NCBI GenBank assembly: GCA_030647955.1
Contig: JAUSIQ010000003.1
Coordinates: 2,111 to 66,110, forward strand
Direction: 5' to 3'
Source: a bacterium
Lineage (GTDB): Bacteria; Patescibacteriota; Minisyncoccia; 2-02-FULL-40-12; IGHO2-12-FULL-4
DNA: 64,000 nucleotides
How positions within the stretch are numbered: the first letter of the stretch is position 1; each line of letters opens with the position of its first letter. This document shows positions 1 through 64,000 of this stretch, in pieces. The notes under the pieces were generated by a model. The model saw nothing but the letters and a program-made list of their open reading frames with translations, had not been told where the DNA came from and did no database searches. Both the position numbers and the translations under genes were made by a program.

Positions 1-494
1 TGGCGATCCGTCAGCAAGAAAAAATAAAAGTTCGTCAGCCGCTCAGCAAGCTGGTGATTTGGAGTAAGGAAAAAATCAGAGAAGATTTTTTGAATTTATT
101 AAAGGACGAACTGAATGTAAAAGAGATTGTGGTTAGCGATAAAGAAGAGGCGAACTCCTTGGTTATTCAAGAGACGGATGGTCTCAAGGTGGGTTTAGAC
201 ACGCACGTCGATAGAGCTCTGCAATTTGAGGGCTGGGCTAGGGAATTGGTGCGACAGATTCAAGATATGCGCAAAGAGGCCAAGTATCACTTTAGTGAAA
301 AGGTGTTTGGGTTTTGGTCCACCGGCGATAAGGAGGTAGAAGAAGCCATTGGCCAATGGGCAGATTTTGTTAAACAAAATAGTTTGCTCAAAGAATTCAA
401 CGCGGATGCTAGTTATGCCGAAAAGACTTTCGATATTCAAAAAGAATTCGACCTCGCTCCGGGTAAAAAAGTTTGGCTAGGTATTAAGAAATAG
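1..494 (+). CDS. ileS: Isoleucyl-tRNA synthetase, C-terminal fragment (5' end outside window)
   Basis: The frame is open from nt 3. Translation ...AIRQQEKIKVRQPLSKLVIWSKEKIREDF... matches the conserved IleRS C-terminal region (IKVRQPL). Confidence 0.6.
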   Translation, partial: AIRQQEKIKVRQPLSKLVIWSKEKIREDFLNLLKDELNVKEIVVSDKEEANSLVIQETDGLKVGLDTHVDRALQFEGWARELVRQIQDMRKEAKYHFSEKVFGFWSTGDKEVEEAIGQWADFVKQNSLLKEFNADASYAEKTFDIQKEFDLAPGKKVWLGIKK

Positions 495-516
495 ATTGGG
501 GATGAAACTGGGCGTA

Positions 517-545
517 TTGTTAATCGCTGTAAAGCGGGCTATAAT
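517..545 (+). promoter_or_regulatory. Sigma70-like promoter TTGTTA-17-TATAAT upstream of the repeat element and recO
   Basis: TTGTTA (517-522), 17-nt spacer, TATAAT (540-545). Confidence 0.4.
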
Positions 546-563
546 AATAGTAATTTTGCGATT

Positions 564-707
564 GTTCGAGTTCAAGGCAAAAGATGAGTATTGAGCGAGA
601 CGTATATGAATACGGCGAGCTCAAACGGAATCTTTTAACGCAGAAATCGAACAAACCCGAAGGGCTTGAGTCGGTGGCCGTGCTTTAGCCGGCCTTTAAC
701 GACTCAA
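564..707 (+). repeat. Copy 1 of a duplicated conserved element: 70 nt identical to 45739-45808, then a 9-bp-stem hairpin; contains a 34-codon ORF (574-678) starting MSIERDVYEYGELKRNLLTQ
   Basis: Exact 70-nt match to the second copy. Hairpin CTTGAGTCG...CGACTCAAG at 662-707. Confidence 0.6.
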
Positions 708-723
708 GCACAAAATTATTACA

Positions 724-1263
724 ATGATTTCAAGAGGTATTGTTATTAAAAAGACGGATATCGGAGAGGATAATCAGCTCATTACCTTTTACACTCGAGA
801 CTTTGGAAAGTTGATGGGGGTGGCTAAAAGTGTCAAAAAACGAACCTCCAAGCAGGCCAGTCATTTGGAGCTTTTTAATTTGGTGGACTTTCTGTTAGTA
901 GGGGCCAAGGGACATCCCATTGTCGCCAGCGCCCAAAGCCTGGAAGCTTTTGTGGGTATTAAAGATTCTCTAGTGAAATCAGCAGCAGGATTCTTTTTGC
1001 TCGAGTCTTTTCATCGCTTAGTTTACGATAATGAAAAAGATGGGCGCTTGTGGAACTTTTTAGAGCAATCGCTTCGCGAGTTAAACACTGAAGAGCTGGA
1101 AGATAAAAAAGTAACAGAGTGGATGCTGAATTTAAAAAAAGAGCTTTTGAATATTTTGGGGTATGAACGCTATTGGGACCGAGCGGAAATTAATTATTTT
1201 TTAGAATCCCTAAGTCAGAAAAGATTTTTTTCTTTGGATTTTCTTAACTCCATGGCTATTTAA
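724..1263 (+). CDS. recO: DNA repair protein RecO
   Basis: N-terminal OB-fold signature (GIVIKKTDIGEDNQLITFYTRDFGK...); length typical of RecO. Confidence 0.6.
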   Translation: MISRGIVIKKTDIGEDNQLITFYTRDFGKLMGVAKSVKKRTSKQASHLELFNLVDFLLVGAKGHPIVASAQSLEAFVGIKDSLVKSAAGFFLLESFHRLVYDNEKDGRLWNFLEQSLRELNTEELEDKKVTEWMLNLKKELLNILGYERYWDRAEINYFLESLSQKRFFSLDFLNSMAI

Positions 1264-1266
1264 ATT

Positions 1267-3057
1267 ATGGAACCGTATCAATTTCAAGTGACACCCCTGG
1301 ATGAGCAACCCAATACTTTTCGCCAAAGGCAAGTGCGGCGGGTTATTTATGGACTAGCGGCTATTGCCGGCATTTTTATCGTGGCTGGCTCTATCTGGTT
1401 TTTTTGGGGACGTTCTCCGTCTTTCACGGAAAAAAATATCAGCCTTACGGTGGAAGCTGATGAGGAGATCCCTTCCGGGGAGAAGGTTAGTTATGTGGTG
1501 AAGTTTCGTAATGATAATCCGCAGGCTCTCAAAGATGTTCGTTTGGTTTTTTTCTATCCTACTGATTCGGTGGTGATTAAGGATGGAAAATCTGCGCCGT
1601 TTCTAACGGAAGAAGTGAAGATTGGCATGGTGGAGCCAGGTGGACAGGGTAGTCACGAATTTCCGGCTTATCTGGTGGGTGACCGAGGAGAGGTAAAAAA
1701 AGCAGTAGCGCGCTTGGTCTTTACTCCGGAGCAGGTCCGCTCCTCTTTTGAAAAGGAAGTGGCATTATCCACGACGATCAGCTCTCAAGATGTTTCCTTG
1801 ACCTTGGTGGCGCCACCCAATGCGGTTTCTGGTCAACCCATCTCTTATTTCCTCGACTATCGCAATGAGTCTTCCAAGGATCTGGCCGACTTAAAAATAC
1901 GATTCAAATATCCGGATGGCTTCACGCCAACCAAATTTGATCCTGCTCCGGTGTCCGGAAATAATCTGTGGGATTTGAAATTGGTTAAAGCGGGCGAGGG
2001 CAAAAGAATCGTGATCGATGGAATTTTACGCGGAGTAGAAAGAGAAAGTAAGCCCGTGGAAGTTGTTCTGCAAAGAATAGTAGACGGGATCGAGATTGAT
2101 TACCAGAAAGCAGATTCCATGACGATGATTTCTACTCCGCTTTTAGCTACGGAAGTAACGGTGAATGGTCAGTCTGGAAATTCCACCGCTCAATTGGGAG
2201 AGCTTTTGAGTTATCAAATTAAGTTTACGAATAATAGCGAGGTGGATATTTTAGGATTAACTATTATCGCTAAGCTGGAGGGGTCAATGTATGAGCTTGG
2301 TAATCTAAAAACTAACACCGGTTTTTTTGATGCCGGAGCAAAAACTGTTACTTGGAATGCCTCCTCTTCTCCACTTTTGAATAGGCTGGCTCCGCAACAA
2401 TACGGAGTAGTGGATTTTACTGTTAGTTTGAAAAGCACCTTTCCTTCTAGCGGCTTGGGAGCAAAAGATTTTGTAGTGAAGACTACCGTGAAAGCGGATA
2501 CACCTACCGTTCCTCCCGGATTTTTCTCTGACCGGCTCACCGCTCAAGCTGAAGCGACGACCAAGATTAAGTCTCTACCCGCTTTTGAGCAGACGGCCCA
2601 GTATCAAGCGGAAGGTTGGGAAGCGAGCGGACCCATTCCGCCAAAATCCGGGAGTAAAACGGTTTACACGATTGTTTGGCGCATGAGTAATACCTCTGGA
2701 GATGTTTTAAAAACTAGGATGAAGGGCGTACTGCCAACGGGAGTAAATTGGGAGAATAAAACGCGAGTAAGCGGGCAGCAACCCCTGCCTACCTATAAAT
2801 CTACTTCTCGGGAGGTGATTTGGGACATAGGGGTGTTGCCGGCCGGAACCGGTAGTACTACTCCGAAATACGAAGCTTGGTTTCAAGTTTCCGTTACCCC
2901 GACCATTAATCAAGCCGGAAGCTTTTTACAGTTTGTTAAAGACCTAACTCTGGAAGGAGAAGACGGGGTAACTAAACAAGCCTTTGTCTTAAAAGGAAGA
3001 GACGTGGGATCTAATGATTTAACCGACCGACCTAATCAGGGTACGGTCGTGCCTTAG
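1267..3057 (+). CDS. Membrane-anchored surface protein with repeated DUF11-like (conserved repeat) domains
   Basis: N-terminal TM helix; repeated beta-rich modules (e.g. LSYQIKFTNNSEVDILGLTIIAKLEG). Confidence 0.45.
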   Translation: MEPYQFQVTPLDEQPNTFRQRQVRRVIYGLAAIAGIFIVAGSIWFFWGRSPSFTEKNISLTVEADEEIPSGEKVSYVVKFRNDNPQALKDVRLVFFYPTDSVVIKDGKSAPFLTEEVKIGMVEPGGQGSHEFPAYLVGDRGEVKKAVARLVFTPEQVRSSFEKEVALSTTISSQDVSLTLVAPPNAVSGQPISYFLDYRNESSKDLADLKIRFKYPDGFTPTKFDPAPVSGNNLWDLKLVKAGEGKRIVIDGILRGVERESKPVEVVLQRIVDGIEIDYQKADSMTMISTPLLATEVTVNGQSGNSTAQLGELLSYQIKFTNNSEVDILGLTIIAKLEGSMYELGNLKTNTGFFDAGAKTVTWNASSSPLLNRLAPQQYGVVDFTVSLKSTFPSSGLGAKDFVVKTTVKADTPTVPPGFFSDRLTAQAEATTKIKSLPAFEQTAQYQAEGWEASGPIPPKSGSKTVYTIVWRMSNTSGDVLKTRMKGVLPTGVNWENKTRVSGQQPLPTYKSTSREVIWDIGVLPAGTGSTTPKYEAWFQVSVTPTINQAGSFLQFVKDLTLEGEDGVTKQAFVLKGRDVGSNDLTDRPNQGTVVP

Positions 3058-3103
3058 AATCTAGAAAAAAATCTCTTTTTGTTCTATAGTACTGATCATC
3101 TTT

Positions 3104-4450
3104 ATGACTACTAAAATCGAGAACAATTTATTAGACAAAGTCGTCTCTTTAGCCAAACGGCGTGGTTTTATATTTCCCGGCTCCGAAATTTACGGCGGAC
3201 TGGCGAATAGCTGGGATTTTGGTCACTTGGGTAATGAACTTTTTAATAACATCGCCAGCTTGTGGTGGAAGAAATTTGTACAAGAGAGAGACGATATGGT
3301 GGGACTGCGCGGACCAATCATTATGAGTCCCAAGGTCTGGGAAGCTTCCGGTCATGTGCAGGGCTTTTCGGATCCGTTAGTGGAGTGCAAGATTTGTCAT
3401 GAGCGATTTAGAGCGGACAAAGAGGAGGAGCTCAAAGCGCACGCTAAAACTCACAAAGGTAAAGAAGAATGGACCGAACCAAAGAATTTTAACTTACTTT
3501 TTAAAACCTATATCGGAACAGTTGAAGACGCCAAAGCCGTAGCTTACTTGCGTGGGGAGTTGGCGCAAACGATGTTCACTGACTTTAAGACGATCCTAGA
3601 AACCACGCGCAAAAAATTACCATTTGGGATTGCCCAAATCGGCAAGGCCTTTCGTAATGAAATTACGACTGGTAATTTCATTTTCCGCACCAAAGAATTT
3701 ACGATTGCCGAGCTGGAATATTTTATAAAACCTGGAGATGAGGATAGGTATTTTAACGAGTGGGCAGATTTTATGGAGAATTTTTTGGTGAAGGAGATCG
3801 GACTGAAGCAAGAAAATTTGCGCCGCTACGAACATCCTAAAGAAAGCTTGGCCCATTATTCCAAGGGGACGATTGATTTTGAATATAAGTTCCCATGGGG
3901 CTGGGGAGAGTTGTGGGGCTTGGCTTCTCGCACGGACTTTGATTTAAAAAATCACGAAAAAGCCTCCGGAGCGAATTTGAAATACAAAGACAGCGAAACC
4001 GGAGAAGAATTCTTGCCCTTTGTCGTGGAGCCGACCGGAGGATTAGAAAGGTTGTTGCTTGCCGCTTTATTAGACGCTTACACCGAAACCGAAGCGCGTT
4101 CAGGAGAAAAAGATGCGGTACATGAGACCGAGGTAACTTTACGCTTGGCGAAATCTTTGGCTCCGATTAAAGTGGCCGTGCTACCGCTCTCGCGCAAGGA
4201 AGAGTTAACCAAGCCAGCTTACGAAATCTACCGTAATCTACAGAAGCATTGGATGGTGCAATATGACGAAACCGCTTCGATTGGCAAACGCTATCGCCGT
4301 CAAGATGAAATTGGCACCCCTTACTCCGTGACTTTTGACTTTGATTCCGTCACTGATCAGAAAGTCACTGTCCGTGATCGTGACACGATGGAACAAGAGC
4401 GCGTAGTTATAGCCGATCTGCAAAATTATTTAGAGAAGAGGCTGAAATAA
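3104..4450 (+). CDS. glyQS: Glycyl-tRNA synthetase (alpha2 dimeric type)
   Basis: FIFPGSEIYGGLANSWDFGHLG is the hallmark GlyRS motif; class II core present. Confidence 0.85.
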   Translation: MTTKIENNLLDKVVSLAKRRGFIFPGSEIYGGLANSWDFGHLGNELFNNIASLWWKKFVQERDDMVGLRGPIIMSPKVWEASGHVQGFSDPLVECKICHERFRADKEEELKAHAKTHKGKEEWTEPKNFNLLFKTYIGTVEDAKAVAYLRGELAQTMFTDFKTILETTRKKLPFGIAQIGKAFRNEITTGNFIFRTKEFTIAELEYFIKPGDEDRYFNEWADFMENFLVKEIGLKQENLRRYEHPKESLAHYSKGTIDFEYKFPWGWGELWGLASRTDFDLKNHEKASGANLKYKDSETGEEFLPFVVEPTGGLERLLLAALLDAYTETEARSGEKDAVHETEVTLRLAKSLAPIKVAVLPLSRKEELTKPAYEIYRNLQKHWMVQYDETASIGKRYRRQDEIGTPYSVTFDFDSVTDQKVTVRDRDTMEQERVVIADLQNYLEKRLK

Positions 4451-4509
4451 ATCCCGCTAGAGACCAAGTTTCTAATGGGACGAACATTTTTTTCGGTAGA
4501 ATAAATTTG

Positions 4510-4534
4510 AAAAGCGGCCAGTAGCCGCTTTTAT
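4510..4534. terminator. Hairpin AGCGGCCAGTAGCCGCT followed by a T-run; shared terminator between glyQS (+) and the minus-strand ORF
   Basis: GC stem-loop plus T-run seen directly. Confidence 0.5.
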
Positions 4535-4554
4535 GCCGTAAACATTATACGGCT

Positions 4555-4917
4555 TTAAACTTTCTCATAGAACGCGACTCCCAATGCCATTCCTGGTTGA
4601 GTCGGTTTTAGTATTCTATAACCAAAGACCCGCTTATGAAAATTTTCCGTGTGCCTACCCATAAAAAGACAGTGGAAAAAATTTTGACCCTCGGCTTCTC
4701 CGATTAGCTTATGCTTTTTTAGTTCTTCATCGGAAAGTTTATAAATTCTCTTAATTCCCGAATCTTTATCTTTTTTTGCCACAACCTCAAATTCAAAAAA
4801 CTCTCTACCTTGATCATCGACAGCTAATGGTCCGGTTACGGAATCAGCTCCCAAGGCTTTAGCTAATTCCTTTCCACCAATCTTCGGATAAGCTTTCCAG
4901 CTATGTTTAATGGTCAT
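4555..4917 (-). CDS. Hypothetical protein (120 aa)
   Basis: Strong SD (GGAGGAGGAAG) upstream of the ATG; no recognisable motif. Confidence 0.45.
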   Translation of the reverse strand: MTIKHSWKAYPKIGGKELAKALGADSVTGPLAVDDQGREFFEFEVVAKKDKDSGIKRIYKLSDEELKKHKLIGEAEGQNFFHCLFMGRHTENFHKRVFGYRILKPTQPGMALGVAFYEKV

Positions 4918-5043
4918 AGCTTCCTCCTCCCCCTAAATTAATAGGTGTGTCTAGCTTTGTACACTTAAGCATGCAAATTATTTTATGTCAACGCTAGACC
5001 AGCGGGGGAGTTTTGTTATGGTAGGTAGAGAAAAATTACTGGA

Positions 5044-5844
5044 GTGGAGAGAAAAGTGAGCGAAAAGTTGTTCGTTAAAAATATTCGGATAGGTGGAATG
5101 GGGGGAGAGGCGCGGGTGATGGTCCAATCCCGCAATATTTTTCCCGGCTTGGGTGGAGATATCAAGAGTAAGCAGGCGGTGGCCTGCGCTCTGCGGGAAG
5201 AATTTTTTACTGATCCTGATGAGGGGCAGAGACTTTTTTTAAAGCATGTCTTAATTAAAAAACTGGACGACTATTTTCTGCGGATCGGTGCTTACAATTT
5301 TCCGCATGTGGCGCGTCCCTTAGGTTCAATGGTGGCCGAAGGTGAAGTACGAGAGTCTTATCTTTATGAATGGGTGTTTGGCCAAGAAGCTTTTCCGTGG
5401 GAGTGCCAGAATACTACGGGTGGGCATGACATGGTAACGCTGGAAGAGTGGAGTGAATTTTCTCGGCACTTCAGAGAGGCGGGGATTAATATGGAGATAG
5501 ACATTACCGATCCGGACAATGGGCGTATTTCCAAGAACGTCATTCATCAGCTGTGTCATCTCGATGATAATTTATGTTTAAGCGCTTTCTGGAAGCGGAT
5601 TGATTTTGGTGATAATTCGATTCAAATTGACTATCCTAAAGTAAAGCGTTTTTTGGATAAGAATATTAGAGATCTGATAGATGTTTTGGGTTTGGATCGT
5701 TTTCGCTTAATCTTTTTGGCGGAGGCCTATCTTGCCAATGAGATAAAGCTGACCGAAGAAGAGATGGACGAGCTGGTTAGTATGGCTAGAAAATACCGCT
5801 TATCAACACTAAGGCATAAGCTTTCGGAGCTAGTTATTCCATGA
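5044..5844 (+). CDS. Hypothetical protein (266 aa)
   Basis: Long ORF divergent from the 4555..4917 gene; no recognisable motif. Confidence 0.45.
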   Translation: MERKVSEKLFVKNIRIGGMGGEARVMVQSRNIFPGLGGDIKSKQAVACALREEFFTDPDEGQRLFLKHVLIKKLDDYFLRIGAYNFPHVARPLGSMVAEGEVRESYLYEWVFGQEAFPWECQNTTGGHDMVTLEEWSEFSRHFREAGINMEIDITDPDNGRISKNVIHQLCHLDDNLCLSAFWKRIDFGDNSIQIDYPKVKRFLDKNIRDLIDVLGLDRFRLIFLAEAYLANEIKLTEEEMDELVSMARKYRLSTLRHKLSELVIP

Positions 5845-5919
5845 AGTAAAAATGAGGCCCGCCCTAGCTTTGGCGGGTTTTTTGTTTTATTATGTAGAGG
5901 TCATATAAAACATCATCGC

Positions 5920-7200
5920 ATGCTAAAAGAATTCGATTTACACAAGTTCTCTAATGGACTTCGTCTGGTAACTATCCCCATGGAACATACCAAAACCGTG
6001 ACGGTCTTGGTGATGGTGGGAACCGGTTCGCGCTACGAAACTAAAGAGATTAATGGCATCTCCCATTTTTTGGAGCACATGATGTTTAAGGGAACAGAGA
6101 AGCGTCCGGGAGCTTTAGATATTTCCCACGAGCTAGATTCCATTGGAGCAGAGTATAACGCCTTTACCTCCAAAGAATACACCGGCTATTACGCTAAAGC
6201 GGGAGCGGAGCACTTTGGATTTGTCATGGATGTAATTTCGGATATCTTTCTTAATTCCAAATTGGATGGAGAAGAGATCGAAAAAGAGCGGGGAGTGGTT
6301 ATTCAAGAGATTAATATGAATTTCGATAATCCTATGCGGCACATCGGTGATGTGTACGAGGAATTAATGTATGGAGATCAACCGCTCGGTTGGGATATTG
6401 CCGGTCCGAAGGAAAATATTTTAAATATCAAAGCGGAAAAATTCCGAGAATATTTTAATTCTCATTACTTTGCCAAGAATACGGTAGTGGCCGTAGCTGG
6501 TAAGGTAGGCTTAGAAGAAGCGAAAGCGGCGGTAGAAAAATACTTCTCTAATATCAGAGAACGCCAAGAAGTATTTAAGCCTTTACCGGTGTTTATTAGA
6601 CAAGATAAACCCGGAGTTAAAATTATTCACAAGGCTACCGACCAAAGTCATATGTTGGTAGGAGTCAGAGGTTACGATGTTTTTCATCCCAAGAAAGAAG
6701 TTCTAAAAATCATGTCCGTTATTTTAGGCGGGGGAATGAGTTCGCGTCTTTTTACCGAAGTGCGTGAAAAAAGAGGGCTGGCTTATTATGTTGGCTCCAG
6801 CACTGACTCTTATTTAGACACCGGAGATTTCTCGACTTTTGCCGGAGTGGAAAATACCAAAATTCATTCCGCAGTTGAGGTAATTTTGGGCGAGTACGCT
6901 AAAATCAGAAACGAAAAAGTTTCCGACCAAGAACTGCAAAAAGCCAAAGACTATATCAAAGGAAAAATGGCGATCAGTTTTGAATCTTCCGACGACCTTG
7001 CCTCTTTTTACGCTGGCCAAGAATTAATGGAAGGAAAAATCGCTACTCCGGAAGAGAAATTTGAAAAGTTGAATCGAGTGACCGTTGAAGATGTCTATGC
7101 GGCGGCTAACGATATTTTCAAGCCCGAAAAGCTCAATATGGCGTTGATTGGGCCATTTAAGGAGGAAGACCCTTCTATTTACAATATAGTCAAATTGTGA
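5920..7200 (+). CDS. M16-family zinc peptidase (pitrilysin/insulinase-like)
   Basis: Inverted zinc motif HFLEHMMFKGT (HxxEH) near the N-terminus. Confidence 0.75.
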   Translation: MLKEFDLHKFSNGLRLVTIPMEHTKTVTVLVMVGTGSRYETKEINGISHFLEHMMFKGTEKRPGALDISHELDSIGAEYNAFTSKEYTGYYAKAGAEHFGFVMDVISDIFLNSKLDGEEIEKERGVVIQEINMNFDNPMRHIGDVYEELMYGDQPLGWDIAGPKENILNIKAEKFREYFNSHYFAKNTVVAVAGKVGLEEAKAAVEKYFSNIRERQEVFKPLPVFIRQDKPGVKIIHKATDQSHMLVGVRGYDVFHPKKEVLKIMSVILGGGMSSRLFTEVREKRGLAYYVGSSTDSYLDTGDFSTFAGVENTKIHSAVEVILGEYAKIRNEKVSDQELQKAKDYIKGKMAISFESSDDLASFYAGQELMEGKIATPEEKFEKLNRVTVEDVYAAANDIFKPEKLNMALIGPFKEEDPSIYNIVKL

Positions 7201-7237
7201 TATAATGTAGGGATAAGTTTTTAGCCCTCTACTTTAC

Positions 7238-8320
7238 ATGGATAAAAAAGGCTCAACCAGAATAGTTTATCATGATGTCTCGGTCTACACCGTCACTAAA
7301 ATAGTGTTGGTTTTGTTGTTTTTCGCTGCTTTGTATCTCTTGCGTGACATTATCTTTATCCTACTTTTTGCCATAATTATCGCCTCCGGAATTACCCCTT
7401 TTGCCAACTGGTTAGACCAGAAAAAATTCCCTCGTATTCTGGGAGTTTTAATTCTCTATCTCTCTCTTTTTGCTTTGGCTCTTTTCTTGCTTTCTTTGGT
7501 AGTGCCTTTTGTGACCGGAGAACTGAACCAGCTCATCAAAGATCTGCCGCGTTTTATCAATCAGGTTTCGAGCTCTCTGGAAAAAGCGCAGGAGAGTTCC
7601 AGTCGGTATGTGGATCTCTTTAGTGAGATCCAAAACCTACTAGACACTTCTGCTGGTTATTTGCAGGCCTCCTCGCAATCAGCCTTTAACTTTGTGATTA
7701 GTATCTTTGGTGGACTATTTTCTTTCTTTGCCGTTATCGTCTTATCCTTTTATCTCTCCGTGATGCGAGGAGGTATTGAAAGTTTCATCCGTTCAATTGT
7801 CCCCAAGGAATACGAAGCGGAAGTGCTCAATGTCTGGCGTCGTTCGGAGAAGAAAGTTGGCAAGTGGCTGCAGGGACAGTTACTTTTGGCTTTGGTAGTG
7901 GGCTTGACAGTGTACGTGACCCTCTCGATTATGGGTATTAAGTTTGCTCTATTGCTTGGTATTGTGGCGATGGTTTTGGAGTTAGTACCGAATGTTGGAC
8001 CAGTACTGGCGGCTATTCCGGCGGTGATCTTAGCTTTTACGCAATCAACGACTTTAGGGATTTGGGTGGTAGTGGCTTATGTGATTATTCAGCAGTTGGA
8101 AAACCATGTCCTAGTGCCGATTGTGATGGGTCGCGCGGTAGGGCTTAATCCGGTGGTGGTAATCTTGGCCTTATTGATCGGTTTCCACTTGGCTGGGATT
8201 GTTGGGATGATTTTATCGGTCCCAGTAGCGGCAATTATCGTCGAAATTCTAGATGAATTTTCTAAACATCGCTACCATGCGGGAACGGAAGTAGTAACGC
8301 CGGAGAGCAACAATGGCTAA
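7238..8320 (+). CDS. AI-2E family transporter (PerM/UPF0118) membrane protein
   Basis: Multi-TM protein with the conserved C-terminal region ...ELVPNVGPVLAAIPAV...QQLENHVLVPIVMG. Confidence 0.7.
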   Translation: MDKKGSTRIVYHDVSVYTVTKIVLVLLFFAALYLLRDIIFILLFAIIIASGITPFANWLDQKKFPRILGVLILYLSLFALALFLLSLVVPFVTGELNQLIKDLPRFINQVSSSLEKAQESSSRYVDLFSEIQNLLDTSAGYLQASSQSAFNFVISIFGGLFSFFAVIVLSFYLSVMRGGIESFIRSIVPKEYEAEVLNVWRRSEKKVGKWLQGQLLLALVVGLTVYVTLSIMGIKFALLLGIVAMVLELVPNVGPVLAAIPAVILAFTQSTTLGIWVVVAYVIIQQLENHVLVPIVMGRAVGLNPVVVILALLIGFHLAGIVGMILSVPVAAIIVEILDEFSKHRYHAGTEVVTPESNNG

Positions 8321-9014
8321 GCTTTTCATCATCGCGACACCTATTGGCAACCTCGAAGATTTGACCCTTCGAGGTTTGCGCATTTTAGGGGAAGTCGATG
8401 GAATTATTGCCGAGGATACACGCGTCACCCAAAAACTTCTCGAACATTACGGAATTAAAAAATCTCTTTATACCTTCCATCAGCACAGCTTGGAGAAAGA
8501 AACAGAAAAGATTGCGCGTCTTTTGGAAGAGGGAAAAAATCTGGCATTAGTAACCGATGCCGGGACGCCGGGGATCTCTGATCCGGGCGGAAAATTAATT
8601 GAAGATTTATTAAAAACTATGCCGGATCTGGAAATTATTCCGATCCCAGGACCGAATGCAGCGATTACCGCTTTAAGCGTAGCCGGTTTTCCGGCCGATC
8701 ATTTTCTGTTTTTGGGCTTCCCTCCGCACAAAAAAGGACGGCAAACTTTTTTTAGAGAAATGACTGAAGCTGAACCGACTATTGTCTTTTATGAATCGAC
8801 GCACCGTATCCTCAAAGCTTTGGAGCAGATGAGCGCTTTGGAAAATTTACGAGAACGTCCAATCGTTGTTTTGCGCGAATTAACTAAAAAGTTTGAAACA
8901 ATTTATCGTGGCACCGCCGCCGAGATTTTAGCGAAACTTCAGCAGGAAGGTCCGCGCGGAGAGTTTGTGGTTGTTATCGGACCAGTCAAAATTTTAAAAC
9001 AAAAAGCAGCTTAA
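8313..9014 (+). CDS. rsmI: 16S rRNA (cytidine1402-2'-O)-methyltransferase RsmI
   Basis: N-terminal FIIATPIGNLEDLTLRGLRIL...IAEDTR, typical of RsmI / tetrapyrrole-methylase fold. Confidence 0.8.
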   Translation: MAKLFIIATPIGNLEDLTLRGLRILGEVDGIIAEDTRVTQKLLEHYGIKKSLYTFHQHSLEKETEKIARLLEEGKNLALVTDAGTPGISDPGGKLIEDLLKTMPDLEIIPIPGPNAAITALSVAGFPADHFLFLGFPPHKKGRQTFFREMTEAEPTIVFYESTHRILKALEQMSALENLRERPIVVLRELTKKFETIYRGTAAEILAKLQQEGPRGEFVVVIGPVKILKQKAA

Positions 9015-9952
9015 ATAAGCTGCTCGATAATTGAAGATATTTTTTCTCCATCTTCTTTGGTACCGGTTATCACCATGCGGCGATGCTCGATTTCTGGTGG
9101 AAGTACAAACTGCTCTACTGTCCGAAGCTGATCCAGCCATTGCGATTTCGGGACTTGGCGGCGCCGAAGATTGTTTATCAGGACATGGCGATTGGCAGGA
9201 ACCAGTAAGATGATGGTGAGATTTATCTCATACCGCCGTGCGTAAAGAGCCGAAGCTCCTTTGGGCGTTAGGGCGAATATTCCGGAGCTGTCCTTTAGGA
9301 TAGCTCGAATATCTTTCATATTGGAGCCATAATATTCTCCTCGAAAAGAATCATGCTCAGCAAAAGCTCCGGCCTTAATCTGTGATTCGAAAAAATCTCG
9401 AGCGACAAAATTATAGGAGGACATCTCTTCTTCTCGGTTGTGCTCTCGTAATCGACGCGTCGTAGTATTTTTTACTCGACGAATCTTGCTGGGCAGAGTG
9501 TTGAGGAGCCAGTTCATCCAATAAGTTTTTCCGATAGCGGTTGGCCCCACTAAGGCAATCAGGTGGTGAGGTCCGCGAACTTGTGCCAGAAGATCACCAA
9601 ATTCTGGCTGCATATTTTTATAATACAGATACCATTCAGGATCAAAGCTAAGATCGATGCGTAATTCTTGACCGGTTTGAATGGCTTGTTTCAGTTCGTT
9701 CATCGCTCCGGCGGAGATCCCAAAAACTCCGGAAGCGTCACAGATGGCCTGATATTTAAGCATAAACTTTAAGGTACCTTCTCGGCCTAAGGACCCCCCT
9801 TCAAAATCTCGATACGGACCGGCATCGAAGGGAATAGTGGGGGCGTATCCCCAGCTACGCACTTTTTCCCGAATGCGTTCAATGTGTTCCGGCCCATAGG
9901 GATCAGATAAAAAACGAGTGGGCATAATACAGTACATAATTTTCCCGGCCAT
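9011..9952 (-). CDS. Two-domain protein: N-terminal nucleoside 2-deoxyribosyltransferase/DNPH1-like domain fused to a C-terminal guanylate-kinase-like P-loop kinase
   Basis: C-terminal domain has P-loop GPTAIGKT and a TTTRRLREHNREEE...YNFV segment resembling the Gmk TTR..R.GE..G.DY.FV motif. N-terminal domain has a GxSxGxxxELxxAxxxG pattern (ISAGAMNELKQAIQTG) like NDT-family proteins. Confidence 0.45.
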   Translation of the reverse strand: MAGKIMYCIMPTRFLSDPYGPEHIERIREKVRSWGYAPTIPFDAGPYRDFEGGSLGREGTLKFMLKYQAICDASGVFGISAGAMNELKQAIQTGQELRIDLSFDPEWYLYYKNMQPEFGDLLAQVRGPHHLIALVGPTAIGKTYWMNWLLNTLPSKIRRVKNTTTRRLREHNREEEMSSYNFVARDFFESQIKAGAFAEHDSFRGEYYGSNMKDIRAILKDSSGIFALTPKGASALYARRYEINLTIILLVPANRHVLINNLRRRQVPKSQWLDQLRTVEQFVLPPEIEHRRMVITGTKEDGEKISSIIEQLI

Positions 9953-10016
9953 GCTTCTCCTAATTTTTAAAGAATCATAGTATCGAGCATAATTTTTATT
10001 CGGAACCTTGTCATCG

Positions 10017-10045
10017 TTGACTTTACTAAATAAAATCCTTATAAT
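10017..10045 (+). promoter_or_regulatory. Consensus sigma70-type promoter TTGACT-17-TATAAT upstream of metG
   Basis: TTGACT (10017-10022), 17-nt spacer, TATAAT (10040-10045); ATG at 10063. Confidence 0.5.
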
Positions 10046-10062
10046 TTAATGGATTTTCGATT

Positions 10063-11625
10063 ATGTCCAATAAATATTTTATTACAACTGCGATTCCGTA
10101 TGTAAATGCTAACCCGCATCTGGGCCATGCTTTAGAATTGGTGCAAGGCGATGCTTTAGCGCGGTATCAGCACAATCTAGGAAAAGAAGTCTGGTTTCTG
10201 AATGGCACCGACGAAAATGCCTTGAAAAATGTGCAGTCGGCGGAAAAAGCCGGAGAAGAAGTTAGGCCATTTGTGGATCGCTACGCGGAAACTTTCAGAA
10301 AACTTAGCAAGACCCTCCATATTTCTAATGATGATTTTATCCGCACCACCGAAGAGCGGCATGTTAAAGGTGCGCAAAAACTTTGGCAGGCGTGTGCCGC
10401 GGCCGGAGATATTTATAAAAAGAAATACAAAGGGCTTTACTGTGTGGGCTGTGAAACTTTTTACACCGAAAAAGATTTATTGAATGGCCTTTGTCCTGAA
10501 CATAAAACGAAGCCGGAGGAAATCGAAGAAGAAAATTATTTCTTTAAGCTCGCGAAATATCAAAAAGAAATTTACAAATTAATTAAAAGCGATGAGCTGA
10601 AAATTATTCCTTCGTCCAAGAAAAACGAATTACTTTCTTTCATTGATCAAGGTTTGGAAGATTTTAGTATTTCACGCAGCCGAGAAAGGGCTAAGGATTG
10701 GGGTATTCCGGTTCCGGGAGACGACTCCCAGATTATTTACGTTTGGTTCGATGCTCTGTCGAATTACATTAATGCCATTGGTTACGGAACGGACGAGGCG
10801 AGGTTCAAAGCTTGGTGGCAGGAGAATTTAAATACCGCTCACGTGATTGGGAAGGGCATTACTCGATTTCATGCTATCTACTGGCCGGGTATGCTTTTAT
10901 CGGCAGGGTTGGCTTTGCCTAAAACAATTTATGTTCACGGCTATTTGACGATCGACGGAGAAAAAATCTCCAAGTCTTTGGGTAATGTGATCGATCCGTT
11001 TGAAGTGGTTAAAAAATACGGAGTTGATCCGGTGCGATATTTCTTATTGCGGGAAATTCCTTCTGGGGAAGATGGCGATTTCTCTTACAAGAAACTGGAG
11101 GACCGTTATCAGGCGGATTTAGCCAACGGGCTGGGTAATTTGGTACAGAGAGTTCTGACGCTGATCGAGAATGGTTTACTGGGTGAGGTGAACTATCTAA
11201 GTAATTTGGAGGACTTGGCTGTGCAGGAAGCGATTGTTAAAAGCAGAAAAAAATATGACGAAAGCTTTGAGGATTTTCGTTTACACGAGGCTTTGGGAGC
11301 AATATTTGATCTAGTCGGCTTTGCAAATAGCTATGTCAATGAGCACAAGCCTTGGGAGCTGGTTAAAATTCACCCCGTCAAATCCAGCGAAGCTGGTGCG
11401 CCAAAGGCGCAATTTGACGGGGCAAGCCCCGAACACTTCTTGAAAGTAATGATTAATCTGGTCAGGTTGAATTTAGAGATTGCGTTGTGGCTAAAACCAT
11501 TTTTACCGGAAACGGCCGATAAGATTTTAGAATCATTTGGATTCACGGGGAAAGATTTAGATCACCTTGATCATCAGAAATTAGTTATTAAAAAAGGAGC
11601 CGGACTCTTTCCGCGTCTAGGATAA
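10063..11625 (+). CDS. metG: Methionyl-tRNA synthetase (short form)
   Basis: HIGH-type motif PYVNANPHLGHA, KMSKS-type KISKSLGN, zinc knuckle CVGCETF...CPEH. Confidence 0.9.
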   Translation: MSNKYFITTAIPYVNANPHLGHALELVQGDALARYQHNLGKEVWFLNGTDENALKNVQSAEKAGEEVRPFVDRYAETFRKLSKTLHISNDDFIRTTEERHVKGAQKLWQACAAAGDIYKKKYKGLYCVGCETFYTEKDLLNGLCPEHKTKPEEIEEENYFFKLAKYQKEIYKLIKSDELKIIPSSKKNELLSFIDQGLEDFSISRSRERAKDWGIPVPGDDSQIIYVWFDALSNYINAIGYGTDEARFKAWWQENLNTAHVIGKGITRFHAIYWPGMLLSAGLALPKTIYVHGYLTIDGEKISKSLGNVIDPFEVVKKYGVDPVRYFLLREIPSGEDGDFSYKKLEDRYQADLANGLGNLVQRVLTLIENGLLGEVNYLSNLEDLAVQEAIVKSRKKYDESFEDFRLHEALGAIFDLVGFANSYVNEHKPWELVKIHPVKSSEAGAPKAQFDGASPEHFLKVMINLVRLNLEIALWLKPFLPETADKILESFGFTGKDLDHLDHQKLVIKKGAGLFPRLG

Positions 11626-12428
11626 TGTATATCGATTCTCATTCTCATCCACAATTTCCTCAATACGATCAGGACCGAGAGGAAATGATTACGCGCACCC
11701 TGCAAAGGGGTGTAAAAATGATTTGTGTAGGTACGGATTTGGAAATGTCTAAGAAGGCAGTGGAGTTGGCGGAGGGACAAGAAGGAATTTGGGCGAGTGT
11801 TGGTCTTCATCCTAATGATAATCTCGACGAGGTATTGGATATAGAAGAATATCGAAAACTTTTGGTGCATCCGAAAGTGGTGGCAGTGGGGGAGGTGGGT
11901 TTGGATTATTTTCGCACTACCGGGGAAGAAAATATTTTTAAGCAAAAAGATCGTTTTATTAAATTCTTAGAGCTTTCCAGGGAATCAGGCAAGCCGCTCA
12001 TTCTGCACTGTCGAGAAGCTTATCAAGACATGTTAGAAATGATCAGCTCAGCTGGAACACTGTTTGGCGGGTCGGCAGTGCGGGGAGTGTTGCATTCATT
12101 CACCTCTACTTGGGAAGTAGCTCAAAAATTTATTGATCTCGGTTTCTACATTGGTCTCAATGGCATTATTACCTTCCCTCCTTCGCGTAAAGCTACGGAA
12201 GGGCAAGCACCGAGCAGTTTAGATGAGGTAATAAAAAATATCCCCTTAGACAAATTACTTTTGGAAACCGATGCTCCGTATCTTTCTCCGATTCCGCATC
12301 GGGGAAAGAGAAATGAATCCAGTTACATAGAATTTGTGGCACAAAAAATCGCCCAAATGAAGGGCGAGTCCGTAGAAAAGGTGGCCGAAGAAACCACCAA
12401 GAATACTAAAAAATTATTTGGTATCTAG
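11625..12428 (+). CDS. tatD: TatD-family metal-dependent DNase/hydrolase
   Basis: MYIDSHSH...VGLHPND...GEVGLDY motifs; classic metG-tatD adjacency. Confidence 0.8.
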   Translation: MYIDSHSHPQFPQYDQDREEMITRTLQRGVKMICVGTDLEMSKKAVELAEGQEGIWASVGLHPNDNLDEVLDIEEYRKLLVHPKVVAVGEVGLDYFRTTGEENIFKQKDRFIKFLELSRESGKPLILHCREAYQDMLEMISSAGTLFGGSAVRGVLHSFTSTWEVAQKFIDLGFYIGLNGIITFPPSRKATEGQAPSSLDEVIKNIPLDKLLLETDAPYLSPIPHRGKRNESSYIEFVAQKIAQMKGESVEKVAEETTKNTKKLFGI

Positions 12429-12473
12429 ATTTGTAAAAGAGTCTAAAATCTCTTAAGATTTCAATATATCGTC

Positions 12474-14813
12474 ATGAAGTATAATCCCTCCAAAATTGAA
12501 AAAAAATGGCAGAAGACTTGGTTAAAAGAAGGAGTCTACGAGCCGAATTTTAAAAATCCCCGAGAGAAGGGTAAATTTTATAATCTAATGATGTTTCCTT
12601 ATCCTTCGGCCGAAGGGTTACACGTGGGAAATATGTACGCCTTCACGGGCAGTGATATTTACGGCCGCTTCAAGAGAATGGCGGGGCACGATGTTCTGGA
12701 GCCGATCGGGTTGGATGGTTTTGGGATTCACTCTGAAAATTACGCTATCAAAGTTGGAACGCATCCGGCGGATCAGACTAAAAAAAGCGAGAAAAACTTT
12801 TATCGCCAGCTGACGGAAATTGGCAATGGTTTTGCCTGGAAAGAAAAACTGGAAACTTATGATCCCGAATATTACAAATGGACGCAATGGCTTTTCATCC
12901 AAATGTTTAAAAACGGTTTGGTTTATCGCAAGAAGCAGCCGGTCAATTGGTGTCCTTCGTGTAAGACGGTTTTGGCGGACGAGCAGGTTATTCTTGCCCA
13001 TCGAAACCTTGGCGAAGTTGGGGGCGGAGAGTGTGAGCGGTGTGGAACGAAAGTAATTAAAAAAGATTTGGAGCAGTGGTTTTTCAAAATTACCGATTAT
13101 GCGGAGAGGCTTTTGAATAACTTGGAAGATATTGATTGGTCGGAAAAAATTAAAGTGGCCCAAAGAGCCTGGATTGGGAAAAGCGAAGGAGCGCTTTTGA
13201 AATTTTCGATTGCTAAATCTCAATCTGTTATCGATGTTTTTACGACCAGGGCAGATACTTTATACGGCGCAACTTATATGGTTTTAGCTCCAGAGCACCC
13301 TTTGGTTAATGAGCTTAAGTCGCAAATTACGAATTGGGATGAGGTGCAGGCTTATCGAGAAAAGGCCAAAGGCAAAACCGATATCGAGCGTACCGCGGAG
13401 GGCAAAGAAAAAACCGGTGTGGAACTGAAGGGAATCAAAGCGATTAATCCTGCCAATAATCAGGAAATTTCAGTGTGGATTGCGGATTATGTTTTAGCTG
13501 GTTATGGAACGGGAGCAATTATGGCGGTGCCTCAACACGATGAGCGGGATGCGGAATTTGCTAAGAAATTTGATCTGCCGTTCAGTGATGCGCCGTTAGT
13601 AGCTGTGGACGAAATTGTTAAAAAAGTTAGCGGCAAAAAAATTACGCAATATAGGTTACGTGATTGGTTGATTAGTCGTCAGCGCTATTGGGGTCCGCCC
13701 ATTCCGATGATTCATTGCGAGAAATGTGGCTGGCAGCCCGTACCGGAAAAAGATTTGCCTGTGAAGCTTCCTAAAATTGAAGATTTCAGACCAACCGGAA
13801 CCGATCAGTCTCCGTTAGCTTCGGTTGAAAAATTCTATAAAACGAAATGTCCAAACTGTAAGGGTGAGGCTCGAAGAGAAACGGATGTTTCCGATACTTT
13901 CTTGGATTCCGCGTGGTATTACCTACGTTATCCTTCAGCGAATCACAAAGAAGAAGCATTCGACCCTGACGTTACGAAAAAGTGGTTGCCGGTAGATATG
14001 TATATTGGTGGAGCGGAGCATGCCGTTTTGCATTTGCTCTATGTGCGCTTCGTGGCTATGGCTTTGCATGATTGGGGATTCTTAAATTTCGAGGAGCCGA
14101 TGACGCGCTTCCGAGCTCACGGACTGATCATTAAAGATGGAGCGAAGATGTCCAAGTCCAAGGGTAACGTGGTTAATCCCGATGAATATATTAAAAAATA
14201 TGGAGCGGATGCCCTGAGAATGTATCTAATGTTTTTAGGACCATTTGAACAGGGTGGTGATTTTCGCGATGAAGGCGTGGCCGGAATTACCCGCTTTTTG
14301 AACCGAGTATGGGCGTTAATAGATAAGGTGCAGAAAGAGGATGTCGCTGAAATTCAAAAAACGCTTCATCAAACTATTAAAAAAGTTACTGAAGATATCG
14401 AAGGCCTGCATTACAATACGGCTATTAGTCAGTTGATGATTTTGCTGCGAGAGATAGAGGATGTGGAAGTGATTTCTAGGTCGCAGTTCGAAATGGTCTT
14501 AAAGCTTTTGGCTCCTTTCGCCCCGCATATCACGGAAGAAATTTGGCGGACGGTATTAAAGAATAAAAAATCAATTCACCTGGAAGCGTGGCCGGAGTAT
14601 AACACTAAACACTTGGTAGAGAAGACGGCTAACCTGGTACTGCAAATTAACGGGAAAACTCGAGAGGTCATGGTTGTTGACCGGGATTTGTCTGAAGCTC
14701 AAGTAAAGGAGCTGGTTTTAGCTTCGGAAAAAATGCAAAGACATTTGGACGGGAAGACTATTAAGAAGTTTATTTACTTACCAAATCGATTGGTCAATAT
14801 TGTGACGGAGTGA
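12474..14813 (+). CDS. leuS: Leucyl-tRNA synthetase
   Basis: PYPSAEGLHVGN (HIGH-like), KMSKSKGN, LeuRS editing and zinc-finger regions. Confidence 0.9.
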   Translation: MKYNPSKIEKKWQKTWLKEGVYEPNFKNPREKGKFYNLMMFPYPSAEGLHVGNMYAFTGSDIYGRFKRMAGHDVLEPIGLDGFGIHSENYAIKVGTHPADQTKKSEKNFYRQLTEIGNGFAWKEKLETYDPEYYKWTQWLFIQMFKNGLVYRKKQPVNWCPSCKTVLADEQVILAHRNLGEVGGGECERCGTKVIKKDLEQWFFKITDYAERLLNNLEDIDWSEKIKVAQRAWIGKSEGALLKFSIAKSQSVIDVFTTRADTLYGATYMVLAPEHPLVNELKSQITNWDEVQAYREKAKGKTDIERTAEGKEKTGVELKGIKAINPANNQEISVWIADYVLAGYGTGAIMAVPQHDERDAEFAKKFDLPFSDAPLVAVDEIVKKVSGKKITQYRLRDWLISRQRYWGPPIPMIHCEKCGWQPVPEKDLPVKLPKIEDFRPTGTDQSPLASVEKFYKTKCPNCKGEARRETDVSDTFLDSAWYYLRYPSANHKEEAFDPDVTKKWLPVDMYIGGAEHAVLHLLYVRFVAMALHDWGFLNFEEPMTRFRAHGLIIKDGAKMSKSKGNVVNPDEYIKKYGADALRMYLMFLGPFEQGGDFRDEGVAGITRFLNRVWALIDKVQKEDVAEIQKTLHQTIKKVTEDIEGLHYNTAISQLMILLREIEDVEVISRSQFEMVLKLLAPFAPHITEEIWRTVLKNKKSIHLEAWPEYNTKHLVEKTANLVLQINGKTREVMVVDRDLSEAQVKELVLASEKMQRHLDGKTIKKFIYLPNRLVNIVTE

Positions 14814-14834
14814 TAAAGATGTTATCTAGAATAC

Positions 14835-15782
14835 ATGCAAAAGAGGATCGTCACAATCGGAGGAGGGACCGGTACTTATGTCGTGCTCTCGGCACTGAAG
14901 AATTTTGATTTTGATTTGAGTGCCATCGTCTCGATGGCCGATGACGGTGGATCGACCGGGCGACTTCGAGATGATTATGGGGTTTTGCCCCCTGGTGATA
15001 TCCGTCGCTCTCTGATCGCTCTCTCTGCTACTAGTAAGCCCTTACGTAAACTATTTGATTTCCGATTTGAAAACGGAGATCTGGACGGGCACAACTTCGG
15101 CAATCTTTTTTTAAGTGCTTTAGAAAAAATTGAGGGAAGTTTTCATAATGCAGTGCGTACCGCTTCCCAGGTGTTAAATGTGAAAGGAAGAGTAATTCCG
15201 GTGACTTTAAGTAATGTGCGTTTGTGCGCCGAATTGGAAAATGGGGAAGTGGTCACGGGGGAAACTAATATTGATATTCCTCGCCACAATTCCAAATTAA
15301 AAATTAAAAAAATATTTCTTCAGCCCGCGGCCAAATCCAATCGTGACGCCCTGCTCGCCATTCAGAAAGCGGATTTGATCATTATTGGCCCCGGAGATCT
15401 GTACACTAGTATTTTGCCCAATTTTTTGGTGAATGGCATGGTAAAAGCGATAAAAAATTCCAGAGCGCGAAAGATCTATCTTTGTAATCTTATGACCAAA
15501 AATGGAGAAACTAACGGCTTTTCCGTGATAGAATTTTTAGGAGTAATAGAAAATTACCTGGGTAAAGATGTGATTGACTATGTTCTGGTCAATGCCAAAA
15601 AACCGGGTGCGGTGCGGCTCAAGAGATATGCAGAAGAAAACGCGGAGCTGGTTACTTTGGCTAAAGACTATAAAGAACAGCTCAATAAAACGGCTATCCT
15701 GAAAGTGGATCTACTGACTAAAAGCGGATTGATTCGTCACGATACTAAAAAACTAGCCAATAAGATTTTGAACCTGTTATAG
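14835..15782 (+). CDS. yvcK: YvcK/CofD-like gluconeogenesis factor (UPF0052)
   Basis: IVTIGGGTGTYVVLSALK...SMADDGGSTGRLR signature. Confidence 0.65.
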   Translation: MQKRIVTIGGGTGTYVVLSALKNFDFDLSAIVSMADDGGSTGRLRDDYGVLPPGDIRRSLIALSATSKPLRKLFDFRFENGDLDGHNFGNLFLSALEKIEGSFHNAVRTASQVLNVKGRVIPVTLSNVRLCAELENGEVVTGETNIDIPRHNSKLKIKKIFLQPAAKSNRDALLAIQKADLIIIGPGDLYTSILPNFLVNGMVKAIKNSRARKIYLCNLMTKNGETNGFSVIEFLGVIENYLGKDVIDYVLVNAKKPGAVRLKRYAEENAELVTLAKDYKEQLNKTAILKVDLLTKSGLIRHDTKKLANKILNLL

Positions 15783-16432
15783 TGAAAATTATTAAAGTAG
15801 ATCTTAATAAGAATTACGACGAGGCGATTGCCGAAGCATGTCGAGTGCTCCACTTGGGAGGAGTGGTGGTTTATCCTACCGATACAGTTTACGGCCTGGG
15901 AGCGAATGCTTGTGATAATTTAGCGGTTGATCAGGTTTTTAAAATAAAGAAGCGCTCATATACCAAGCCGTTGCCAGTAGTAGCTAGAAATCTCGATTGG
16001 GTTAAAGAGCTGGTCTATATCGACTCTCGCAATCGGAGAGTGGTGGAATCCATCTGGCCAGGGGCGGTTACGGCTATTTTGCCGAAGCGAGATTATCTTT
16101 CCTCCCTGGTAACCGCTAAGGGCCTGTCAGTAGGAGTACGTATTCCCGATTTTCATTTAGTGGACAGGTTGCTAGGCAAATTCGGATATCCTCTAACGGC
16201 TACTTCAGCGAATATCTCCGGAGAAGAATCAACCAATGATATAGATAAAATTGTGGCGCGATTTGAGGGGCAAAGATATAGACCCAACTTAATTTTAGAC
16301 GCGGGTATTTTACCAAAGAGCCAGCCCTTCACGGTTTTGGATCTGACTGCTGATCAGCCGCGCATTTTAAGAGTAGGTCCATCGCGTCCAGAGCAGCTAT
16401 TAAAAATTTTAGGAATAAGTAAAAAGGAATGA
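15782..16432 (+). CDS. tsaC: L-threonylcarbamoyladenylate synthase (TsaC/YrdC/Sua5 family)
   Basis: VVYPTDTVYGLGANA ... RIPD motifs of the YrdC fold. Confidence 0.75.
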   Translation: MKIIKVDLNKNYDEAIAEACRVLHLGGVVVYPTDTVYGLGANACDNLAVDQVFKIKKRSYTKPLPVVARNLDWVKELVYIDSRNRRVVESIWPGAVTAILPKRDYLSSLVTAKGLSVGVRIPDFHLVDRLLGKFGYPLTATSANISGEESTNDIDKIVARFEGQRYRPNLILDAGILPKSQPFTVLDLTADQPRILRVGPSRPEQLLKILGISKKE

Positions 16433-17340
16433 TTATTGATGGTAAGAAAATTGCAGAGGAAGTATTGGGCGAAGTCGCTAACGAAGTAAAAGTTACCCAG
16501 CAGCCGCTAAAGTTATTGGCGGTTTTGATTGGACAGCACCCAGGCAGTAAAAAGTTTTTGGAATTAAAGGGTAAGGCTGCTCAAAAAGTAGGTATTGAGT
16601 TTGAGATGCAGGAGTTTGGCGAGGATCTAACGGAGGGAGTTTTTCTTTCTCGACTAAAGACTCTAGTGGCTCAACCGAAGTATTCTGGGGTGTTAATTGA
16701 GCTACCCGTACCTAAAAGATATCCCACCGAAGCAGCTTTAAATGCGGTGCCTTTAGAAAAGGATGTAGATGTATTATCAGAGAAGGCCCAAAAGAATTTT
16801 TTCTCCGGCGATTTTTCTATTTTACCTCCGGCCGTGGAAGCGGTAAAAATTATTTTTGAAAAACATAATATTGATGTTCGTGGAAAGAAAGTGACTGTTT
16901 TTGGCCAAGGATTATTGGTGGGCAAGCCCATTGCTTATTGGCTTTATCAGCAGGGAGTGATGGTCTCGGTAGTCAATGAGTTTACTAAAAATCCTAAGCA
17001 ATATGCACAAACGGCGGATATTCTTATCTCCGGCGTAGGCAAGGCCCATCTTATCAAAGAGGACATGGTCAAAGAAGGGGCGATAGTGATCGATTTTGGC
17101 TATGAAAGGATAGAGGGTCCCGATTTTTCATCTCGCTTAAATAGAGATAGAAAAATCGAGGATCCTCGATTGCAAAGCAATCGGGAAAAAATGGTGGGGG
17201 ATGTTGATTTTGAAAAAATAAAAGACAGGGCCTCGTTAATTACTCCGGTTCCTGGTGGCGTGGGGCCCATTGTCATCGCGGCCGTTTTAAAAAATCTAGT
17301 GAAATTGGCCGGAAAAGAAAAACCCGCAGGGCGGGTTTAG
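16429..17340 (+). CDS. folD: Bifunctional methylenetetrahydrofolate dehydrogenase/cyclohydrolase FolD (with ~25-aa insertion)
   Basis: IIDGKKIA..., VLIG..PGS, GKKVTVFGQGLLVGKP, PVPGGVGP motifs. Confidence 0.75.
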   Translation: MIIDGKKIAEEVLGEVANEVKVTQQPLKLLAVLIGQHPGSKKFLELKGKAAQKVGIEFEMQEFGEDLTEGVFLSRLKTLVAQPKYSGVLIELPVPKRYPTEAALNAVPLEKDVDVLSEKAQKNFFSGDFSILPPAVEAVKIIFEKHNIDVRGKKVTVFGQGLLVGKPIAYWLYQQGVMVSVVNEFTKNPKQYAQTADILISGVGKAHLIKEDMVKEGAIVIDFGYERIEGPDFSSRLNRDRKIEDPRLQSNREKMVGDVDFEKIKDRASLITPVPGGVGPIVIAAVLKNLVKLAGKEKPAGRV

Positions 17341-19154
17341 CGGATACCTATACGTGCTTTTCTGAAGCGCCAGTATAAGTCCCAATTTTGATTAGAAGTT
17401 TTACTTTCTTTCGTTTTGGGCCGTTTTAAAGTCGGCTTGTTTAGCTCTTCGGCCGGCTGATTTTGTTCTCTCATTATAATCTCTCGGGCCTTGGCTTTGT
17501 AGGGCTCCAGGGCTGGATCGCTGCAGAGCGATGGCCGGTTGTCTACTGGCTTCACAATGCCGCAATCTTTCTGAATGCGCTCATCTTCTTTTTGTTCTTT
17601 GCGGGTGAGGGTTGGTCTATACTGTTTGCTTTGGCGCTCCTTGTCTTCGGCTTGTTCTATTTCTGTGGAAACGCATAGATGAGCCTTCATCTCTAGAAAA
17701 GCGGTGGAATTAGTAGCGTAACTTTCTTTAGGGGGTAGAAAGCTAGATTCGCGTAAAGCAGTAGTGATTCTTTTCGCGAAAGCCGGGTGAGTACGGAAGA
17801 ACGAGGTCTGACGAATGTAGCCATGGTCTCGACCCATTTTTTCAAAGAAGGTCATAAATGACATAGGGTCGTATCCAGTTTTCCAAACATACTGCATGCC
17901 CAGAGTATCTGCCTCGAGTTCAAAGGCGCGGCTGACTCCGAGAAAATTCAAGCTAATAAGCATACCTAATCCGGAAAAACCATATTGGATCAGGTAATAG
18001 CCCAAATAGCCTATCGGGATGAACATGATGGCCAACTGCGCTGCCTGCATGAAGTAGCTTATTAAGCGATCCTTTTTCATTAATCGATTAGTGTGTCTGG
18101 CGGCGACGTGAGCAAGTTCGTGAGCGATGACACCCGCGAGCTGAGCCTCTTCGTCCACCAGGAGCAATAATCCTTTGTTGATATTGATGATGCCGCCGGG
18201 TAAGGCGAAAGCATTCGGATCGTCTTCGGCCGAGATGAGGATGTTGTTCTCTTCCATGGGGATCTTTAGGTCGGAGTTCTTGGCGATGGTCTGCACTAAG
18301 CCGACAACGTAGCTTTTAATGGCCGGATTCTGGTATTGTTTTTGGCGCAATTCATCTAGAAAACGCTGGGCCTCGGGATCTTTCCAGATTTTGACATCCT
18401 CTCCGGCATTGCCAAATCCGAGGTCACGTAAGCCAATATTTTCTGGATTAGCAAAAAGCCGTTCGCTAGATTTACCGGAGGCGAGATCGGCTTTAATCAG
18501 TTTTGATTCCGCTGGCCAATTCGTCAGAATATCCAGATGGGTACCCAGTACTTCATAAAATGTTTTAATGTGCTCGCGCTTGGCTTTGAAGATGTCTTCG
18601 TTGGCTTTAAGTTCCCACTCTTTGGTCTGGCACCCCAGCTTCTTTTTTTGCTCTAAAAGATTTTGATAATCTGCGTCTTTGTCTAGCTGAGTATAGTCAA
18701 TGCGAGGTACTTTCCGAGGCTTGTTATCTTCGATGACGATCTCGTCACTGCGATACTTACTCTCAATCTTCGTCATCTTATTCGCAGCATCTTTAAGCTG
18801 ATTCTGTACTTCTTTTAACTTAGCTTTGTCGCTGGCGTGTTCGCTCTCTAAGGCTAATTTTTCAGCCTTCTCTTTCTCGTCAAATCGCTTCTGTTCCTTT
18901 TCGATTTCCTTGAGATCGTACTGCACCATTTCCGCCAAAGTAGTTGTTTCTAGAAAAGAATAGTTCTTATAGATTTCTTCAAAGGTGGGCGGCTTAAGTT
19001 GGCTCTTCTTTTGCGCCGCCAAATCGTATAAAGAAATGTGCATCAAAAATGCACTCAAAGTAAGCATAGCGATAACTTTTCTGAACATGAGAACTCCTTT
19101 TTTAAAGATCTCTAATCTGCTTTTGATGATAGATCTTTGAAGGATGGGTGTCAA
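17337..19154 (-). CDS. Secreted/membrane M48-family zinc metalloprotease with N-terminal coiled-coil region
   Basis: Signal peptide; HELAHVAARH (HExxH) within a peptidase M48 core; TM segments after the catalytic motif. Confidence 0.65.
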   Translation of the reverse strand: MTPILQRSIIKSRLEIFKKGVLMFRKVIAMLTLSAFLMHISLYDLAAQKKSQLKPPTFEEIYKNYSFLETTTLAEMVQYDLKEIEKEQKRFDEKEKAEKLALESEHASDKAKLKEVQNQLKDAANKMTKIESKYRSDEIVIEDNKPRKVPRIDYTQLDKDADYQNLLEQKKKLGCQTKEWELKANEDIFKAKREHIKTFYEVLGTHLDILTNWPAESKLIKADLASGKSSERLFANPENIGLRDLGFGNAGEDVKIWKDPEAQRFLDELRQKQYQNPAIKSYVVGLVQTIAKNSDLKIPMEENNILISAEDDPNAFALPGGIININKGLLLLVDEEAQLAGVIAHELAHVAARHTNRLMKKDRLISYFMQAAQLAIMFIPIGYLGYYLIQYGFSGLGMLISLNFLGVSRAFELEADTLGMQYVWKTGYDPMSFMTFFEKMGRDHGYIRQTSFFRTHPAFAKRITTALRESSFLPPKESYATNSTAFLEMKAHLCVSTEIEQAEDKERQSKQYRPTLTRKEQKEDERIQKDCGIVKPVDNRPSLCSDPALEPYKAKAREIIMREQNQPAEELNKPTLKRPKTKESKTSNQNWDLYWRFRKARIGIR

Positions 19155-19196
19155 AATACGCCAAATTAAAAAGCGGTACGCTTTGTACCGCTTGCT

Positions 19197-19646
19197 CTAG
19201 CTAGGAGTAAATATTTTCTGAACCGTTCTTTGGGTCAAATCAACCAAATGAATGGAGGCATTCTCTAGCTTAATTCGAAAACGCTGACCGAATTCTTCGG
19301 CAAATTTCCAAACAGTCTCGTCTATTTCCGGCATGTGGCTTATGGCGATAATACTCTGCCATTCAGGATTCTGGGCAGCGAAATCTTGTAGGCGCAAAAA
19401 GGTATCTTCTTTGGTATCACAAGTTAGCCAACGCATTTCTTGTGCAGTTGGTAGGTTCAGGATAGAACTGATAATGTCCGCACTTTTAATGGCGCGAGTT
19501 AACTCGGAAGTCAGTAAGATCGTTTTCTCATCTGGGCAGAGAGCGGCTTTTAAAAAAATAGCGGCTTGCTCTATTTGATTCTTGCCTAGACTGGCGGCTC
19601 CAGCGTCAAAATCATTATAGCCGTGTCGTACTAAAAAGATTTTCAA
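19197..19646 (-). CDS. sixA: Histidine phosphatase superfamily protein (SixA-like phosphohistidine phosphatase)
   Basis: IFLVRHG (RHG catalytic His), TSELTRAIKSA, AISHMPEI. Start reassigned to TTG at 19646, preceded by AGGAGG; the upstream 30 codons of the tracked ORF are probably not translated. Confidence 0.55.
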   Translation of the reverse strand: MKIFLVRHGYNDFDAGAASLGKNQIEQAAIFLKAALCPDEKTILLTSELTRAIKSADIISSILNLPTAQEMRWLTCDTKEDTFLRLQDFAAQNPEWQSIIAISHMPEIDETVWKFAEEFGQRFRIKLENASIHLVDLTQRTVQKIFTPS

Positions 19647-19797
19647 TCTTCGCCTCCTGAATTTTAAAGACCTTAATTTAAATTTAACAAAGGAGCCTAG
19701 TTTGTAAAGGAATAATTTAAGTAATGGTGTCGTCACAAATTTCCTTTTCAGTACCGTGGCAAAACAAAAATCGGCTTAAAGCCGATTTTTGTTTACG

Positions 19798-20070
19798 CTA
19801 TTCTTTTGTCGTCGACTTTCTTTTGCTGAAAACGTAGAGATAGAGAATATCTAAAATTCCCGCCGTGTGAATTAAGAGGAGAGCGATAAACCATCCTCTT
19901 TCTCCGCGGCGTGCGGCGCGCCAGAGGGCCATGCCTTTCCAGGCGAGCGACCAGATGATTAACAGGGCGAAGAAAAAACCGGCAACGCCAAAGGTCATAT
20001 CTCTAGCAAAAGGCATATTCCAGTGGCCGTAAAACTGGTGCCAACCGTAATCCGTGTAGTCGTAATCCAT
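19798..20070 (-). CDS. Small membrane protein (2 TM helices), function unknown
   Basis: 90 aa; hydrophobic helices FGVAGFFFALLIIWSLAW and WFIALLLIHTAGILDILYLYVF. Confidence 0.4.
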   Translation of the reverse strand: MDYDYTDYGWHQFYGHWNMPFARDMTFGVAGFFFALLIIWSLAWKGMALWRAARRGERGWFIALLLIHTAGILDILYLYVFSKRKSTTKE

Positions 20071-20158
20071 ATGTTATTAAATAATTTACTGATTACTCAC
20101 TAATTATAGTCCCTTAAGAATTAGCGAACAAGGGTGAAGAGGAGATGAGAAAGAAGGG

Positions 20159-20291
20159 TGTGCTCGAGGTGGGACTTGGCTTCGACTCTCGGCTCGCCGC
20201 CGCTCGCCTCGGTCTAGCCACCGCCTCGCGGTCCCTCAAGCTTTCGGGACAGCGCTCCGGCGTTCAAGTCCCAGCACAAATAAAAAGTTAT
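20159..20291. repeat. GC-rich (~62%) 130-bp element bounded by a 20-nt exact direct repeat of the tRNA-Leu 3' end (20159-20178 = 20292-20311) and an inverted degenerate tRNA T-arm copy (20262-20278)
   Basis: Exact 20-mer TGTGCTCGAGGTGGGACTTG appears twice. GTTCAAGTCCCAGCACA matches the T-loop/3' end with a 6-nt deletion. GC is far above the local level. Confidence 0.5.
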
Positions 20292-20293
20292 TT

Positions 20294-20376
20294 GTGCTCG
20301 AGGTGGGACTTGAACCCACAAGGTCGTGAGACCACACGATTTTGAGTCGTGCGTGTATGCCATTCCACCACTCGAG
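20294..20376 (-). tRNA. tRNA-Leu (anticodon CAA), type II with long variable arm, CCA not encoded
   Basis: Reverse complement folds as GCTCGAG/CTCGAGC acceptor, anticodon loop CUCAAAA, variable arm TGGTCTCACGACCTTGT, T-loop GGGTTCAAGTCCC. Confidence 0.85.
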
Positions 20377-20634
20377 CAATATTAATGCATTTTAGCATAT
20401 TTTTGACAATTTTCAACTTGTGAGGGCATTGTAAGAAGCACTATGTTCCGCTACAATTAAGATACTTAACAGCGATTCCAATTAATATCTCGGCGTCTTA
20501 ATCGGCATCATCAAGCTTCGCTTGATGGCCGATATCCGCCGACCGTAAAATTGCTCCAAAGAAGCAAATCTCTCGGAAGCATAAGGGACTTCTTTACCGC
20601 AATTTTACTGATATCAATTTGAACCTTCGACGTC

Positions 20635-21396
20635 GTGGCACGCATCATAAACATCTGTAACGAAAAAGGTGGAGTTGGTAAGACCACCACCACTATTAAC
20701 TTGGCTGCTTATCTTGCTGCTCTGGGAAAGTATGTTTTGGTTGTTGATCTTGACCCCCAGGCTAATGCTAGCGGTGGTTTGGGAGTGAAGGTAGCAGATG
20801 ATCATCTCAATATTTATCACTCTCTGGTGGGAAACGAAAGTCCAGGTTCTTATTTGAGAAAAACTGCTTTGTTCGGCTATGATCTTTTGCCAGCTTCGGC
20901 TAGTTTAGCTGGGGCGACGGTGGAATTGGTGAGTGTGGAGTCTAGAGAGTTTCGTTTAAAGAAGGCCCTCAACTCTATTCGTACTAATTACGATTACATT
21001 TTGATTGATTCTCCTCCTTCATTGGGCTTGCTGACCATTAATGGCTTGGCAGCCGCTGAAGAAGTTATTATTCCGGTGCAGTGTGAGTATTTTGCGCTCG
21101 AAGGATTGGGAAATTTGTTGCAAACCATTGAATTGGTACGCTCTTCTTTAAATCCACAATTGAAAATCGCCGGAGTATTGCTTACAATGTATGATAAGAG
21201 GAACAGATTAGCGCGCGCGGTAGTGAAAGAAGTGCAAACCAATTTTCCCGGCAGAGTTTTTGAAGCAGTTATTCCGCGTTCCATTTCTTTAGCGGAGGCT
21301 CCGAGTTTTGGAAAAACTATTTTACAATTCGATCCAGGTTCCAAAGCCGGCCGGGCTTATCGGCAATTAGCGGAGGAAGTTGTTAGAATAATCTAG
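20635..21396 (+). CDS. parA: Chromosome partitioning ATPase ParA/Soj
   Basis: Deviant Walker A ICNEKGGVGKTTTTINLA; GTG start. Confidence 0.9.
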   Translation: MARIINICNEKGGVGKTTTTINLAAYLAALGKYVLVVDLDPQANASGGLGVKVADDHLNIYHSLVGNESPGSYLRKTALFGYDLLPASASLAGATVELVSVESREFRLKKALNSIRTNYDYILIDSPPSLGLLTINGLAAAEEVIIPVQCEYFALEGLGNLLQTIELVRSSLNPQLKIAGVLLTMYDKRNRLARAVVKEVQTNFPGRVFEAVIPRSISLAEAPSFGKTILQFDPGSKAGRAYRQLAEEVVRII

Positions 21397-21478
21397 TTTA
21401 TCAAGTTTATAATGTTATAAAGTTTGTAAAGTTAAAATCTCTGACTTTAAAAACTTTACGAACTTGATGAACTTTTAA
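21397..21478. repeat. AT-rich palindromic intergenic element (family member A) between parA and parB
   Basis: Arms ATCAAGTTTATAA...TTTGTAAAGTT and AACTTTACGAACTTGATGAACTT are reverse complements; same motif family as copies at 31468, 47333, 47904, 57480, 59009, 59505. Confidence 0.7.
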
Positions 21479-21485
21479 CCCAACT

Positions 21486-22367
21486 TTGAAAAAGTTGTTT
21501 GGATTAGGTAAGGGCTTAAGCTCTCTTATACCGCCATCAACGGCGAAAAAGATTAATCCGGAAGAATCGCCGGCTAGTGTTTTTTATGTGGAAACAAGCA
21601 AAATTAAGCCTAATCCAGATCAACCTCGAAAAGATTTTGATGCCAGCGCGCTGGCCGAGTTAGCCTCTTCGATTAAGAAATATGGTATTTTGCAGCCCCT
21701 TTTAGTGGTTAAGATGGAAAAAGATTCTCCACGAGGAATTAATGTGGAATATCAGTTGGTAGCCGGAGAAAGGCGCTGGCGTGCGGCTAGATTAGTTAAC
21801 CTGCCTCAAGTTCCGGTGATCGTTAAAGATTCAGTAGTAGAGGACAAGATGAAGCTGGAGTTGGCCTTAGTGGAAAATCTCCAACGCGAAGATCTCAATG
21901 TCATGGAAGAAGCAGAAGCCTTCTCAAGATTACAAAAAGATTTTAGATTAACTCAAAAAGAAATTGGTGAACGAGTAGGAAAGAGTCGTGAGGTGGTGGC
22001 CAATAGCGTACGTTTATTGGAGTTACCAGGCGACATTAAAGAAAGCGTGCGTGCCGGGAAAATTTCGCGAACCCATGCCCGCGCTTTATTGGCTTTTAAA
22101 GATACGGATCAGCAGAGAGAGATGTATAAACAAATCTTAGCCGGCAGAATGGTGACGCGAGAAGTGGAAGAGGTGGCGGCTAGTGCCGTCAGTAGAGAGA
22201 AATCTTCTCCGGCCAAGGAGAATCGTTTTGATCAATTAGAAAAAAATCTTAGCGGCACACTCGGCACTCTCGTATTCATCAAAAACGGAGATAAGGGCGG
22301 ACGCATCGTCATTAAATTCGCTGATTTGGGCGAACTCAACAAAATCGTAAAAAGTATTCTTGACTAA
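21486..22367 (+). CDS. parB: Chromosome partitioning protein ParB/Spo0J
   Basis: ParB box ILQPLLV...LVAGERRWRAA; HTH region; TTG start. Confidence 0.85.
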   Translation: MKKLFGLGKGLSSLIPPSTAKKINPEESPASVFYVETSKIKPNPDQPRKDFDASALAELASSIKKYGILQPLLVVKMEKDSPRGINVEYQLVAGERRWRAARLVNLPQVPVIVKDSVVEDKMKLELALVENLQREDLNVMEEAEAFSRLQKDFRLTQKEIGERVGKSREVVANSVRLLELPGDIKESVRAGKISRTHARALLAFKDTDQQREMYKQILAGRMVTREVEEVAASAVSREKSSPAKENRFDQLEKNLSGTLGTLVFIKNGDKGGRIVIKFADLGELNKIVKSILD

Positions 22368-22385
22368 AGGTTTAGTAGTTTTGAT

Positions 22386-24341
22386 CTAGGCGAGTTTTTT
22401 GGCCGAGAGGATATCTTTGTGACTTTCTAACTTCTGAAAAAGACGTTTGGCATGAGCACTATTTTTCAGTGCTAAGGTAAGATTAACTGCCCCGACGCCA
22501 TTAGCGGCCGGGCTGTTTTTTATTTCCATTACATTAATTTTTAGATCGTTCATGATCTTGCCAATCTCCTGGAGCATACCAATACGATCTTTGACTTGCA
22601 GAGCGACGCGCAGGGGATAGTAGTCGGCCTTTTCCGGCCAGGCGACGGGAACTAGTTTTTTAGAGTTGAATTTCTTGAGATTGGCACATTCAACGCGATG
22701 AATAGAAATGCCTCTTTGTTTGGTTATATAGCCAATGATTTCGTTACTGGGAAGAGGCGAACAGCAGTGTGCCACAGTGGATAAGACATTGTATTGCCCG
22801 GTTACAAATATTTTACCTGCAGATACGGAAGTAAGCCGCAGAGGAGCGGGTTGGGGTTCAACATGAATGGGAGAAGGAGGGGGAACCGGTTCAGGATGTT
22901 TTTCTTTTAATAATGCTTGGATTTTTTTCTTTGCTTCGGTGGTTTTGACAATATTAAGCCAATCCCGTGATGGTTGGCGATATTTCCAGGTGACTATTTC
23001 GATAACTTCGCCATTTCTCAATCTGTAATCCAGGGGAACAATTTTGCCGTTTACTTTTGCGGCTTTGGCACTATGGCCGATATCAGTGTGGATGGCATAG
23101 GCAAAATCCAAAGGAGTGGATCCTTCGGGTAGATCTTTAACGTCTCCTTTGGGGGTGAGGACGAAGATACGGTCGCTAAAAAAGTTAGTGCGCAAAGAAT
23201 GATAAAATTCTTGGCTGGTAGCGTTGGCCATCCAGTTCTTTAACTCGGCGATCCACTTGGCTTCTTTGAGGTTGGCGGTATGTAATTTATTTTTACCAGA
23301 TTCTCCATAAGACCAGTGTGCGGCCACACCATTTTCGGCATGCTCATGCATTTCCGGGGTGCGTAGCTGAATCTCGGCGATTTTTCCACCCTCACAAAAG
23401 ATAGTGGTATGAATGGATCGATAGCCGTTGAGCTTTGGTAGGGCGATGTAATCCTTAATTAATCCTGGAACGGGCTTATAATTTTTATGCACAATGCCCA
23501 AGGCTTCGTAGCAAGAGGCAATACTAGGCAGAATAATACGGAGAGCAACTAAGTCATAAATGCGACTTAGATCATAATCTTGTTTAATAATTTTTTTGTA
23601 TAGGCTGTAGTAGTGTTTAGCTCGAGCGTTAGCATTAATCACCGGAATATTATGTTCAGCTAGACAGTTAATGATGATCGGCTGGACTCTTTCGAGATAT
23701 TTTCTGCGATCATGGTATTTGTCTTTGACCTCGTTGATCAGCCAGGCGTATTCTCTGGGGTAGACGTGGGGAAAGGCCATGTCTTCCAGCTCTCCCTTCA
23801 CTTGTCCCATTCCTAAGCGTTCGGCAATAGGAGCGTAGATTTCTAGAGTTTCTAGGCTAATTCTTTGACGGCCGGCAGAAGACTGTCCGCCGATAGTTTT
23901 CATGTTGTGATACCGATCGGCCAACTTGATCAAGATGACGCGAATGTCTTCGGCCATGGCAAAAAACATTTTGCGGAGAGACTGGGCTTTTAGATTTTGT
24001 TTGGCCTGAATATCTGGCGCGCCTTGATAGGCGAGAGCGGAAAGTTTAGTCACGGCTTTAACTAGGAAGGTAATTTCCTTGCCAAAAGCTTTTTCCATTT
24101 CTTCCTCGGTGACGGGAGTGTCTTCTAAAACATCATGCACGAGGCAGGCCGCGATAGTCACGCCGTCTAGTTTAAGGTCAGCCAGCATTTCGGCGGTGGC
24201 CAGAGGATGGGTAATGTAGGGTTCACCTGAAGCGCGGAACTGTCCCGCGTGCGCTTTTTCCGCAAAAAGAAAGGCCCGTTTGACTAGTTCACGGTCATCC
24301 TTACGAGTAGGATCAATTTTGTTTAAAAGGCCCTGATACAT
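22386..24341 (-). CDS. rel: Bifunctional (p)ppGpp synthetase/hydrolase (RelA/SpoT family)
   Basis: HD hydrolase domain (HPLATAEMLADL...HD), synthetase motif YRSIHTTIF..., TGS and ACT regions. Confidence 0.9.
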   Translation of the reverse strand: MYQGLLNKIDPTRKDDRELVKRAFLFAEKAHAGQFRASGEPYITHPLATAEMLADLKLDGVTIAACLVHDVLEDTPVTEEEMEKAFGKEITFLVKAVTKLSALAYQGAPDIQAKQNLKAQSLRKMFFAMAEDIRVILIKLADRYHNMKTIGGQSSAGRQRISLETLEIYAPIAERLGMGQVKGELEDMAFPHVYPREYAWLINEVKDKYHDRRKYLERVQPIIINCLAEHNIPVINANARAKHYYSLYKKIIKQDYDLSRIYDLVALRIILPSIASCYEALGIVHKNYKPVPGLIKDYIALPKLNGYRSIHTTIFCEGGKIAEIQLRTPEMHEHAENGVAAHWSYGESGKNKLHTANLKEAKWIAELKNWMANATSQEFYHSLRTNFFSDRIFVLTPKGDVKDLPEGSTPLDFAYAIHTDIGHSAKAAKVNGKIVPLDYRLRNGEVIEIVTWKYRQPSRDWLNIVKTTEAKKKIQALLKEKHPEPVPPPSPIHVEPQPAPLRLTSVSAGKIFVTGQYNVLSTVAHCCSPLPSNEIIGYITKQRGISIHRVECANLKKFNSKKLVPVAWPEKADYYPLRVALQVKDRIGMLQEIGKIMNDLKINVMEIKNSPAANGVGAVNLTLALKNSAHAKRLFQKLESHKDILSAKKLA

Positions 24342-24473
24342 GACAAAAGGGTTAAATCCCGTTAGAGATGATGATATGTGTCGTAGTCAAGATATTATTT
24401 TTAAATCAAATTGGGGACTTGGTAGATCTCTAACGGGATAAACTTTAATCTAACAGAAACTCATTATGTTGAC

Positions 24474-24505
24474 AAAACCCCGCCCCTCTAGAGGGGCGGG
24501 GTTTT
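24474..24505. terminator. Perfect palindrome AAAACCCCGCCCCTCTAGAGGGGCGGGGTTTT, intrinsic terminator downstream of topA
   Basis: 12-bp GC stem with flanking A/T runs on both sides. Confidence 0.7.
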
Positions 24506-24517
24506 GTGGAGGAGTAT

Positions 24518-26752
24518 TTATTTCGGCTCGGCAGACTTAGCGGGTGCGTTTTTTGGTTTAGGAGGATTGTCTTTCCAATGTTGCAAGGCCTCTTGAAGCT
24601 CGGCTTCGCTCTCCGGTTTTTTGCCCATTAAGAAATTACAGTCCGGATAGCTGGTGCAGGCGTAAAAAACTTTGCCGCGTCCGCGAGATTTCTTTTCTAC
24701 GACATCGCCAATTGGGCCTCCTTCGCCAAGGCTTCGGCGGGCCAAGCAATTCGGACATTTGAATCCAGTTTTGTTCCAGATTTTAGAAATACCTTTGCAG
24801 GCTGGATAGTCACTGCAGCCCAAAAAGTATCCGAATCGGCCGCGTTTGACGATCATTGGTTTACTGCAAAGCGGGCAATTTTCTCCTTGGGTTTTTTCTT
24901 CCAGTTCTTTAATTTTAGCGGCCTCTTCAGGTAAGGGCATAGTTACTTTGCTTTCCGGGTCGGGGCAGGCCATAAACTTTCCCATGCGTCCGAATTTAAT
25001 AATCATCATTTTACCACAATGAGGGCAAGGGGTAGCTGAAATTTCAGTTAGTTTTTCCACGCTGACTTCTTTTTCCGTCAGATGCTTTTTGAAAGGAGTA
25101 TAGAATTCCTCGATAACCGGAACCCACTTTGATTTTCCCGCAGCGATGTTATCGAGTTCTTCTTCCATGTGAGAAGTGAAATTGATGTCGATAATTTCAG
25201 GGAAGTTTTCTACCAACATGTCATTAACCAAAAAACCAATTTCCGTCGGCTGATATTTTTTATCGATTTTGGCCACATAGTCTCGCTCTTGAATGGTTGA
25301 AAGAGTTGGAGCATAGGTGGACGGGCGGCCCACGCCGTGAGTTTCCAAAGCTTTAATGAGAGAGGCATCGGTGTAGCGAGGAGGAGGTTCGGTAAAATGT
25401 TGGAGCGGCAATAAGTCCAAGAGTTTTAAAATCTCATCGACGTTTAAGTCTGGTAATTGTCCTTCAACCTCTTCCTCTTCCTTCTCATCTTGGCCTTCGG
25501 TGTAGGCGCGAATAAATCCGTCGAATTTTACGACTTGTCCGTTAGCACGAAAAGTGTGATGAACACCGGCCGTGCGAGGCTTGGCATCAATATCGACGCT
25601 AGTTTGATCAAAAACGGCCGGAGCCATCTGGCTAGCGATAGCGCGTTTCCAAATTAAATCATAAAGACGAGACTGGCTACGCTCTAATTCACCCTTCATT
25701 ATATCCGGAGACTTGGAAAAGTCGGTGGGGCGGATAGCTTCGTGGGCTTCCTGGGCTCCTTTGGACTTGGTGGTGTACTGGCGTAATTGGGAATAGTTTG
25801 GTCCGAAATATTGGGTGACTACTTCTTTGGCCTGAGCTAAAGCGGATTGGGCCAGGTTAACGCTATCTGTACGCATGTAGGTGATGTGCCCGTTTTCATA
25901 GAGCTGTTGAGCAATCATCATGGTCTGTTTGGCAGACATGCCTAATTTACGTGCGGCTTCCTGCTGGAGAGTAGAAGTCGTAAAGGGAGCAGCGGGGTTG
26001 CGCGTCACTTCTTTTTTGTTAATCTCGGCGACGCGATAATCCGCCCCATCCAAGGTGGCCAAGATTTTCTTGGCCGAGGGCTCGTTTTTTAAATCCATTT
26101 TGCCCAAAGCCTTCTCGCCAATTTTAATCAAGCGTCCGCGAAATTTGGGTCCACCCGTTTTTTTCTTAAAATCTGCTTCGATGCTCCAATATTCTTCTTT
26201 AACGAACTTTTGAATCTCTCGTTCGCGCTCCACTACTAAGCGCACGGCTACGCTTTGTACTCTGCCGGCCGATAAGCCGTAGCGAATTTTTTTCCACAAA
26301 AAAGGAGAGAGTTCGTAACCTACTAATCGGTCTAAAACGCGACGAGCTTGCTGGGCATCAATCAAATTAAAATCTAACTCTCGAGGGTGCTCGAGAGCTT
26401 CTTGAATGGCGCCCTTGGTGATTTCATGAAAAACAATTCTCTGGACCTTTTTCTTTTTAAAATTAAGCGCTTCGCTTAAATGCCAAGAGATGGCCTCGCC
26501 TTCACGATCAGGATCGGTTGCGAGTAAAATTGTGTCGGATTTTTCGACGGCTTCTTTTAACTCCGCGATAACTTTTTTGGCTTTGGCCGGAATAACATAT
26601 TTCGGTTCAAAGTTGTGCTCCACGTCGACACCCAGTTTTGACTTGGGCAAATCGCGGACATGGCCGAAAGAAGACAACACCTTAAAATCCGATCCTAAAA
26701 ACTTTTGCACAGTTTTCGATTTAGTTGGACTTTCTACTATAATAAGTTTCAT
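24518..26752 (-). CDS. topA: DNA topoisomerase I with C-terminal zinc ribbons
   Basis: Toprim start MKLIIVESPTKSKT; catalytic Tyr region; multiple CxxC...CxxC ribbons. Confidence 0.9.
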   Translation of the reverse strand: MKLIIVESPTKSKTVQKFLGSDFKVLSSFGHVRDLPKSKLGVDVEHNFEPKYVIPAKAKKVIAELKEAVEKSDTILLATDPDREGEAISWHLSEALNFKKKKVQRIVFHEITKGAIQEALEHPRELDFNLIDAQQARRVLDRLVGYELSPFLWKKIRYGLSAGRVQSVAVRLVVEREREIQKFVKEEYWSIEADFKKKTGGPKFRGRLIKIGEKALGKMDLKNEPSAKKILATLDGADYRVAEINKKEVTRNPAAPFTTSTLQQEAARKLGMSAKQTMMIAQQLYENGHITYMRTDSVNLAQSALAQAKEVVTQYFGPNYSQLRQYTTKSKGAQEAHEAIRPTDFSKSPDIMKGELERSQSRLYDLIWKRAIASQMAPAVFDQTSVDIDAKPRTAGVHHTFRANGQVVKFDGFIRAYTEGQDEKEEEEVEGQLPDLNVDEILKLLDLLPLQHFTEPPPRYTDASLIKALETHGVGRPSTYAPTLSTIQERDYVAKIDKKYQPTEIGFLVNDMLVENFPEIIDINFTSHMEEELDNIAAGKSKWVPVIEEFYTPFKKHLTEKEVSVEKLTEISATPCPHCGKMMIIKFGRMGKFMACPDPESKVTMPLPEEAAKIKELEEKTQGENCPLCSKPMIVKRGRFGYFLGCSDYPACKGISKIWNKTGFKCPNCLARRSLGEGGPIGDVVEKKSRGRGKVFYACTSYPDCNFLMGKKPESEAELQEALQHWKDNPPKPKNAPAKSAEPK

Positions 26753-26802
26753 ATCTTTTTGTTGATTTGATAATTAATCCTGAGCAATGATCACTAGATT
26801 GA

Positions 26803-27858
26803 TTAAGTATATAGACAAAACTTGTTATTACCTAAATTTTTAACTTTGCTCTCCAGCTCCATGTCCATTAAACAGGAGACGACTTCTCGGGTGGGGCGTT
26901 CCGTTTGGCGGATAATTTGATCTAAGGTAACTGTTTCGTGACCAATGCTTTTCAATATCTTCTTCTCTAGCTCGTTGGCTGGAGCTACGACAGGCTTGAA
27001 GAGATTATACTGAATATTGTAATCTGTCAAAATGTCGCTAGCGGAAGCCACTAGTTTTGCTCCGGCTCGAATTAGATTATTGGGTCCTTGGGAGCGTGGC
27101 GAAAAGATTGATCCGGGGACGGCAAAGACATCGCGATTTTGATCTAGGGCACATCGGGCCGTAATTAAGGAACCACTCTTTTCATCCGCTTCCACGACGA
27201 GTATTCCTTTGGAAAGTCCGCTAATAATGCGGTTGCGTTGCGGAAAAGATTGTTTGTGGCCGTGAACATTCAGGCTGTATTCACTAATAATCGCGCCGCC
27301 TGTTTTTATAATATCCTTGGAGAGGGCCTGGTTCTGTTGGACGATAGAATTATCGTTAATCCCTCCGCCTAAAACGGCGATAGTGGGTAGTTTGTTTTTT
27401 ACGGCGGTTTGGTGAGCCATGCCATCGATACCCATCGCTAATCCAGAGACGATGGTAAAGCCGGCTTTGGCGATACCTTCGGCGATAACCGGAGTGGCGC
27501 GGCGGCCGTAATCGGTCGGATTTCGGGTGCCGACTATTCCAAAGCACAAGTTGTTAAGAATATCAGCGTTACCTTTTATATATAGTAGGAAGGGTCGGTC
27601 AGCGACATTTTTTAGTGACGGAGGGTAGGCCGGATCGTTGAGAGTAATAATCTGGAGTCCAGTATCTAAGACACGAGCATATTCTTTTTGCGGATTTATC
27701 TTGGCTTGGACTGAACCATCTTTCGGAAGAAATTTTTTGAGAGCAGGAGAATTCCAAGCCCGCTCAAAATTACCTTCAAATTCAGCGGCGATTTTATGGA
27801 GGACGCCTATTTCCGCGGAGATCAGAATATTGATGGCGTTGAGGTAGGGGAGTTGCAT
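26803..27858 (-). CDS. dprA: DNA processing protein DprA (Smf)
   Basis: Rossmann-like DprA core GIVGTRNPTDYG...IVSGLAMGIDGMAH...VLGGG; classic dprA-topA adjacency. Confidence 0.85.
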   Translation of the reverse strand: MQLPYLNAINILISAEIGVLHKIAAEFEGNFERAWNSPALKKFLPKDGSVQAKINPQKEYARVLDTGLQIITLNDPAYPPSLKNVADRPFLLYIKGNADILNNLCFGIVGTRNPTDYGRRATPVIAEGIAKAGFTIVSGLAMGIDGMAHQTAVKNKLPTIAVLGGGINDNSIVQQNQALSKDIIKTGGAIISEYSLNVHGHKQSFPQRNRIISGLSKGILVVEADEKSGSLITARCALDQNRDVFAVPGSIFSPRSQGPNNLIRAGAKLVASASDILTDYNIQYNLFKPVVAPANELEKKILKSIGHETVTLDQIIRQTERPTREVVSCLMDMELESKVKNLGNNKFCLYT

Positions 27859-27864
27859 GGAGAA

Positions 27865-28431
27865 TTAGGAAACGATCTGAGTCAATTTCGCTAATCCTTC
27901 TTTGATAATCTTCTTGAGATCTTCCTTTTCGGTAGAAGTAAAAGAAGACAAAACCAAGTTGCCGATCAACTCTTTTCTCTTTTCGTCAGATGATTGGCTG
28001 CGAGCTAATTTTAATTTAGAGTTGCCGATGCCGATTTTAAGACGATAGATTTTTTCGGTTTTAAGATGATTGATAATTGAAGCCACCCCTTTGTGTCCGC
28101 CCGGACCGGATTCCGGGGTGAGTTTGGTGGAGCCAAATGGGACATCCAGATCATCGTGAATGATAATGATATTTTCGTTTTTCAATTTGTAGAAAGTTTT
28201 AATTTTCTTTACCGCTACACCGGAATTATTCACGTACGTCTGCGGCTTGGCTAAGATAACCTTTTGATCATTAAATTTCCCTGAAGCGATTTCCGCTTCC
28301 AGTTTTTTCTCCAATACAAACTCGCTGGCCTTCATTTCTTTGGCCAAAGCATCTAAAAACTTAAACCCCACATTGTGGCGAGTTCCTTCGTATTGCTTAT
28401 CCGGATTACCTAAACCGATAATTAGATACAT
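27865..28431 (-). CDS. pth: Peptidyl-tRNA hydrolase
   Basis: MYLIIGLGNP...RHNVGF N-terminus. Confidence 0.85.
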   Translation of the reverse strand: MYLIIGLGNPDKQYEGTRHNVGFKFLDALAKEMKASEFVLEKKLEAEIASGKFNDQKVILAKPQTYVNNSGVAVKKIKTFYKLKNENIIIIHDDLDVPFGSTKLTPESGPGGHKGVASIINHLKTEKIYRLKIGIGNSKLKLARSQSSDEKRKELIGNLVLSSFTSTEKEDLKKIIKEGLAKLTQIVS

Positions 28432-28545
28432 TCCGTACGAAGTAGCAGGGTCATGGACATAAGTTGAGTGACCACGACTTGGCTACCTTATTATTTAACG
28501 TTCCCGTTACCAGTTAACCCGACAGGGCGACTTCGTACGGGATAC
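28432..28545. repeat. ~114-bp element with terminal inverted repeats TCCGTACGAAGT / ACTTCGTACGGGA (family 2, copy 1), abutting the pth start codon
   Basis: Inverted repeat seen directly; same TIR core as 50438-50544. Confidence 0.55.
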
Positions 28546-28603
28546 ATGTCTTACATTATATAGGGAGAACAAAATAAGGCAAATAAGCGTATTTCGCTAT
28601 CTG

Positions 28604-28632
28604 TTGCAAAGGGGTAAAAAAACTGTTATTAT
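28604..28632 (+). promoter_or_regulatory. Candidate promoter TTGCAA-17-TATTAT for lepB
   Basis: Hexamers and 17-nt spacing seen directly; ATG 12 nt downstream. Confidence 0.3.
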
Positions 28633-28643
28633 GAGAGAACTTT

Positions 28644-29270
28644 ATGGGAGAAAATGACGATTTAAAGGATAATTTGAGTCCTGAATCTGGTTATGACCAG
28701 CGAGAGGTGGTAGGCTTTTTTTGGGAGGTTGTTAAAATGGTGGTGCTATCTTTGGCTATCATTGTCCCAATCCGCTACTTTGTAATTCAGCCCTTCTTTG
28801 TCAAAGGTGCTTCCATGGAGGAGAGTTTTCATAACGGGGATTACGTGCTGATCGATGAGATCTCGTACCGTTTTAATGAACCCCAGAGAGGTGATGTTGT
28901 AGTCTTTCGTTTTCCTCAAGATCCCAGCCAGTACTTTATCAAGCGGATCATCGGATTACCGGGTGAGAAGATTCAGATAAAAAGTAACGAGGTGCTTATC
29001 TTTAACGAAGAACACCCCGAAGGATTTATTTTAGATGAATCTGCTTACCTGGAAAATGATCAGCGTACGACCGGAGATTTTAGTATGAATGTTGATGAGA
29101 AGGAATATTTTGTGTTAGGAGATAATCGGATGCATAGTTCGGATTCCCGCATCTGGGGAGCGGTTAATCGTCAACTTATCAGCGGCCGAGTATTTCTAAG
29201 AGCTTGGCCGATCACTGACATTGGTACTTTCTCCGGTGTTCAATATCTCACTCCTCAATTGGCAGATTAG
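28644..29270 (+). CDS. lepB: Signal peptidase I
   Basis: S26 motifs GASMEESF (Ser nucleophile) and GDNRMHSSDSR. Confidence 0.85.
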   Translation: MGENDDLKDNLSPESGYDQREVVGFFWEVVKMVVLSLAIIVPIRYFVIQPFFVKGASMEESFHNGDYVLIDEISYRFNEPQRGDVVVFRFPQDPSQYFIKRIIGLPGEKIQIKSNEVLIFNEEHPEGFILDESAYLENDQRTTGDFSMNVDEKEYFVLGDNRMHSSDSRIWGAVNRQLISGRVFLRAWPITDIGTFSGVQYLTPQLAD

Positions 29271-29291
29271 TTAGTCCTAAAACTTATAGCT

Positions 29292-30605
29292 ATGGCGAAA
29301 CAAAAACCTATTCAATCGATTAAGGGTATGCACGACATCTTGCCCGCGGACCAGCCTTATTGGCAATTTGTCTACAAGAAATTTTCTAATCTTGTCGGAG
29401 AGTATGGATTCGAGAAGATCGACACTCCGCTCATTGAATCCTCTTCGCTCTTTTTGCGTTCCGTTGGAGATGATACCGACATCGTCAGTAAAGAAATGTA
29501 CTCCTTTAAATCCCGCGGGGGAGAGGAGTTGGCTTTGCGTCCGGAAAATACGGCCTCGGTAGTTAGAGCTTACATTGAGCATGGTATGAGTGTTTGGCCG
29601 CATCCTGTAAAGCTTTGGTATTGGGGTCCGATGTTTCGTCACGATCAGCCGCAGGCCGGGCGTTACCGTCAGTTTCACCAGGCTGGCGTGGAAATTTTTG
29701 GTGATGAACATCCCGCTTCAGATGCGGAGGCGATGTTTGTGGCGTTAGGATTTTTGGAAGGCATTGGCTTAAAAAATCTGATGCTGCGTATCAACAGCAT
29801 TGGTTGTCCGAACTGCCGTCCTTCCTATATCAAGGCTTTGAAGGAATATTTCAAGAATCGTGGCAAGAATCTTTGTCCGACCTGTAAGATCAGACAGAAA
29901 ACAAATATTTTGCGCGTGTTAGATTGTAAAGAATTAAGCTGTAAAGAAATTCTTAAAGATATTCCTCAATTCGTTGATTATCTCGATGAGTCTTGTCGTG
30001 ATCACTTCAAAAAAGTAATTGAGTTTTTGGATGAGGTGAAAGCACCTTATTCTTTAGATCCCTTGTTAGTGCGAGGGCTGGATTACTATACCCAAACGGT
30101 ATTTGAAATTTCTTTAGAAGAAAATACGGTTGCGACCGAGGGAGTAGAGTCTGTGTCTACTCCGGGATTAACCTTGATCGCGGGTGGGCGCTACAACGGA
30201 TTAGTAGAGCTTTTGGGTGGTTCTAAAACTCCGGCGGTGGGTTGGGCAGCGGGCATTGAGCGCATCATTTTAGAACTCAAGAGAGCACAGGTAAAGATGC
30301 CAGAAATGCGACCAGCTGCTAAAATTTTCTTGGCCCAGCTGGGCGATTTAGGAAAGAGAAAAAGTTTAGTTTTATTTGAAGAATTTCGCCGTGCCGGAAT
30401 TATTGCTGGAATTTCCTTGGGACGAGATAGTATTAAAGCCCAACTGCGTATCGCTAATCGTCTGAAGGTAAGGCTGGCTTTGATTTTAGGACAGAAAGAA
30501 GCTTTGGATGGGACAGTTATCCTGCGCGAAATGGATAGCGGCATTCAGGAAGTTATTCCGGTGGAGGGTATTGTCGAGGTGGTAAAGAAGAGATTGCGAA
30601 GTTAA
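29292..30605 (+). CDS. hisS: Histidyl-tRNA synthetase (with Cys4 insertion)
   Basis: Class II motifs and HisRS signature; insertion carries CPNC...CPTC. Confidence 0.85.
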   Translation: MAKQKPIQSIKGMHDILPADQPYWQFVYKKFSNLVGEYGFEKIDTPLIESSSLFLRSVGDDTDIVSKEMYSFKSRGGEELALRPENTASVVRAYIEHGMSVWPHPVKLWYWGPMFRHDQPQAGRYRQFHQAGVEIFGDEHPASDAEAMFVALGFLEGIGLKNLMLRINSIGCPNCRPSYIKALKEYFKNRGKNLCPTCKIRQKTNILRVLDCKELSCKEILKDIPQFVDYLDESCRDHFKKVIEFLDEVKAPYSLDPLLVRGLDYYTQTVFEISLEENTVATEGVESVSTPGLTLIAGGRYNGLVELLGGSKTPAVGWAAGIERIILELKRAQVKMPEMRPAAKIFLAQLGDLGKRKSLVLFEEFRRAGIIAGISLGRDSIKAQLRIANRLKVRLALILGQKEALDGTVILREMDSGIQEVIPVEGIVEVVKKRLRS

Positions 30606-30607
30606 AC

Positions 30608-30955
30608 ATGATGGAAGATATTTTCTGCAAAATTATCAATAAGGAATTGCCGGCGGAGATAGTTATGGAAGAAGAGGAGTGGCTGGCCATTAAGGATATT
30701 CATCCTAAAGCCCCAGTTCATATTCTGATAATGCCCAAAAAGCATTGGGGAGGATTGGGAGATGCTCAAGAAGGAGATGCTGACTTATTGGGTAGATTAT
30801 TGATAGCAGTCCACAAGGTAGCAGAAAAAATGGGATTAGCGGAAAAGGGTTATCGAGTGATTATTAATAATGGTGTAGAGGGCGGACAGCTGGTGCCGCA
30901 CTTGCATATTCATCTATTGGGCGGTAAAATATTAGGCCCAAAGATGATTAATTAA
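30608..30955 (+). CDS. hinT: HIT-family (histidine triad) nucleotide hydrolase
   Basis: HLHIHLLGG histidine triad. Confidence 0.8.
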   Translation: MMEDIFCKIINKELPAEIVMEEEEWLAIKDIHPKAPVHILIMPKKHWGGLGDAQEGDADLLGRLLIAVHKVAEKMGLAEKGYRVIINNGVEGGQLVPHLHIHLLGGKILGPKMIN

Positions 30956-31203
30956 TTTAAGTGTTTGTCCGCACACAGTCGAGCGTAGCGAGACGAGTGC
31001 GGAGAACAAACAGTTACTCCGCCCCATCTGGGTTCAAAACTTCCCCTTAGCAGAGATTAAGCCGTTAGGCGACTTCGTCTCCAGATAAAGAAAAAAGCTA
31101 TAGTTTGATTCCAGATAGGGCGGGGTGCAGATATTTGCAACTATTCGCTTCTGCTAATCGCAGATTAGCTCATAGGCAAATATCGCAGAAAGGAGGTATT
31201 CTT

Positions 31204-31467
31204 ATGGACGTCAAAAGACGACCGAATGAAACAATCGGCAGTGCTTTACGAAGATTTTCTAAACTGGTTCAACAGAGCCGGCTTTTGAATAAAGCAAAAG
31301 CCTCTCGTTTCTACAAAAAGAAAGCGAGCGATCGACAAGATAAGAACCGCGCTATTATGCGTGAAGAGTTAAGAGCTCTCCGCAAGCGTTTAGAAAGACT
31401 GGGTAAGTACGACGATGAAACTTTTGAAGAAGAGAAGAGAAAAGTTAAACAAAAACTAGATCTATAG
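31204..31467 (+). CDS. rpsU: 30S ribosomal protein S21
   Basis: MDVKRRPNETIGSALRRFSKL...RFYKKK matches the S21 pattern. Start reassigned to ATG at 31204, preceded by AAAGGAGG; the tracked ORF start at 31105 is upstream of the RBS. Confidence 0.7.
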   Translation: MDVKRRPNETIGSALRRFSKLVQQSRLLNKAKASRFYKKKASDRQDKNRAIMREELRALRKRLERLGKYDDETFEEEKRKVKQKLDL

Positions 31468-31556
31468 TTCATCAAGTTCATAAAGTTTGTAAAGTTCATA
31501 AAGCAAGAGAAATGCGAACTTGATAAACTTGAGAACTTTATAACTTGATAAACTGT
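31468..31556. repeat. AT-rich palindromic intergenic element (family member B) between rpsU and yqeY
   Basis: TTCATCAAGTTCATAAAGTTTGTAAAGTTCATAAAG ... AACTTGATAAACTTGAGAACTTTATAACTTGATAAACT arms. Confidence 0.7.
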
Positions 31557-31569
31557 TTGCCAAGCAAAC

Positions 31570-32061
31570 ATGTTAAAGCAACAACTAAAGAAGGAGATGG
31601 TGGAGGCCATGAAGGCCGGGGATCAGCTTAAGCGTATGGTGCTGGGAACGCTGATCTCTGCAATCAAAAACAAAGAACTTAACAAACGCGGTCCCTTGAG
31701 TCAGACTATCACTGATCCTGTTAAGCTGGAGGAAGCTTGCCAGTTAAGCGACGAAGAAGTATTGGAAGTGATTGCTACGGAAGTGAAAAAGCGCAAAGAC
31801 TCCGTGGTGCAATTCAAATCTGGCGGCAGAGAAGATCTGGCTCAGCAAGAAGAAGCGGAGATGAAAGTGCTGATGGCTTACCTGCCTGAACAAGTTGGAG
31901 AAGAAGAGGTTAGAAAAGCAGTGCAGGAAGCAGTCGCGCAGCTGGGCGCGAAAGATCCCAAAGAAATGGGAAAGGTCATTGGGGCAGTAATGTCTAAACT
32001 CAAAGGAAGAGTGGATGGAGGTCTGGTTAGTAAACTGACTAAAGAAGCTCTCTCCTCTTAA
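31570..32061 (+). CDS. yqeY: GatB/YqeY-domain protein
   Basis: MLKQQLKKEMVEAMKAGD... matches the YqeY family; rpsU-yqeY linkage is conserved. Confidence 0.7.
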   Translation: MLKQQLKKEMVEAMKAGDQLKRMVLGTLISAIKNKELNKRGPLSQTITDPVKLEEACQLSDEEVLEVIATEVKKRKDSVVQFKSGGREDLAQQEEAEMKVLMAYLPEQVGEEEVRKAVQEAVAQLGAKDPKEMGKVIGAVMSKLKGRVDGGLVSKLTKEALSS

Positions 32062-32068
32062 ACTAATT

Positions 32069-32545
32069 TTGCTCGAGATTGTTTTTAATAACACCATTTC
32101 TGAACGGAAGTATCAGAAAGAGTTTTTCGAAAAGATAGCAAAGGCGGCTTTAGCCGCTTTTGGCTTGTCTGAAAAAGGAATCGGTCTGTCCATTAATTTG
32201 GTGGGCACTAACCGAATGCGTCTCTTAAATCAAAAACATCGCCGAAAAAATAAACCGACGGATGTACTTTCCTTTCCGCTTCACAAAAAAGCAGATTTAG
32301 AGAAGCAGTTCCGTGCAAAAACTAGTGTAAAAAAACCAAGAACTGTTATAATAGAGTTAGGAGATATTTTTATCTGCCTGCCGGTCATTCGCCAACAGGC
32401 CGAGAAAGAGAATAATCTCGAGTCTCTGCTTTGCCTTTTAACCGTGCACAGCATTTTGCACTTACTAGGATTTGATCACGAGCAGTCTGCATCGGCGGAA
32501 CTCGAAATGCAAAAATGGCAGGATAAAATTTTAAATAAACTATAG
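32069..32545 (+). CDS. ybeY: rRNA maturation endoribonuclease YbeY
   Basis: HSILHLLGFDHE zinc-binding motif. Confidence 0.8.
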   Translation: MLEIVFNNTISERKYQKEFFEKIAKAALAAFGLSEKGIGLSINLVGTNRMRLLNQKHRRKNKPTDVLSFPLHKKADLEKQFRAKTSVKKPRTVIIELGDIFICLPVIRQQAEKENNLESLLCLLTVHSILHLLGFDHEQSASAELEMQKWQDKILNKL

Positions 32546-32556
32546 TAGCTGAAGTT

Positions 32557-33867
32557 ATGGGCCGACCGCACATCGTTACAGGAATTGATATTGGAAACTC
32601 TTTCGTAAAAACCGTTATCGCTGAGTTCGATCGGGAGAATTTGGGTCCGAAAATTTTGGGTATGGGTATCGCCGAATCCCATGGCTTGCGTCGGGGGATG
32701 GTGGTAAATATGGATGAAACGATTCGAGATATTGCTGAATCTGTTCGCAAAGCTGAAACGATGGCCGGAGCCAAAGTGCGCCGAGCTTACGTAGCGGTAA
32801 ACGGCCTGCATATTAAAAGCCAGAACTCTCGAGGGGTGATCGCGGTCTCTCGAGCGGATAATGAAATTTCTACTAGTGATTTGGAAAGAGTCATTGATGC
32901 CGCTTCGATTGTTAGCTTGCCGGCTAATCGAGAGATTATTCATATCATCCCCAAGAATTATGTCGTGGATGGCCAGGAGCAGGTCAAAAATCCTCTAGGA
33001 ATGAAAGGAGTGCGTTTAGAGGCAGAAGTACTAATTATCGATGGCCTCTCTCCTTACATTAAGAATTTGGCCAAGTGCTTGAACGCAAATGACATTGAAG
33101 TGGCCGAATTTATCTTCGCTCCCCGAGCGGCCAGCTATGCGGTTTTGGATAAAAACCAGATGGAGCACGGAGTTTTGAATCTCGATTTAGGCGGAGGAGT
33201 TTCTACTTTATCTTTTTTTCACGAAGGAGAATTAGTTCATGCTAGTACCATGCCCGTGGGTTCTCGTCATATTACCAATGATTTGGCCGTGGCCTTGCGT
33301 ACCTCGATGGATATCGCCGAAGAAGTAAAATTACGCCATGGCTTTACTGGAGTCAATTTAACTTCAGTAAAAACTAAGGCGGCTGCGGCGGCCAATAAAA
33401 AAGATGATATTGATCTATCCGAAATTTTAGGAGAAGAAGATTTTATTATTCCTCGAAAAAATATTGGCAGGGTGGTGGAGGCGCGGGTAGGAGAGGTTTT
33501 TGATATGCTTCAAGAAGAAATGAAAAGAGTGGCGCACCCTGCACTCATTCCGGCTGGAATTGTTTTAACCGGAGGAGGAGCGAAGTTGCCGGGATTGGCC
33601 ATGTTCGTCAAAGAGAAACTAAAGTTGCCGGTTAGAGTGGGAATGCGGCAAGAGTGGGATCATTCCACTAGAGAAGGGGAGATGCCCGTAGTCAGTTTTT
33701 CTGATCAAGCCGCTGACCCGGCTCTAGCGGTAGCGGTGGGACTAGCTTTTTACGGCATTGAAAGAGAGTTTGCCAAAAGTAAGAGTGAAGGAGGTGGGAT
33801 GGACTTTGGCGGCTCTAGGCGAGTATTTAAAAACTTCTTCGGACGTTTAAAAGATTTTATGCCTTAA
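32557..33867 (+). CDS. ftsA: Cell division protein FtsA
   Basis: Actin-like ATPase; VTGIDIGNSFVKTVIAE start; upstream of ftsZ. Confidence 0.85.
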   Translation: MGRPHIVTGIDIGNSFVKTVIAEFDRENLGPKILGMGIAESHGLRRGMVVNMDETIRDIAESVRKAETMAGAKVRRAYVAVNGLHIKSQNSRGVIAVSRADNEISTSDLERVIDAASIVSLPANREIIHIIPKNYVVDGQEQVKNPLGMKGVRLEAEVLIIDGLSPYIKNLAKCLNANDIEVAEFIFAPRAASYAVLDKNQMEHGVLNLDLGGGVSTLSFFHEGELVHASTMPVGSRHITNDLAVALRTSMDIAEEVKLRHGFTGVNLTSVKTKAAAAANKKDDIDLSEILGEEDFIIPRKNIGRVVEARVGEVFDMLQEEMKRVAHPALIPAGIVLTGGGAKLPGLAMFVKEKLKLPVRVGMRQEWDHSTREGEMPVVSFSDQAADPALAVAVGLAFYGIEREFAKSKSEGGGMDFGGSRRVFKNFFGRLKDFMP

Positions 33868-33981
33868 TCGTCGCCGATGCTTATTTATAAGCTTCGTTAA
33901 TCGTTTTCCACATCTTATCCACACCCTATTTAGCCCAAACTTGTAATGGTTTTTCTTTTGTGATAAACCGAGATCAAACAC

Positions 33982-35157
33982 ATGGCACAAGTTAAACCTC
34001 CATTTGAAACTTTCGCACGGATCAAAGTGATTGGCGTCGGTGGAGCCGGAGGTAATGCTCTGGCTCGCATGATTTCCTCCCGTATTCAGGGAGTAGAGTT
34101 CGTGGCGGCTAATTCCGACTTCCAAGATTTACATAAATCCGGCGCGCCCACCAAATTACAGATCGGAAAAAATCTCTCCAGAGGATTGGGGGCGGGAATG
34201 AATCCGGAAATTGGCCGACAGGCCGCTTCGGATGCCAAAGAGGAAATTCTCGAAGCACTTAAGGGAGCGGATATGGTTTTTATTACGGCTGGAATGGGTG
34301 GTGGAACCGGCACGGGCGCTAGCCCAGTAATTGCCGAGATCGCTCGCGATGTGGGAGCTTTAACGGTGGCGATTGTTACCAAGCCGTTTGCTTTCGAGGG
34401 AGCACAACGTACGCGTCTTGCCGAAGAAGGTTGGAATTTATTGCGAGATAAAGTGGACTCCATCATTACCATTCCCAATGATCGTTTGCTTTCGATTATT
34501 GACCGCAAGACTCCGATTATGGAAGCTTTTGCGATTGTCGATGATGTCTTGCGTCAAGGAGTACAGGGTATCTCAGACTTAATCACGATCCCCGGAATTA
34601 TTAATGTGGACTTTGCCGATGTCAAAGCCGTCATGGCTAACTCCGGTTCGGCCTTGATGGGTATTGGACGAGGCTCAGGAGAAGATCGAGCGATTGAGGC
34701 GGCCAAGATGGCGATCAACTCTCCTTTGTTAGAGGTAGCGATTGATGGCGCGCGTGGAGTGTTGTTTAATGTCTCCGGTGGAACGGATCTTGGCATGGCT
34801 GAAATTAATGAGGCCGCCAAAATCATTACCGAAAATATTGATCCTAATGCCAAAGTAATTTTCGGAGCAGTAGAGGATGATAAGTTGAAAAAAGGAGAAA
34901 TTAAAATTACGGTCATCGCTACTGGTTTTAACAACTCGCATTCCGGAACGATCAAGCCTTCTTTAGCTACTCCCAGTTCCATCTTCAACGACTTTACTCC
35001 TGCTCCCACTAAAAAAATTGAAAAACCACCGGAAAGTCATATGGGCGGCGGTGGTGGCAATGGCCAGGAACAGCGAAAAGAATTTGTGGACAGTGCTTTA
35101 AATGACAGCGAGATGTTTGATATACCCGCCTTTATTCGCAAAAAGATGAAAGAATAG
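33982..35157 (+). CDS. ftsZ: Cell division GTPase FtsZ
   Basis: Tubulin signature GGGTGTG; IKVIGVGGAGGNA. Confidence 0.95.
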   Translation: MAQVKPPFETFARIKVIGVGGAGGNALARMISSRIQGVEFVAANSDFQDLHKSGAPTKLQIGKNLSRGLGAGMNPEIGRQAASDAKEEILEALKGADMVFITAGMGGGTGTGASPVIAEIARDVGALTVAIVTKPFAFEGAQRTRLAEEGWNLLRDKVDSIITIPNDRLLSIIDRKTPIMEAFAIVDDVLRQGVQGISDLITIPGIINVDFADVKAVMANSGSALMGIGRGSGEDRAIEAAKMAINSPLLEVAIDGARGVLFNVSGGTDLGMAEINEAAKIITENIDPNAKVIFGAVEDDKLKKGEIKITVIATGFNNSHSGTIKPSLATPSSIFNDFTPAPTKKIEKPPESHMGGGGGNGQEQRKEFVDSALNDSEMFDIPAFIRKKMKE

Positions 35158-35159
35158 AA

Positions 35160-35572
35160 AAATATTTGCACTAAAAAAACAGAGCTCCGCAGGGCTTTGT
35201 TTTTAGTTTATAGAATTTATAGGCAAAGGAATGTTGTCGCTAGTCGATCCCTGCCGCTTTTGTAGGCGTAGAAGGCCTGTGGATTGCTTGCGAATCACCG
35301 TTGTCAGCCCATGCGAAGCATAAGCTGATACGGAGAGGAGCTGGTCAGAAAGATTCTGATCTTTCTGAATCCATAGACCGAACCGAGCGAAGTCCCGCCG
35401 CTGGAGCGGGACGAGCATCCGGAAAAAGCGGCGGGGATCGTGGATTTTACTGTAATTTTTTGAGTTATCCACAGTTGCATCTGGGTGAATGTATTCTAGA
35501 ATGAAGCTATGAGATCTTCTGTTTAAAATAGTAGAAGATTTTAACGACCACGTAGGTCGTTTAATTGTCTAT
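35160..35572 (+). promoter_or_regulatory. Long (~410 nt) structured 5' leader of nrdJ containing a DnaA-box-like TTATCCACA and several stable hairpins
   Basis: Hairpins TCCCGCCGCT...AGCGGCGGGGA and GAAAGATTCTGATCTTTC; TTATCCACA at 35466-35474. No B12 box or NrdR box recognised. Confidence 0.3.
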
Positions 35573-38413
35573 ATGTCCCAATTATCTAACCCCACCCAAA
35601 ATAATAAAGGTCGAGAAGAAAATGTCACGACGAGTGTCGGCAACGGACATCATCCCGAAGAATTTAATGCGCAAACTCTCTTTAATCATGTGCCAGTCCT
35701 TTCGCCAAAAACACATCAAGGAGTGGGTTTAGTGTGGGATAGCAAGTTCTCCAAAGGAGATCCTTACCAAAGTATCCGCTGGGAAAAAAGAACCGCCAAA
35801 ATTACCAAGAGCAACGGCCAAATAGTGTTTGAGCAAAAAAATGTCGAGGTGCCGGATTTTTGGTCTCAAACCGCCACGGATATTGTGGCCTCGAAGTATT
35901 TTCGCCGACCATATGGGTCGGTTGACAAAGAGTCTAGCGCTAAGCAAATGATTGATCGAGTCGGCGACACCATCTCTGGATGGGGATGGAAAGATGGCTA
36001 TTTTGCTACCGAGCAGGATTATCTTAATTTCCGCAACGATTTAAAATGGATCTTGATTAACCAGTACGGCGCTTTTAATAGCCCGGTTTGGTTTAATGTG
36101 GGAGTTTATGAGCGTCCTCAGACTTCCGCTTGTTTTATCTTGGCCGTAGAAGACAATATGCAGTCAATTTTAGACTGGTATCGAGACGAGGGATGGATTT
36201 TTAAATATGGTTCAGGTGCGGGCACGAGCTTGTCTAAATTACGCTCATCTAAAGAATCTTTGTCTCGAGGTGGCCACTCTTCCGGCCCGGTTTCCTTTAT
36301 GAAGGGAGCGGATGGTATCGCCAACAGTATTCGCTCAGGTGGAGAGACACGCCGCGCCGCTAAAATGGTGGTGCTTAATGTGGATCATCCGGATATTAAA
36401 GATTTCATCTACTGTAAAAAAATTATCGAAGACATGACCAAGGTTTTGGTGCGTAGCGGCATTAAAGATTCTATTGCCGCCGATCTGTTTGATCCTTATG
36501 CCTTATTGCCTTACCAAAATGCCAACAACTCTGTACGCGTCACAGACGAATTTATGCGTGCGGTAGAAAACGACGAAGAGTGGGAATTAAAAGCGGTAAC
36601 GACCGGAGAGGTCTTAGAAAGAGTGCGTGCTCGCGAAGTGATGCGTTGGATTGCGGATGCCGCTTGGCATTCTGCTGACCCGGGCATGCAGTACGATACG
36701 ACGATCAATAACTGGCACACTGCTCCGAAAGCAGGAAGAATTAATGCTTCAAATCCTTGCTCGGAATATATGCACTTAGATAATAGCGCTTGTAACTTAG
36801 CTTCGATTAATTTGCTGAAATTCTTGCAGGCCGACGGTACTTTCAATGTCGATTTATACAAAAAAGCGATTGATACTTTTATCTTAGCCCAAGATATTCT
36901 GATTGATAACTCCTCTTTTCCTACTCCGAAAATTACCGAGAACGCTCGTAATTATCGAGAATTAGGCTTGGGATATGCTAATCTGGGAGCATTATTGATG
37001 ACGCTTGGTCTTCCTTATGATTCCGATCAGGGACGAGCTTTGGCGGGATTGATCACCTCTATTTTAACCGGAGAGGGTTATCGCATGTCGGCGGAAATTT
37101 CCAAAGCTGGCGGACCTTTCCGAGGCTATGCCCAGGATCGTGAGGGGATGCTCGGAGTAATCTGGAAGCATTATCGCGCCGCCGGTGATCTGGTGGAAAA
37201 TATTGACCAAACGGCTTTGATCAACGACTTTAAATTAAAATCTGAAGCCGTCAGTGTTTGGAAAGAAGCTTGGGAATTAGGAGAGCAGCATGGCTATCGC
37301 AACTCTCAAGCCACAGTTTTAGCCCCGACGGGAACCATCTCCTTCTTAATGGATTGTGTAACGACTGGGGTTGAACCGGAATTAGCTTTGGTGAAATATA
37401 AAAAATTAGTGGGAGGCGGAACTCTTAAATTAGTTAACTCCCAAGTTATGACGGCTTTGAAAAATTTGGGGTATCAGGAAGGAGAAATCGAGCAGATTAA
37501 TAAACACCTCTTAGAAAGAGAAACAATCGAGGGCGCGCCTGGATTTAAAGACGAACATTTACCGGTTTTCGACTGTTCGTTTAAAGCCGTAAACGGTCAG
37601 CGCAGTATTCAGTACATGGGCCATATTAAAATGATGGCCGCTGCGCAGCCTTTTATTTCCGGAGCGATTTCCAAAACCGTGAACTTGCCGAAAGACGCGA
37701 CCGTAGAAGAAATTGAGCAAGCTTTTATTGAGTCTTGGAGAGTAGGCTTAAAAGCGGTGGCCTTTTATCGCGATGAGAGTAAAACTATTCAGCCGCTGAA
37801 TACCTCGGATAAAAAAGATGGTCTAGTAGAAAAAATTAACGGATATACGCGGGTAAAATTACCTGATACTCGTCCTTCTCTCACCCATAAATTCTCGGTA
37901 GGCGGACACGAAGGTTACCTTACTATTGGTCTTTATCCGGATACGCAGAAAGTGGGAGAGACTTTTATCAGTATTGCTAAAGAAGGAAGCACCGTATCAG
38001 GCTTATTAGATGTGGTAGCGACATTGACCTCAATTTCGTTACAATCGGGAGTGCCGCTTAAAGTGTTGGTTAGAAAATTCAAAGACATGCGTTTTGAACC
38101 ATCCGGATTTACCAGTAGCGAAGAAGTGCCAATGGCGAAATCAATTATCGATTATATCTTCCGCTTCTTGGGGCAGAGATTCTTAAACGAAACTGACAAA
38201 GAGGAAATCTTCGGTCCGGGGATGGGAACGGTAAGTGCTCCTAGCCCAGTTGTTCCATTAGCTACTTTTGTTTCTACTCCCACTGTAACCGTACCGACTG
38301 TTGTGGCGGCTGCTACCGAGGCGATGGTTTGCGAGTGTGGATCGATTATGGTCAAAGCGGGATCATGCTACTCGTGTCCGAACTGCTTCTCAACTACAGG
38401 AGTTTGTAACTAA
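35573..38413 (+). CDS. nrdJ: Adenosylcobalamin-dependent ribonucleotide reductase, class II (monomeric NrdJ)
   Basis: Active-site region NPCSEYMHLDNSACNLASINL; C-terminal Cys-rich tail CECGS...CYSCPNC; 946 aa. Confidence 0.85.
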   Translation: MSQLSNPTQNNKGREENVTTSVGNGHHPEEFNAQTLFNHVPVLSPKTHQGVGLVWDSKFSKGDPYQSIRWEKRTAKITKSNGQIVFEQKNVEVPDFWSQTATDIVASKYFRRPYGSVDKESSAKQMIDRVGDTISGWGWKDGYFATEQDYLNFRNDLKWILINQYGAFNSPVWFNVGVYERPQTSACFILAVEDNMQSILDWYRDEGWIFKYGSGAGTSLSKLRSSKESLSRGGHSSGPVSFMKGADGIANSIRSGGETRRAAKMVVLNVDHPDIKDFIYCKKIIEDMTKVLVRSGIKDSIAADLFDPYALLPYQNANNSVRVTDEFMRAVENDEEWELKAVTTGEVLERVRAREVMRWIADAAWHSADPGMQYDTTINNWHTAPKAGRINASNPCSEYMHLDNSACNLASINLLKFLQADGTFNVDLYKKAIDTFILAQDILIDNSSFPTPKITENARNYRELGLGYANLGALLMTLGLPYDSDQGRALAGLITSILTGEGYRMSAEISKAGGPFRGYAQDREGMLGVIWKHYRAAGDLVENIDQTALINDFKLKSEAVSVWKEAWELGEQHGYRNSQATVLAPTGTISFLMDCVTTGVEPELALVKYKKLVGGGTLKLVNSQVMTALKNLGYQEGEIEQINKHLLERETIEGAPGFKDEHLPVFDCSFKAVNGQRSIQYMGHIKMMAAAQPFISGAISKTVNLPKDATVEEIEQAFIESWRVGLKAVAFYRDESKTIQPLNTSDKKDGLVEKINGYTRVKLPDTRPSLTHKFSVGGHEGYLTIGLYPDTQKVGETFISIAKEGSTVSGLLDVVATLTSISLQSGVPLKVLVRKFKDMRFEPSGFTSSEEVPMAKSIIDYIFRFLGQRFLNETDKEEIFGPGMGTVSAPSPVVPLATFVSTPTVTVPTVVAAATEAMVCECGSIMVKAGSCYSCPNCFSTTGVCN

Positions 38414-38446
38414 AATAGATAAAAATTTGGCAATTTTAAAGCGCCT

Positions 38447-38478
38447 CCTCCAAGGCGCTTTAGATTTTTGTTGTGAAA
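38447..38478 (+). terminator. Intrinsic terminator after nrdJ (AAAGCGCC-TCCTCCAA-GGCGCTTT plus T-run)
   Basis: 8-bp GC-rich stem followed by TAGATTTTT. Confidence 0.6.
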
Positions 38479-38488
38479 AAAAGGAACT

Positions 38489-38704
38489 CTAGAACCACAT
38501 CCGTTTCGAGAACTCCTCTTGCTCCAGGCGATCTCGGATCGCCTTCTCGCGGCGATAAGCCAGGAGTTCTCCAAGCTCCGTCCGGTCCTCCTCGTCTAGG
38601 ACAAGATCTTCGCCTTTATCCAGAGCGGGAAGACGAAACGGGGTACTTTTACTGACTCGCGGGTCGCGGGTTTCGGGGACGAATGTCCCCCCTAAACTGC
38701 TCAT
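38489..38704 (-). CDS. Small acidic hypothetical protein (71 aa) in a GC-rich (~58%) island
   Basis: AGGAGG 7 nt upstream of ATG. Composition deviates strongly from the ~43% flanks. Confidence 0.4.
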   Translation of the reverse strand: MSSLGGTFVPETRDPRVSKSTPFRLPALDKGEDLVLDEEDRTELGELLAYRREKAIRDRLEQEEFSKRMWF

Positions 38705-38793
38705 AACTGACCTCCTGAATACCTTAATTATATCATTTTTTATTCACCGCTGTCAATGTTTAAATTAGTCTACATTTTGCTATATTTTCTTTC

Positions 38794-40311
38794 ATGCATA
38801 AGTCGCAACTTCTTTTCATCTTATTAATCAGTTTTATTATTGGTATCGCTTTGGGATCTTTTGTGGAGATTCCGTCTTTGTATCTCAGGCTCGCTTTTAT
38901 TCCGTCCCTGGTGGCTATCGGTATTGCCTGGCGAAGAAGCTGGAAGACGGTTTTTGGTGCGATGGTCGCGGCGGTGTTTGTCTTTGGTCTTTTGCGTATT
39001 GGCGATTTTCGTCCGACCTCCACTTATCTCCAGCATTTTGCCGACACCAATTTTAAAACTACTTTATATGGCTATATCGATAGTGAACCGACTCAAAAAG
39101 GATCGTCACAAGAATTTGTTTTGCGAGTAAGAAGAATCCAGGCTCCAGACTACACTATTCCGGAAGTGATTGATGAGAAGATTTTGGTCATCGCTGATAC
39201 TTACCCTCAACGCGTCTACGGAGAAAAATTGTCTTTAGAGGGCAGTATTAAGTTGCCGAAAAGTTATGATGATTTTGATTACATTGCTTATCTGGCCAAG
39301 GACCAGATTTTCACTATCGTTTTTCGTCCGGAGATGCAGATCATTACTCCTCAGCTTGGCTTTTGGGAGAGTACCCGCATTAAATTTTTTAGCGGCATTT
39401 TTAAATTAAAGAGTGTTTTTGAGGAAAAAGTGGGATTGGCGGTGGTAGAGCCGCAAGCCTCTTTTCTTAATGGAATTTTATTGGGATCACGACAAAACAT
39501 TCCGCAAGATTTAAAAGATGATTTTGCTAAAGTGGGAGTTTCGCATATTTTGGCCATCTCTGGGTATAATATTGCAATTATTGGAGAAGTAATCTCTTGG
39601 GTTCTAATATTCTTTATGCGGCGCAAGGTGGCTTTTTGGTTTTCTCTTCTCGCCATCTTTATTTTCACCATTTTAACCGGTGCTTCGGCTTCGGTGATTC
39701 GTGCGGCGTTGATGGGCGGCCTGGTGTTGCTGGCCAATAACTCGGGAAGAATTTATAACTCTAAAAATGCTTTAACGCTCGTGGCTTTTTTGATGATTTT
39801 TATTAACCCTCTAATTTTGCGTTACGACATTGGTTTTCAGCTTTCTTTTATGGCCACCTTGGGTCTTTTGTATATCTCTCCCATTTTTAAAATCTTTTTA
39901 AAAAAGATTCCGGATTACTTCAATTTGAAAGAGATATTGGCGATGACTGTTTCCGCGCAGGTGGCCGTCCTGCCTTTATTGCTTTATTACTTCCATAATT
40001 TTTCTTTAATTGCCGTTTTGGCCAATGTGGTGGTGTTGCCTTTCATTCCCGCGGCCATGTTGCTCGGCTTTGTAACCGGAGTAGGGGGAATGATTTGGAG
40101 TGTTCTCGGGACAATTTTAGGGGCACCGGCTTGGGCGCTGACTGCTTTTATTATTTTTCTTATTCGTTTTTTCGCCGACATTCCTGGACTGTCTTTTCAA
40201 ATTTTACTCTCTTGGCCGGGGGCAGTGTTGATGTACACGCTTCTCTTTGGAGGATTGAGTTACTGGTCTTGGCGTCAGCGTAAAAAAGGCTTCGAATTTG
40301 AAGAGGCCTAA
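38794..40311 (+). CDS. comEC: ComEC/Rec2-family DNA internalisation channel (competence domain only)
   Basis: Multi-TM protein with the competence motif VGVSHILAISGYNIAIIG; no C-terminal MBL domain in this ORF. Confidence 0.75.
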   Translation: MHKSQLLFILLISFIIGIALGSFVEIPSLYLRLAFIPSLVAIGIAWRRSWKTVFGAMVAAVFVFGLLRIGDFRPTSTYLQHFADTNFKTTLYGYIDSEPTQKGSSQEFVLRVRRIQAPDYTIPEVIDEKILVIADTYPQRVYGEKLSLEGSIKLPKSYDDFDYIAYLAKDQIFTIVFRPEMQIITPQLGFWESTRIKFFSGIFKLKSVFEEKVGLAVVEPQASFLNGILLGSRQNIPQDLKDDFAKVGVSHILAISGYNIAIIGEVISWVLIFFMRRKVAFWFSLLAIFIFTILTGASASVIRAALMGGLVLLANNSGRIYNSKNALTLVAFLMIFINPLILRYDIGFQLSFMATLGLLYISPIFKIFLKKIPDYFNLKEILAMTVSAQVAVLPLLLYYFHNFSLIAVLANVVVLPFIPAAMLLGFVTGVGGMIWSVLGTILGAPAWALTAFIIFLIRFFADIPGLSFQILLSWPGAVLMYTLLFGGLSYWSWRQRKKGFEFEEA

Positions 40312-40399
40312 ACTATTTTTATCTTTGACAAGATAATTTTTTAACGTATGATCTTGTTGAGTTCTTTTTATTATTCATAGTGCGTGATACAAAAGGAGG

Positions 40400-41275
40400 A
40401 TGGAGAAAGAAATGCAAATCAAACGCAGTGGGCTCATTGCTTTGGGTGTGCTGGTGATCCTGGTGGTTATCTCTTTTTTTATTGGCGGCCATGACGGAAA
40501 ACTGCACGTCTATTTTCTCGATATCGGACAAGGCGATGCCATGTTCGTGCAAACTCCCGGAGGTAAGCAGATTCTGATTGACGGTGGACCAGACCAAACT
40601 GTTTTGCAGCGCTTGGGCGAAGTAATGCCTTTCTATGACCGGACCATTGATCTGGTCGTGGCTACTCACCCCGATGCCGACCATTTAGCTGGACTAGTCT
40701 CGGTTCTAGAAAAATATCGAGTAGCGAGCATTTTAGAAACAGGTATGCAGTGTGAAACGGCTTTATGTGCCGAATGGGAAAAAATAGTACCAAAAGAGCA
40801 GGCGGTTATGAACTACGGTAATTTAGGTGAAGAGATTAATATTGAAGAGGGAGTGAAGTTGCTTATTCTCAATCCCTTCTTTGAGCTAAAGGATCAAAAA
40901 CTGTCTTCGCGTAATAATGGAGCGGTGGTTTTAAAACTAATGTATGGCAAGCAGACCGTGTTGCTTACTGCGGACATCGAGGCATCTATAGAGCGCAAGA
41001 TGTTGGTGAGTGATCTGAACTTGAAGGCGGACTTTTTGAAGATTGCCCATCATGGTTCCAAAACTTCTACCACGGAAGATTTTTTGAAAGCAGTGGCGCC
41101 CAAAGCGGCCTTTATCGAAGTAGGCAGGCGCAATCGATATGGACACCCTACTGAAGAAGTCTTGGGTAGACTTGAAAATTTATCCATTCCGTATTATCGT
41201 ACGGATACCCAGGGAACGATCGAACTCGTGCTCGACGGGAAGGATTATCAAATATTAACCGGCTCGCCTCGCTAA
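40400..41275 (+). CDS. Membrane-anchored metallo-beta-lactamase-fold protein, i.e. the separately encoded ComEC C-terminal nuclease domain
   Basis: N-terminal TM; HxHxDH-type motif VATHPDADH; IAHHGSKTS and GHPTEEVL typical of the ComEC MBL domain. Confidence 0.65.
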   Translation: MEKEMQIKRSGLIALGVLVILVVISFFIGGHDGKLHVYFLDIGQGDAMFVQTPGGKQILIDGGPDQTVLQRLGEVMPFYDRTIDLVVATHPDADHLAGLVSVLEKYRVASILETGMQCETALCAEWEKIVPKEQAVMNYGNLGEEINIEEGVKLLILNPFFELKDQKLSSRNNGAVVLKLMYGKQTVLLTADIEASIERKMLVSDLNLKADFLKIAHHGSKTSTTEDFLKAVAPKAAFIEVGRRNRYGHPTEEVLGRLENLSIPYYRTDTQGTIELVLDGKDYQILTGSPR

Positions 41276-41302
41276 GCTATGGCGTAGCAAGGAGGTAAAT
41301 CT

Positions 41303-41791
41303 ATGGCCAAACAAAATCTGAAAGAAAGAACATTAGTGATTATTAAGCCCGATGCTTTGCAGCGTAATCTTTTGGGTGAAATTGTTGGACGCTTTGAGAA
41401 AAAAGGTTTAAAGATTGTTGGATTGAAAATGGTTCGACTTTCAGATGTGCTTTTGAATGAGCATTACGGCCACCACAAAGACAAGCCATTTTTTACGGGA
41501 CTGAAGAATTTTATGAAGTCTGCGCCGGTAGTGGTGATGGTGGCGGAGGGATTAGAAGCCATTCAGGTCACGAGAGTAATTGTGGGTCCCACTTCTGGCC
41601 GAGTAGCTCTCGGCGGCACCATTCGAGGTGATCTGTGTATTTCCACCCAGGCCAATATTGTGCACGCTTCGGATTCTTTGGTCGCCGCTCGCGCTGAAAT
41701 TAAGAGATTTTTTACTCCTCGAGAATTGTTTGATTATCAGAAAGCAGATTTCCACTTTACTTATGGTGAGGAGGAGCGCGCTTTGGTATAA
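41303..41791 (+). CDS. ndk: Nucleoside diphosphate kinase
   Basis: ERTLVIIKPDALQRNLLGEIVGRFEKKGLKIVGLKM...; catalytic His region. Confidence 0.9.
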   Translation: MAKQNLKERTLVIIKPDALQRNLLGEIVGRFEKKGLKIVGLKMVRLSDVLLNEHYGHHKDKPFFTGLKNFMKSAPVVVMVAEGLEAIQVTRVIVGPTSGRVALGGTIRGDLCISTQANIVHASDSLVAARAEIKRFFTPRELFDYQKADFHFTYGEEERALV

Positions 41792-41970
41792 TATGGTCAG
41801 AGTCTAGACGATTCAGCTGTGAAGATTTAGGACTTTAATTTTTTCGGGAGTCTTTATTAGATATTTTTGGTGAGTCTGGCCTCTAGGCTGGGTTCCGAGA
41901 AAATATCCTGCGGACACCCACCTTAATTTCAGCTAAATTCTGAACGGTTGAGTTGTTTTAGGCTCTACCA

Positions 41971-41998
41971 AAAATCCCCACAAGTCGTGGGGATTTTC
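41971..41998. terminator. Bidirectional terminator hairpin AAAATCCCCAC-AAGTC-GTGGGGATTTT between ndk (+) and the glutaredoxin-like gene (-)
   Basis: 11-bp stem with A/T runs on both sides. Confidence 0.65.
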
Positions 41999-42019
41999 TG
42001 TGCTGAAATTAAGATAAGA

Positions 42020-42262
42020 TTATTCTGGTTTGAGTCCGAGAAGTTGAGAGATTTTTTTCTGGTCAAAGCCTACCACAATTTTGCCGCCGATATCGATGAC
42101 GGGAACGCCAATTTGTCCGGATTTGCTAATCATCTCTTGCACCGCTTTTTGATCTTTGGCGATGTTAACGTCTTCAAAGGGGATTTTATGCTTATTTAAA
42201 AACTCCTTCGCCATGTGGCAATAAGGACAGGTGGGGGTGGAATAGACGATTACTTTCTCCAT
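42020..42262 (-). CDS. Glutaredoxin-like protein (NrdH/YruB-type thioredoxin fold)
   Basis: MEKVIVYSTPTCPYCHMAKEFL... carries a CPYC active site. Start moved to the internal ATG at 42262, preceded by GAGGG. Confidence 0.75.
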   Translation of the reverse strand: MEKVIVYSTPTCPYCHMAKEFLNKHKIPFEDVNIAKDQKAVQEMISKSGQIGVPVIDIGGKIVVGFDQKKISQLLGLKPE

Positions 42263-42355
42263 GCATTCATTATCCCTCGACAAGGGAGACTTGTCAAAAG
42301 GAGAGATTTTCTGTAGATTAGGCGGAGCGTTTCAGGATCAGGAGGTACATTAACA

Positions 42356-43543
42356 ATGCAGGGTTCTAAGACGATTTTGGTTATCGGGACGGGCACAATC
42401 GGTTATGAACTTATCCGTCGTCTGGCCTGGGCGGCCAATTATTCCGATCATCCTTATTTTGACTGGAAAGAAATTATCTTTCACAAGAATCAGCCGCTTC
42501 AGGCGAATTTACCAAGAATCAAGCGACTTCTTCAGCAGGGTGATGCGGTAGCGAAAATTTCTCTAGCCGTCGATGCTGATAAGCGCAAAGAATTTGAAGC
42601 TTTGGGATATACTCCTACTTACACCTTGGATGAAGCCTTAGGGAAGGCCGATTTAGTTTTTGATGCTACAGGAAAGGGATTAGCGAATAAGCATCACTAT
42701 CTACAGTATCAGGATAAAGTCTTTGTGGGGCAGGGAAGTGATTTCAAAAAGGATAAAAAATTTGGGTTGCTTTTGGTGGGCGGCATTAACGATAACCAGG
42801 TGCATTTTCAGTTACTGCAGGGAGAAAGATTTTTTGTGGTGGGCAGTTGTAATGCCCACATGCTTGGTCGGGGAATGAGAGTCATTTCAAGCGTTTTCGG
42901 ATCTCCTTTCGGGGGGGATATTTCGGTGGAAGCTACGATTCTGCGCCGCTCCGACGATCTCAACAAGAGGATGATTGCCACCTCTTTCTCTTTCTCAGCT
43001 CCCGACCCCAAGTACCTAAGAGAAGGAACTTATCACGCTCACAACGTCATTGAGGCTTTTAACTCCATTGGCATTGGTGATCTTGATTTTCGAACGAAGT
43101 CGGGGAAGTTAATGGATCCCTATATGCATGTAGTTTTTTGGCGGGTAGAGGTTACTAGGGTGGATTGGGCCGATAAGTGGTTCGATGATACTTTTGAAAA
43201 TACTTTCCGCGAACAACTTGTAAATGATCCCTGGTGCAGTTTGACCTGGGAAAATTATGCCAATGTCGTTTTTACCGATTTGAGGCATCGTCAGGGCCCG
43301 AAGGCGATTCGTTGGCTAGAGCCAGATCGTGGCTTTATGCAGGCTGTTTTCTATCTTCCTTCTCTACAGGTGATCAAAAAGAAGAAGCGTATTGTTGTAG
43401 AGTTCCAGACTTTTACTCCGCAAGATGCTAATGTGATTTGGAGCAACCTGGAAATGGCCGCGATGGTTAGAGTGCGGGAGAATTTTGATCCCAAGGTATT
43501 TCTAGAATTGACTCGCCCCATGCTTGAGCCCAAGGAAATATAG
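42356..43543 (+). CDS. NAD(P)-binding Rossmann-fold dehydrogenase, possibly archaeal-type (type II) GAPDH-like
   Basis: N-terminal ILVIGTGTIGYELIRRL dinucleotide-binding motif and VVGSCNAHML resembling the SCNT catalytic Cys motif of archaeal GAPDH. Assignment tentative. Confidence 0.3.
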   Translation: MQGSKTILVIGTGTIGYELIRRLAWAANYSDHPYFDWKEIIFHKNQPLQANLPRIKRLLQQGDAVAKISLAVDADKRKEFEALGYTPTYTLDEALGKADLVFDATGKGLANKHHYLQYQDKVFVGQGSDFKKDKKFGLLLVGGINDNQVHFQLLQGERFFVVGSCNAHMLGRGMRVISSVFGSPFGGDISVEATILRRSDDLNKRMIATSFSFSAPDPKYLREGTYHAHNVIEAFNSIGIGDLDFRTKSGKLMDPYMHVVFWRVEVTRVDWADKWFDDTFENTFREQLVNDPWCSLTWENYANVVFTDLRHRQGPKAIRWLEPDRGFMQAVFYLPSLQVIKKKKRIVVEFQTFTPQDANVIWSNLEMAAMVRVRENFDPKVFLELTRPMLEPKEI

Positions 43544-43558
43544 AAAAAGGAGGCCGCC

Positions 43559-44035
43559 ATGCGAAAAACGCTTATCGTCTTTAGTCTATTGCTCGCTTTT
43601 GTTGGTAATGTTTCGGCTCAAACTATCATTGTCAAACCAGTTCTGCCCGAAGGTTATCGGCAGTGGCCCAATGTTTTTATGCGCAAGTTGGTTTTGGATG
43701 AGAATAATACCATGACTTATACCGTATGGGTTAGGAAATTCGCCAATGGAGGCAGGTACCTTTCCGTTACGGAAGAGATTAACGGAGTGGTAATCATTAC
43801 CACATATTCAACTAGCGAGTATGCCACCTTTCTTTTTATTGGTGATGGTTATGTCAGATTGGACAAAGAGGTGGGGAAAGATTTTCAAGAAGCACGGGCT
43901 AAATTCGAAGGAGCAGTCCAGAAGAAATTCGATCTTTCTCCAACGGTTTTCGAACGTATCGATTTTTTTACCCATTCTTTTCACAAAGACCTAGAGAGAT
44001 TCTTTGAGCGTTGTGTAGTAGAAGATCGGCCGTAA
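43559..44035 (+). CDS. Secreted hypothetical protein (signal peptide)
   Basis: MRKTLIVFSLLLAFVGNVSAQ signal peptide. Confidence 0.45.
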   Translation: MRKTLIVFSLLLAFVGNVSAQTIIVKPVLPEGYRQWPNVFMRKLVLDENNTMTYTVWVRKFANGGRYLSVTEEINGVVIITTYSTSEYATFLFIGDGYVRLDKEVGKDFQEARAKFEGAVQKKFDLSPTVFERIDFFTHSFHKDLERFFERCVVEDRP

Positions 44036-44040
44036 AGGCA

Positions 44041-44065
44041 AATCCCGCTAAGCGGGATTTTTTTA
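44041..44065 (+). terminator. Intrinsic terminator AAATCCCGCT-AA-GCGGGATTT plus T-run
   Basis: Seen directly; overlaps the stop codon of the convergent peroxiredoxin gene. Confidence 0.65.
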
Positions 44066-44704
44066 TATCTTACCGACGAGGTCGAGGCCTGGTTTGAGTG
44101 TGTCGTCCCCGGGTTTCCAGCTGGCGGGGCAAACTCGTCCTTCGTGTTCTCGAATAAATTTAGCGGCCTGCACTTTACGGAGAAGTTCGTGGCTATTGCG
44201 GCCGATGTCATTGTGGTGAATTTCGTAGGCTTTGATTTTTTGATCCGGATCGATGACAAAACTGCCTCGTAAAGAGACGCCTTCGTGCTCAAGATAGGTG
44301 CCCAAAGCGCGACATAAGCGGCCGGTGGGGTCGGCGACCATCGGAAACTTTACTTTTTTGATGGCGGGGGATTGGTCATGCCAAGCTTTGTGGACGTGCA
44401 CGCTATCGGTGCTGATACTCAAAACTTCCGCACCTAGTTTCTTAAATTGCGGATAGAGTTCAGCGGCTTCTTCCAATTCAGTGGGGCAGACAAAGGTGAA
44501 ATCGCCCGGATAAAAGATCATCACCAACCACTTTCCGGCATAATCACTAAGCTTAAGTTTTTTTATCTCATCGTCTTGGTAAGCTTCGACTTCCAGATCG
44601 GGCAGGACGCGATCAATTAACGGCTCGGTGCTAATCAGGGGATAGAGTAACGACTGGTTTTCTGCACTAACTGGATTCTCTTTGTGGTTATTTTTTTTGC
44701 TCAT
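44063..44704 (-). CDS. Peroxiredoxin (AhpC/TSA, Prx1-type)
   Basis: FYPGDFTFVCPTEL peroxidatic Cys motif; resolving-Cys region RVCPASWKPGD. Confidence 0.85.
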   Translation of the reverse strand: MSKKNNHKENPVSAENQSLLYPLISTEPLIDRVLPDLEVEAYQDDEIKKLKLSDYAGKWLVMIFYPGDFTFVCPTELEEAAELYPQFKKLGAEVLSISTDSVHVHKAWHDQSPAIKKVKFPMVADPTGRLCRALGTYLEHEGVSLRGSFVIDPDQKIKAYEIHHNDIGRNSHELLRKVQAAKFIREHEGRVCPASWKPGDDTLKPGLDLVGKI

Positions 44705-44771
44705 GACTTTTATTTATTTATTATCAATAAACTATCATTTAATGAGTGAAATGTGAATTCTTTGCAATTTG

Positions 44772-44842
44772 TCGGGCTGCCGAGATTCGAACTCGGACTA
44801 AATCCACCCCATGGACTCGTGCTGCCGTTACACTACAGCCCG
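44772..44842 (-). tRNA. tRNA-Pro (anticodon GGG)
   Basis: Reverse complement folds with acceptor CGGGCTG/CAGCCCG, D-stem GTGT/GCAC, anticodon loop AUGGGGU, T-arm CCGAG-TTCGAAT-CTCGG, discriminator A. Confidence 0.75.
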
Positions 44843-44846
44843 CTTA

Positions 44847-45734
44847 TTACTTTTTAGCCGTCAGAGACTTTTTCTCTTGGGCCATGCGGTCTAAAATACT
44901 TCTTAGCATTACATAGGCCTGATCTTCGTGTCGAAAATTAGTCGAAATATTCTCCTTGCCTTTTAGTATACCTTGAATCAAAGTGAGAGCGGTGGTTAGT
45001 TTTTTACTTGCTTCCCCGGAAGAGAAAGGAATGAGTCGAGCTAATTGCAATCCGATTTCTTCTAAAAACTGTCTTTGTACTTGATGAGTGGCTAGTTCTT
45101 CTCTTTTGTTTTCTACAGATAGCTCTAATAAACTTTGATATGTTTTGGTGTCGGCTGCGAGCACTACGCGAGGGATGTGCAGTAGAGGCTCTTTGAAATC
45201 TTCTTGCGCTTCGGATTGAAAGTATTTCACTGTGCTTAATCTGCCTTCCTCGACTTCCTTCTTAATTTTTAATAATTTGCCGGTGAGATATTCTTCGTCT
45301 TCGGTGGAAGCCACATCTATCGCTAAAGCTAAGCGAGAAACGCCATCGTGATCTACTAGCTCAATTACCAGATCTACTCCATTGGCGATATCATCATAGG
45401 TCGATGTTTTTACGGTAAAGGCGTTGTCCCCAAACCAGTTATTTAATTCACTTTGTACGAAGATGAGAGCTTCTAGAATTTTCCCCCTTCGATTTCTTGA
45501 TCTTTCTTGTTGATTAAACTTGCCTTGCCGATCGGCTACATAGGCCTGATCGTGAGCAATCTCTTTAGCTGGATATTTGTCTTCAAATTTGCGGATATCA
45601 ATAGCGGCTTCTTCTGCTTGTAAAACAAAAGCCTCGTAGGCCTTTGTTTCGAGCTCTTCTAGATGAGCCCTTCTTTCCGCTGGCAAAAGTTTTTCACCCA
45701 TATTAAGTGTTAAAAACCTTTGTATTTGTCCCAA
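44847..45734 (-). CDS. Hypothetical acidic protein (295 aa), co-oriented with rpmB and tRNA-Pro
   Basis: Long ORF; no recognisable motif. Confidence 0.45.
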   Translation of the reverse strand: MGQIQRFLTLNMGEKLLPAERRAHLEELETKAYEAFVLQAEEAAIDIRKFEDKYPAKEIAHDQAYVADRQGKFNQQERSRNRRGKILEALIFVQSELNNWFGDNAFTVKTSTYDDIANGVDLVIELVDHDGVSRLALAIDVASTEDEEYLTGKLLKIKKEVEEGRLSTVKYFQSEAQEDFKEPLLHIPRVVLAADTKTYQSLLELSVENKREELATHQVQRQFLEEIGLQLARLIPFSSGEASKKLTTALTLIQGILKGKENISTNFRHEDQAYVMLRSILDRMAQEKKSLTAKK

Positions 45735-45738
45735 GTCT

Positions 45739-45885
45739 AAGGCAAAAGATGAGTATTGAGCGAGACGTATATGAATACGGCGAGCTCAAACGGAATCTTT
45801 TAACGCAGGAATTGGGCAAACCTGAAAGGCTTAAATTCCGTAGAGCCCTATATCTTCGGGCTCCGGAATTTAAGTGCAGAGGTTT
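45739..45885 (+). repeat. Copy 2 of the duplicated conserved element (70 nt identical to 564-633, ~27 nt more at ~75%), followed by a different 11-bp-stem hairpin
   Basis: Exact match; hairpin GGCTTAAATTCCG...CGGAATTTAAGTGC with inner GAGCCC/GGGCTC stem. Confidence 0.6.
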
Positions 45886-45888
45886 TTA

Positions 45889-46068
45889 TTATTTGGTAAG
45901 AGTTTTGATGCAAGAGGTGCAAATGCGTAGGCGAGTACCGTCAATCATGGCCCACTGGAGATTGGGACTCTTTTTATAGCGATTTACTGGATTATAATTA
46001 CCACGCAATAGTTTGCGCTTGTTTGCCATCATCGATTTTTTGCCGCATTTGGGACAACGGTTGGCCAT
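45889..46068 (-). CDS. rpmB: 50S ribosomal protein L28 (zinc-ribbon form), 59 aa, absent from the ORF track
   Basis: Minus-strand translation MANRCPKCGKKSMMANKRKLLRGNYNPVNRYKKSPNLQWAMIDGTRLRICTSCIKTLTK fits the L28 pattern (C..CGK...GN...R..PNLQ...) with a Cys4 ribbon. Confidence 0.7.
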   Translation of the reverse strand: MANRCPKCGKKSMMANKRKLLRGNYNPVNRYKKSPNLQWAMIDGTRLRICTSCIKTLTK

Positions 46069-46183
46069 AATAGGAGATTATCGTATAGTATTGGGTACTT
46101 TATCAGATCCTCCAATTTTTTCAAGCCCCCTTTGCCAAGCTCATTATTCATAAAGAACTGAATGTGATAGGATAAAAATAATT

Positions 46184-46792
46184 ATGGAAAGTTTTATTTT
46201 TATCATTTTTCAGGTTTTAGTGGTGCTTTTTTCGATTGTTTTGCACGAAGTCTCCCACGGAGTGATGGCGAATAGTTTAGGAGATCCTACCGCGAAGGTG
46301 GCTGGCCGCTTAACTCTCAATCCCATTAAGCATCTCGATTTCTTTGGCTCTATAATTTTACCCTTTGTTTTGTATACGATCAGCCAGGGGACTTTTGTGT
46401 TCGGCTATGCCAAGCCCGTTCCGTACAACCCCTTAAACTTAAGAGATCAGCGCTATGGTCCAGCCAAAGTGGCGATGGCTGGCCCATTAACTAATTTGGC
46501 GATCGCGCTTTTGATGGGAATGGTCTTGCGTTTTTTGCCGGACGGAATGGGCAACGCCAATACCCATGCGCTTTTGGGCTACGCCGTTTTAATCAATTTG
46601 GTCTTGGCTGTTTTTAACCTCATGCCCGTCCCGCCTTTGGACGGTCATTGGTTGGCGCTTACTTTTGCTCCGCGCTTGGCCTACTTCTTTCAGCGTTTCG
46701 GGATGATTTTATTCTTTGTCTTAATTTTGTTTGTTTTTCCTTTGTTTTCTCCTCTTATCCTTCGACTTTTCGAACTGATTATCGGCTCCTAA
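46184..46792 (+). CDS. Site-2 protease family (M50-like) membrane zinc metalloprotease
   Basis: HEVSHGVMA (HExxH) in a TM helix plus a second NLMPVPPLDGHWL motif (LDG). Confidence 0.65.
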   Translation: MESFIFIIFQVLVVLFSIVLHEVSHGVMANSLGDPTAKVAGRLTLNPIKHLDFFGSIILPFVLYTISQGTFVFGYAKPVPYNPLNLRDQRYGPAKVAMAGPLTNLAIALLMGMVLRFLPDGMGNANTHALLGYAVLINLVLAVFNLMPVPPLDGHWLALTFAPRLAYFFQRFGMILFFVLILFVFPLFSPLILRLFELIIGS

Positions 46793-46920
46793 ACTATTGG
46801 CTTGTAAATTAAACCTTTTTTATAGGGTTGACTTCACAAAGTTTTTTTGTTACCCTTCTTTTAATGCATACCCTTTAGAGGGTTTTTGTATTCAAATCGT
46901 TTTAAAATAGCGAGGACGCT

Positions 46921-47334
46921 ATGCCGACATTTAACCAACTATTAAAGAAACCCCGCAAGAAGCTTAAGGCGAAGACTAAGTCGCCGGCTTTGGCGCACAG
47001 TTTTAACACGGTTTTGAATCGTCCGGTTTTCCATGATTCTCCTTTTAAGCGTGGTGTGGCCTTGAGTGTTAAGACCACCACTCCCAAGAAGCCGAACTCT
47101 GCTTTAAGAAAAATCGCCCGCTTGCGTCTTACTAATGGTATGGAAGTGACCGCTTACATTCCCGGAGTAGGACACAATCTCCAAGAGCACTCTGTTGTCA
47201 TGATTCGTGGTGGAAGAGTTAAGGATTTGCCTGGTATTCGTTACCACATTGTCCGTGGCGTTTTAGACTCGTCCGGAGTAGAGGGTCGCAAACAAGAGAG
47301 AAGTAAATACGGAGCCAAACGGCCGAAAAAATAA
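46921..47334 (+). CDS. rpsL: 30S ribosomal protein S12
   Basis: [14 protein letters not shown]...; S12 signature throughout. Confidence 0.95.
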
Positions 47335-47424
47335 GTTCATCAAGTCCATCAGGTTATAAAGTTCATAAAGTGGAAAACAAATTATAGAACTTTAAAAACT
47401 TGATAACTTTACAAACTTTTAACT
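47333..47424. repeat. AT-rich palindromic intergenic element (family member C), overlapping the rpsL stop codon
   Basis: AAGTTCATCAAGTCCATCAGGTTATAAAGTTCATAAAGTGG...AACTTTAAAAACTTGATAACTTTACAAACTTTTAACT; 92 nt identical to copy D. Confidence 0.75.
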
Positions 47425-47430
47425 ATAGTC

Positions 47431-47898
47431 ATGCGCAGACCAATAAAGAAAAAGAATTTCCAAGAGCCAGATACCAAATACTCCAGCATGCTGGTGGCTC
47501 GTTTGATTAACCAAGTCATGCAAGCGGGAAGAAAGACTGTGGCGCGTCGCTTGGTTTACGGAGCAATGGAAGTGGCTGCAGAAAAATTAAAGAAACCGGC
47601 TTTGGAAGTCGTTGAAACTGCTTTAGAAAATGCCGGACCACAACTAGAACTGCGCTCTCGCCGTATCGGTGGAGCGAATTATCAGGTTCCTTACGAAGTA
47701 CGGGGAGATCGCCGGGTCACCTTGGCTTTGCGTTGGATCGTTGGGTCTGCTCAAAATCAGAAGGGGAAGGGTATGCAGGAAAAGTTAGCCGAAGAACTCA
47801 TCAATGCTGTTAATAATACTGGTAACGCGGTTAAAAAGAAGCAAGACATGCATCGCATGGCGGAAGCCAATAAGGCTTTTGCTCACTTTGCCTGGTAA
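47431..47898 (+). CDS. rpsG: 30S ribosomal protein S7
   Basis: S7 signature. Confidence 0.95.
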
Positions 47899-47903
47899 AT
47901 AAC

Positions 47904-47996
47904 CAAGTTCATCAAGTCCATCAGGTTATAAAGTTCATAAAGTGGAAAACAAATTATAGAACTTTAAAAACTTGATAACTTTACAAACTTTTAACT
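47904..47996. repeat. AT-rich palindromic intergenic element (family member D) between rpsG and fusA; identical to C
   Basis: 92-nt identity with 47333-47424. Confidence 0.75.
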
Positions 47997-48002
47997 TCTG
48001 CA

Positions 48003-50105
48003 GTGAGGGAATATCCTATCGATAAAACTAGAAATATTGGCATCATTGCCCACATCGACGCCGGAAAGACAACTGTTTCCGAGCGCGTTTTGTTTTATAC
48101 GGGAGTCTCGCACAAAATTGGAGAGGTGCACGAAGGAGATACGGTTATGGATTGGATGGAGCAGGAGAGAGAGCGTGGTATCACTATTACTTCCGCGGCT
48201 ATCACCGCTTTTTGGACTCCCCAGGGTCTCGCCAAAGATAAGAAGAATGAATACAAGTTCAACTTAATTGACACTCCCGGACACATTGATTTTACAGTAG
48301 AGGTAAAGCGCTCTTTGCGCGTCTTGGATGGAGCGGTAGTGGTTTTTGATGGTGTAGCCGGAGTAGAGCCTCAATCTGAAACTAATTGGCGCTATGCCGA
48401 TGATTTCAAAGTTCCGCGTATTTGCTTTATTAACAAGCTCGATCGTCTCGGAGCTTCTTTTGAGCGCTCCTATCAGTCTATTTTGGAGCGATTAACTCCG
48501 TATGCGGTGCGTATGCAAATTCCGGATGGAGAAGAGGATCAATTTAAAGGCATTGTCGATCTTCTAGTGATGAAATATTACATCTTTGAGGGGGCGCATG
48601 GCGAGCTGGTTGTTGAAAAGCCAATTCCCGACCACCTTAAGGAGCGTGCCGATGAATTACACGGAGTTTTGATTGAAAAAATCGTAGAACAGGATGAGCA
48701 GGCTATGACCGAATATTTGGAAGGAAAAGAGATCTCCTTGGAAAGATTAAGGCAGATTGTTCGTAAGGCGACGATTGAAAACAAAATCGTCCCGGTTTTT
48801 ACGGGATCAGCCTTAAAGAACAGGGGCGTGCAATTTATGTTGGATGCCGTAGTTTACTACTTGCCATCCCCAGCAGATTTGCCACCAGTTAAAGGCCTAG
48901 ACGCTAGTGGAAAGGAAACTGAGCGTGAATTCAAGGACGAGGTTCCGTTCTCGGCTTTGGCTTTCAAAGTTGCCACTGATCCATACGTTGGCCAGCTAAC
49001 TTTCTTTCGGGTTTATTCCGGAACTTTAACCAGTGGGTCTTATGTTTATAATTCCACCAATGGTCAACAGGAAAGAATTAGTCGTATTATCTTGATGCAC
49101 GCTAACGAGCGTCAGGAAATTAAAGAGGTGCTGGCCGGAGATATCGCCGCTACGGTGGGATTGAAAGCCACTAGAACCGGAGATACCTTAACCGACCAGG
49201 AGAATACAATCATTTTAGAGAACATTGTTTTCCCGGAACCGGTTATTTCCCTGCGTATTGAACCGAAGACCAAAGCCGATCAAGAGAAGATGAGCTTATC
49301 CTTAAAAAAACTGTCGGACGAAGATCCCACTTTTCGCATTAAGAGCGATGTAGAAACAGCCGAAACCATTATCTCTGGAATGGGCGAGTTACATTTAGAA
49401 ATTATCGTGGATCGTCTCAAGAGAGAATTCGGGGTGAACGTAAATGTCGGTCGTCCGCAAGTGGCCTACAAGGAAACTATCCGTGAATCTGCTCAAGCCG
49501 AAGGTAAATATGTGCGGCAGTCTGGAGGGCGGGGACAGTATGGTCATGTGTGGATGAAGGTGGAGCCCATGGATCGAGGAGCGGGGTTTGAGTTCGTAAA
49601 CGCTATTAAAGGAGGCGTAGTTCCTAACGAGTATTTACCGGCCATTCAAAAAGGAGTCAGAGAGGTTTTGGACAAAGGAGTGTTGGCTGGTTTTCCGATG
49701 GTGGATCTTAAAGCGACGGCCTACGACGGTTCTTACCACGAAGTGGACTCTTCGGAAATTGCTTTCAAGATCGCGGCTGCTACTGCTTTTCAGGAGGGTG
49801 TTAAAAGAGCTAAGCCGGTGTTATTGGAACCGATTATGAAAGTAGAGATTATTATCCCGGATAAGTTTATGGGTGAGGTTACTGGCGATGTCAGCTCGCG
49901 CCGGGGAAGAATTGAGCAAATGAATGATCGGGCGGTGTTGAGTTTGAAAGTAATCGATGCTAAAGTGCCCTTATCGGAAATGTTTGGCTATGCCACTTCC
50001 ATTCGTTCTTTGACCGAGGGACGTGGCACCTTCACGATGGAGTTTAGTCATTACGAAGAAGTGCCGAATAATATCGCCCAGTTAATTATAGAGGGTAAAA
50101 AGTAA
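48003..50105 (+). CDS. fusA: Elongation factor G
   Basis: G domain [18 protein letters not shown]; full five-domain length; GTG start. Confidence 0.95.
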
Positions 50106-50114
50106 ATTTAGGAT

Positions 50115-50429
50115 ATGAATCTTAAAGATGTTAAAAAATTAGTGAAGACCCTGGGACATGTTGTAGTCGTAGAAGAGGATGGTTCGGGATTGGTAATCAT
50201 CTCGCTTGATAAATATCTCAGCCTGGTCAATGGACATGAGGAAGCAGTAACCACCGCTGAGGTATATACGGAAGAAAGCGGTGAAGTTGTCCTTCCCGAG
50301 AGCATTCGAGGGTTAAACGAACAAGAGCTAATGCTGATAGAGAAGCTCAATCAAGACATTGCGATTTTAAAAGAAGAAATTAAAAAGAAGGAGTTGGAGG
50401 AGCTGGAAAGTGGCTTAGGAGAAGGCTAA
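50115..50429 (+). CDS. Small protein with Phd/YefM-antitoxin-like N-terminal domain (orphan), inserted between fusA and tuf
   Basis: Pattern L..L...VVVEEDG...VIISLDKYLSL resembles the YefM/Phd fold; acidic coiled C-terminus; no toxin partner nearby. Confidence 0.3.
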   Translation: MNLKDVKKLVKTLGHVVVVEEDGSGLVIISLDKYLSLVNGHEEAVTTAEVYTEESGEVVLPESIRGLNEQELMLIEKLNQDIAILKEEIKKKELEELESGLGEG

Positions 50430-50437
50430 TGGGTGTT

Positions 50438-50544
50438 GATCCCGTACGAAATTTAACAGTTTATGAGCAATAATAATCAGAGGCGAGTCGCTACAAATTC
50501 AGCCTAATGTTATAATCATTTATCAGTTAAATTTCGTACGGGAT
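50438..50544. repeat. ~107-bp element with 19-bp terminal inverted repeats GATCCCGTACGAAATTTAAC / GTTAAATTTCGTACGGGAT (family 2, copy 2)
   Basis: Near-perfect inverted repeat seen directly; same CCGTACGAA core as 28432-28545. Confidence 0.6.
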
Positions 50545-50571
50545 TGACTAAGATTCATTATTTGTTACAAT
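50544..50571 (+). promoter_or_regulatory. Candidate tuf promoter TTGACT-16-TACAAT immediately after the inverted-repeat element
   Basis: Hexamers seen directly. Confidence 0.3.
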
Positions 50572-50669
50572 AGTAGAACATTACATAGTTATAGTATTAC
50601 TTAAGATAATAGCCATTAAATAATACGCCCTGAGCTTATTATTTAGTGTCTATTATCCTATCTCAATAA

Positions 50670-51869
50670 ATGGCAGGTAAATTTGATCGAACCAAGCCGC
50701 ACTTAAACGTCGGCACCATTGGCCACGTCGACCATGGAAAGACCTCGCTCACCGCGGCGATTTTGCATACTTTGAACCTCACCGGAGACGGCTATGGGGC
50801 CAGAGTGGAGAATATCAACGACATCGATAATGCTCCGGAAGAGCGTGCTCGCGGTATCACTATCGCTTTGCACCACTCCGAGTATGAAACTCCGAAAAGA
50901 CACTACGCTCACGTAGATGCTCCTGGTCACGCCGACTACATTAAGAACATGATCACTGGTGCTGCTCAGATGGATGCCGCTATTTTAGTGGTAGCCGCTT
51001 CGGATGGTCCGATGCCTCAGACTCGCGAACACATTCTTTTGGCTCGACAGGTGGGAGTACCCCATGTCTTAGTTTTCTTAAACAAGGTTGACCAGGTAGA
51101 TGATCCTGAATTGATCGACTTGGTGGAAGCCGAAGTTCGAGAACTTTTGAACAAGTATCAGTATCCTGGAAACGAGACCCCGATCATTCGTGGTTCCGCC
51201 TTGAAGGCTTTGGAAGCTAAAGATAAGGGAGATGCCGCTTTGCAGCCGGTTTTGGAGCTAATCAAGAAGTTAGATGAATATGTTCCAGACCCAGTTCGCG
51301 AAACCGACAAGCCTTTCTTGATGCCGATTGAAGACATCTTCTCCATTGAAGGCCGTGGCACGGTAGTTACCGGAAGAATTGAGCGCGGTATGATCAAGAT
51401 CAACGAAGAAATTGAAATCGTTGGGTTAACTCCGACTCAAAAGACCGTGGTCACTGGTATTGAAATGTTCAATAAGCAGTTGGATGAGGGTATGGCTGGA
51501 GACAATGCTGGTATTCTGCTTCGTGGAACCAAGAAAGAAGATATTTCTCGCGGCCAAGTTTTGGCCAAGCCGGGCAGTATCACTCCGCACACTGATTTCG
51601 AATCTGAAATTTATGTTTTGACCAAGGAGGAAGGTGGTCGCCACACTCCTTTCTTGAAGGGTTATAAGCCCCAGTTCTATTTCCGCACTACGGATGTAAC
51701 CGGAGAAATTACTTTGCCGGAAGGTGCTGAAATGGTTATGCCTGGAGATACCGTTACCGTTAAAATTAAATTAATTGCTCCGATCGCCATGCAAGAAAAG
51801 CAGCGGTTCGCTATCCGCGAGGGTGGAAAGACCGTAGGTGCCGGAGTAGTTACTAAGGTTACAGCCTAA
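50670..51869 (+). CDS. tuf: Elongation factor Tu
   Basis: [17 protein letters not shown] motifs; 399 aa. Confidence 0.95.
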
Positions 51870-51875
51870 AAGATT

Positions 51876-51907
51876 GTCCCCCGCTTTCTGGAGAAAGTGG
51901 GGGACTG
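51876..51907 (+). terminator. Hairpin GTCCCCCGCTTTC-TGGAGAAAGT-GGGGGAC after tuf
   Basis: 7-bp G/C stem seen directly; weak T-run. Confidence 0.45.
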
Positions 51908-51925
51908 TTCTAAGCACTTTGCAAA

Positions 51926-52261
51926 ATGTCTACTGAAAAGAAAAAAACTAAAGAAGTAGCTCAACAGCGCATTCGCATTAAGCTTAAGGCGTACGATAAT
52001 AAAATTATCGATCGCTCTGCTAAGCAAATTGTGGATACTATCGAGCGGGTGGGCGGAAAGGTGGTTGGACCGGTGCCGTTACCAACGGAAATTCACAAGT
52101 ACACCGTCAACCGCTCCACTTTCGTCCATAAAGATTCTCGAGAGCAGTTTGAGATGCGTGTACACAAAAGACTGATTGATATCACCAACCCGGCTTCCAA
52201 AATCATCGATGCGTTGATGAATCTGAACTTGCCGGCTGGAGTAGACATCGAAGTGAAGTAA
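51926..52261 (+). CDS. rpsJ: 30S ribosomal protein S10
   Basis: S10 signature [11 protein letters not shown]... Confidence 0.95.
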
Positions 52262-52410
52262 TTATTCTCTTCCTCTTCCCATCTTTCACGGTGGCAAGAG
52301 ATAAGGTAGTAATTCCCACGGGAGTCCTGCCCTAAATCCAATGGTTTTAAAACAGAAGAATTTATTAAAGACTTAGTTAAAAGTTTTTAGGTTTAGCGTA
52401 CTTGGAATTT

Positions 52411-52434
52411 CCCAGCTAAACCTGGGTTTTTTGT
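52411..52434 (+). terminator. Terminator-like hairpin CCCAG-CTAAA-CCTGGG plus TTTTTT inside the 209-nt rpsJ-rplC spacer (possible attenuator)
   Basis: Stem and T-run seen directly. Confidence 0.35.
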
Positions 52435-52470
52435 TAACTTTTATAATTATTCGCTTCGCTCATAAACAAA

Positions 52471-53070
52471 GTGATCAAATTTATTCTTGGAAAAAAATTA
52501 GGAATGTCGCAGGTCTTCAGTGAAGACGGCAAAGTCACCCCGGTGACGATAGTTTTGGCTGAGCCGATGCGCGTGACGCAGTTGAAGACAGTGGAAAAAG
52601 ACGGTTACGAAGCCGTTCAATTAGGTTCCGGAAAAGCAAAGAAACTTTCCAAGCCCATGAAGGGACATTTGAAAGAATTGGGTAATCTCCGAGATCTTAT
52701 TGAGTGGCGAGGTAAAGTAGAGATGGTTATCGGTGAAACCATAGATGTCACTAGTTTTAATGTCGGTGATATTGTTAAAGTGAGCGGGATTTCCAAAGGA
52801 AAGGGTTTTCAAGGAGGAGTGAAACGCCATGGATTTAGAGGAATGCCCGCTAGTCACGGACACAAACATGTTACTAGACACGTTGGTTCCATCGGACAGC
52901 GTTTCCCTCAGCACACCTTGAAGGGGTTGAGAATGGCTGGACGCATGGGCGCGGATCGTATTAGTGTCCGAGGATTGAAAGTAGTGAACGTTGATAAAGA
53001 TCAAAACCTGCTTTTGATCAAAGGAGCGGTCCCTGGCAGAAAGGGTACGTTATTGGAAATTCGTGGATAA
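52471..53070 (+). CDS. rplC: 50S ribosomal protein L3
   Basis: L3 signature. Confidence 0.9.
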   Translation: MIKFILGKKLGMSQVFSEDGKVTPVTIVLAEPMRVTQLKTVEKDGYEAVQLGSGKAKKLSKPMKGHLKELGNLRDLIEWRGKVEMVIGETIDVTSFNVGDIVKVSGISKGKGFQGGVKRHGFRGMPASHGHKHVTRHVGSIGQRFPQHTLKGLRMAGRMGADRISVRGLKVVNVDKDQNLLLIKGAVPGRKGTLLEIRG

Positions 53071-53083
53071 TTAACTAACCAAA

Positions 53084-53743
53084 GTGAAAACTGACTTATA
53101 CAATCAGGGAGGAGAAGTGATCGGGGAAGTTCAGTTACCTGAAAAAGTTTTTGGTGTGGCTATCGATCATGACTTATTGCACCAAGCCGCCGTGGCTCAG
53201 CTAGCTAATCGTCGCCAAGTTTTGGCTCACACAAAAGATCGCAGTGAGGTTAGTGGAGGAGGAAAGAAGCCTTGGCGTCAGAAAGGTACGGGTCGTGCTC
53301 GTCACGGTTCGATTCGTTCTCCAATTTGGAAGGGTGGAGGAGTCGCGTTTGGTCCAAGCAAAGATCGTAATTTTTCTGTAAAGATTAATAAGAAAGTTAA
53401 GCGCAAAGCTATTTTTATGGCCTTGTCTGGAAAAGTTAAAGATAAACAGATTTTGGTTTTAGATGGGGTTTCCATCAATGAAGCGAAAACCAAGACATTG
53501 GTTGGGTTGCTTAAAACTATTTCTGGAAAATTAGCCGGTTATCGCAGTTCCAAAACCAAAAAGGACAGTGTTTTGATGGTATCGGCCAAGAGCGATGAGA
53601 AGTTGAATCGGGCCATTAATAATATTGGATTTGCCAAGACTTTAGATGCGAAGAGCTTGAATGTTCTGGACCTGTTATCTTACAAATATATTTTATTGAC
53701 CCAGGATGCCATTCCTGTTATAGAAGAAACTTATAAAATCTAA
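53084..53743 (+). CDS. rplD: 50S ribosomal protein L4
   Basis: L4 signature. Confidence 0.9.
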   Translation: MKTDLYNQGGEVIGEVQLPEKVFGVAIDHDLLHQAAVAQLANRRQVLAHTKDRSEVSGGGKKPWRQKGTGRARHGSIRSPIWKGGGVAFGPSKDRNFSVKINKKVKRKAIFMALSGKVKDKQILVLDGVSINEAKTKTLVGLLKTISGKLAGYRSSKTKKDSVLMVSAKSDEKLNRAINNIGFAKTLDAKSLNVLDLLSYKYILLTQDAIPVIEETYKI

Positions 53744-53745
53744 CC

Positions 53746-54141
53746 ATGGGTATTAGGAATATTTTTAAAAAACGAGATGAAGCCAGTCAGCCTGTCACGG
53801 AAAAAGAAACCAAAAAAGAGACCAAGGCGACGGAGGCTACCATCCCCGATTTAAAAGGGAACGATTTTTCATACCGCAATATTATTAGTCCGTATTTAAC
53901 CGAAAAGACCACAATTTTGAATGCCGATGGTCAGTATGCTTTTAAAGTTTTTCCCAAAGCGAACAAGATTGAAATAAAAAAGGCGATTGAGCGGCTTTAC
54001 AGTGTGCATGTCGAGAAAATTCGCATCATGGTGGTTCCGAGCAAGGCGCGCCGCTTGGGAAAATATGAAGGAGAAAAGACTGGTTTTAAAAAGGCGATTG
54101 TGCGATTAAGAAAAGGAGAAAAAATTGAGGTGGCTCACTAA
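53746..54141 (+). CDS. rplW: 50S ribosomal protein L23 (with N-terminal extension)
   Basis: L23 core YAFKVFPKANKIEIKKAIERLYSVHV. Confidence 0.85.
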   Translation: MGIRNIFKKRDEASQPVTEKETKKETKATEATIPDLKGNDFSYRNIISPYLTEKTTILNADGQYAFKVFPKANKIEIKKAIERLYSVHVEKIRIMVVPSKARRLGKYEGEKTGFKKAIVRLRKGEKIEVAH

Positions 54142-54152
54142 AGCCCAGGTTT

Positions 54153-54980
54153 ATGTCTAAATTATACAAACCCACAACTGCATCACGAAGACACATGACG
54201 GGATACGACTTCTCGAATTTGTCTAAGGTTAAACCGTTGAAATCGAAAACGAAAGGTTTTCGTCGTTCGGTTGGCCGTGGTAATACGGGATTGATCACCG
54301 TGAGACACAAAGGCGGTGGCGTAAAAAGACTTTTTCGAGAGATTGATTTTCATCAGACGAAATTAAACATACCTGGAAAAGTTTTCTCTTTAGAGTATGA
54401 TCCTAATCGCACGGCGCGTATTGCCCGTATTCATTATGCCGACGGCGCCCAGGCTTATATTTTAGCTCCGGAAGGATTATCCGTGGGAGATACCATTGTG
54501 ATGAGCGATAAGGTGCCATTGAAGCCGGCTAATCGCGCTAAGTTAAAAAATATTCCTCAAGGTACAGAAGTTTACAATATCGAACTTTTTCCTGGTAAAG
54601 GCGGAGAAGTAGTTCGTTCGGCGGGATCGAAAGCAGTGGTCATGTCTAAAGATGCCGGCTATGTCCAAGTGCAAATGCCTTCTTCTGAATTACGAAAGTT
54701 TCCGGAAGATGCCATGGCTTCCATTGGACGACTCTCTAACCAAGAGCACAGCTCTATCGTCATAGGTAAGGCTGGTCGTTCACGTCATCTTGGTATCAGG
54801 CCGACGGTTCGTGGATCGGTCATGAACCCTGTGGATCACCCACACGGTGGAGGAGAAGGAAAGCAGGGCATTGGCCTGCCTTATCCGAAAACCCCGTGGG
54901 GCAAGCACGCTTTGGGAGTTAAGACTAGAAACAAGAAAAAGCGTTCTGCCAAGTTTATTGTTCGTCGCCGCAAGAAATAA
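54153..54980 (+). CDS. rplB: 50S ribosomal protein L2
   Basis: L2 signature incl. GRNxxG and [14 protein letters not shown]. Confidence 0.95.
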
Positions 54981-54997
54981 GATTTTCATTTAACCAT

Positions 54998-55336
54998 ATG
55001 TCTAGAAGTGTCAAAAAAGGTGTATATGTAGACGAGAGAGTGCTCAAGAAATTGAGCAAGGTTCGTGCGGGAGATAAGACTATTATTAAAACCTGGGCGC
55101 GGGCATCGACGATTACCCCAGAGATGATCGGTTTTACTTTTGGCGTACACAACGGTAAAAATCATATCCCAGTTTTTATTACGGAAGACATGGTTGGACA
55201 TAAGTTAGGTGAATTTTCTCCTACACGTAAATTTACTCGTCACGGAGGAAGAATGCAGAAAGAAATTGAGGCGGCTGCCAAGCAGAAAGAAATTGATTCC
55301 GCCAAAGCGGCTAAGGTTGAGCCAGAGAAGAAATAG
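54998..55336 (+). CDS. rpsS: 30S ribosomal protein S19 (C-terminally extended)
   Basis: S19 signature [18 protein letters not shown]. Confidence 0.9.
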
Positions 55337-55350
55337 TTTAAATTTCCATC

Positions 55351-55878
55351 ATGAAAATTACTGCCCAATTAAATAATCTCCGCATTTCGCCTCGCAAGGT
55401 GCGATTGGTGGCTGGATTAATCAAGGGCAAGGATGCGATGGTAGCCAGGCAGCAATTGAATTTTTTGACTAAGAGATCTTCTGGTCCAATGGCTAAGCTA
55501 TTAGAGTCGGCTTTGCAAAACGCCGAGCATAACTTTGGATTGTTGAAAGAAAATCTTTTCATTAAAGATGTGGTGGTGAATGAAGGTATGAAGTTGAAAA
55601 GATTTATGCCTAGAGCGATGGGAAAAGCCGGATCAATCCAGAAGAAAACTTCTCGCATTACTGTAGTCTTGGAAGAAAAAGTTCCGGGTTTGAAAGCGAA
55701 CAAAAATGATGCCGCCAAACACAAGCACGAAGCTGGTGAGCACGCCGAAGAGGGACATAAGCACGATAAGAGTAAAGTTAAGCCTGAATCTGAAGTAAAA
55801 TCTGATATTAATAAAAAAGGTGTTCTTGGCGACGTTAAAAACGCCGGCCGGAGACTATTTAGAAGAAAAAGCGTTTAG
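55351..55878 (+). CDS. rplV: 50S ribosomal protein L22 (Lys-rich C-terminal extension)
   Basis: L22 signature ISPRKVRLVAGLIKG. Confidence 0.9.
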   Translation: MKITAQLNNLRISPRKVRLVAGLIKGKDAMVARQQLNFLTKRSSGPMAKLLESALQNAEHNFGLLKENLFIKDVVVNEGMKLKRFMPRAMGKAGSIQKKTSRITVVLEEKVPGLKANKNDAAKHKHEAGEHAEEGHKHDKSKVKPESEVKSDINKKGVLGDVKNAGRRLFRRKSV

Positions 55879-55891
55879 TATTTAATATTGT

Positions 55892-56542
55892 ATGGGACAA
55901 AAAATTTCTCCAACTTCTTTCCGATTGAGTATTCATAAAAAGTGGTTATCCCGCTGGTTTGGATTGGGTAAAAAATATACCGAGTACTTTCACGAGGATT
56001 ATGCGGTGCGTCAGTTTTTAAATAAGAAGCTCAAGAACATGAGTGTAGATCGAATCGAGCTTGAGCGTAGCCCCGATACTTTTACGATTATTGTATTTAC
56101 TGCTCGTCCGGGTTTGATTATTGGCCGAGGAGGCACGGGAGCGGAGGATCTTAAAAAAGAAGTGCGCCGCTTGATTAAGCGGAAGACCGCTATTAGAATT
56201 GAGATTCAGGAATACAAAAATCCGGAATCTTCCGCAGCGATTATGGCCGAGTCTATTGTAGAGCAAACTGAGCGGCGTATTCCTTTTCGACGTCTGATGA
56301 AGCAGATGCTCGGTAAGATCGTCGCCAACAAAAAAGAAGTATTTGGGGCGAAGATAGAAATGTCCGGCCGCCTAAACGGAGAAGAAATTGCGCGCACCGA
56401 GCACTTGGAACAAGGAAATCTGCCACTGCAAACTTTGCGTGCCGACATTGATTATGCCAAGAGAACGGCATACACCACTTACGGCACGATTGGAGTGAAA
56501 GTTTGGATTTACAAAGGCTTAAAATTCGAAGACAAATCCTAA
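55892..56542 (+). CDS. rpsC: 30S ribosomal protein S3
   Basis: KH domain and S3 C-domain signature. Confidence 0.95.
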   Translation: MGQKISPTSFRLSIHKKWLSRWFGLGKKYTEYFHEDYAVRQFLNKKLKNMSVDRIELERSPDTFTIIVFTARPGLIIGRGGTGAEDLKKEVRRLIKRKTAIRIEIQEYKNPESSAAIMAESIVEQTERRIPFRRLMKQMLGKIVANKKEVFGAKIEMSGRLNGEEIARTEHLEQGNLPLQTLRADIDYAKRTAYTTYGTIGVKVWIYKGLKFEDKS

Positions 56543-56545
56543 AAT

Positions 56546-56950
56546 ATGTTACAGCCTAAAAGAATAAAACACCGCAAGGTTCATGTTGGAAATATACCCG
56601 CCAAAGCTACTCGTGGCGCGACTTTGAGTTTCGGAAACTTTGGAGTGCGCGCGATGGAGTCCAAAATGATCACTTCGCGACAAATTGAATCTGCTCGCCG
56701 TACGATGACTCGTTTTATTCAGCGCGGAGGAAAAATTTGGATTAGAATCTTTCCGGATAAGCCGATGACCTCTAAACCCCCCGAAGTTGGTATGGGAGGA
56801 GGAGCGGGAGCTTTGAAAGAGTTCGTTGCCGTAGTAAGTGCCGGAAGAATTTTGTTTGAAATGGACGGCGTCACTGAAGCTACGGCTCGCGAAGCTTTTC
56901 GTTTGGCAGGTTACAAGTTGCCCATTAAGACCAAGTTTATTAAACGCTAA
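56546..56950 (+). CDS. rplP: 50S ribosomal protein L16
   Basis: L16 signature. Confidence 0.95.
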
Positions 56951-56952
56951 TT

Positions 56953-57138
56953 ATGAAAGTTTCCGAATTACAACAAAAGAATAAAACTGAATTACGGGAG
57001 ATCTTAAGTGATCTGCAGATTAAGTTGGGCAAATTAAGATTTGAATTGAGTGCCAATACCCTGAAAGATTCCAGCCAGGTGAAGAAGGTCAAGAAAGATA
57101 TGGCCAGGGTCTTAACTATTTTACGAAATCATTATTAA
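56953..57138 (+). CDS. rpmC: 50S ribosomal protein L29
   Basis: L29 signature; 61 aa. Confidence 0.85.
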   Translation: MKVSELQQKNKTELREILSDLQIKLGKLRFELSANTLKDSSQVKKVKKDMARVLTILRNHY

Positions 57139-57188
57139 GTGTTATAAGTAAGAACCCTAGTAATCCTTGAGGTTATAGGGCCAATTTC

Positions 57189-57479
57189 ATGGAAAACAGC
57201 CATAAAAACCAGGTAGAAGTAGGACGAACCCTTCAAGGAGTGGTGGTTTCGGATAAAATGATTAAGACCGTGGTAGTGGCTGTTAATCGTTTAAAAAAGC
57301 ACCCTAAGTATAAAAAATATTACCGCGTGACCAGTAAATACAAAGCACACGATGAAGCCAGGGCCTATCATATTGGTGACAAGGTGATTATTCGAGAGAC
57401 GCGACCTATTTCAAAGGATAAGCGCTGGGTGGTGGTAGAGAAAGTAGCAGGAAGTCAAAAGACGGAAGAAGGTTTATAA
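57189..57479 (+). CDS. rpsQ: 30S ribosomal protein S17
   Basis: S17 signature [14 protein letters not shown]. Confidence 0.9.
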
Positions 57480-57543
57480 AGTAAAGCTGCCAAAAGGAAT
57501 CTTACTTTATGAACTTGAAGAACTTTATAACTTGATAAACTAG
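57480..57543. repeat. AT-rich palindromic intergenic element (family member E, shorter, opposite orientation) between rpsQ and rplN
   Basis: Contains ACTTTATGAACTTGAAGAACTTTATAACTTGATAAACT, the reverse-complement orientation of the AAGTTCATAAAGT unit. Confidence 0.6.
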
Positions 57544-57546
57544 TTT

Positions 57547-57912
57547 ATGATTCAATTACGATCCATCGTTACTGTAGCAGATAATAGCGGAGCCAAAAAA
57601 GTTGGTGTCTTTAAGGTATTGGGCGGAACTCGCAAGCGCTATGCTCAACTGGGCGATGTCGTCGTGGTATCCGTTAAAGAAGCGGAGCCCCGTAAGCAAG
57701 TTAAGAAAAAAGATGTCTTACGAGCGTTAGTGGTTCGTCAGCGACAAAACTTCCGACGAGCAGATGGTAGTTATGTGCGCTTTGATGAAAACGCGGTTGT
57801 AATTTTAGAAGGTAAGGAGCCCAAGGGAGGAAGAATTTTCGGTCCCATTCCTCGTGAGATTAAAGAGCGCGGCTATGATACGATTGCTTCCTTAGCCCAA
57901 GAGATTGTCTAA
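57547..57912 (+). CDS. rplN: 50S ribosomal protein L14
   Basis: L14 signature. Confidence 0.95.
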   Translation: MIQLRSIVTVADNSGAKKVGVFKVLGGTRKRYAQLGDVVVVSVKEAEPRKQVKKKDVLRALVVRQRQNFRRADGSYVRFDENAVVILEGKEPKGGRIFGPIPREIKERGYDTIASLAQEIV

Positions 57913-58231
57913 ACATATGTCCAAGATTAAAAAAGGCGACAATGTAAAAATGCTTTCTGGAAAAGACCGTGGAAAAAACGGGACAGTTTCTTTGGTTTTA
58001 GCCCAGGGTGCAGATGCGCGGGTAGTAATCGAGGGTTTGAATAAAGTAAAAAAACATCAGCGCGCCCGCAAACAAGGACAGAAAGGACAGATTATTTCCG
58101 TAGAAAGACCAGTAAATATTTCCAGCGTGCAATTAATCTGTAAGAGTTGCGGTAAACCGACGCGAGTTGGTTTTAAGGTGGACGGTGATAAAAAAGAAAG
58201 AATTTGTCGTAAATGTTCAGCCACGATTTAA
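57905..58231 (+). CDS. rplX: 50S ribosomal protein L24 (with C-terminal Cys4)
   Basis: KOW motif IKKGDNVKMLSGKDRGKNG; CKSCGK...CRKC. Confidence 0.9.
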   Translation: MSKHMSKIKKGDNVKMLSGKDRGKNGTVSLVLAQGADARVVIEGLNKVKKHQRARKQGQKGQIISVERPVNISSVQLICKSCGKPTRVGFKVDGDKKERICRKCSATI

Positions 58232-58247
58232 TAAAAAAGAGTTTAAT

Positions 58248-58817
58248 ATGGATACTCCAAGAATGTTAACTAAATATCGCAAAGAGATAGTCCCGGCCAT
58301 GCGGGAGAAGTTTAAATACAAGACTGTTATGGCGGTGCCAAAAGTTTTAAAGGTGGTTTTGAATATTGGCGTGGGACGCTATGTGAAGGATGATAAGATG
58401 CTAGAAGTTATTGAAAGAGATTTAAGTTTAATCACCGGACAGAAACCCGCCCCGACTTTTGCCAAGAAATCCATCGCTAGCTTTAAGCTTCGCGAGGGGA
58501 TGAAGGTGGGTTATAAAGTAACCTTGCGAGGAAAGAGAATGTATGATTTTATAGATAGACTAGTATCTATCGCTTTCCCCAGAACTCGCGATTTTCGAGG
58601 TTTGGATTTAAAATCTTTTGATAAAAAAGGTTCCTTGAATTTGGGTATTACGGAACAGAGTATCTTTCCGGAAGTGCATTATGAATCCTTAAAAGAAGTT
58701 TTCGGCTTAGAGATCGCGGTAGTAACCAGTGCCCAAAGAAGAGAGGAAGCGATTGAATTGTTAAAATTGATCGGATTTCCATTTAAGAAAGAAGAAAAGA
58801 AAACCAGTAAGAAATAA
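58248..58817 (+). CDS. rplE: 50S ribosomal protein L5
   Basis: L5 signature. Start set at ATG 58248 (MDTPRMLTKY...), not the tracked 58167 which overlaps rplX. Confidence 0.85.
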   Translation: MDTPRMLTKYRKEIVPAMREKFKYKTVMAVPKVLKVVLNIGVGRYVKDDKMLEVIERDLSLITGQKPAPTFAKKSIASFKLREGMKVGYKVTLRGKRMYDFIDRLVSIAFPRTRDFRGLDLKSFDKKGSLNLGITEQSIFPEVHYESLKEVFGLEIAVVTSAQRREEAIELLKLIGFPFKKEEKKTSKK

Positions 58818-58822
58818 ATACC

Positions 58823-59008
58823 ATGGCGAAAGAATCAACTAAGGCGCGAGCCAAAAAGAAACCCAAATATTCCAGCCGGATTGTCCGACGCTGTTTTATC
58901 TGCGGAAGAAAATACGGTTATATGCGCAAGTTCGATTTGTGTCGTATGCATTTCAGAGAATTGGCTAGTGAAGGATTGCTGCCAGGTATTACAAAATCAT
59001 CTTGGTAA
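58823..59008 (+). CDS. rpsZ: 30S ribosomal protein S14 type Z (zinc-binding)
   Basis: 61 aa, CFICGRK...CRMHFRE, ends ...SSW. Confidence 0.9.
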   Translation: MAKESTKARAKKKPKYSSRIVRRCFICGRKYGYMRKFDLCRMHFRELASEGLLPGITKSSW

Positions 59009-59097
59009 GAGAAGTTCATCAAGTTTATAAAGTTATAAAGTTCATAAAGTAGAAGGATCAAGTCTTAAAACTTTACGGACTTTTCACTTTATAAACT
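59009..59097. repeat. AT-rich palindromic intergenic element (family member F) between rpsZ and rpsH
   Basis: GAGAAGTTCATCAAGTTTATAAAGTTATAAAGTTCATAAAGTAGAA...AAAACTTTACGGACTTTTCACTTTATAAACT; near-identical to G. Confidence 0.75.
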
Positions 59098-59105
59098 ATT
59101 CCGCT

Positions 59106-59504
59106 ATGTATATTGTTTCCGACATGTTAATAAGAATCAAAAACGCGCAGGCGGCTCGAAAAGAGCGGCTTTTGATTCCGTTCTCCAAGATGAAATGGGA
59201 GATTGCCAAAGTCCTTAAAGAGGCGGGCTTTATTCAAGACTTTGAGAGAAGAAAAAAGAAAATAAAAAAGACCGAGCATGCTTTTATTGAAGTTAAGTTG
59301 GAGGTAACGGCAGGAGATGTGGCTATTTCTGAAGTAAAAATTATCAGCAAACCATCGAGACGGGTCTATATCAAAAAGAGTGAAATTCGACCAGTCTTAG
59401 GAGGTTATGGCATCGCGATTCTCTCTACTCCGAAAGGAGTAATGACGGGAGAAGAAGCCAAGAAGAATAACTTAGGAGGGGAATGGTTAGCTGAGATATG
59501 GTAA
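59106..59504 (+). CDS. rpsH: 30S ribosomal protein S8
   Basis: S8 signature. Confidence 0.95.
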   Translation: MYIVSDMLIRIKNAQAARKERLLIPFSKMKWEIAKVLKEAGFIQDFERRKKKIKKTEHAFIEVKLEVTAGDVAISEVKIISKPSRRVYIKKSEIRPVLGGYGIAILSTPKGVMTGEEAKKNNLGGEWLAEIW

Positions 59505-59603
59505 GAGAAGTTCATCAAGTTTATAAAGTTATAAAGTTCATAAAGTAGAAAGATCAAATCTTAAAACTTTAAAAACTTTACGGACTTTTCACTTTATAAA
59601 CTA
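59505..59603. repeat. AT-rich palindromic intergenic element (family member G) between rpsH and rplF; equals F plus a 10-nt internal duplication
   Basis: Differs from F by 3 single-nucleotide substitutions plus the 10-nt insertion AAAACTTTAA; the preceding TGGTAA (last codon + stop) is also shared with the rpsZ junction. Confidence 0.75.
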
Positions 59604-59609
59604 AATTCG

Positions 59610-60155
59610 ATGTCACGAATTGGAAAAAAACCAGTAATTTTGCCCAACAATGTGGAACTAAAAGTTCAGGATGGTTTTATTTGGACCAAAGGACCAAAGG
59701 GTGAGCTCAAGAGACCATTAGATTCACGCGTGGAAGTAAAGGTTGAAGAGGGGCAGGTTTTTGTTACACTCAAGGAAGAGCGCAACGATCTTTCGGCAAT
59801 CTGGGGCCTTTACCGCTCCTTAATTGCCAATATGATCAAGGGCGTAGAGGTTGGATTTGAGAGAATTTTAACCTTCCAAGGCGTAGGATTTAAGGCCGTA
59901 GCCACCGGAAGCACTATCGAGTTAAACCTGGGATTTTCCCATCCTATTAAATACGAAGCTCCCCAAGAAATTACTTTTAAAGTGGAGAAGAATAAAATTG
60001 TGGTCAGCGGAATTGATAAAGAGTTAGTAGGCCATGTCGCTTCCAGCATTCGCAATTTCAAAAAGCCGGAGCCTTATAAGGGTAGCGGTATTAAATACGC
60101 CGAAGAAGTTATTATTAAGAAAGCTGGAAAGAAAGCGGCGACTACAGCTAGTTAA
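59610..60155 (+). CDS. rplF: 50S ribosomal protein L6
   Basis: L6 signature. Confidence 0.95.
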   Translation: MSRIGKKPVILPNNVELKVQDGFIWTKGPKGELKRPLDSRVEVKVEEGQVFVTLKEERNDLSAIWGLYRSLIANMIKGVEVGFERILTFQGVGFKAVATGSTIELNLGFSHPIKYEAPQEITFKVEKNKIVVSGIDKELVGHVASSIRNFKKPEPYKGSGIKYAEEVIIKKAGKKAATTAS

Positions 60156-60164
60156 ATTTAAGCC

Positions 60165-60515
60165 ATGGATAAACAAAAGCAAAAACTAATTCATCGCCAA
60201 AGAAGACACCATCGAGTGCGGGCGAAAATCACTGGATCTGCGGAACTTCCCCGTGTGGCGGTTTATCGTAGCTTAAAATACATCTACTCTCAGGTAATCG
60301 ACGATTCCAAAGGAAAGACGATCTGCTCCATTAACGACATTAAGCTTAAAGAGAAGAACAAGACGGAACGTTCCTTTAAGGCCGGAGAGATGTTGGGAGA
60401 AATGATCAAGAAAAATAATATTAAAAAAGTTTTGTTTGATCGAGGTGGTTTTAGATATCATGGTCGGGTGAAAGCGTTAGCGGAAGGCTTAAGAAAGAGC
60501 GGTATTCAACTTTAA
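60165..60515 (+). CDS. rplR: 50S ribosomal protein L18
   Basis: L18 signature. Confidence 0.9.
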   Translation: MDKQKQKLIHRQRRHHRVRAKITGSAELPRVAVYRSLKYIYSQVIDDSKGKTICSINDIKLKEKNKTERSFKAGEMLGEMIKKNNIKKVLFDRGGFRYHGRVKALAEGLRKSGIQL

Positions 60516-60519
60516 ACCT

Positions 60520-61080
60520 ATGGAAAAAACAACTACCCCACAACAAGGTAATCAAAGAGGAGGACGCGGAGGCGATTTTCGAGGAAGAGGCCGAGGACCG
60601 CGCTCTAATAACTTTGAAAAGAAATCTGAATTTGATCAGAAGGTTTTAGATATTGCTCGTGTCACCCGTGTTACCAAAGGAGGCAAGCGTTTTAGCTTTC
60701 GAGCCACAGTAGTTATTGGCGATGGCAAGGGTTCAGTGGGAGTAGGTGTGGCCAAAGGCCGCGACGTGGCCCAAGCTATTCAGAAAGCCACTCACCAGGC
60801 CAAGCGCACCATGATTAAGCTGCGCATTAAAAACGGCACCATCCTGCATCCCGTTTCTGCTAAATATAATAGCGCGGTAGTGGTCTTGAAACCGGCGGCA
60901 ATCGGTAACGGTGTTAAAGCCGGTGGTCCAGTCCGAGCGGTGGCGAAGCTGGGGGGAATTGAAAATATTACCGCTAAGCTGACTTCGCGCACGAGAAACA
61001 AAATCAACATCGCCAGAGCGACGATTGAGGCTTTGGCTAAATTAAAAGTAGAGCAAGTGGTGACAGTTGTTACCCATTAA
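60520..61080 (+). CDS. rpsE: 30S ribosomal protein S5 (Gly/Arg-rich N-terminal extension)
   Basis: S5 dsRBD and C-domain signature. Confidence 0.95.
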   Translation: MEKTTTPQQGNQRGGRGGDFRGRGRGPRSNNFEKKSEFDQKVLDIARVTRVTKGGKRFSFRATVVIGDGKGSVGVGVAKGRDVAQAIQKATHQAKRTMIKLRIKNGTILHPVSAKYNSAVVVLKPAAIGNGVKAGGPVRAVAKLGGIENITAKLTSRTRNKINIARATIEALAKLKVEQVVTVVTH

Positions 61081-61089
61081 TCTTAAAAT

Positions 61090-61545
61090 ATGCAGCTTCA
61101 CGAATTAAAACTAAAGAATCAACCCCGCCAGGCCAGACGTGTCGGTCGCGGAGGTAAACGCGGAACTTTCTCCGGAAAGGGCAGTAAAGGACAACAAGCT
61201 CGAGGAGCTCGTTTGGGCGTGGATTTTCGCGGAGGCAACCAGCCGATTTGGAAGGTCTTTCCTAAAAAGAGAGGCTCTACCAAAAAGACCGATATAAAAC
61301 ACCGTTATTTCCAAACCGAAGCGGCGGCTATTCCGGTTATTAATCTTGGTAAAATTAATCAGCTTTTCTCGGCGGGAGATACGGTTAGTCCGGCTACTTT
61401 GCTAGAGAAGGGTTTGATTCACGTTCGCAATAAAAAAGTTAAAATTTTAGGTCAGGGAGAGTTGGATAAAAAACTCAAATTTTCTGGATTGATCTTCTCT
61501 CAGTCTGCCAAGGATAAAATCTTGAAGTCTGGAGAAATTCTCTAA
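61090..61545 (+). CDS. rplO: 50S ribosomal protein L15
   Basis: L15 signature. Starts 9 nt after rpsE, so no rpmD (L30) is present. Confidence 0.9.
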   Translation: MQLHELKLKNQPRQARRVGRGGKRGTFSGKGSKGQQARGARLGVDFRGGNQPIWKVFPKKRGSTKKTDIKHRYFQTEAAAIPVINLGKINQLFSAGDTVSPATLLEKGLIHVRNKKVKILGQGELDKKLKFSGLIFSQSAKDKILKSGEIL

Positions 61546-61549
61546 TTAC

Positions 61550-62809
61550 ATGGAGCGTTTGCTAAAAATTTTCAAAATCAAAGATCTCCGCTACAAAATT
61601 CTCTTTGTGGTGGGTATTTTGGTAGTTTCTCGTATTGCTTCGACTATTCCGATTCCCAGTGTGGATGCGGATCGTTTGCGTGAATTCTTTGCCAATAACC
61701 AACTCTTCGGTTTGATCAGTACGTTTACGGGCGGAGGATTAGCCACGCTTTCGGTGGCCATGTTAGGACTCGGTCCTTACATTACCGGTTCGATTATTAT
61801 GCAGTTGTTGACGATGGTCTTTCCTCCTTTAGAGCAGATGTATAAATACGGAGGAGAAGCAGGACGCGCTAAATTTAATCAATTCTCTCGAATGCTGACA
61901 GTGCCCTTAGCTTTCTTGCAAGGCTATGCATTTATTTCTTTGCTAGCTCGGCAAGGAGTACTGCAGCCTTTGTCTATGGGGCAGTGGGCGAGTTCGCTTT
62001 TGGTAGTAGCCGCTGGGGCGGTGTTCTTGATGTGGTTAGGAGAATTGATCACGGAGAAGAATATTGGCAACGGTATTTCTTTATTAATCTTCGCCGGTAT
62101 TGTTTCCGGTTTTCCGGCCAGCTTTAGTCAGACCTTATCTATTTTCGATCGTTCTCAATTATTTATGTATATCGGATTTGCCGCAGTGGCCCTAGTGGTT
62201 ATCGCTGGAGTAGTCTACTTAACGGAAGCACAGAGAAATATTCCCATTAACTACGCTAAAAAAGTTCGTGGATCCAAAGTTTATGGAGGAGTGTCCACTT
62301 ACTTGCCGATGCGCGTGAATAACGCCGGAGTTATGCCGATCATTTTCGCTTTATCGATTCTGCTCTTTCCGGGCATGATTGCTAACTTCTTTGCCAACTC
62401 TTCGGTGAGCTTTATTAGTAATCTGGCCAACTTCTTCAATAGTTTTATTCAGAACCAGTTTTTTTATAGCTTGGCTTACTTCATTCTTGTGGTGGTCTTT
62501 ACTTACTTTTACACTGCCGTCACCTTTGATCCCAAGTCTATTTCCGAAAATATTCAAAAGCAGGGCGGCTATATTCCTGGAATTAGACCGGGTCAGGCCA
62601 CCACTCAATTCTTGGAACACTTGCTTAATCGTATTACCTTAGTGGGGGCCGTCTTTCTGGGTATTATCGCTATCTTGCCGAATATTGTACAGGCTTTCAC
62701 CGGTATTACTGCCTTTACGGTAGGAGGTACCTCAATATTGATCGTAGTGTCGGTGGTGCTGGAAACGATGAAGCAGTTAGACGCCCAGATCTCAATGTAC
62801 GAGTACTAG
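61550..62809 (+). CDS. secY: Protein translocase subunit SecY
   Basis: 10-TM SecY signature. Confidence 0.95.
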   Translation: MERLLKIFKIKDLRYKILFVVGILVVSRIASTIPIPSVDADRLREFFANNQLFGLISTFTGGGLATLSVAMLGLGPYITGSIIMQLLTMVFPPLEQMYKYGGEAGRAKFNQFSRMLTVPLAFLQGYAFISLLARQGVLQPLSMGQWASSLLVVAAGAVFLMWLGELITEKNIGNGISLLIFAGIVSGFPASFSQTLSIFDRSQLFMYIGFAAVALVVIAGVVYLTEAQRNIPINYAKKVRGSKVYGGVSTYLPMRVNNAGVMPIIFALSILLFPGMIANFFANSSVSFISNLANFFNSFIQNQFFYSLAYFILVVVFTYFYTAVTFDPKSISENIQKQGGYIPGIRPGQATTQFLEHLLNRITLVGAVFLGIIAILPNIVQAFTGITAFTVGGTSILIVVSVVLETMKQLDAQISMYEY

Positions 62810-62823
62810 GAACCTTTGCGATA

Positions 62824-62866
62824 AAAAACCAGAAGCCCCGAAGATTAGGGGCTTTTCTGGTTTTTT
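62824..62866 (+). terminator. Strong intrinsic terminator after secY (AACCAGAAGCCCC-GAAGATTA-GGGGCTTTTCTGGTT plus TTTTTT)
   Basis: 15-bp stem and T-run seen directly. Confidence 0.8.
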
Positions 62867-63139
62867 CTCCCTAAAGGGTTTGCTCCATTTCTTTGTTAAA
62901 ATCTCCGTCTGAGACTCACCGTACTAACGTACGTTTCGTCTCAATACTCGATTTTGCCGCGAACTGGAGCAAACGCAAAGGTTCTGATGATTCTCAATAC
63001 TGGATTTTAGGCAAACGAGAAAATTTTTAGAAATTAGTCTCGATCATCACTGCTCATAATTTACGTGTAAATATTTCTCATAATTTAGATTTTTTTCATT
63101 GAAAATAAGGCCGAAAGGGCCTTTTTTTCATCTTCATTT
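62867..63139 (+). ncRNA. Candidate small structured RNA/non-coding spacer between the secY terminator and a second terminator (AAGGCC-GAAA-GGGCCTT plus TTTTT at 63117-63139)
   Basis: 10-bp long-range stem GGTTTGCTCCA...TGGAGCAAAC (62879-62975), inner GAGAC/GTCTC stem, then its own terminator; no ORF. Confidence 0.25.
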
Positions 63140-63187
63140 TCGGTTCATTATGAGGGCCTATTATGAGGCCACGAGGGTATATACCCC

Positions 63188-63216
63188 TTGACAGCACTGT
63201 TATAAGGGTTTATAAT
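63188..63216 (+). promoter_or_regulatory. Perfect sigma70 consensus promoter TTGACA-17-TATAAT driving the GC-rich downstream gene
   Basis: TTGACA 63188-63193, 17-nt spacer, TATAAT 63211-63216; SD GAGAAGGAGA then ATG at 63275. Confidence 0.55.
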
Positions 63217-63274
63217 ATATAGATGAGTAGTACCTTGCATAACTAGCATCCCCAACGGGGGAGAAGGAGACGGT

Positions 63275-64000
63275 ATGAAGTTCTGGATTTCAGCAGTTTT
63301 GGTCGCTTGTTTGGTCCTCCCAGTGGGGATGGTCCAGGAAGCGGCTGCGCAGGTGCAGGCCAAGAAAGCGGCTCCGGTGAAGAAGAAAACGACCCTCAGG
63401 AGGGTTGTTGCACCCGAGCTTCCGCTTAACGCCTACGAGACGTACTCGGAGTGCGAGCAGGCGCTCAAGCAGAAGAGGGGCTATTACGTGCCCACCTTCT
63501 TCGGAGAGAGAGGACGGAAGCCGAAACGGCCCGTGGCCTCCACAAGGGCTTTGGAAGCGGATGGTTGCGCCTATCTAAAGGTAGCCGGCGGAATGTACGC
63601 CTGGGTACCTCAGAAGAAGGGGACGCTTTACGACTATGATGCCGAGTATCATCCGATTCGTCGGCATGATTGCGGCAATTCTGTCGTGGAGATTCGCTAT
63701 CCTAAGGCCGAGCCGGTGTTAAGAGCGATTGTGGCTGCTGAGGCCGAGCCTCGTGCTGAAGCAGAGCCTGTGCCACCTGCCGAGGCTCCGCCTGTCTTCA
63801 CTTCCACGCCGGCTGTACCGGTGAAGGTGAGGCAGGATGGAGTGGTCAACATTGTTGGAAATAACAACGAGGTTGACTTCAGGAGCATTAAGGTCATTGA
63901 ACGAGTCCATCCGGTTGTCGTAGAAAGGCACGGTATGTCTACCGGCACCAAATGGGTGATTGGCGGTGTCGCGGCCGGCATCGTTGGTGGGCTCGTGTAC
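63275..64000 (+). CDS. GC-rich (~58%) secreted/membrane hypothetical protein, 3'-truncated by window end; likely horizontally acquired
   Basis: ORF open from ATG 63275 to window end (>241 codons). Signal peptide MKFWISAVLVACLVLPVGMVQEAAAQ; C-terminal hydrophobic segment; Ala/Pro/Glu-rich linker. Codon usage unlike the rest of the window. Confidence 0.5.
   Translation, partial: MKFWISAVLVACLVLPVGMVQEAAAQVQAKKAAPVKKKTTLRRVVAPELPLNAYETYSECEQALKQKRGYYVPTFFGERGRKPKRPVASTRALEADGCAYLKVAGGMYAWVPQKKGTLYDYDAEYHPIRRHDCGNSVVEIRYPKAEPVLRAIVAAEAEPRAEAEPVPPAEAPPVFTSTPAVPVKVRQDGVVNIVGNNNEVDFRSIKVIERVHPVVVERHGMSTGTKWVIGGVAAGIVGGLVY

Follow-up and report, generated by a model that had tools for sequence, protein, structure and literature searches.

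An exact 70-nt repeat in a patescibacterial contig as part of a predicted structured RNA element of about 175 nt

An identical 70-mer occurs twice in the 64,000-nt stretch of a patescibacterial contig analyzed here (the window), and in both places it is followed by a long hairpin, the two hairpins being unrelated in sequence. The question is what kind of element this repeat belongs to. A sequence-only reading of the window had proposed a leader peptide with an attenuator for recO, a small RNA, or a mobile duplication, with an assembly artefact as the outcome that would count against a functional module. To our knowledge, almost nothing is known about the non-coding RNAs of the CPR/Patescibacteria, whose genomes are small and tightly packed. 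According to the structural models described below, the 70-mer is the conserved long arm of an undescribed folded RNA element of about 175 nt.

The duplication itself was borne out. The exact 70-mer is present two times in the window, both times on the plus strand and with 0 mismatches, while the chance expectation from shuffled sequence is 0 matches. The sequence-only reading had the second position right, but placed the first at 564-633 instead of 574-643, 10 nt too low; the ORF within it (given as 574-678, actually 584-688) and the hairpin behind it (662-707, actually 664-709) were also misplaced. Ungapped homology between copies 1 and 2 covers 99 nt at 92% identity (569-667 and 45734-45832), and weaker similarity reaches about 20 nt farther upstream. 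Over the 24 nt on the 3' side of the 70-mer the identity was 75%, the same value that had been estimated earlier. Stretches of 146-150 nt around the two copies folded with z = -5.6 and -6.0 relative to shuffles. A third, diverged copy on the minus strand had not been noticed in the sequence-only reading; it was detected when the window was searched with the element by blastn at low stringency (about 62876-62983, 77% over 106 nt, E = 1e-14) and has a fold z of -5.96. R1, a covariance model built from copies 1 and 2, matched copy 3 at 62.7 bits (E = 5.5e-15) and both of its source copies at E = 1e-30, and had no other match in the window. R2 scored 128, 135, and 76.7 bits on copies 1, 2, and 3, and R3 scored 36 and 87.6 bits on copies 1 and 2. 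The coordinates and contexts of all copies are shown in Table 1.

Table 1. Coordinates of the element copies and associated features in the window, and genomic contexts of the eight copies.
Feature	Position or arrangement	Strand	Basis or remark
Copy 1, whole unit, subfamily A	548..721	+	MFE four-way junction; R2, R3 scores
Copy 1 H1	548-558 with 711-721	+	MFE fold
Copy 1 H2	562-569 with 647-654	+	MFE fold
Copy 1 H2b	571-573 with 643-645	+	MFE fold
Copy 1 H3	579-636	+	MFE fold
Copy 1 mini-hairpin	656-664	+	MFE fold
Copy 1 H5	664-709	+	MFE fold
Copy 1 exact 70-mer	574..643	+	Junction AAGGC, whole H3 arm, junction AACGCAG
Copy 1 context	ileS 3' end, element, recO		recO ATG at 724
Promoter-like TTGTTA-17-TATAAT	517..545	+	Sigma-70-like, 10/12 matches; just 5' of copy 1
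34-codon ORF, judged spurious	584..688	+	ORF list; frame unconserved, without protein homologs
Copy 2, whole unit, subfamily A	45711..45888	+	MFE fold; R2, R3 scores
Copy 2 H1	45711-45722 with 45877-45888	+	MFE fold
Copy 2 H2	45725-45734 with 45812-45820	+	MFE fold
Copy 2 H3	45744-45801	+	MFE fold
Copy 2 mini-hairpin	45821-45829	+	MFE fold
Copy 2 H5	45830-45876, then UUUUUAUUAUUU	+	MFE fold
Copy 2 exact 70-mer	45739..45808	+	Exact match
Copy 2 context	Antisense, between rpmB (45889-46068, minus) and 284-aa hypothetical gene, tRNA-Pro beyond		
Copy 3, whole unit, subfamily B	62810..62984	-	blastn, R1, R2, fold z
Copy 3 H1	GAACCUUUGCG 62984-62974 with CGCAAAGGUUC 62820-62810	-	Shuffle test p = 0.0015
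Copy 3 core	62960-62874	-	Model alignment
Copy 3 H5 stem-loop	62831-62856	-	Terminator scan: canonical bidirectional terminator, U6
Copy 3 context	secY, convergent		Unit abuts secY stop codon (62807-62809)
L012 context	groEL, element, pyrG		
L011 context	uvrB, element, rpsT		
L009 context	tRNA divergent, ftsX convergent		
L010 context	Transketolase side, convergent		
L013 context	Aldolase side, divergent		

The search for further relatives of the 70-mer that had been suggested yielded five metagenome homologs in addition to copy 3. The positions invariant in the three window copies gave the pattern GAGTATTGAG-N29-31-ACGGA-N2-3-TTTTAAC, and a DNA pattern scan with it returned five metagenome contigs (L009-L013), on which the whole 87-nt core was matched at 58-94 bits. 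These contigs have only the element in common and share no genes with the window. Judged from these sequence matches, the family has eight known members, three in the window and the others on at least five metagenome contigs. They fall into two subfamilies, A (copies 1 and 2, L010, L012) and B (copy 3, L009, L011, L013), which coexist in one genome.

Two direct repeats 45,165 nt apart might also be the attL and attR sites of an element integrated between 574 and 45808, or might be produced by erroneous duplication during assembly. The interval, however, is ordinary core genome, including the genes for ProRS, MetRS, LeuRS, HisRS, ParA/ParB, RelA/SpoT, topoisomerase I (TopA), DprA, FtsA/FtsZ, ribonucleotide reductase (RNR), ComEC, and others. 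The integrase and foreign genes that lie between the att sites of a prophage or island are missing; neither an integrase nor a transposase or reverse transcriptase was found in these 45 kb. In addition, similarity is present on both sides of the 70-mer, so that a whole module is duplicated, and there are a third copy in the window and five copies in foreign DNA. The element had no blastn match in a phage database and 0 matches in pattern scans of viral contigs, including scans with two other structure-based patterns. As for an assembly error, a Logan contig assembled independently from this organism (RecO 100% identical) begins at window position 614. This is 643 minus 29, as expected from the branching of a k=31 assembly graph at the edge of a true repeat. 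The gene order flanking copies 1 and 2 is also the same in relatives on both sides, which speaks against the artefact that the sequence-only reading had considered. There is next to no chance that either version of this explanation is correct.

Each of the eight sequences was folded alone and without constraints by minimum free energy (MFE), and all eight gave one common architecture. In these models each unit forms a four-way junction composed of H1, an H2-H2b-H3 arm, a mini-hairpin, and H5. H1 is the closing helix, in which the 5' end pairs with the 3' tail. The long irregular arm consists of H2, the 3-bp H2b, and H3, the hairpin within the 70-mer, in which four helical segments alternate with the internal loops GAGUA opposite ACGGA and GARN opposite GYGA. 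The internal loops of this arm are conserved and G/A-rich. The mini-hairpin is CCY-GAA-RGG with three base pairs, and H5 is a 3' hairpin of 45-60 nt with a semi-conserved loop (about UAAAUCUU), for which inspection by eye gave no consistent complement as a tertiary pairing partner. An extra module of small hairpins, about 48 nt long, lies between H2b and H3 in L011, indicating that the junction tolerates insertions. Insertions at junctions are frequent in structured RNAs. Of the 8 copies, 7 folded better as the sense than as the antisense strand, and H1 was more stable than in shuffled flanks in 5 of the 7 complete copies (p = 0.0005 to 0.04; 0.02 for copy 1, 0.0005 for copy 2, and 0.0015 for copy 3). 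It had been observed from the sequence alone that the hairpins behind the 70-mers keep their structure while their sequence changes. Our results agree with this and identify H5 as a covarying domain of the common fold.

Every helix of the fold covaries. In alignments fitted to the models and comprising only 7-8 sequences, 97% of the cells were paired in the 5' domain (30 pairs) and 96% in the 3' domain (20 pairs), with both sides changed in 10 of 30 and 17 of 20 pairs, respectively. None of 500 shuffles reached the observed values in either domain, and with slid partners only 28-46% (5' domain) and 27-55% (3' domain) of the cells were paired. The comparison of the hairpins for compensatory changes that had been recommended thus gave a positive result in both domains, and compensatory changes backing a common secondary structure are what characterizes a structured non-coding RNA. 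The differences between copies 1 and 2 just outside the 70-mer are a good example, as they are the two H2 strands changing together: UUGUUCGA/UCGAACAA in copy 1, UUUG-U-CCCAA/UUGGGCAAA in copy 2, and GUUUGCUCCA/UGGAGCAAAC in copy 3. Conservation was as high in unpaired internal columns (19 of 31 invariant) as in paired ones (35 of 57), and the apical loop is free to vary. The pattern used in the search had fixed 22 core positions in the five metagenome homologs, and 9 of the 19 unpaired columns are invariant for this reason. The suggestion that the element is sRNA-like is reasonable. Compensatory change is also known in DNA repeats of the REPIN type.

The fold does not correspond to any family in Rfam. 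The cmscan run proposed in the sequence-only reading was carried out against Rfam 15 and gave no family for any copy. At the gathering score only 2 tRNAs were found in the window; copy 1 had no match at E <= 10, riboswitches included, and copy 2 gave only microRNA noise and no riboswitch at E <= 10. The homolog loci contained matches to RNase P, 16S, and tRNA elsewhere and none on the element, and the known ribozyme models in Rfam (twister-sister, hairpin, and others) did not match it either. A literature search found no description of the element, a RecO-based locus search in GTDB genomes recovered no relatives, and covariance models found no copy in about 114 kb of relatives' DNA. The ileS-recO spacer of L002 was considered as a homolog on account of a peptide resemblance to the element (YEY..LTQ); alignment and covariance models showed no real homology. 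Several known RNA classes were considered and discarded. Group II intron domain V, IS110 bridge RNA, TnpB omega-RNA, and retron msr/msd were dropped either because the reverse transcriptase, recombinase, or TnpB that they need is absent from the neighborhood or because there was no Rfam match. The motif polarity of an integron attC site is wrong, and 6S, SRP, and 5S RNA had no Rfam match. The element is a new family outside Rfam, of a known general kind, the dispersed structured RNA elements. It resembles the orphan structured ncRNA motifs known from comparative genomics, such as those reportedly described by Weinberg et al. 2017, in being defined by covariation and conserved loops and in being mainly metagenomic. 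Unlike most of these motifs, it is multi-copy, was gained recently in intergenic sequence, and is found in a reduced CPR genome.

The 34-codon frame within the element was examined as a possible duplicated small-protein gene, in which an ATG lies 6 nt downstream of an AAGG in copies 1 and 2. This ATG sits in the H3a stem and is absent in 4 of the 8 copies, that is, throughout subfamily B (copy 3, L009, L011, L013), where UCG or UUG is found instead; copy 3 also has an in-frame TGA. The ATG is kept in L012 and L010, but the frame stops after 8 codons (MSIERAVY* in L012), and in copy 2 it is open for 76 codons, reaching into the antisense strand of rpmB. Most substitutions between copies 1 and 2 in their tails are non-synonymous, and instead of a synonymous bias the nucleotide changes show compensation within stems. 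A HMMER search of the peptide against 1.84 billion protein representatives gave only one spurious match to a TPR repeat, scans of genome, metagenome, and viral contigs with a degenerate codon pattern for the peptide had no match, and exact look-up of the 34-aa product returned no record. The frame is in all likelihood an accident, and a real small-protein gene is hardly credible. The sequence-only reading had itself argued that the identity of the two copies reflects a functional or mobile module and not conservation at the protein level, and the unconserved ORF and covarying fold are in accordance with that.

The complete identity of the 70-mers is unusual in view of the divergence around them. 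Copies 1 and 2 differ in 0 of 64 central columns, versus 13 of 43 columns in the leader and H2 (30%) and 27 of 48 in H5 (56%). At similar flank divergence, L012 and L010 differ from copy 1 in 5 and 7 of the 64 central columns. We estimate the probability of zero differences with 5-7 expected at roughly 0.001-0.007 under a Poisson model. The flanks, at 30-56% divergence, differ too much for a recent duplication of the whole element, and the simplest account of the identical core would be gene conversion between paralogs or recombinational exchange of the core. In this respect the element is similar to paralogous small-RNA families with concerted evolution, which have several copies, a shared core kept identical by gene conversion, and divergent terminator hairpins. 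In related organisms, paralogous sRNA genes are normally found at the same loci and behind the same promoters, which is not the case for the copies of the element.

The genomic contexts of the eight copies have little in common. The flanking genes are unrelated, and all units are intergenic, in either orientation relative to their neighbors, at a distance of 0-3 nt to a stop codon or 0-11 nt to a start codon. Copy 2 abuts the stop codon of rpmB, and the second neighbor of copy 3 is a G+C-rich gene. The contexts of copies 1 and 2, upstream of recO and antisense to the rpmB operon, are as the sequence-only reading described them. The host genome is of the Parcubacteria and Yanofskybacteria-like. 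The closest SecY is 87% identical (Logan contigs), and the named matches at 72-79% include a Parcubacteria group bacterium and Candidatus Yanofskybacteria. In relatives with SecY 79-87% identical, the element is absent at all syntenic sites. Their ileS-recO spacer is 14 nt (L003) or about 50 nt (L004) long and lacks the element; the distance from the rpmB stop codon to the next ATG is 5-10 nt in L005 and L006 versus 187 nt in the window; and the 3' side of secY in L007, L008, and L014-L017 is occupied by unrelated sequence or adk-map. Absence at all three syntenic sites indicates that the window copies are recent, lineage-specific intergenic gains. The window also carries a second dispersed repeat family, which is AT-rich, and in one relative there are further intergenic elements that are repeated and extremely structured (z = -12 to -14.5).

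The promoter-like sequence upstream of copy 1, whose coordinates had been given correctly, is by its position the ortholog of the promoter that precedes recO in relatives. Copy 1 separates the native recO -10 box (TATAAT, 540-545) from the start codon, and the predicted transcription start is a few nt inside the 5' strand of H1. If the recO promoter fires, copy 1 is the 5' leader of recO. One rival explanation is that the element is a cis-acting leader, either a leader-peptide attenuator or a riboswitch, for the gene downstream. This would fit with a same-strand gene start 0-11 nt 3' of the unit in 3 of the 8 copies (recO, pyrG, rpsT) and with the 3' strand of H1, which lies at the position expected for a ribosome-binding region. 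The other 5 copies, however, have no sense-strand gene downstream, and the genes that do follow are functionally unrelated. A leader-peptide attenuator has a conserved ORF, a constant position in its operon, and alternative hairpins; here the ORF is unconserved, the position changes, and a single structure is conserved with no conserved terminator/antiterminator alternative. A riboswitch is linked to one functional class of downstream genes, whereas the eight contexts are unrelated, and the Rfam riboswitch models had no match even at the relaxed threshold given above. Moreover, both L003 and L004 have a TAAAAT -10 box 6 nt before the recO ATG (with TTGTAG in L004 as well), which implies a leaderless recO. 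The attenuator proposed for recO in the sequence-only reading does not hold up against leaderless recO in relatives and a module that also precedes pyrG, rpsT, or no sense gene at all, and we regard a cis-acting leader of either type as very improbable.

Transcription signals vary among the copies. Promoter-like sites on the sense strand, 20 nt or less upstream, were present at copy 1 (10/12), L012 (10/12), and L009 (9/12), and the promoter scan found no such site at copy 2, L010, and L011. A U-tract follows H5 in 3 of the 7 complete copies (copies 2 and 3, L012) and is absent in copy 1, L009, L010, and L011. In copy 3 the U-tract comes before the 3' strand of H1, and an RNA terminated there would have no H1. 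The H5 of copies 2 and 3 resembles an intrinsic (Rho-independent) terminator in being a G+C-rich hairpin followed by a U-run. Unlike such terminators, it is one domain of a larger conserved fold, and the U-tract is missing in 4 of the 7 complete copies. The view of the 3' hairpin as a mere terminator was abandoned in light of its covariation, its semi-conserved loop, and the limited distribution of the U-tract.

The main rival explanation is that the element is a selfish, non-autonomous palindromic repeat of the REPIN, BIME, or MITE type, in which hairpins of single-stranded DNA are mobilized by an enzyme encoded elsewhere, the RNA is incidental, and the identity of copies 1 and 2 results from recent transposition. 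The gain of the element at all three window sites relative to relatives is what such a repeat would produce, as is its placement at 8 of 8 loci, tightly wedged against stop or start codons in either orientation with unrelated flanks. The ends form an inverted repeat, the promoter and terminator signals are inconsistent among copies, and the second repeat family in the window and the hyper-structured intergenic repeats of a relative also point in this direction. On the other hand, no transposase, integrase, Y1/RAYT, or reverse transcriptase was found among the approximately 45 annotated genes of the window or beside the five other copies. The flank divergence of copies 1 and 2 argues against recent transposition of the whole element, the two old subfamilies exist side by side, and conservation is highest in the internal loops, the reverse of what is seen in MITEs and REPINs.

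Comparison with the known systems gives a mixed result as well. REPINs and REP-BIME are dispersed palindromic intergenic repeats of proteobacteria, frequently found at the ends of genes and serving there as terminators or stabilizers; their REP units are 20-40 nt long and have a conserved head sequence recognized by RAYT. MITEs and REPINs go together with a high copy number and a cognate transposase or RAYT encoded in the genome; the 64 kb of the window contain three copies and no such enzyme. The element is like them in being multi-copy and intergenic, with hairpins, either orientation, gain and loss between relatives, and compensatory change. It differs from REP units in its length of about 175 nt, its four-way junction, its conserved internal loops, its variable termini, and the lack of a RAYT in view. 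MITE families have conserved terminal inverted repeat sequences and target-site duplications. With MITEs such as the Correia elements of Neisseria, the element shares a size of 100-200 nt, pairing ends, gene-adjacent insertion, and, as predicted here, transcription into neighboring mRNAs. Its termini, however, differ among copies (UAGUAAUUUUG and UAAAAACCUUUG in copies 1 and 2 despite the identical core), and only the pairing of H1 is kept. No direct repeat that could be a target-site duplication was visible in the flanks of copies 1-3; the corresponding empty sites in relatives have diverged too far for exact junctions to be placed. A selfish repeat of this kind is possible, and in our judgment not likely.

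The explanation we favor, with a probability of about 0.55, is that the element acts as an RNA on the given strand, as a dispersed, stable, small structured RNA that is probably bound by a protein. In its favor are the common fold, the covariation of the helices, the better folding of the sense strand, the conserved internal loops, and the promoter-like and terminator-like sites at some of the copies. The RNA would be stabilized by its paired termini, and the conserved non-Watson-Crick loops may bind a protein partner, making the element a putative scaffold. Tandem G/A loops are typical sites of protein or tertiary contact, and a protein-binding scaffold is proposed on this basis. Transcription would start from whichever promoter lies just upstream. 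In the case of copy 1 this would be the native recO promoter, and the element would double as the 5' leader of the recO mRNA. H5 would double as a terminator in copies 2 and 3, bidirectionally in copy 3, where it would end the secY operon. New copies would arise by duplication into short intergenic spacers, and the cores of copies 1 and 2 may have been homogenized by gene conversion. Several observations count against an RNA gene. There is no conserved neighbor and relatives lack the element, which fits a selfish repeat equally well. Copy 2 lies antisense inside an operon without a convincing promoter, and L010 and L011 have no promoter-like site in the scan. The predicted start of transcription at copy 1 is within H1, and termination at the U-tract of copy 3 would leave H1 incomplete.

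The RNA reading and the selfish-repeat reading are not mutually exclusive. A more speculative and rather improbable combination of both is a new type of mobile RNA gene, in which the folded transcript would be the unit of propagation, its ends set by the closing helix and without conserved termini or target duplication, spreading into the transcribed intergenic spacers of reduced CPR genomes. As a new RNA with self-cleaving or processing activity, such an element might set free the message behind it; the near-leaderless mRNA of recO, 2 nt after H1, might be regenerated in this way. It might also belong, together with hyper-structured intergenic elements of related Parcubacteria (for example L016 12752-13300), to a larger modular superfamily.

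The finding is relevant in several ways. A covarying fold of about 175 nt, present in several copies and two subfamilies, has been newly placed between essential genes (ileS/recO, rpmB, secY) of the organism, so that strong conservation of structure is combined with recent mobility. A practical point for genome annotation is that what looks like a short ORF or a "terminator" in such a spacer can belong to a single RNA, and in assembly, repeats of this type break contigs. The element would be either an unrecognized RNP component of these organisms or a selfish structured repeat of a new style, tolerated by reduced genomes.

In relatives, adk-map lies 3' of secY, unlike in the window, where secY is followed by the third copy of the ~175-nt structured RNA element, then by a second hairpin and a gene on the + strand (Table). 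The G+C content of this gene is 55-59%, compared with ~40% elsewhere in the window, and no Pfam match was found for it. The post-secY region of the window (62810-64000) represents a variable island or, alternatively, the breakpoint of a rearrangement. At another site, the 3' end of tRNA-Leu(CAA) is exactly duplicated 134 nt downstream of the tRNA gene, and this duplicate may have been left behind by an old integration event at the tRNA.

The window also carries a second dispersed repeat family, which is not related to the ~175-nt element. In this family, a ~9-nt unit (AAGTTCATA and variants) forms A+T-rich arrays, after which comes the inverted complement of the arrays, and paired copies are 94-97% identical. 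The copies occupy spacers inside or adjoining parAB, S21, rpsL-rpsG-fusA and ribosomal-protein operons.

Several features were observed on the metagenome contigs that each carry one copy of the ~175-nt element. A 68-aa ORF by the copy in L009 was rejected as spurious because a divergent tRNA gene, ~60 nt upstream of the copy, occupies that place. Downstream of the copy in L012, the reading frame of pyrG changes ~35-45 codons after the ATG; unless this is a sequencing indel, the gene is a pseudogene. At the end of L010 lies the 3' part of a 16S rRNA gene, a possible marker for the taxonomic placement of this contig.

Table. Coordinates of additional features in the window, in metagenome contigs (L009, L010, L012) and in contigs of relatives (L002, L016)
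Feature	Contig	Position	Strand	Remarks
Second repeat family	window	21385-21474; 31458-31554; 47326-47424; 47898-47996; 57497-57548; 59003-59083; 59499-59588		repeat families D1-D3, I1-I22
tRNA-Leu(CAA) 3'-end duplicate	window	20159-20178 and 20293-20312		20 nt, exact; repeat family D16
Second hairpin after secY	window	63107-63123		T-runs on both strands
G+C-rich gene after secY	window	start ~63275	+	signal-peptide-like start
tRNA gene	L009	1525-1595		
Partial 16S rRNA gene	L010	7798-8002		
pyrG	L012	2100-2268	-	
ileS-recO spacer	L002	2938-3152		215 nt, sequence unrelated
~250-nt element, two copies	L016	2740-2975 and 12752-13003		one between rplB and rpsS, other after map
~280-nt hyper-structured spacer	L016	13005-13300		upstream of glycosyltransferase gene; z = -12

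The ileS-recO spacer of the relative L002 contains a TAAAAT -10 box and then a near-perfect ~63-nt hairpin (AGATCTTGTGTAAACCAA...TTGGTTTACAAAAGATCT) immediately before the recO ATG, so a different hairpin element has independently entered the same promoter-to-ATG gap. Hyper-structured elements were present in L016, from the Parcubacteria relative GCA_964580765.1. Its two copies of a ~250-nt element, distinct from the ~175-nt family and with no Rfam match, are closed by a 13-bp helix and contain long nested stems (z = -14.5). The ~280-nt spacer of L016 includes GUUUGUCCAAGUUCAA, which in the ~175-nt family forms the 5' strand of H2 and the junction, as well as the module GUCCCGAUU...GGAUCC...AAAUCGGGAC, which is the extra module inserted in the copy of metagenome contig L011. 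The presence of both motifs in this spacer hints that the ~175-nt element belongs to a wider modular superfamily.

Follow-up and report, generated by a model that had tools for sequence, protein, structure and literature searches.

What would a protein that joins a putative nucleotide-cleaving fold to a guanylate-kinase-like domain do in a member of the Patescibacteria? The genomes of Patescibacteria and DPANN archaea are very small and in most cases do not encode nucleotide synthesis de novo. These organisms probably draw on nucleotides or DNA from their hosts or the environment, and the processing enzymes are only partly known. The window analyzed here, a stretch of 64,000 nucleotides, carries such a gene. 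A sequence-only reading of this DNA had proposed a nucleoside 2-deoxyribosyltransferase (NDT)- or DNPH1-like domain fused to a guanylate kinase (Gmk)-like P-loop kinase, plausibly acting in nucleotide salvage. We followed up this proposal with structure prediction, profile and structure searches, residue censuses and a comparison of gene neighborhoods.

Results

The gene occupies positions 9011..9952, as the sequence-only reading had it, on the minus strand (313 codons, ATG start, TAA stop at 9011-9013), and its product is 100% identical to the NCBI entry 'MAG: hypothetical protein Q7S32_00240 [bacterium]' (P0001 in our homologue set). It lies between rsmI and metG/tatD/leuS, in surroundings of uniform GC content and composition, and is monocistronic, with signals of its own on the minus strand. 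These are a Shine-Dalgarno AGGAG at 9957-9961, 4 nt upstream of the ATG, a sigma-70-like promoter site at 10014..9986, which is a consensus match from a promoter scan only, and a terminator-like hairpin at 9004..9025 (9-bp stem, T-rich tail) that spans the convergent, overlapping stop codons of the fusion gene and rsmI. The motifs first quoted for the protein were all found, namely MYCIMP (residues 6-11), G78-x-S80-x-G82-x3-E86-L87-x2-A90-x3-G94, the P-loop G136-PTAIGKT143, TTTR (163-166) and YNFV (180-183). The N-terminal domain, initially put at about 150 residues, is corrected to about 127 on the secondary structure of the AlphaFold model.

The two-domain layout is a conserved architecture and a real protein of Patescibacteria. 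We recovered 53 other homologue clusters, of which about 48 span the full length with both domains at 34-50% identity, and the fused gene is present in 14 species-representative genomes, all from Patescibacteria; the alignment and residue census reported below cover 44 sequences, the window protein included. Because the fusion recurs in more than 44 clusters and in 14 species genomes, it is neither a chance open reading frame nor the product of a sequencing frameshift or mis-assembly joining two genes, a possibility raised in the sequence-only reading and ruled out here. The full-length AlphaFold model (pLDDT 94.2, pTM 0.87) places the two domains relative to each other with confidence. Other Paceibacteria have kinase-only members of this kinase subfamily (L027-L029), so that the N-terminal domain is not needed for the kinase to work. 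Furthermore, Harrisonbacteria carry, 5 kb from the orthologue, a second, unrelated fusion of DUF7768 (1.9e-26, 92.7 bits) with another Gmk-like kinase, which argues that the pairing of an NDT-type fold with a Gmk-like kinase arose twice.

The N-terminal domain (residues 1-127; 9572..9952, minus strand) is predicted to be a four-stranded alpha/beta domain of the NDT/DNPH1/DUF7768 kind, modeled by AlphaFold with a pLDDT of 93.1 and a pTM of 0.87. Its best Foldseek matches in the PDB are NDT 8pqt (4.7e-4), the T. brucei NDT 2a0k, DNPH1 8rpt and BcmB 4jen, and these top matches (NDT, DNPH1, BcmB) have a probability of 1.00 and TM scores of 0.53-0.64; the structural comparison thus indicates a flavodoxin-like NDT fold and not an unrelated one. 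In BFVD the matches were phage NDT-like, DUF7768 and DUF4406 proteins, and the phage NDT-fold proteins among them carry fused dATP/dGTP diphosphohydrolase domains. TIR domains appeared among the weaker matches, at E values of 0.005-0.1.

The claim of an NDT/DNPH1-like domain therefore holds at the level of the fold, by AlphaFold and Foldseek, but sequence-profile homology to DNPH1 was not significant. With hhalign, the N-domain profile reached a probability of 0.5% against human DNPH1, which is not significant, and of 1.2% against a 12-sequence vertebrate DNPH1 alignment, where profile diversity was poor; our large protein search for DNPH1 gave vertebrate DNPH1s only. PDB sequences searched with the N-domain profile (hmmsearch) yielded no NDT, and the best PF05014 match, in one relative, had a non-significant E value of 0.15. 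In the window protein, no Pfam model matches the N-domain, and PF24963 (DUF7768) is absent even at E<=10. Nonetheless PF24963, whose gathering cutoff is 26 bits, matches 12 of the 44 fused family members (best 26.5 bits, 6e-5) as well as the stand-alone relatives P0088, P0107 and L040 (29.0, 26.6 and 30.1 bits), and one family member matches phrog_355, 'nucleoside 2-deoxyribosyltransferase', at 4.5e-8. Since the window protein lacks a PF24963 match and its relatives score 26.5-30.1 bits, we regard the N-domain as a divergent sister group and not as a clear DUF7768 member. The hhalign comparison with the canonical DUF7768 of the Harrisonbacteria paralogue was weak (E 0.033), with the Glu out of register. 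Our literature search found no paper that mentions DUF7768. An extended-alignment profile of the N-domain returned 9 proteins only from a 5.8-billion-protein database, a number subject to the word-index limitation of that search, and viral and metagenome contigs were scanned for N-domain loci by a degenerate DNA pattern, the alignments having no conserved stretch of 7-10 columns. The phmmer matches P0068, P0097 and P0109 were repeat proteins and were discarded as spurious. The proposed link between the N-domain and DNPH1 rests on the predicted fold, on marginal DUF7768 and phrog_355 matches in relatives, and on motif spacing.

In the AlphaFold model the conserved residues of the N-domain sit at the C-terminal ends of the beta-strands. 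Within the 44-sequence alignment E51, R57, G78, G82 and E86 are invariant, Y7 is invariant or nearly so, and S80 and R13 are conserved in at least 90%. The segment Y7-C-I-M-P11-T-R13 (9914..9934, minus strand) forms strand beta1 and the following loop, and its Y7(+6)R13 spacing is that of Y24/R30 in DNPH1. G78-I-S80-A-G82-A-M-N-E86 (9695..9721, minus strand) covers the loop that follows beta3 and the beginning of helix 3, and in it the S80(+2)G82(+4)E86 spacing equals that of S98-x-G100-x3-E104 in DNPH1. This segment, G78-E86, is the sole part that hhalign aligns to DNPH1, with E86 against Glu104. In DNPH1, Tyr24 hydrogen bonds to the nucleophile Glu104, main-chain groups of residues 29-31 contact the 5'-phosphate, and Ser98 and Gly100 make up the 5'-phosphate site (PMC10483697; PMC10603095). 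By this comparison S80 and G82 are candidate phosphate-binding residues and E86 is a candidate nucleophile. Tyr7 and Glu86 lie at positions topologically equivalent to the Tyr on beta1 and the Glu in helix 3 of NDT and DNPH1, so that the catalytic Glu of NDT-like proteins, conservation of which was at issue, has an invariant candidate counterpart accompanied by Y7. At the helix-2 position of the general-acid Asp (DNPH1 Asp80, NDT Asp72) there is no conserved acid; a candidate for this role is the invariant Glu51, which lies in the beta2-alpha2 loop.

Such a pocket might serve a substrate other than a deoxynucleotide. Under this alternative the N-domain acts on another N-glycosidic or ribosyl substrate, such as ribonucleotides (MilB, BcmB, LOG, PpnN), NAD+/ADP-ribose (TIR) or damaged and non-canonical dNMPs (as a pool 'sanitiser'), and the kinase half serves chiefly to bind nucleotides or to regulate, or else the substrate that it phosphorylates is not guanine-based. 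The weaker Foldseek matches to BcmB and TIR domains are consistent with it, although the TIR matches are weak (E 0.005-0.1). Tyr at the position of Tyr7 is associated with a preference for deoxyribose, and MilB has Phe (PMC10603095); the invariant Tyr7 is in this respect a deoxyribose signature that argues against the alternative, as does the match of Ser80 and Gly82 to the 5'-phosphate site of DNPH1.

The C-terminal half (residues 128-313; 9014..9571, minus strand) is a P-loop domain of the guanylate kinase fold by both PF00625 and Foldseek. PF00625 matches residues 131-270 (E 7.2e-14, 52.3 bits versus a gathering cutoff of 25.2), the family profile matches the yeast guanylate kinase 1gky at E 3e-24, and Foldseek finds GMPK at 1.8e-13, with TM scores of about 0.75-0.80 to its targets. 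The score against the TIGR03263 equivalog, however, is 59.7 bits versus a cutoff of 160.45, below the threshold for orthologous Gmk.

The P-loop and the GMP-phosphate ligands are well kept. In the Walker A P-loop G136-P-T-A-I-G141-K142-T143 (9524..9547, minus strand), G136, G141 and K142 are invariant and T143 is present in 42 of the 44 sequences. Alignment to 1GKY places the NMP-binding segment at K161-N162-T-T-T-R166-R-L-R169 (9446..9472, minus strand), with R166 and R169 as yeast R38 and R41. The GMP-phosphate ligands R166, R169, Y180 and Y208 (yeast R38, R41, Y50 and Y78) are kept in 42-44 of 44, and we scored the Gmk substrate-binding Arg and Tyr residues, singled out in the sequence-only reading, as invariant. 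Among the yeast guanine contacts Ser34, Glu69 and Asp100, in contrast, only the Glu is retained (E199, 44/44): N162 takes the place of the guanine-O6 ligand Ser34 and Thr (T229) that of the guanine-binding Asp100, each in 44/44. The segment A227-L-T229-P-K-G-A233 (9254..9274, minus strand) replaces the canonical D-I-D-x-Q-G, and within it Asp98, the Asp for the Mg-bound water and sugar hydroxyl, is Ala (A227) in 43 of 44. As for the LID/ATP arginines, R131 is Asn in 42 of 44, R146 is Leu, Ser or Ile, and only R135 is retained (R265, 44/44).

In terms of the human enzyme, the equivalents of R41, R44, E72, Y53, Y81 and R137 are all retained, the N171 equivalent is Thr, and an equivalent of R133 is absent; R133 and N171 both function in ATP recognition. 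R41, R44 and E72 are all the residues whose mutation abolishes activity of human GMPK, an R148 Ala mutant is strongly impaired, and D101 is the Mg-water Asp (PMC12297293); the roles of the residues contacting GMP and guanine are taken from previous studies (PMC4325336; PMC12297293). Because the equivalents of D101, R148, R133 and N171 are missing, the kinase might turn over slowly, take its phosphate from a different donor, or function as a module for binding. To judge from its residues, the kinase half is a divergent guanylate-kinase subfamily and not a canonical Gmk. The description of this half as Gmk-like thus stands with respect to PF00625 and the solved guanylate kinases, but several canonical catalytic and specificity residues are missing. 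The loss of the guanine Asp and Ser and of the sugar-OH/Mg Asp, the remodeled donor-site residues, and the Trp that replaces the guanine-binding Glu in the second Harrisonbacteria fusion are all compatible with a kinase half that mainly binds nucleotide or phosphorylates a non-guanine substrate; the invariance of Glu199, the main guanine determinant, argues the other way.

The same residues bear on a simpler alternative, in which the protein is the lineage's own guanylate kinase and the sole enzyme converting GMP to GDP, while the N-domain is a non-catalytic oligomerisation or allosteric nucleotide-sensing module that has merely retained an NDT-like fold. The invariant GMP-phosphate contacts, guanine Glu and P-loop agree with this, as do a monocistronic gene among housekeeping genes, the kinase-only members L027-L029, which are expected were the kinase the essential part, and the non-significant sequence homology of the N-domain to catalytic NDT and DNPH1 proteins. 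Across about 485 kb of the window and related loci there was no Gmk-like ORF beyond the fusions, a result also in keeping with a sole guanylate kinase, and no rpoZ-like ORF, the canonical gmk neighbor. One paper annotates guanylate kinase in Paceibacteria and finds it missing in Microgenomatia; the protein behind that call is not stated. On the other hand, a sole guanylate kinase sits poorly with the missing canonical Gmk residues and a score far under the equivalog cutoff, and the invariant Tyr/Ser-x-Gly/Glu set at the strand ends of the N-domain resembles an active-site pocket and not a surface patch.

Outside the fusion, the N-domain also occurs alone and in tandem, in CPR bacteria and DPANN archaea, and it is fused to xanthine/hypoxanthine-PRTase-like domains in P0096 and P0105. 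At L012, a tight same-strand array runs from an archaeal (d)CMP kinase through deoC (136 bits versus a cutoff of 117) to an N-domain-FAD protein. Other neighbors of the N-domain are RdgB/HAM1 (146.7 bits versus 145.35), an overlapping NUDIX gene, an MtaD-type amidohydrolase and a nucleoside phosphorylase, and a LOG/SLOG-like gene is the divergent neighbor of a stand-alone N-domain. A domain found alone, in tandem, fused to PRTase or FAD domains and beside deoC, HAM1 and NUDIX genes fits an enzyme with a substrate of its own. This speaks against a guanylate kinase with an inert N-terminal module, which we consider somewhat unlikely. The house-cleaning HAM1 and NUDIX genes next to stand-alone N-domains, and the phage NDT-fold proteins fused to dATP/dGTP diphosphohydrolase, fit the removal of aberrant (d)NMPs, as carried out by human DNPH1 (PMC10603095). 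They lend weight to a sanitising form of the other-substrate alternative, which as a whole we nevertheless judge to be clearly unlikely.

Across the loci of relatives, the neighborhood of the fused gene is not conserved and offers no constant partner gene. Housekeeping genes surround it (rsmI, metG, tatD, leuS, gatB, ribosomal proteins and similar genes), together with some genes of nucleotide metabolism, namely dTMP kinase and NUDIX in L003 and a ComEB-like dCMP deaminase in L001. NDT/TIR-fold and kinase domains are known in general from conflict systems, and the sequence-only reading had offered as an alternative an enzyme of defence or toxin systems that modifies or depletes nucleotides. 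A role of this kind, as an effector of anti-phage defence or of a toxin system, found no support. PADLOC gave no defence-system match with the PADLOC-DB models, a tblastn search for phage homologues gave weak matches in the kinase part only, the neighbors are housekeeping genes without a conserved partner in a region of uniform composition, and vertical conservation of the gene extends across the lineages of Paceibacteria, with 34-50% identity. A role in defence is therefore very improbable.

Discussion

We favor a role in nucleotide salvage because the fusions and gene neighbors of the N-domain are nucleotide-metabolic, comprising PRTase fusions and deoC, HAM1, NUDIX and (d)CMP kinase genes; the function first suggested for this locus is thus the one we retain. 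In its specific form, that of a constitutive housekeeping bifunctional (deoxy)purine-nucleotide salvage enzyme of Paceibacteria, we give this reading about an even chance of being correct.

In the salvage reading, the N-domain would be a CPR/DPANN-specific branch of the NDT/DNPH1/DUF7768 fold that takes a 2'-deoxynucleoside 5'-monophosphate as substrate and cleaves its N-glycosidic bond through retaining double-displacement chemistry of the DNPH1/NDT type; a retaining covalent mechanism is the hallmark of the NDT family (PMC10483697). Glu86 would attack C1', with Tyr7 tuning and positioning it, while the 5'-phosphate would be held by the Ser80 hydroxyl, the Gly82 backbone and the loop after beta1 (Thr12/Arg13). 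The leaving base would be protonated by an acid of the beta2-alpha2 loop, most likely the invariant Glu51. Attack of water on the covalent intermediate would then release deoxyribose 5-phosphate in addition to the base, and attack of another base would result in base exchange. The kinase half would bind a guanine-like (d)NMP, its phosphate through R166, R169, Y180 and Y208 and its base through E199, N162 and S210, and would transfer to it a phosphate from an NTP bound by the P-loop and R265. Between them the two halves would steer scavenged nucleotides of the (d)GMP type one of two ways, either up to (d)GDP or to release of the base for re-use by a phosphoribosyltransferase. We infer the catalytic activity of either domain, the identity of the substrates, the preference for a deoxy sugar and the coupling of the halves; since the two proposed reactions are not consecutive in one pathway, we infer the logic of the fusion as well.

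The N-domain emerges as a conserved domain with a modeled NDT/DNPH1 fold that is restricted to Patescibacteria/CPR and DPANN archaea. A broader proposal is that it constitutes an unrecognised CPR/DPANN enzyme family which, with fused or adjacent partners (a xanthine/guanine PRTase-like domain, the Gmk-like kinase, DeoC and HAM1/NUDIX), carries out 'deoxy-to-ribo' purine conversion and sanitising. We put this forward tentatively and regard it as rather doubtful. In such a scheme the N-domain would strip the base from dNMPs of scavenged DNA, and the Gmk-like half would be a remodeled kinase whose metal and donor site departs from the canonical one. If this route were real, organisms without de novo purine synthesis could rebuild their GTP pools and burn the deoxyribose. 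Fused to a Gmk-like kinase twice independently, and to PRTase, the N-domain may supply a salvage or sanitising step that has been missing, a proposal that can be tested. Additionally, the kinase half represents a natural guanylate kinase variant without residues considered important in the human enzyme, and where metabolic reconstructions of CPR bacteria call a 'guanylate kinase' automatically, the protein behind the call may be a non-canonical one.

Among known systems, DNPH1/Rcl (2'-deoxynucleoside 5'-phosphate N-hydrolase; PF05014 superfamily) shares with the N-domain the alpha/beta fold (8rpt/8qhq, rmsd 3.1-3.5 Å over about 100 residues) and, with identical spacing, the Tyr on beta1, the Arg six residues on and the Ser-x-Gly-x3-Glu after beta3. 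Unlike DNPH1, the N-domain has only four strands, its C-terminal pair of helices differs and bears a conserved F-D-P-E-W motif (with D104 and W107), and it is without an identifiable counterpart of the catalytic Asp80 or the swapped Ser128'. The window protein is also fused to a kinase, and the N-domain is confined to CPR bacteria and DPANN archaea. By Foldseek E-value the NDT/PDT enzymes (8PQT, 2A0K, 1F8X) are the best matches (4.7e-4 to 1e-2), and the Tyr and Glu are conserved, whereas the N-domain lacks a PF05014 match (best E 0.15, in one relative). NDTs carry an Asp (Asp92 in the L. leichmannii enzyme) where the N-domain has Ser80, a difference that points to nucleotide and not nucleoside substrates for the N-domain. 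DUF7768 (PF24963) and phrog_355 are the sole sequence models that recognize the N-domain family, although PF24963 does not detect the window protein itself. With Gmk/GUK1 the kinase half has in common the fold, the P-loop and the invariant R38, R41, Y50, E69, Y78, S80 and R135 (yeast numbering); it differs in S34 to Asn, D98 to Ala, D100 to Thr, R131 to Asn, R146 to a hydrophobic residue and the extra N-terminal domain. The PpnN/LOG nucleosidases belong to another family (PF03641/PF18306), use ribonucleotide substrates and have no kinase fusion, yet with their alpha/beta fold and their conversion of NMP to base and ribose 5-phosphate at the GMP branch point they would be a functional analogue of the protein described here.

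Results

The gene at 9011-9952 on the minus strand is an ATG-initiated open reading frame for a 313-aa protein, a 100% match to the NCBI entry 'MAG: hypothetical protein Q7S32_00240 [bacterium]'. On the same strand, a Shine-Dalgarno sequence (AGGAG) lies 4 nt 5' of the ATG, and a promoter scan placed a sigma-70-like match, a consensus match only, 5' of the gene. Convergent rsmI (8313-9014, plus strand; PDB RsmI, E 6.5e-56) ends at 9014, so that its stop codon overlaps that of the fusion gene (9011-9013). A perfect 9-bp inverted repeat, AGCAGCTTA / TAAGCTGCT, encloses both stop codons; read on the minus strand it would form a 9-bp-stem, T-tailed hairpin (9004-9025) that looks like a terminator common to the two genes. 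The divergent metG (10063-11625; MetRS, E 8e-130) is followed by a TatD-like gene and then leuS, identified by eye. GC content is uniform (~0.44) throughout the window. The only RNA genes in the 64 kb are tRNA-Leu(CAA) (20294-20377, minus) and tRNA-Pro(GGG) (44771-44842, minus), with no further Rfam matches at gathering thresholds.

The two-domain fusion is real and conserved, since ~48 full-length homologue clusters (34-50% identity), among 53 further clusters found, share its layout with 14 of the 17 loci recovered by scanning a single genome from each species, where both domains lie in a single gene. All 17 loci are from Patescibacteria (Harrisonbacteria, Vogelbacteria, Yanofskybacteria and Paceibacteria). 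This conserved layout excludes a frameshift origin. Every motif quoted in the sequence-only reading was found: MYCIMP (6-11), G78-x-S80-x-G82-x3-E86-L-x2-A-x3-G94, GPTAIGKT (136-143) and TTTR...YNFV (163-183). Homologues are annotated as 'hypothetical' or 'guanylate kinase'. One Candidatus Vogelbacteria orthologue (L022:9956-10930, JACRKD010000010.1) contains two in-frame stops, a TGA precisely at the invariant Trp107 codon (FDPE-TGA) and a TAG at the invariant Glu199 codon, which could reflect a pseudogene, sequencing errors or recoding.

The C-terminal half (residues 128-313) is guanylate-kinase-like, as had been proposed. It matches PF00625 (Guanylate_kin, E 7.2e-14), the family profile matches yeast GK (E 3e-24), and the predicted whole-protein structure (AlphaFold, pLDDT 94.2, pTM 0.87) resembles solved guanylate kinases (Foldseek E ~1e-13; TM to target 0.75-0.80). 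The score against the guanylate kinase (Gmk) equivalog model is 59.7 bits, below the 160.45 cutoff. We mapped the 44 aligned fused homologues onto yeast GK, taking residue roles from PMC4325336 and PMC12297293. Kept in 42-44 of the 44 are the P-loop G/G/K/T, the substrate Arg and Tyr residues R38, R41, Y50 and Y78, E69, S80 and LID R135 (yeast numbering). Alanine mutants of the human equivalents of R38 and R41 had no detectable activity (PMC12297293, a 2025 human GMPK study), and the same holds for E69, the guanine N1/N2 ligand (PMC4325336, PMC12297293). Replaced family-wide are S34 (Asn), which belongs to the site for guanine O6 and K+; D98 (Ala), which contacts the ribose hydroxyl and ligates Mg2+ via water; D100 (Thr), which contacts guanine and whose effect in human GMPK is minor; R131 (Asn) and human N171 (Thr), which recognize ATP (PMC4325336, PMC12297293); and R146 (hydrophobic), whose human equivalent was strongly impaired as R148A (PMC12297293). 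Judged from these kept and replaced residues, the kinase half is a distinct Gmk-like subfamily with a predicted intact NTP site, a guanine-type NMP site and a remodelled metal/donor region. An alternative in which the protein acts on some other substrate or sanitises the pool, its kinase domain only binding, is unlikely; the donor-side replacements favour it and the retained guanine ligand opposes it.

Kinase-only members of this subfamily occur in other Paceibacteria (L027:5217-5765, L028:4961-5521 and L029:7894-8430, from Paceibacterota and Yanofskybacteria; 173-232 bits to the family model). They carry the motifs K-N/T-T-T-T-R, L-T-P-x-G, R-N-x3-R-G and P-H, and none of the three loci holds an N-domain gene. 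The main rival explanation, in which the fusion is the lineage's own Gmk with a non-catalytic N-terminal module, is favoured by these genes and opposed by the conserved N-domain residues described below; we hold it to be possible but doubtful.

The N-domain (residues 1-127) of the window protein has no sequence match in Pfam, NCBIfam or the PDB. Among the 44 relatives, 12 match PF24963 (DUF7768; best 6e-5), one of them barely above the 26-bit cutoff (26.5 bits), and one family member matches phrog_355, 'nucleoside 2-deoxyribosyltransferase' (4.5e-8). The AlphaFold model (pLDDT 93.1) predicts a four-stranded alpha/beta sandwich whose best PDB matches include nucleoside 2'-deoxyribosyltransferases (NDTs; 8pqt, 4.7e-4; 2a0k; 6qai; 6evs; 7o62), the human N-hydrolase DNPH1 (8rpt; rmsd 3.1-3.5 Å, ~100 residues) and the CMP N-glycosidase BcmB. 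On the viral side, the best matches are phage proteins of the NDT-like, DUF7768 and DUF4406 types, some with fused dATP/dGTP diphosphohydrolase domains. The suggested NDT/DNPH1-like identity thus stands at the level of fold and not of profile, where hhalign against DNPH1 aligned the S-x-G-x3-E segment alone (probability 0.5-1.2%).

Invariant or near-invariant residues (Y7, P11, R13, P38, E51, R57, G78, S80, G82, E86, D104 and W107) all sit at the C-terminal ends of strands and include the candidate nucleophile, E86. The spacing Y7(+6)R13 equals Y24(+6)R30 of DNPH1, and S80-x-G82-x3-E86 equals S98-x-G100-x3-E104. The nucleophile of DNPH1 is Glu104, to which Tyr24 makes a short hydrogen bond; the 5'-phosphate is held by the Ser98 hydroxyl together with main-chain atoms of Gly100 and of residues 29-31 (PMC10483697, PMC10603095). 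In MilB, Phe replaces the Tyr, accompanying a preference for ribose instead of deoxyribose (PMC10603095), whereas Tyr7 is invariant here. No residue could be matched to the general-acid Asp80 of DNPH1; Glu51 may take this role.

A phmmer search with the 127-aa N-domain against 1.84 billion representative proteins gave 71 matches. Three were spurious: the long, repeat-rich proteins P0068, P0097 and P0109 (E 1e-5 to 6e-12, through many short repeats) are composition/repeat artefacts. The others comprise the Gmk-like fusions and many stand-alone proteins of 120-140 aa, including one from Nanoarchaeia (DPANN) and one from Patescibacteria, along with the arrangements below. Two-copy tandems (P0100, 245 aa; P0104, 280 aa) recall NDT and DNPH1, both obligate dimers. 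Two N-domains are fused to phosphoribosyltransferase (PRTase) domains (best model xanthine PRTase, 7.8e-17, then hypoxanthine PRTase) and one to an FAD-dependent protein (PF21688). At L011:1751-4053 the gene after the xanthine-PRTase-like fusion overlaps it and belongs to the same FAD family; at L012:159-3391, on another contig, the FAD fusion is tightly packed on one strand with, upstream of it, genes for an archaeal-type (d)CMP kinase (110 bits versus 102) and a bona fide deoC (136 versus 117). A stand-alone gene at locus L007 has a divergent SLOG/LOG-like neighbour. A metagenome pattern scan added 16 stand-alone copies. Near these copies lie RdgB/HAM1 in two loci (146.7 bits versus 145.35), an upstream NUDIX gene and an MtaD/TRZ-ATZ-type amidohydrolase gene, both overlapping, as well as HhH-GPD glycosylases, a PNP/UDP-family phosphorylase and some unrelated genes.

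The neighbours of the fused gene vary among relatives, and therefore no operon is conserved. One locus has gatB and hisS-class neighbours, with dTMP kinase and NUDIX genes two to three genes off; in another, the neighbours include a tRNA-binding protein and a dCMP deaminase of the ComEB type; in a further one, proline dehydrogenase and the S12 ribosomal cluster. The setting was housekeeping in every locus examined, in keeping with a metabolic role. The defence or toxin role offered as an alternative is highly improbable: no PADLOC defence model was matched, the surroundings of the gene are housekeeping, and phage genomes gave only weak matches, to the kinase domain.

In Harrisonbacteria, another fusion gene, highly divergent, lies ~5 kb from the orthologue (L005:1903-2835, minus; L006:573-1499; L020:4625-5551). 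It pairs a strong canonical DUF7768 (1.9e-26, 92.7 bits) with a different Gmk-like kinase, in which the three LID arginines are all present, Trp replaces the Glu that binds guanine, and neither Asp of D-x-D remains. Fusion of an NDT-fold domain with a Gmk-fold kinase has therefore occurred on at least two occasions.

Discussion

The best fit, with an about even chance of being correct, is a housekeeping nucleotide-salvage enzyme whose N-domain would act on dNMP and whose kinase would act on guanine-type (d)NMP. This salvage reading is favoured by the housekeeping setting and by N-domains fused to PRTase and adjoining deoC, HAM1 and NUDIX genes. The pocket of Tyr7, Glu86, Ser80, Gly82 and Arg13 would bind a deoxynucleoside 5'-monophosphate, whose base would be cleaved or exchanged, probably via a covalent Glu86-deoxyribosyl-phosphate intermediate. 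DeoC, encoded beside an N-domain homologue, takes the resulting deoxyribose 5-phosphate as its substrate, as the PRTase fused to other homologues does the freed purine; the kinase half would phosphorylate guanine-type (d)NMP. We infer a deoxy preference, because the Tyr is invariant and the kinase has lost the ribose-hydroxyl Asp, and the two sites may be coupled. Taken-up DNA has been proposed as a nucleotide source in CPR bacteria (PMC9166423), which provides a rationale for such an enzyme.

We found no paper mentioning DUF7768 or an NDT-guanylate kinase fusion. Both folds are already known, Pfam has a DUF (DUF7768) covering N-domain relatives, and precomputed annotation of the Harrisonbacteria paralogue lists DUF7768 and Guanylate_kin. 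The fusion introduces no new principle; it offers a testable and well-supported lead on how ultra-small symbionts scavenge nucleotides. What is undescribed among these known parts is a CPR/DPANN-specific N-domain subfamily with a DNPH1-like motif set and fusions to salvage enzymes.

Follow-up and report, generated by a model that had tools for sequence, protein, structure and literature searches.

What is the short, GC-rich sequence that lies between the intact 3' end of a tRNA-Leu(CAA) gene and a second, displaced copy of that same end? The stretch of DNA analysed here (64 kb, hereafter the window) is a housekeeping region of a small-genome bacterium. Leftward from where the tRNA has its 3' end lie genes for a DUF5652 protein (NCBI MDO8494951.1, on a MAG contig), a His_Phos-like protein, an M48 peptidase, FolD and Sua5, and on the other side of the tRNA those for ParA, ParB, RelA/SpoT and TopA, the best-named homologues of ParA belonging to Candidatus Paceibacterota and Yanofskybacteria. 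The initial annotation of the locus had seen an insert of about 130 bp and had proposed either the decayed remnant of an integrated element or a tRNA-derived, MITE-like sequence. The answer towards which our analysis leans, with about as much belief as doubt, is that the 134 bp from 20179 to 20312 represent, in full length, one of a family of very small insertion elements that have no coding capacity and target tRNA 3' ends by means of a trans-acting recombinase and a folded arm. The unit so delimited consists of a core, an inverted arm, a short spacer and the repeat that now completes the tRNA.

Organisation of the tRNA-Leu(CAA) locus

The target of the insertion, the tRNA-Leu(CAA) gene, occupies 20295–20377 (left boundary 20294/20295) on the minus strand, where it is recognised by ARAGORN and by Rfam (RF00005, 57.2 bits), and is preceded on the same strand by a predicted sigma-70-like promoter at 20389–20416 (TTGAAA-16-TAAAAT with an extended TG, matching 10/12 positions of the consensus). 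A direct repeat of 20 nt (TGTGCTCGAGGTGGGACTTG on the plus strand) is found in two copies identical at 20/20 positions, at 20159–20178 and 20293–20312, each spanning tRNA positions 56–73 plus two trailer nucleotides (CA). The proximal copy, on the minus strand, is the functional tRNA 3' end with its 2 nt of trailer, and the tRNA scores as intact; the distal copy, or part 'a', is a displaced tRNA-Leu 3' end that is co-oriented with the tRNA gene. By our own estimate, about 0.002 exact pairs of 20-mer repeats would be expected by chance in 64 kb. The exact 20-nt duplication of the tRNA end, as first reported, is thus real, except that its second copy had been placed one base off, at 20292–20311. 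The flank beside the distal repeat reads ...ACCCTTCTTTC.

The two repeats are 114 bp apart. The greater part of this interval is a core of 83 nt (20179–20261, plus strand; 72% GC), notable for its composition and for its similarity to the core of a related locus described below (L094), and made of hairpins and of blocks shared within the family. The contrast with the surrounding DNA that had been noticed earlier is borne out: the 134 bp from 20159 to 20292 have a GC content of 61%, the average over the window being 43.8% (sd 6.4% per 100 nt), and the peak value of 0.71, reached at the core, is the maximum of the 64-kb window. By our own count, the core is also rich in the acceptor-stem piece CTCG. 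Three blocks can be distinguished on its plus strand. The first, GCTCGCCGCCGCTCGC (20192–20207), forms the tip of a hairpin, with a GC/GC stem around a UC/UC internal loop (GA/GA on the opposite strand), and the aligned position in L094 reads GCTCGCCGTCGCTCGC. The next, GCCTCGCGGTC (20223–20233), lies within a CCGC-CUC-GCGG hairpin and is identical in L094. The last, ACAGCGCTCCGGCGTTCAAGTCC (20249–20271), is an invariant block of 23 nt that runs into inverted T-loop sequence and is identical in the window and in all four related contigs (L092 to L095); it contains a 4-bp hairpin with a UCCG loop (20252–20263), the pairs of which are invariant. Folding z-scores of the window insert are modest and the same on both strands (−2.4 and −2.5).

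The inverted arm, or part 'b' (20262–20283, plus strand), is a sense copy of tRNA-Leu positions 53–73 followed by 8 nt of trailer, from which ACCTCG is missing at the junction between the T-stem and the acceptor stem. In other words, GTTCAAGTCCC and AGCACAAATAA, adjoining at 20262–20283 where the 6 nt are missing, mirror TTATTTGTGCT, CGAGGT and GGGACTTGAAC at 20288–20315 around an AAAG loop, so that inverted arm and proximal repeat can form 22 bp with a 6-nt bulge (−20.3 kcal/mol, DNA parameters). The inverted copy of the tRNA end with its 6-nt deletion had already been described, as far as 20278, and our alignment extends it to 20283. Because the mirror arm starts at tRNA position 53 and includes 8 nt of trailer, its template is the tRNA-proximal repeat and not the distal one. 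Between the arm and the proximal repeat, the palindrome centre AAAG (20284–20287) and the 5-nt tRNA trailer TTATT (20288–20292) take the place of the terminator hairpin present in other members of the family.

A 66-aa ORF runs across the insert on the strand antisense to the tRNA (20145–20345, plus strand) and, as had been suspected, is spurious: it is without homologue, and its frame is not conserved in the family, the ORFs across the related elements of L092, L094 and L095 passing through the conserved block in different frames. Used as a protein probe for further copies, it returned neither homologue nor candidate. No integrase is encoded within the 114-bp interval, and none of the 10 candidate ORFs of the window matches Phage_integrase. 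Without a conserved ORF, and with no integrase among the 10 window ORFs, the element is non-coding and not autonomous.

A lineage-specific insertion at a synteny breakpoint

The tRNA-Leu(CAA)–parA locus was compared in 12 related lineages: eight GTDB species (L001 to L008) with ParA proteins 52–87% identical to that of the window, L083 and L084 (ParA 91%), L091 (ParA 86%), and one species represented by four assemblies (L086 to L089; ParA 88%). The tRNA-Leu(CAA) gene is upstream of parA in 12/12 lineages, and no trace of the core is present at this locus in any of the 12. Since L084 and L086–L089 also share the far side of the locus (Sua5–FolD and FolD–M48), the locus is orthologous. Nearly every lineage has a different gene immediately downstream of the tRNA, so that synteny breaks at the tRNA 3' end. 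Absent from 12 syntenic lineages, the 134 bp are therefore a lineage-specific insertion, as had been supposed. The presence of the same 130 bp in relatives had been named as the observation that would speak for a functional RNA; the comparison does not decide the matter, as the orthologous loci are devoid of the insert and conserved, structured homologues exist at non-orthologous loci.

The core has no significant similarity to the intergenic DNA of the relatives or to the tRNA itself. The proximal trailer of the window (CACAAATAAC) weakly resembles, over about 10 nt, the trailer native to L084 (CACAAACAAT), which is the nearest of the syntenic relatives, a resemblance that, if meaningful, would reverse which flank is regarded as native. 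As for the assembly, the independent Logan assembly of run SRR13727527 (L081) agrees exactly through the left flank, then through the distal repeat and on into the core for 52 nt, ending at 20230; neither ParA nor a guessed partial ORF is on record in that assembly.

Related elements at other tRNA genes

Metagenome searches with a first 22-mer, taken from the middle of the core, gave no match, and those with a second one (CAGCGCTCCGGCGTTCAAGTCC, 20250–20271) led to four JGI/NCBI metagenome contigs (L092 to L095). The family as known here thus comprises four distinct sequences, all recovered through one exact 22-mer, the elements of L092 and L095 being identical in two samples. The adjacent tRNA is tRNA-Ala(TGC) in L092 and L095 and tRNA-Leu(GAG) in L094, while the contig of L093 has Ala-type ends and stops before the tRNA. 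An nhmmer profile run over the window and 95 collected loci matched at the five family loci only. The check for additional copies proposed in the initial annotation accordingly gave a divided result, with homologues at other tRNAs in other contigs and no second copy in the 64-kb window (blastn-short and nhmmer profile). When the window and L094 cores were compared with the search word excluded, the alignment score was 28, against 15.4 ± 2.8 for the null, a value reached in 0/1000 shuffles; the blocks common to both cores include GCTCGCCGYCGCTCGC and GCCTCGCGGTC. The Ala-type cores make up another subfamily, which has the 23-nt block and the architecture in common with the first.

This architecture follows a common order of parts. 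Read on the strand antisense to the tRNA, it consists of the flank, part 'a', the core, part 'b', a short hairpin, and 'a' again within the intact tRNA. Part 'a' is the reverse complement of positions 56–73 of the local tRNA with 1–9 trailer bases, and part 'b' repeats the local tRNA in the sense direction, starting at position 53 and continuing beyond the tRNA end into the trailer; between them, the core measures 83–110 nt across the family and ends in the invariant ACAGCGCTCCGGCGTT. The direct repeats begin at C56 in the T-loop in every case and are of 20 nt in the window, 22 nt in L095, 27 nt in L092 (by eye) and, in L094, 17 nt plus a 1-nt deletion, with a spacing of about 180 bp in L095 and L094. 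The compact, ORF-less layout and the conserved core, found again in four other contigs, indicate that small size is the normal state of the family, and that the window copy is a compact member of it rather than a product of random decay. It may nevertheless be a reduced variant, devoid of the GCAG hairpin described below and of a separate terminator, and it may be inactive. In L092, the distal copy is followed by an element-type trailer and a different hairpin, at which the contig ends; this locus may be a tandem array.

The sequences beyond the repeats distinguish a host side from an element side. Unrelated loci have similar trailers behind the restored tRNA (CAAATAAC, CAAACACAAA, CAAACAGACAAA), whereas those that follow the distal fragment are not alike among loci. 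Behind the distal fragment of L095 come an A-rich trailer and a predicted terminator on the tRNA strand, and behind that of L094 a hairpin and a T-run (by eye); CAAAAAAAC is common to the distal trailers of L093 and L095, the rest of their flanks being different. The distal copy seems to keep the original trailer and terminator, the end and trailer of the restored tRNA being supplied by the element. This pattern matches what is predicted for att-type insertion, in which the original tRNA end and terminator are displaced and the element brings a replacement end, trailer and hairpin. At the palindrome centre of L095 and L094, the terminator scan flags a terminator-like hairpin on either strand, and hairpins of this sort bracket the element on both sides, one with a T-run abutting its 5' end. 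The terminator-like hairpin at the 3' side of L093 was recognised by eye, without a flag in the terminator scan. Promoter prediction gives nothing sigma-70-like for the antisense strand of the element, either in the window or in L093, L094 and L095.

Conserved folding of the inverted arm and core

In the three complete loci, part 'b' and the proximal repeat form one long hairpin, capped by the short hairpin that separates them, with predicted energies of −20.3, −41.4 and −45.0 kcal/mol (DNA parameters). The arm 'b' is always broken at the T-stem/acceptor junction, by the 6-nt deletion in the window and, in L095, L093 and L094, by an inserted hairpin of 25–27 nt with an invariant GCAG loop. The pairing of this GCAG hairpin is conserved at 100% over its 9 pairs, of which 6 show compensatory changes, and 0/500 shuffles were as good, while slid controls reached 28–51%. 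Similarly, of 163 columns, the 17 at which L095 and L093 disagree break no predicted pair, four pairs being compensatory and three switching between U-A and U-G. Several G.U pairs are confined to the strand antisense to the tRNA. Altogether, the pairing of the hairpins appears to be under selection in a single-stranded form of that strand, and the covariation is compatible with RNA and with single-stranded DNA alike.

Comparison with known elements

The Islander signature of a genomic island is a full tRNA gene accompanied, in the same replicon, by an end fragment of that tRNA, with the 3' fragment downstream and co-oriented and with crossovers sublocated to the T loop or to the T/acceptor junction, for islands of 2–200 kb with an integrase inside or overlapping the interval (PMC4383910). 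The window conforms to the orientation and end-fragment parts of this description (positions 56–73 plus 2 nt), and the direct repeat does have an att-type form, as had been proposed, namely a displaced, co-oriented 3' fragment downstream of the tRNA (PMC4383910). It departs from the description in length (114 bp in the window, about 180 bp in L095 and L094) and in gene content, the 114-bp interval holding the spurious ORF only. The resemblance to Islander islands goes further: the tRNA is intact, the repeat extends from the T-loop to just past the tRNA end, the element supplies the new tRNA end, related elements use several tRNAs, and a tandem array is possible at L092. Unlike these islands, the element has 114–190 bp, no ORF, an additional inverted att copy within a long interrupted hairpin, and no evident symmetric core-type sites.

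The MITEs, along with further small palindromes that are not autonomous (Correia/NEMIS, ERIC, REPIN), offer another comparison. Like them, the element is short (120–190 bp), non-coding and intergenic, and inverted-repeat ends fold it into a rod. In contrast to MITEs, its terminal repeats copy the adjacent tRNA and vary by locus, and its flanking duplication is site-specific and 17–27 bp long. Of the inverted ends that are present, GGACTTG/CAAGTCC alone is shared by every locus, and what remains copies the local tRNA. We know of no parent transposon for it, and none of the four family matches is a coding relative. The MITE-like alternative of the initial annotation therefore comes nearer to the evidence than decay does, and fits less well in that the terminal repeats match the adjacent tRNA and that the 64-kb window has no second copy.

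Integron attC sites and the attP(+) site of CTXphi are recombination sites made of a folded single strand. As in these, the imperfect inverted repeat of the element would rebuild the target duplex in one strand around an unpaired or branched centre, structure is conserved over sequence, and there is strand asymmetry, with G.T wobbles on one strand. Membership among attC sites was rejected: a hairpin with a bulge is present, but the boxes CTTGAAC/GTTCAAG violate RYYYAAC...GTTRRRY at 2/7 positions, the repeat boundary TT|CAAG differs from the integron G|TT crossover point, and no integron integrase or dif-like target is found. Since the R-box consensus is not respected, the resemblance is one of function only. 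Finally, CIMEs are cis-mobilizable attL–attR pairs without recombination genes, kilobase-sized deletion derivatives of ICEs. The element shares with them att sites around integrase-less DNA, presumed to be mobilised in trans, and differs by its small size, its own conserved structured core and the lack of a known parent element.

Other identities were considered and set aside. Default ARAGORN and Rfam find no tRNA or tRNA pseudogene in the element, and the 'tRNA-Glu' that ARAGORN reports at an 80% threshold with introns allowed, which has a 50-nt intron and mismatched acceptor and T stems, was judged spurious. The tmRNA, SRP RNA, 6S RNA, Y-RNA-like RNA and retron ncRNA were discarded for want of an Rfam match and of a partner gene. 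A casposon would require terminal inverted repeats inside the duplication, which are not seen; IS200/IS605 PATEs and REPINs leave no 20-bp duplication; an IS110 bridge RNA is contradicted by the lack of a recombinase ORF and by would-be guide segments that are fully paired; the repeat ends in genomic ACA and not in CCA, contrary to a retroviral-type primer-binding site; and the 11-6-11 geometry of a dif-like site exists in the window copy and not in the other members.

Databases were equally silent. At Rfam gathering thresholds over the whole window, the tRNA alone matches at the locus; Rfam 15 at E<=10 over 20080–20420 returns nothing except the tRNA; and Rfam at E<=1 over L092 to L095 gives no match besides tRNA. 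Phage and plasmid collections, queried with the window and L095 elements, yielded chance matches or none, so that the suggested search for a phage or plasmid origin of the core revealed no real similarity, and pattern scans of IMG/VR returned no match. A brief literature search found no description of such elements, and the family is apparently undescribed.

Competing explanations and a possible mechanism

The locus would be a chimeric join at a conserved tRNA k-mer if the assembly were at fault, for which one could invoke the length of the repeat (exactly 20 nt, that is, k−1 for k=21), the end of the Logan contig inside the core at 20230 and a right junction without independent support; yet in an independent assembly at k=31 the left flank is continuous with the repeat and with 52 nt of core sequence, and the same architecture is present in four contigs from other projects. 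As this architecture recurs in unrelated assemblies, an artefact is very improbable indeed. A larger prophage or island, reduced by internal deletion to about 114 bp between intact att sites, would account for the tRNA 3'-end direct repeat, which is the classical island signature (PMC4383910), and for the synteny breakpoint at the tRNA 3' flank in relatives. What it leaves unexplained is that an ORF-less layout of 130–190 bp, with a conserved core and covarying hairpins, recurs in four other contigs; besides, both repeats are exact, and neither the collections searched nor IMG/VR show any phage, plasmid or viral similarity. Independent decay is not expected to converge on the same structured unit at three tRNAs, so the reading as a decayed remnant, proposed at first, fails against four contigs with the same compact, ORF-less layout at other tRNAs, and we regard it as improbable. 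Much the same low probability attaches to a local scar of replication or repair, in which fold-back at the tRNA 3' hairpin and template switching would have left filler in between. Fold-back synthesis does yield such a pattern, the arm mirroring the tRNA end, the trailer and half of the downstream hairpin around a symmetry centre in the hairpin loop, and the core is enriched in CTCG, a piece of the acceptor stem. But the supposed filler is homologous to sequences found elsewhere at other tRNAs, and the junction between core and arm is the same 23-nt block everywhere. With its filler conserved in a family, a one-off scar is refuted, and what is left of the idea is the possibility of a programmed, element-driven copying primed by the target.

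A structured small RNA is the chief rival. The locus would then hold, either alone or on a mobile carrier, a gene on the strand antisense to the tRNA for an RNA of 120–165 nt, the ends of which pair in a long helix. The covarying hairpins point in this direction, along with the several G.U pairs found on the antisense strand only, the invariant C(UCCG)G hairpin, which is of the stable UNCG kind, the terminator-like hairpin after the 3' end (flagged in L094 and L095, by eye in L093), and a GC content far over background, which is usual for structured RNAs of AT-rich genomes. Single-stranded DNA would account for the same covariation, though. The window, L093, L094 and L095 have no predicted sigma-70-like promoter for this strand, and the 5' side of the element in L094 and L095 directly adjoins a terminator hairpin with its T-run; the missing promoter and the bracketing hairpins together speak weakly against an RNA gene of a simple kind. 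No Rfam family matches, and the window z-scores are modest and equal on the two strands (−2.4, −2.5). An RNA gene alone leaves both the tRNA-copying ends and the duplication of the tRNA end unaccounted for. On balance, we find an RNA gene rather unlikely.

A miniature tRNA-targeting element would, in our preferred reading, have been inserted by conservative site-specific recombination through an enzyme of the tyrosine-integrase type acting in trans, a crossover inside the shared CAAGTCC... segment giving rise to the att-like duplication. The inverted arm would be kept because the element works as a folded single strand: the arm could fold onto the att segment and thereby present, for recombination, a branched duplex that restores the tRNA-gene end, in the manner of attC or CTXphi attP(+). 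The arm probably acts through the folding of its hairpin, although it might instead belong to a structured RNA made from the strand antisense to the tRNA. Two observations speak against a simple version of this scheme. By our own reading, the sequence to the left of the repeat in the distal copy does not mirror the T-stem in inverted order, a symmetry to be expected of core-type integrase sites of the classical kind. Moreover, the tRNA-specific parts must change in both arms with each target, for which a simple integrase model is insufficient; the arms might be matched to the new tRNA by target-primed copying of the tRNA end from the shared GTTCAAGTCC.

The unusual feature of these elements is indeed their constant, target-matched mirror arm, broken at the T-stem/acceptor junction. 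It invites a bolder and more doubtful reading, which we advance only tentatively, of a hitherto overlooked class of mobile elements without proteins that would find their tRNA genes by means of a nucleic acid folded in imitation of the 3' end of such a gene. The arms of the hairpin would then be the sense and antisense forms of the target tRNA end, mounted on a conserved structured core; the element would either carry this hairpin along or regenerate it at each insertion; and the hairpin, as single-stranded DNA or RNA, could be the recombination substrate of an enzyme encoded elsewhere, or its guide.

Genes for tRNAs are the classic landing sites of large, integrase-bearing islands, and here the same footprint is left by about 130–190 bp without a gene. 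Should these elements prove mobile, no smaller users of tRNA att sites would be known, and the puzzle would be how both arms come to match different tRNAs, for which target copying, hairpin-templated repair and a guide-like role are candidates. Located at tRNA 3' flanks, which are synteny breakpoints in these small genomes, they may also have a part in rearrangement. In practical terms, they create spurious ORF calls and break assemblies: the contig ends at the element in three of them (L081, L092 and L093), which fits a repeated or polymorphic sequence.

Gene Content at the 3' Flank of tRNA-Leu

The block extending from FolD to the 3' end of tRNA-Leu(CAA) (17341–20292 in the window) was compared with the corresponding block of related loci devoid of the element (L084, L083, L086–L089, L091 and L001), and its gene content proved different in each of these relatives, amounting for example to a 97-aa gene alone, to a 226-aa and a 97-aa gene, to an M48 peptidase followed by 337-aa and 195-aa genes, or to a hydrolase. 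In this clade, synteny is thus repeatedly broken at the 3' flank of tRNA-Leu.

Several of the relatives carry other features right beside this tRNA. In the distant relative L008, the anticodon arm of tRNA-Leu (2597–2678) is partly repeated (GCACGACTCAAAATCGTG, at about 2545–2575) some 25 nt downstream of the tRNA, and this partial copy adds a further tRNA fragment to the locus. In L089, a gene (3107–3805; called shorter in L086–L088) starts about 10 nt downstream of tRNA-Leu and may be homing-endonuclease-like, owing to a faint Pfam match to LAGLIDADG_3. Finally, a short GC-rich hairpin (CCCGCCGAAGGCGGG, inside GCCGAGACCCGCCGAAGGCGGGGCGAGGC) lies at 2395–2430 of L083, about 20 nt downstream of the tRNA; its similarity to the core of the window element is not significant.

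Contig Breaks at the Elements

In three independent assemblies, contigs end inside or at the edge of an element, i.e., at the end of L081 (position 20230 of the window; Logan contig of run SRR13727527), at the start of L092 and at the end of L093 (both metagenome contigs with homologous elements). Two parA contigs, L085 and L090, also terminate slightly before the expected position of the tRNA, with 128 nt (L085) and 74 nt (L090) left upstream of the gene. These breaks at elements or near the tRNA suggest that the sequences are repeated or polymorphic, or that coverage is low in the GC-rich core.

L092 begins 25 nt ahead of its distal repeat (region 1–45). The repeat follows a trailer of the element type (TTGTGTTTG) and another hairpin (AGTCAGACGGTGCTGACT), and in this L092 departs from L095, which is also located at tRNA-Ala(TGC) and is otherwise identical. 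The distal end of L092 may correspond either to two elements in tandem or to strain polymorphism.

Other Features of the Window

The other tRNA of the window, tRNA-Pro(GGG) (44771–44842), has neither an end duplication nor a GC-rich neighbour, and the adjoining 295-aa ORF (44847–45734) has no Pfam match. At the window edge, the region 63280–64000 ranks second in GC content within the whole stretch, with 100-nt values reaching 0.67, and has no Rfam match at the gathering threshold. Between the DUF5652 and His_Phos-like genes, an inverted self-match corresponds to a near-perfect palindrome of 33 nt (19762–19794), which is probably a terminator.
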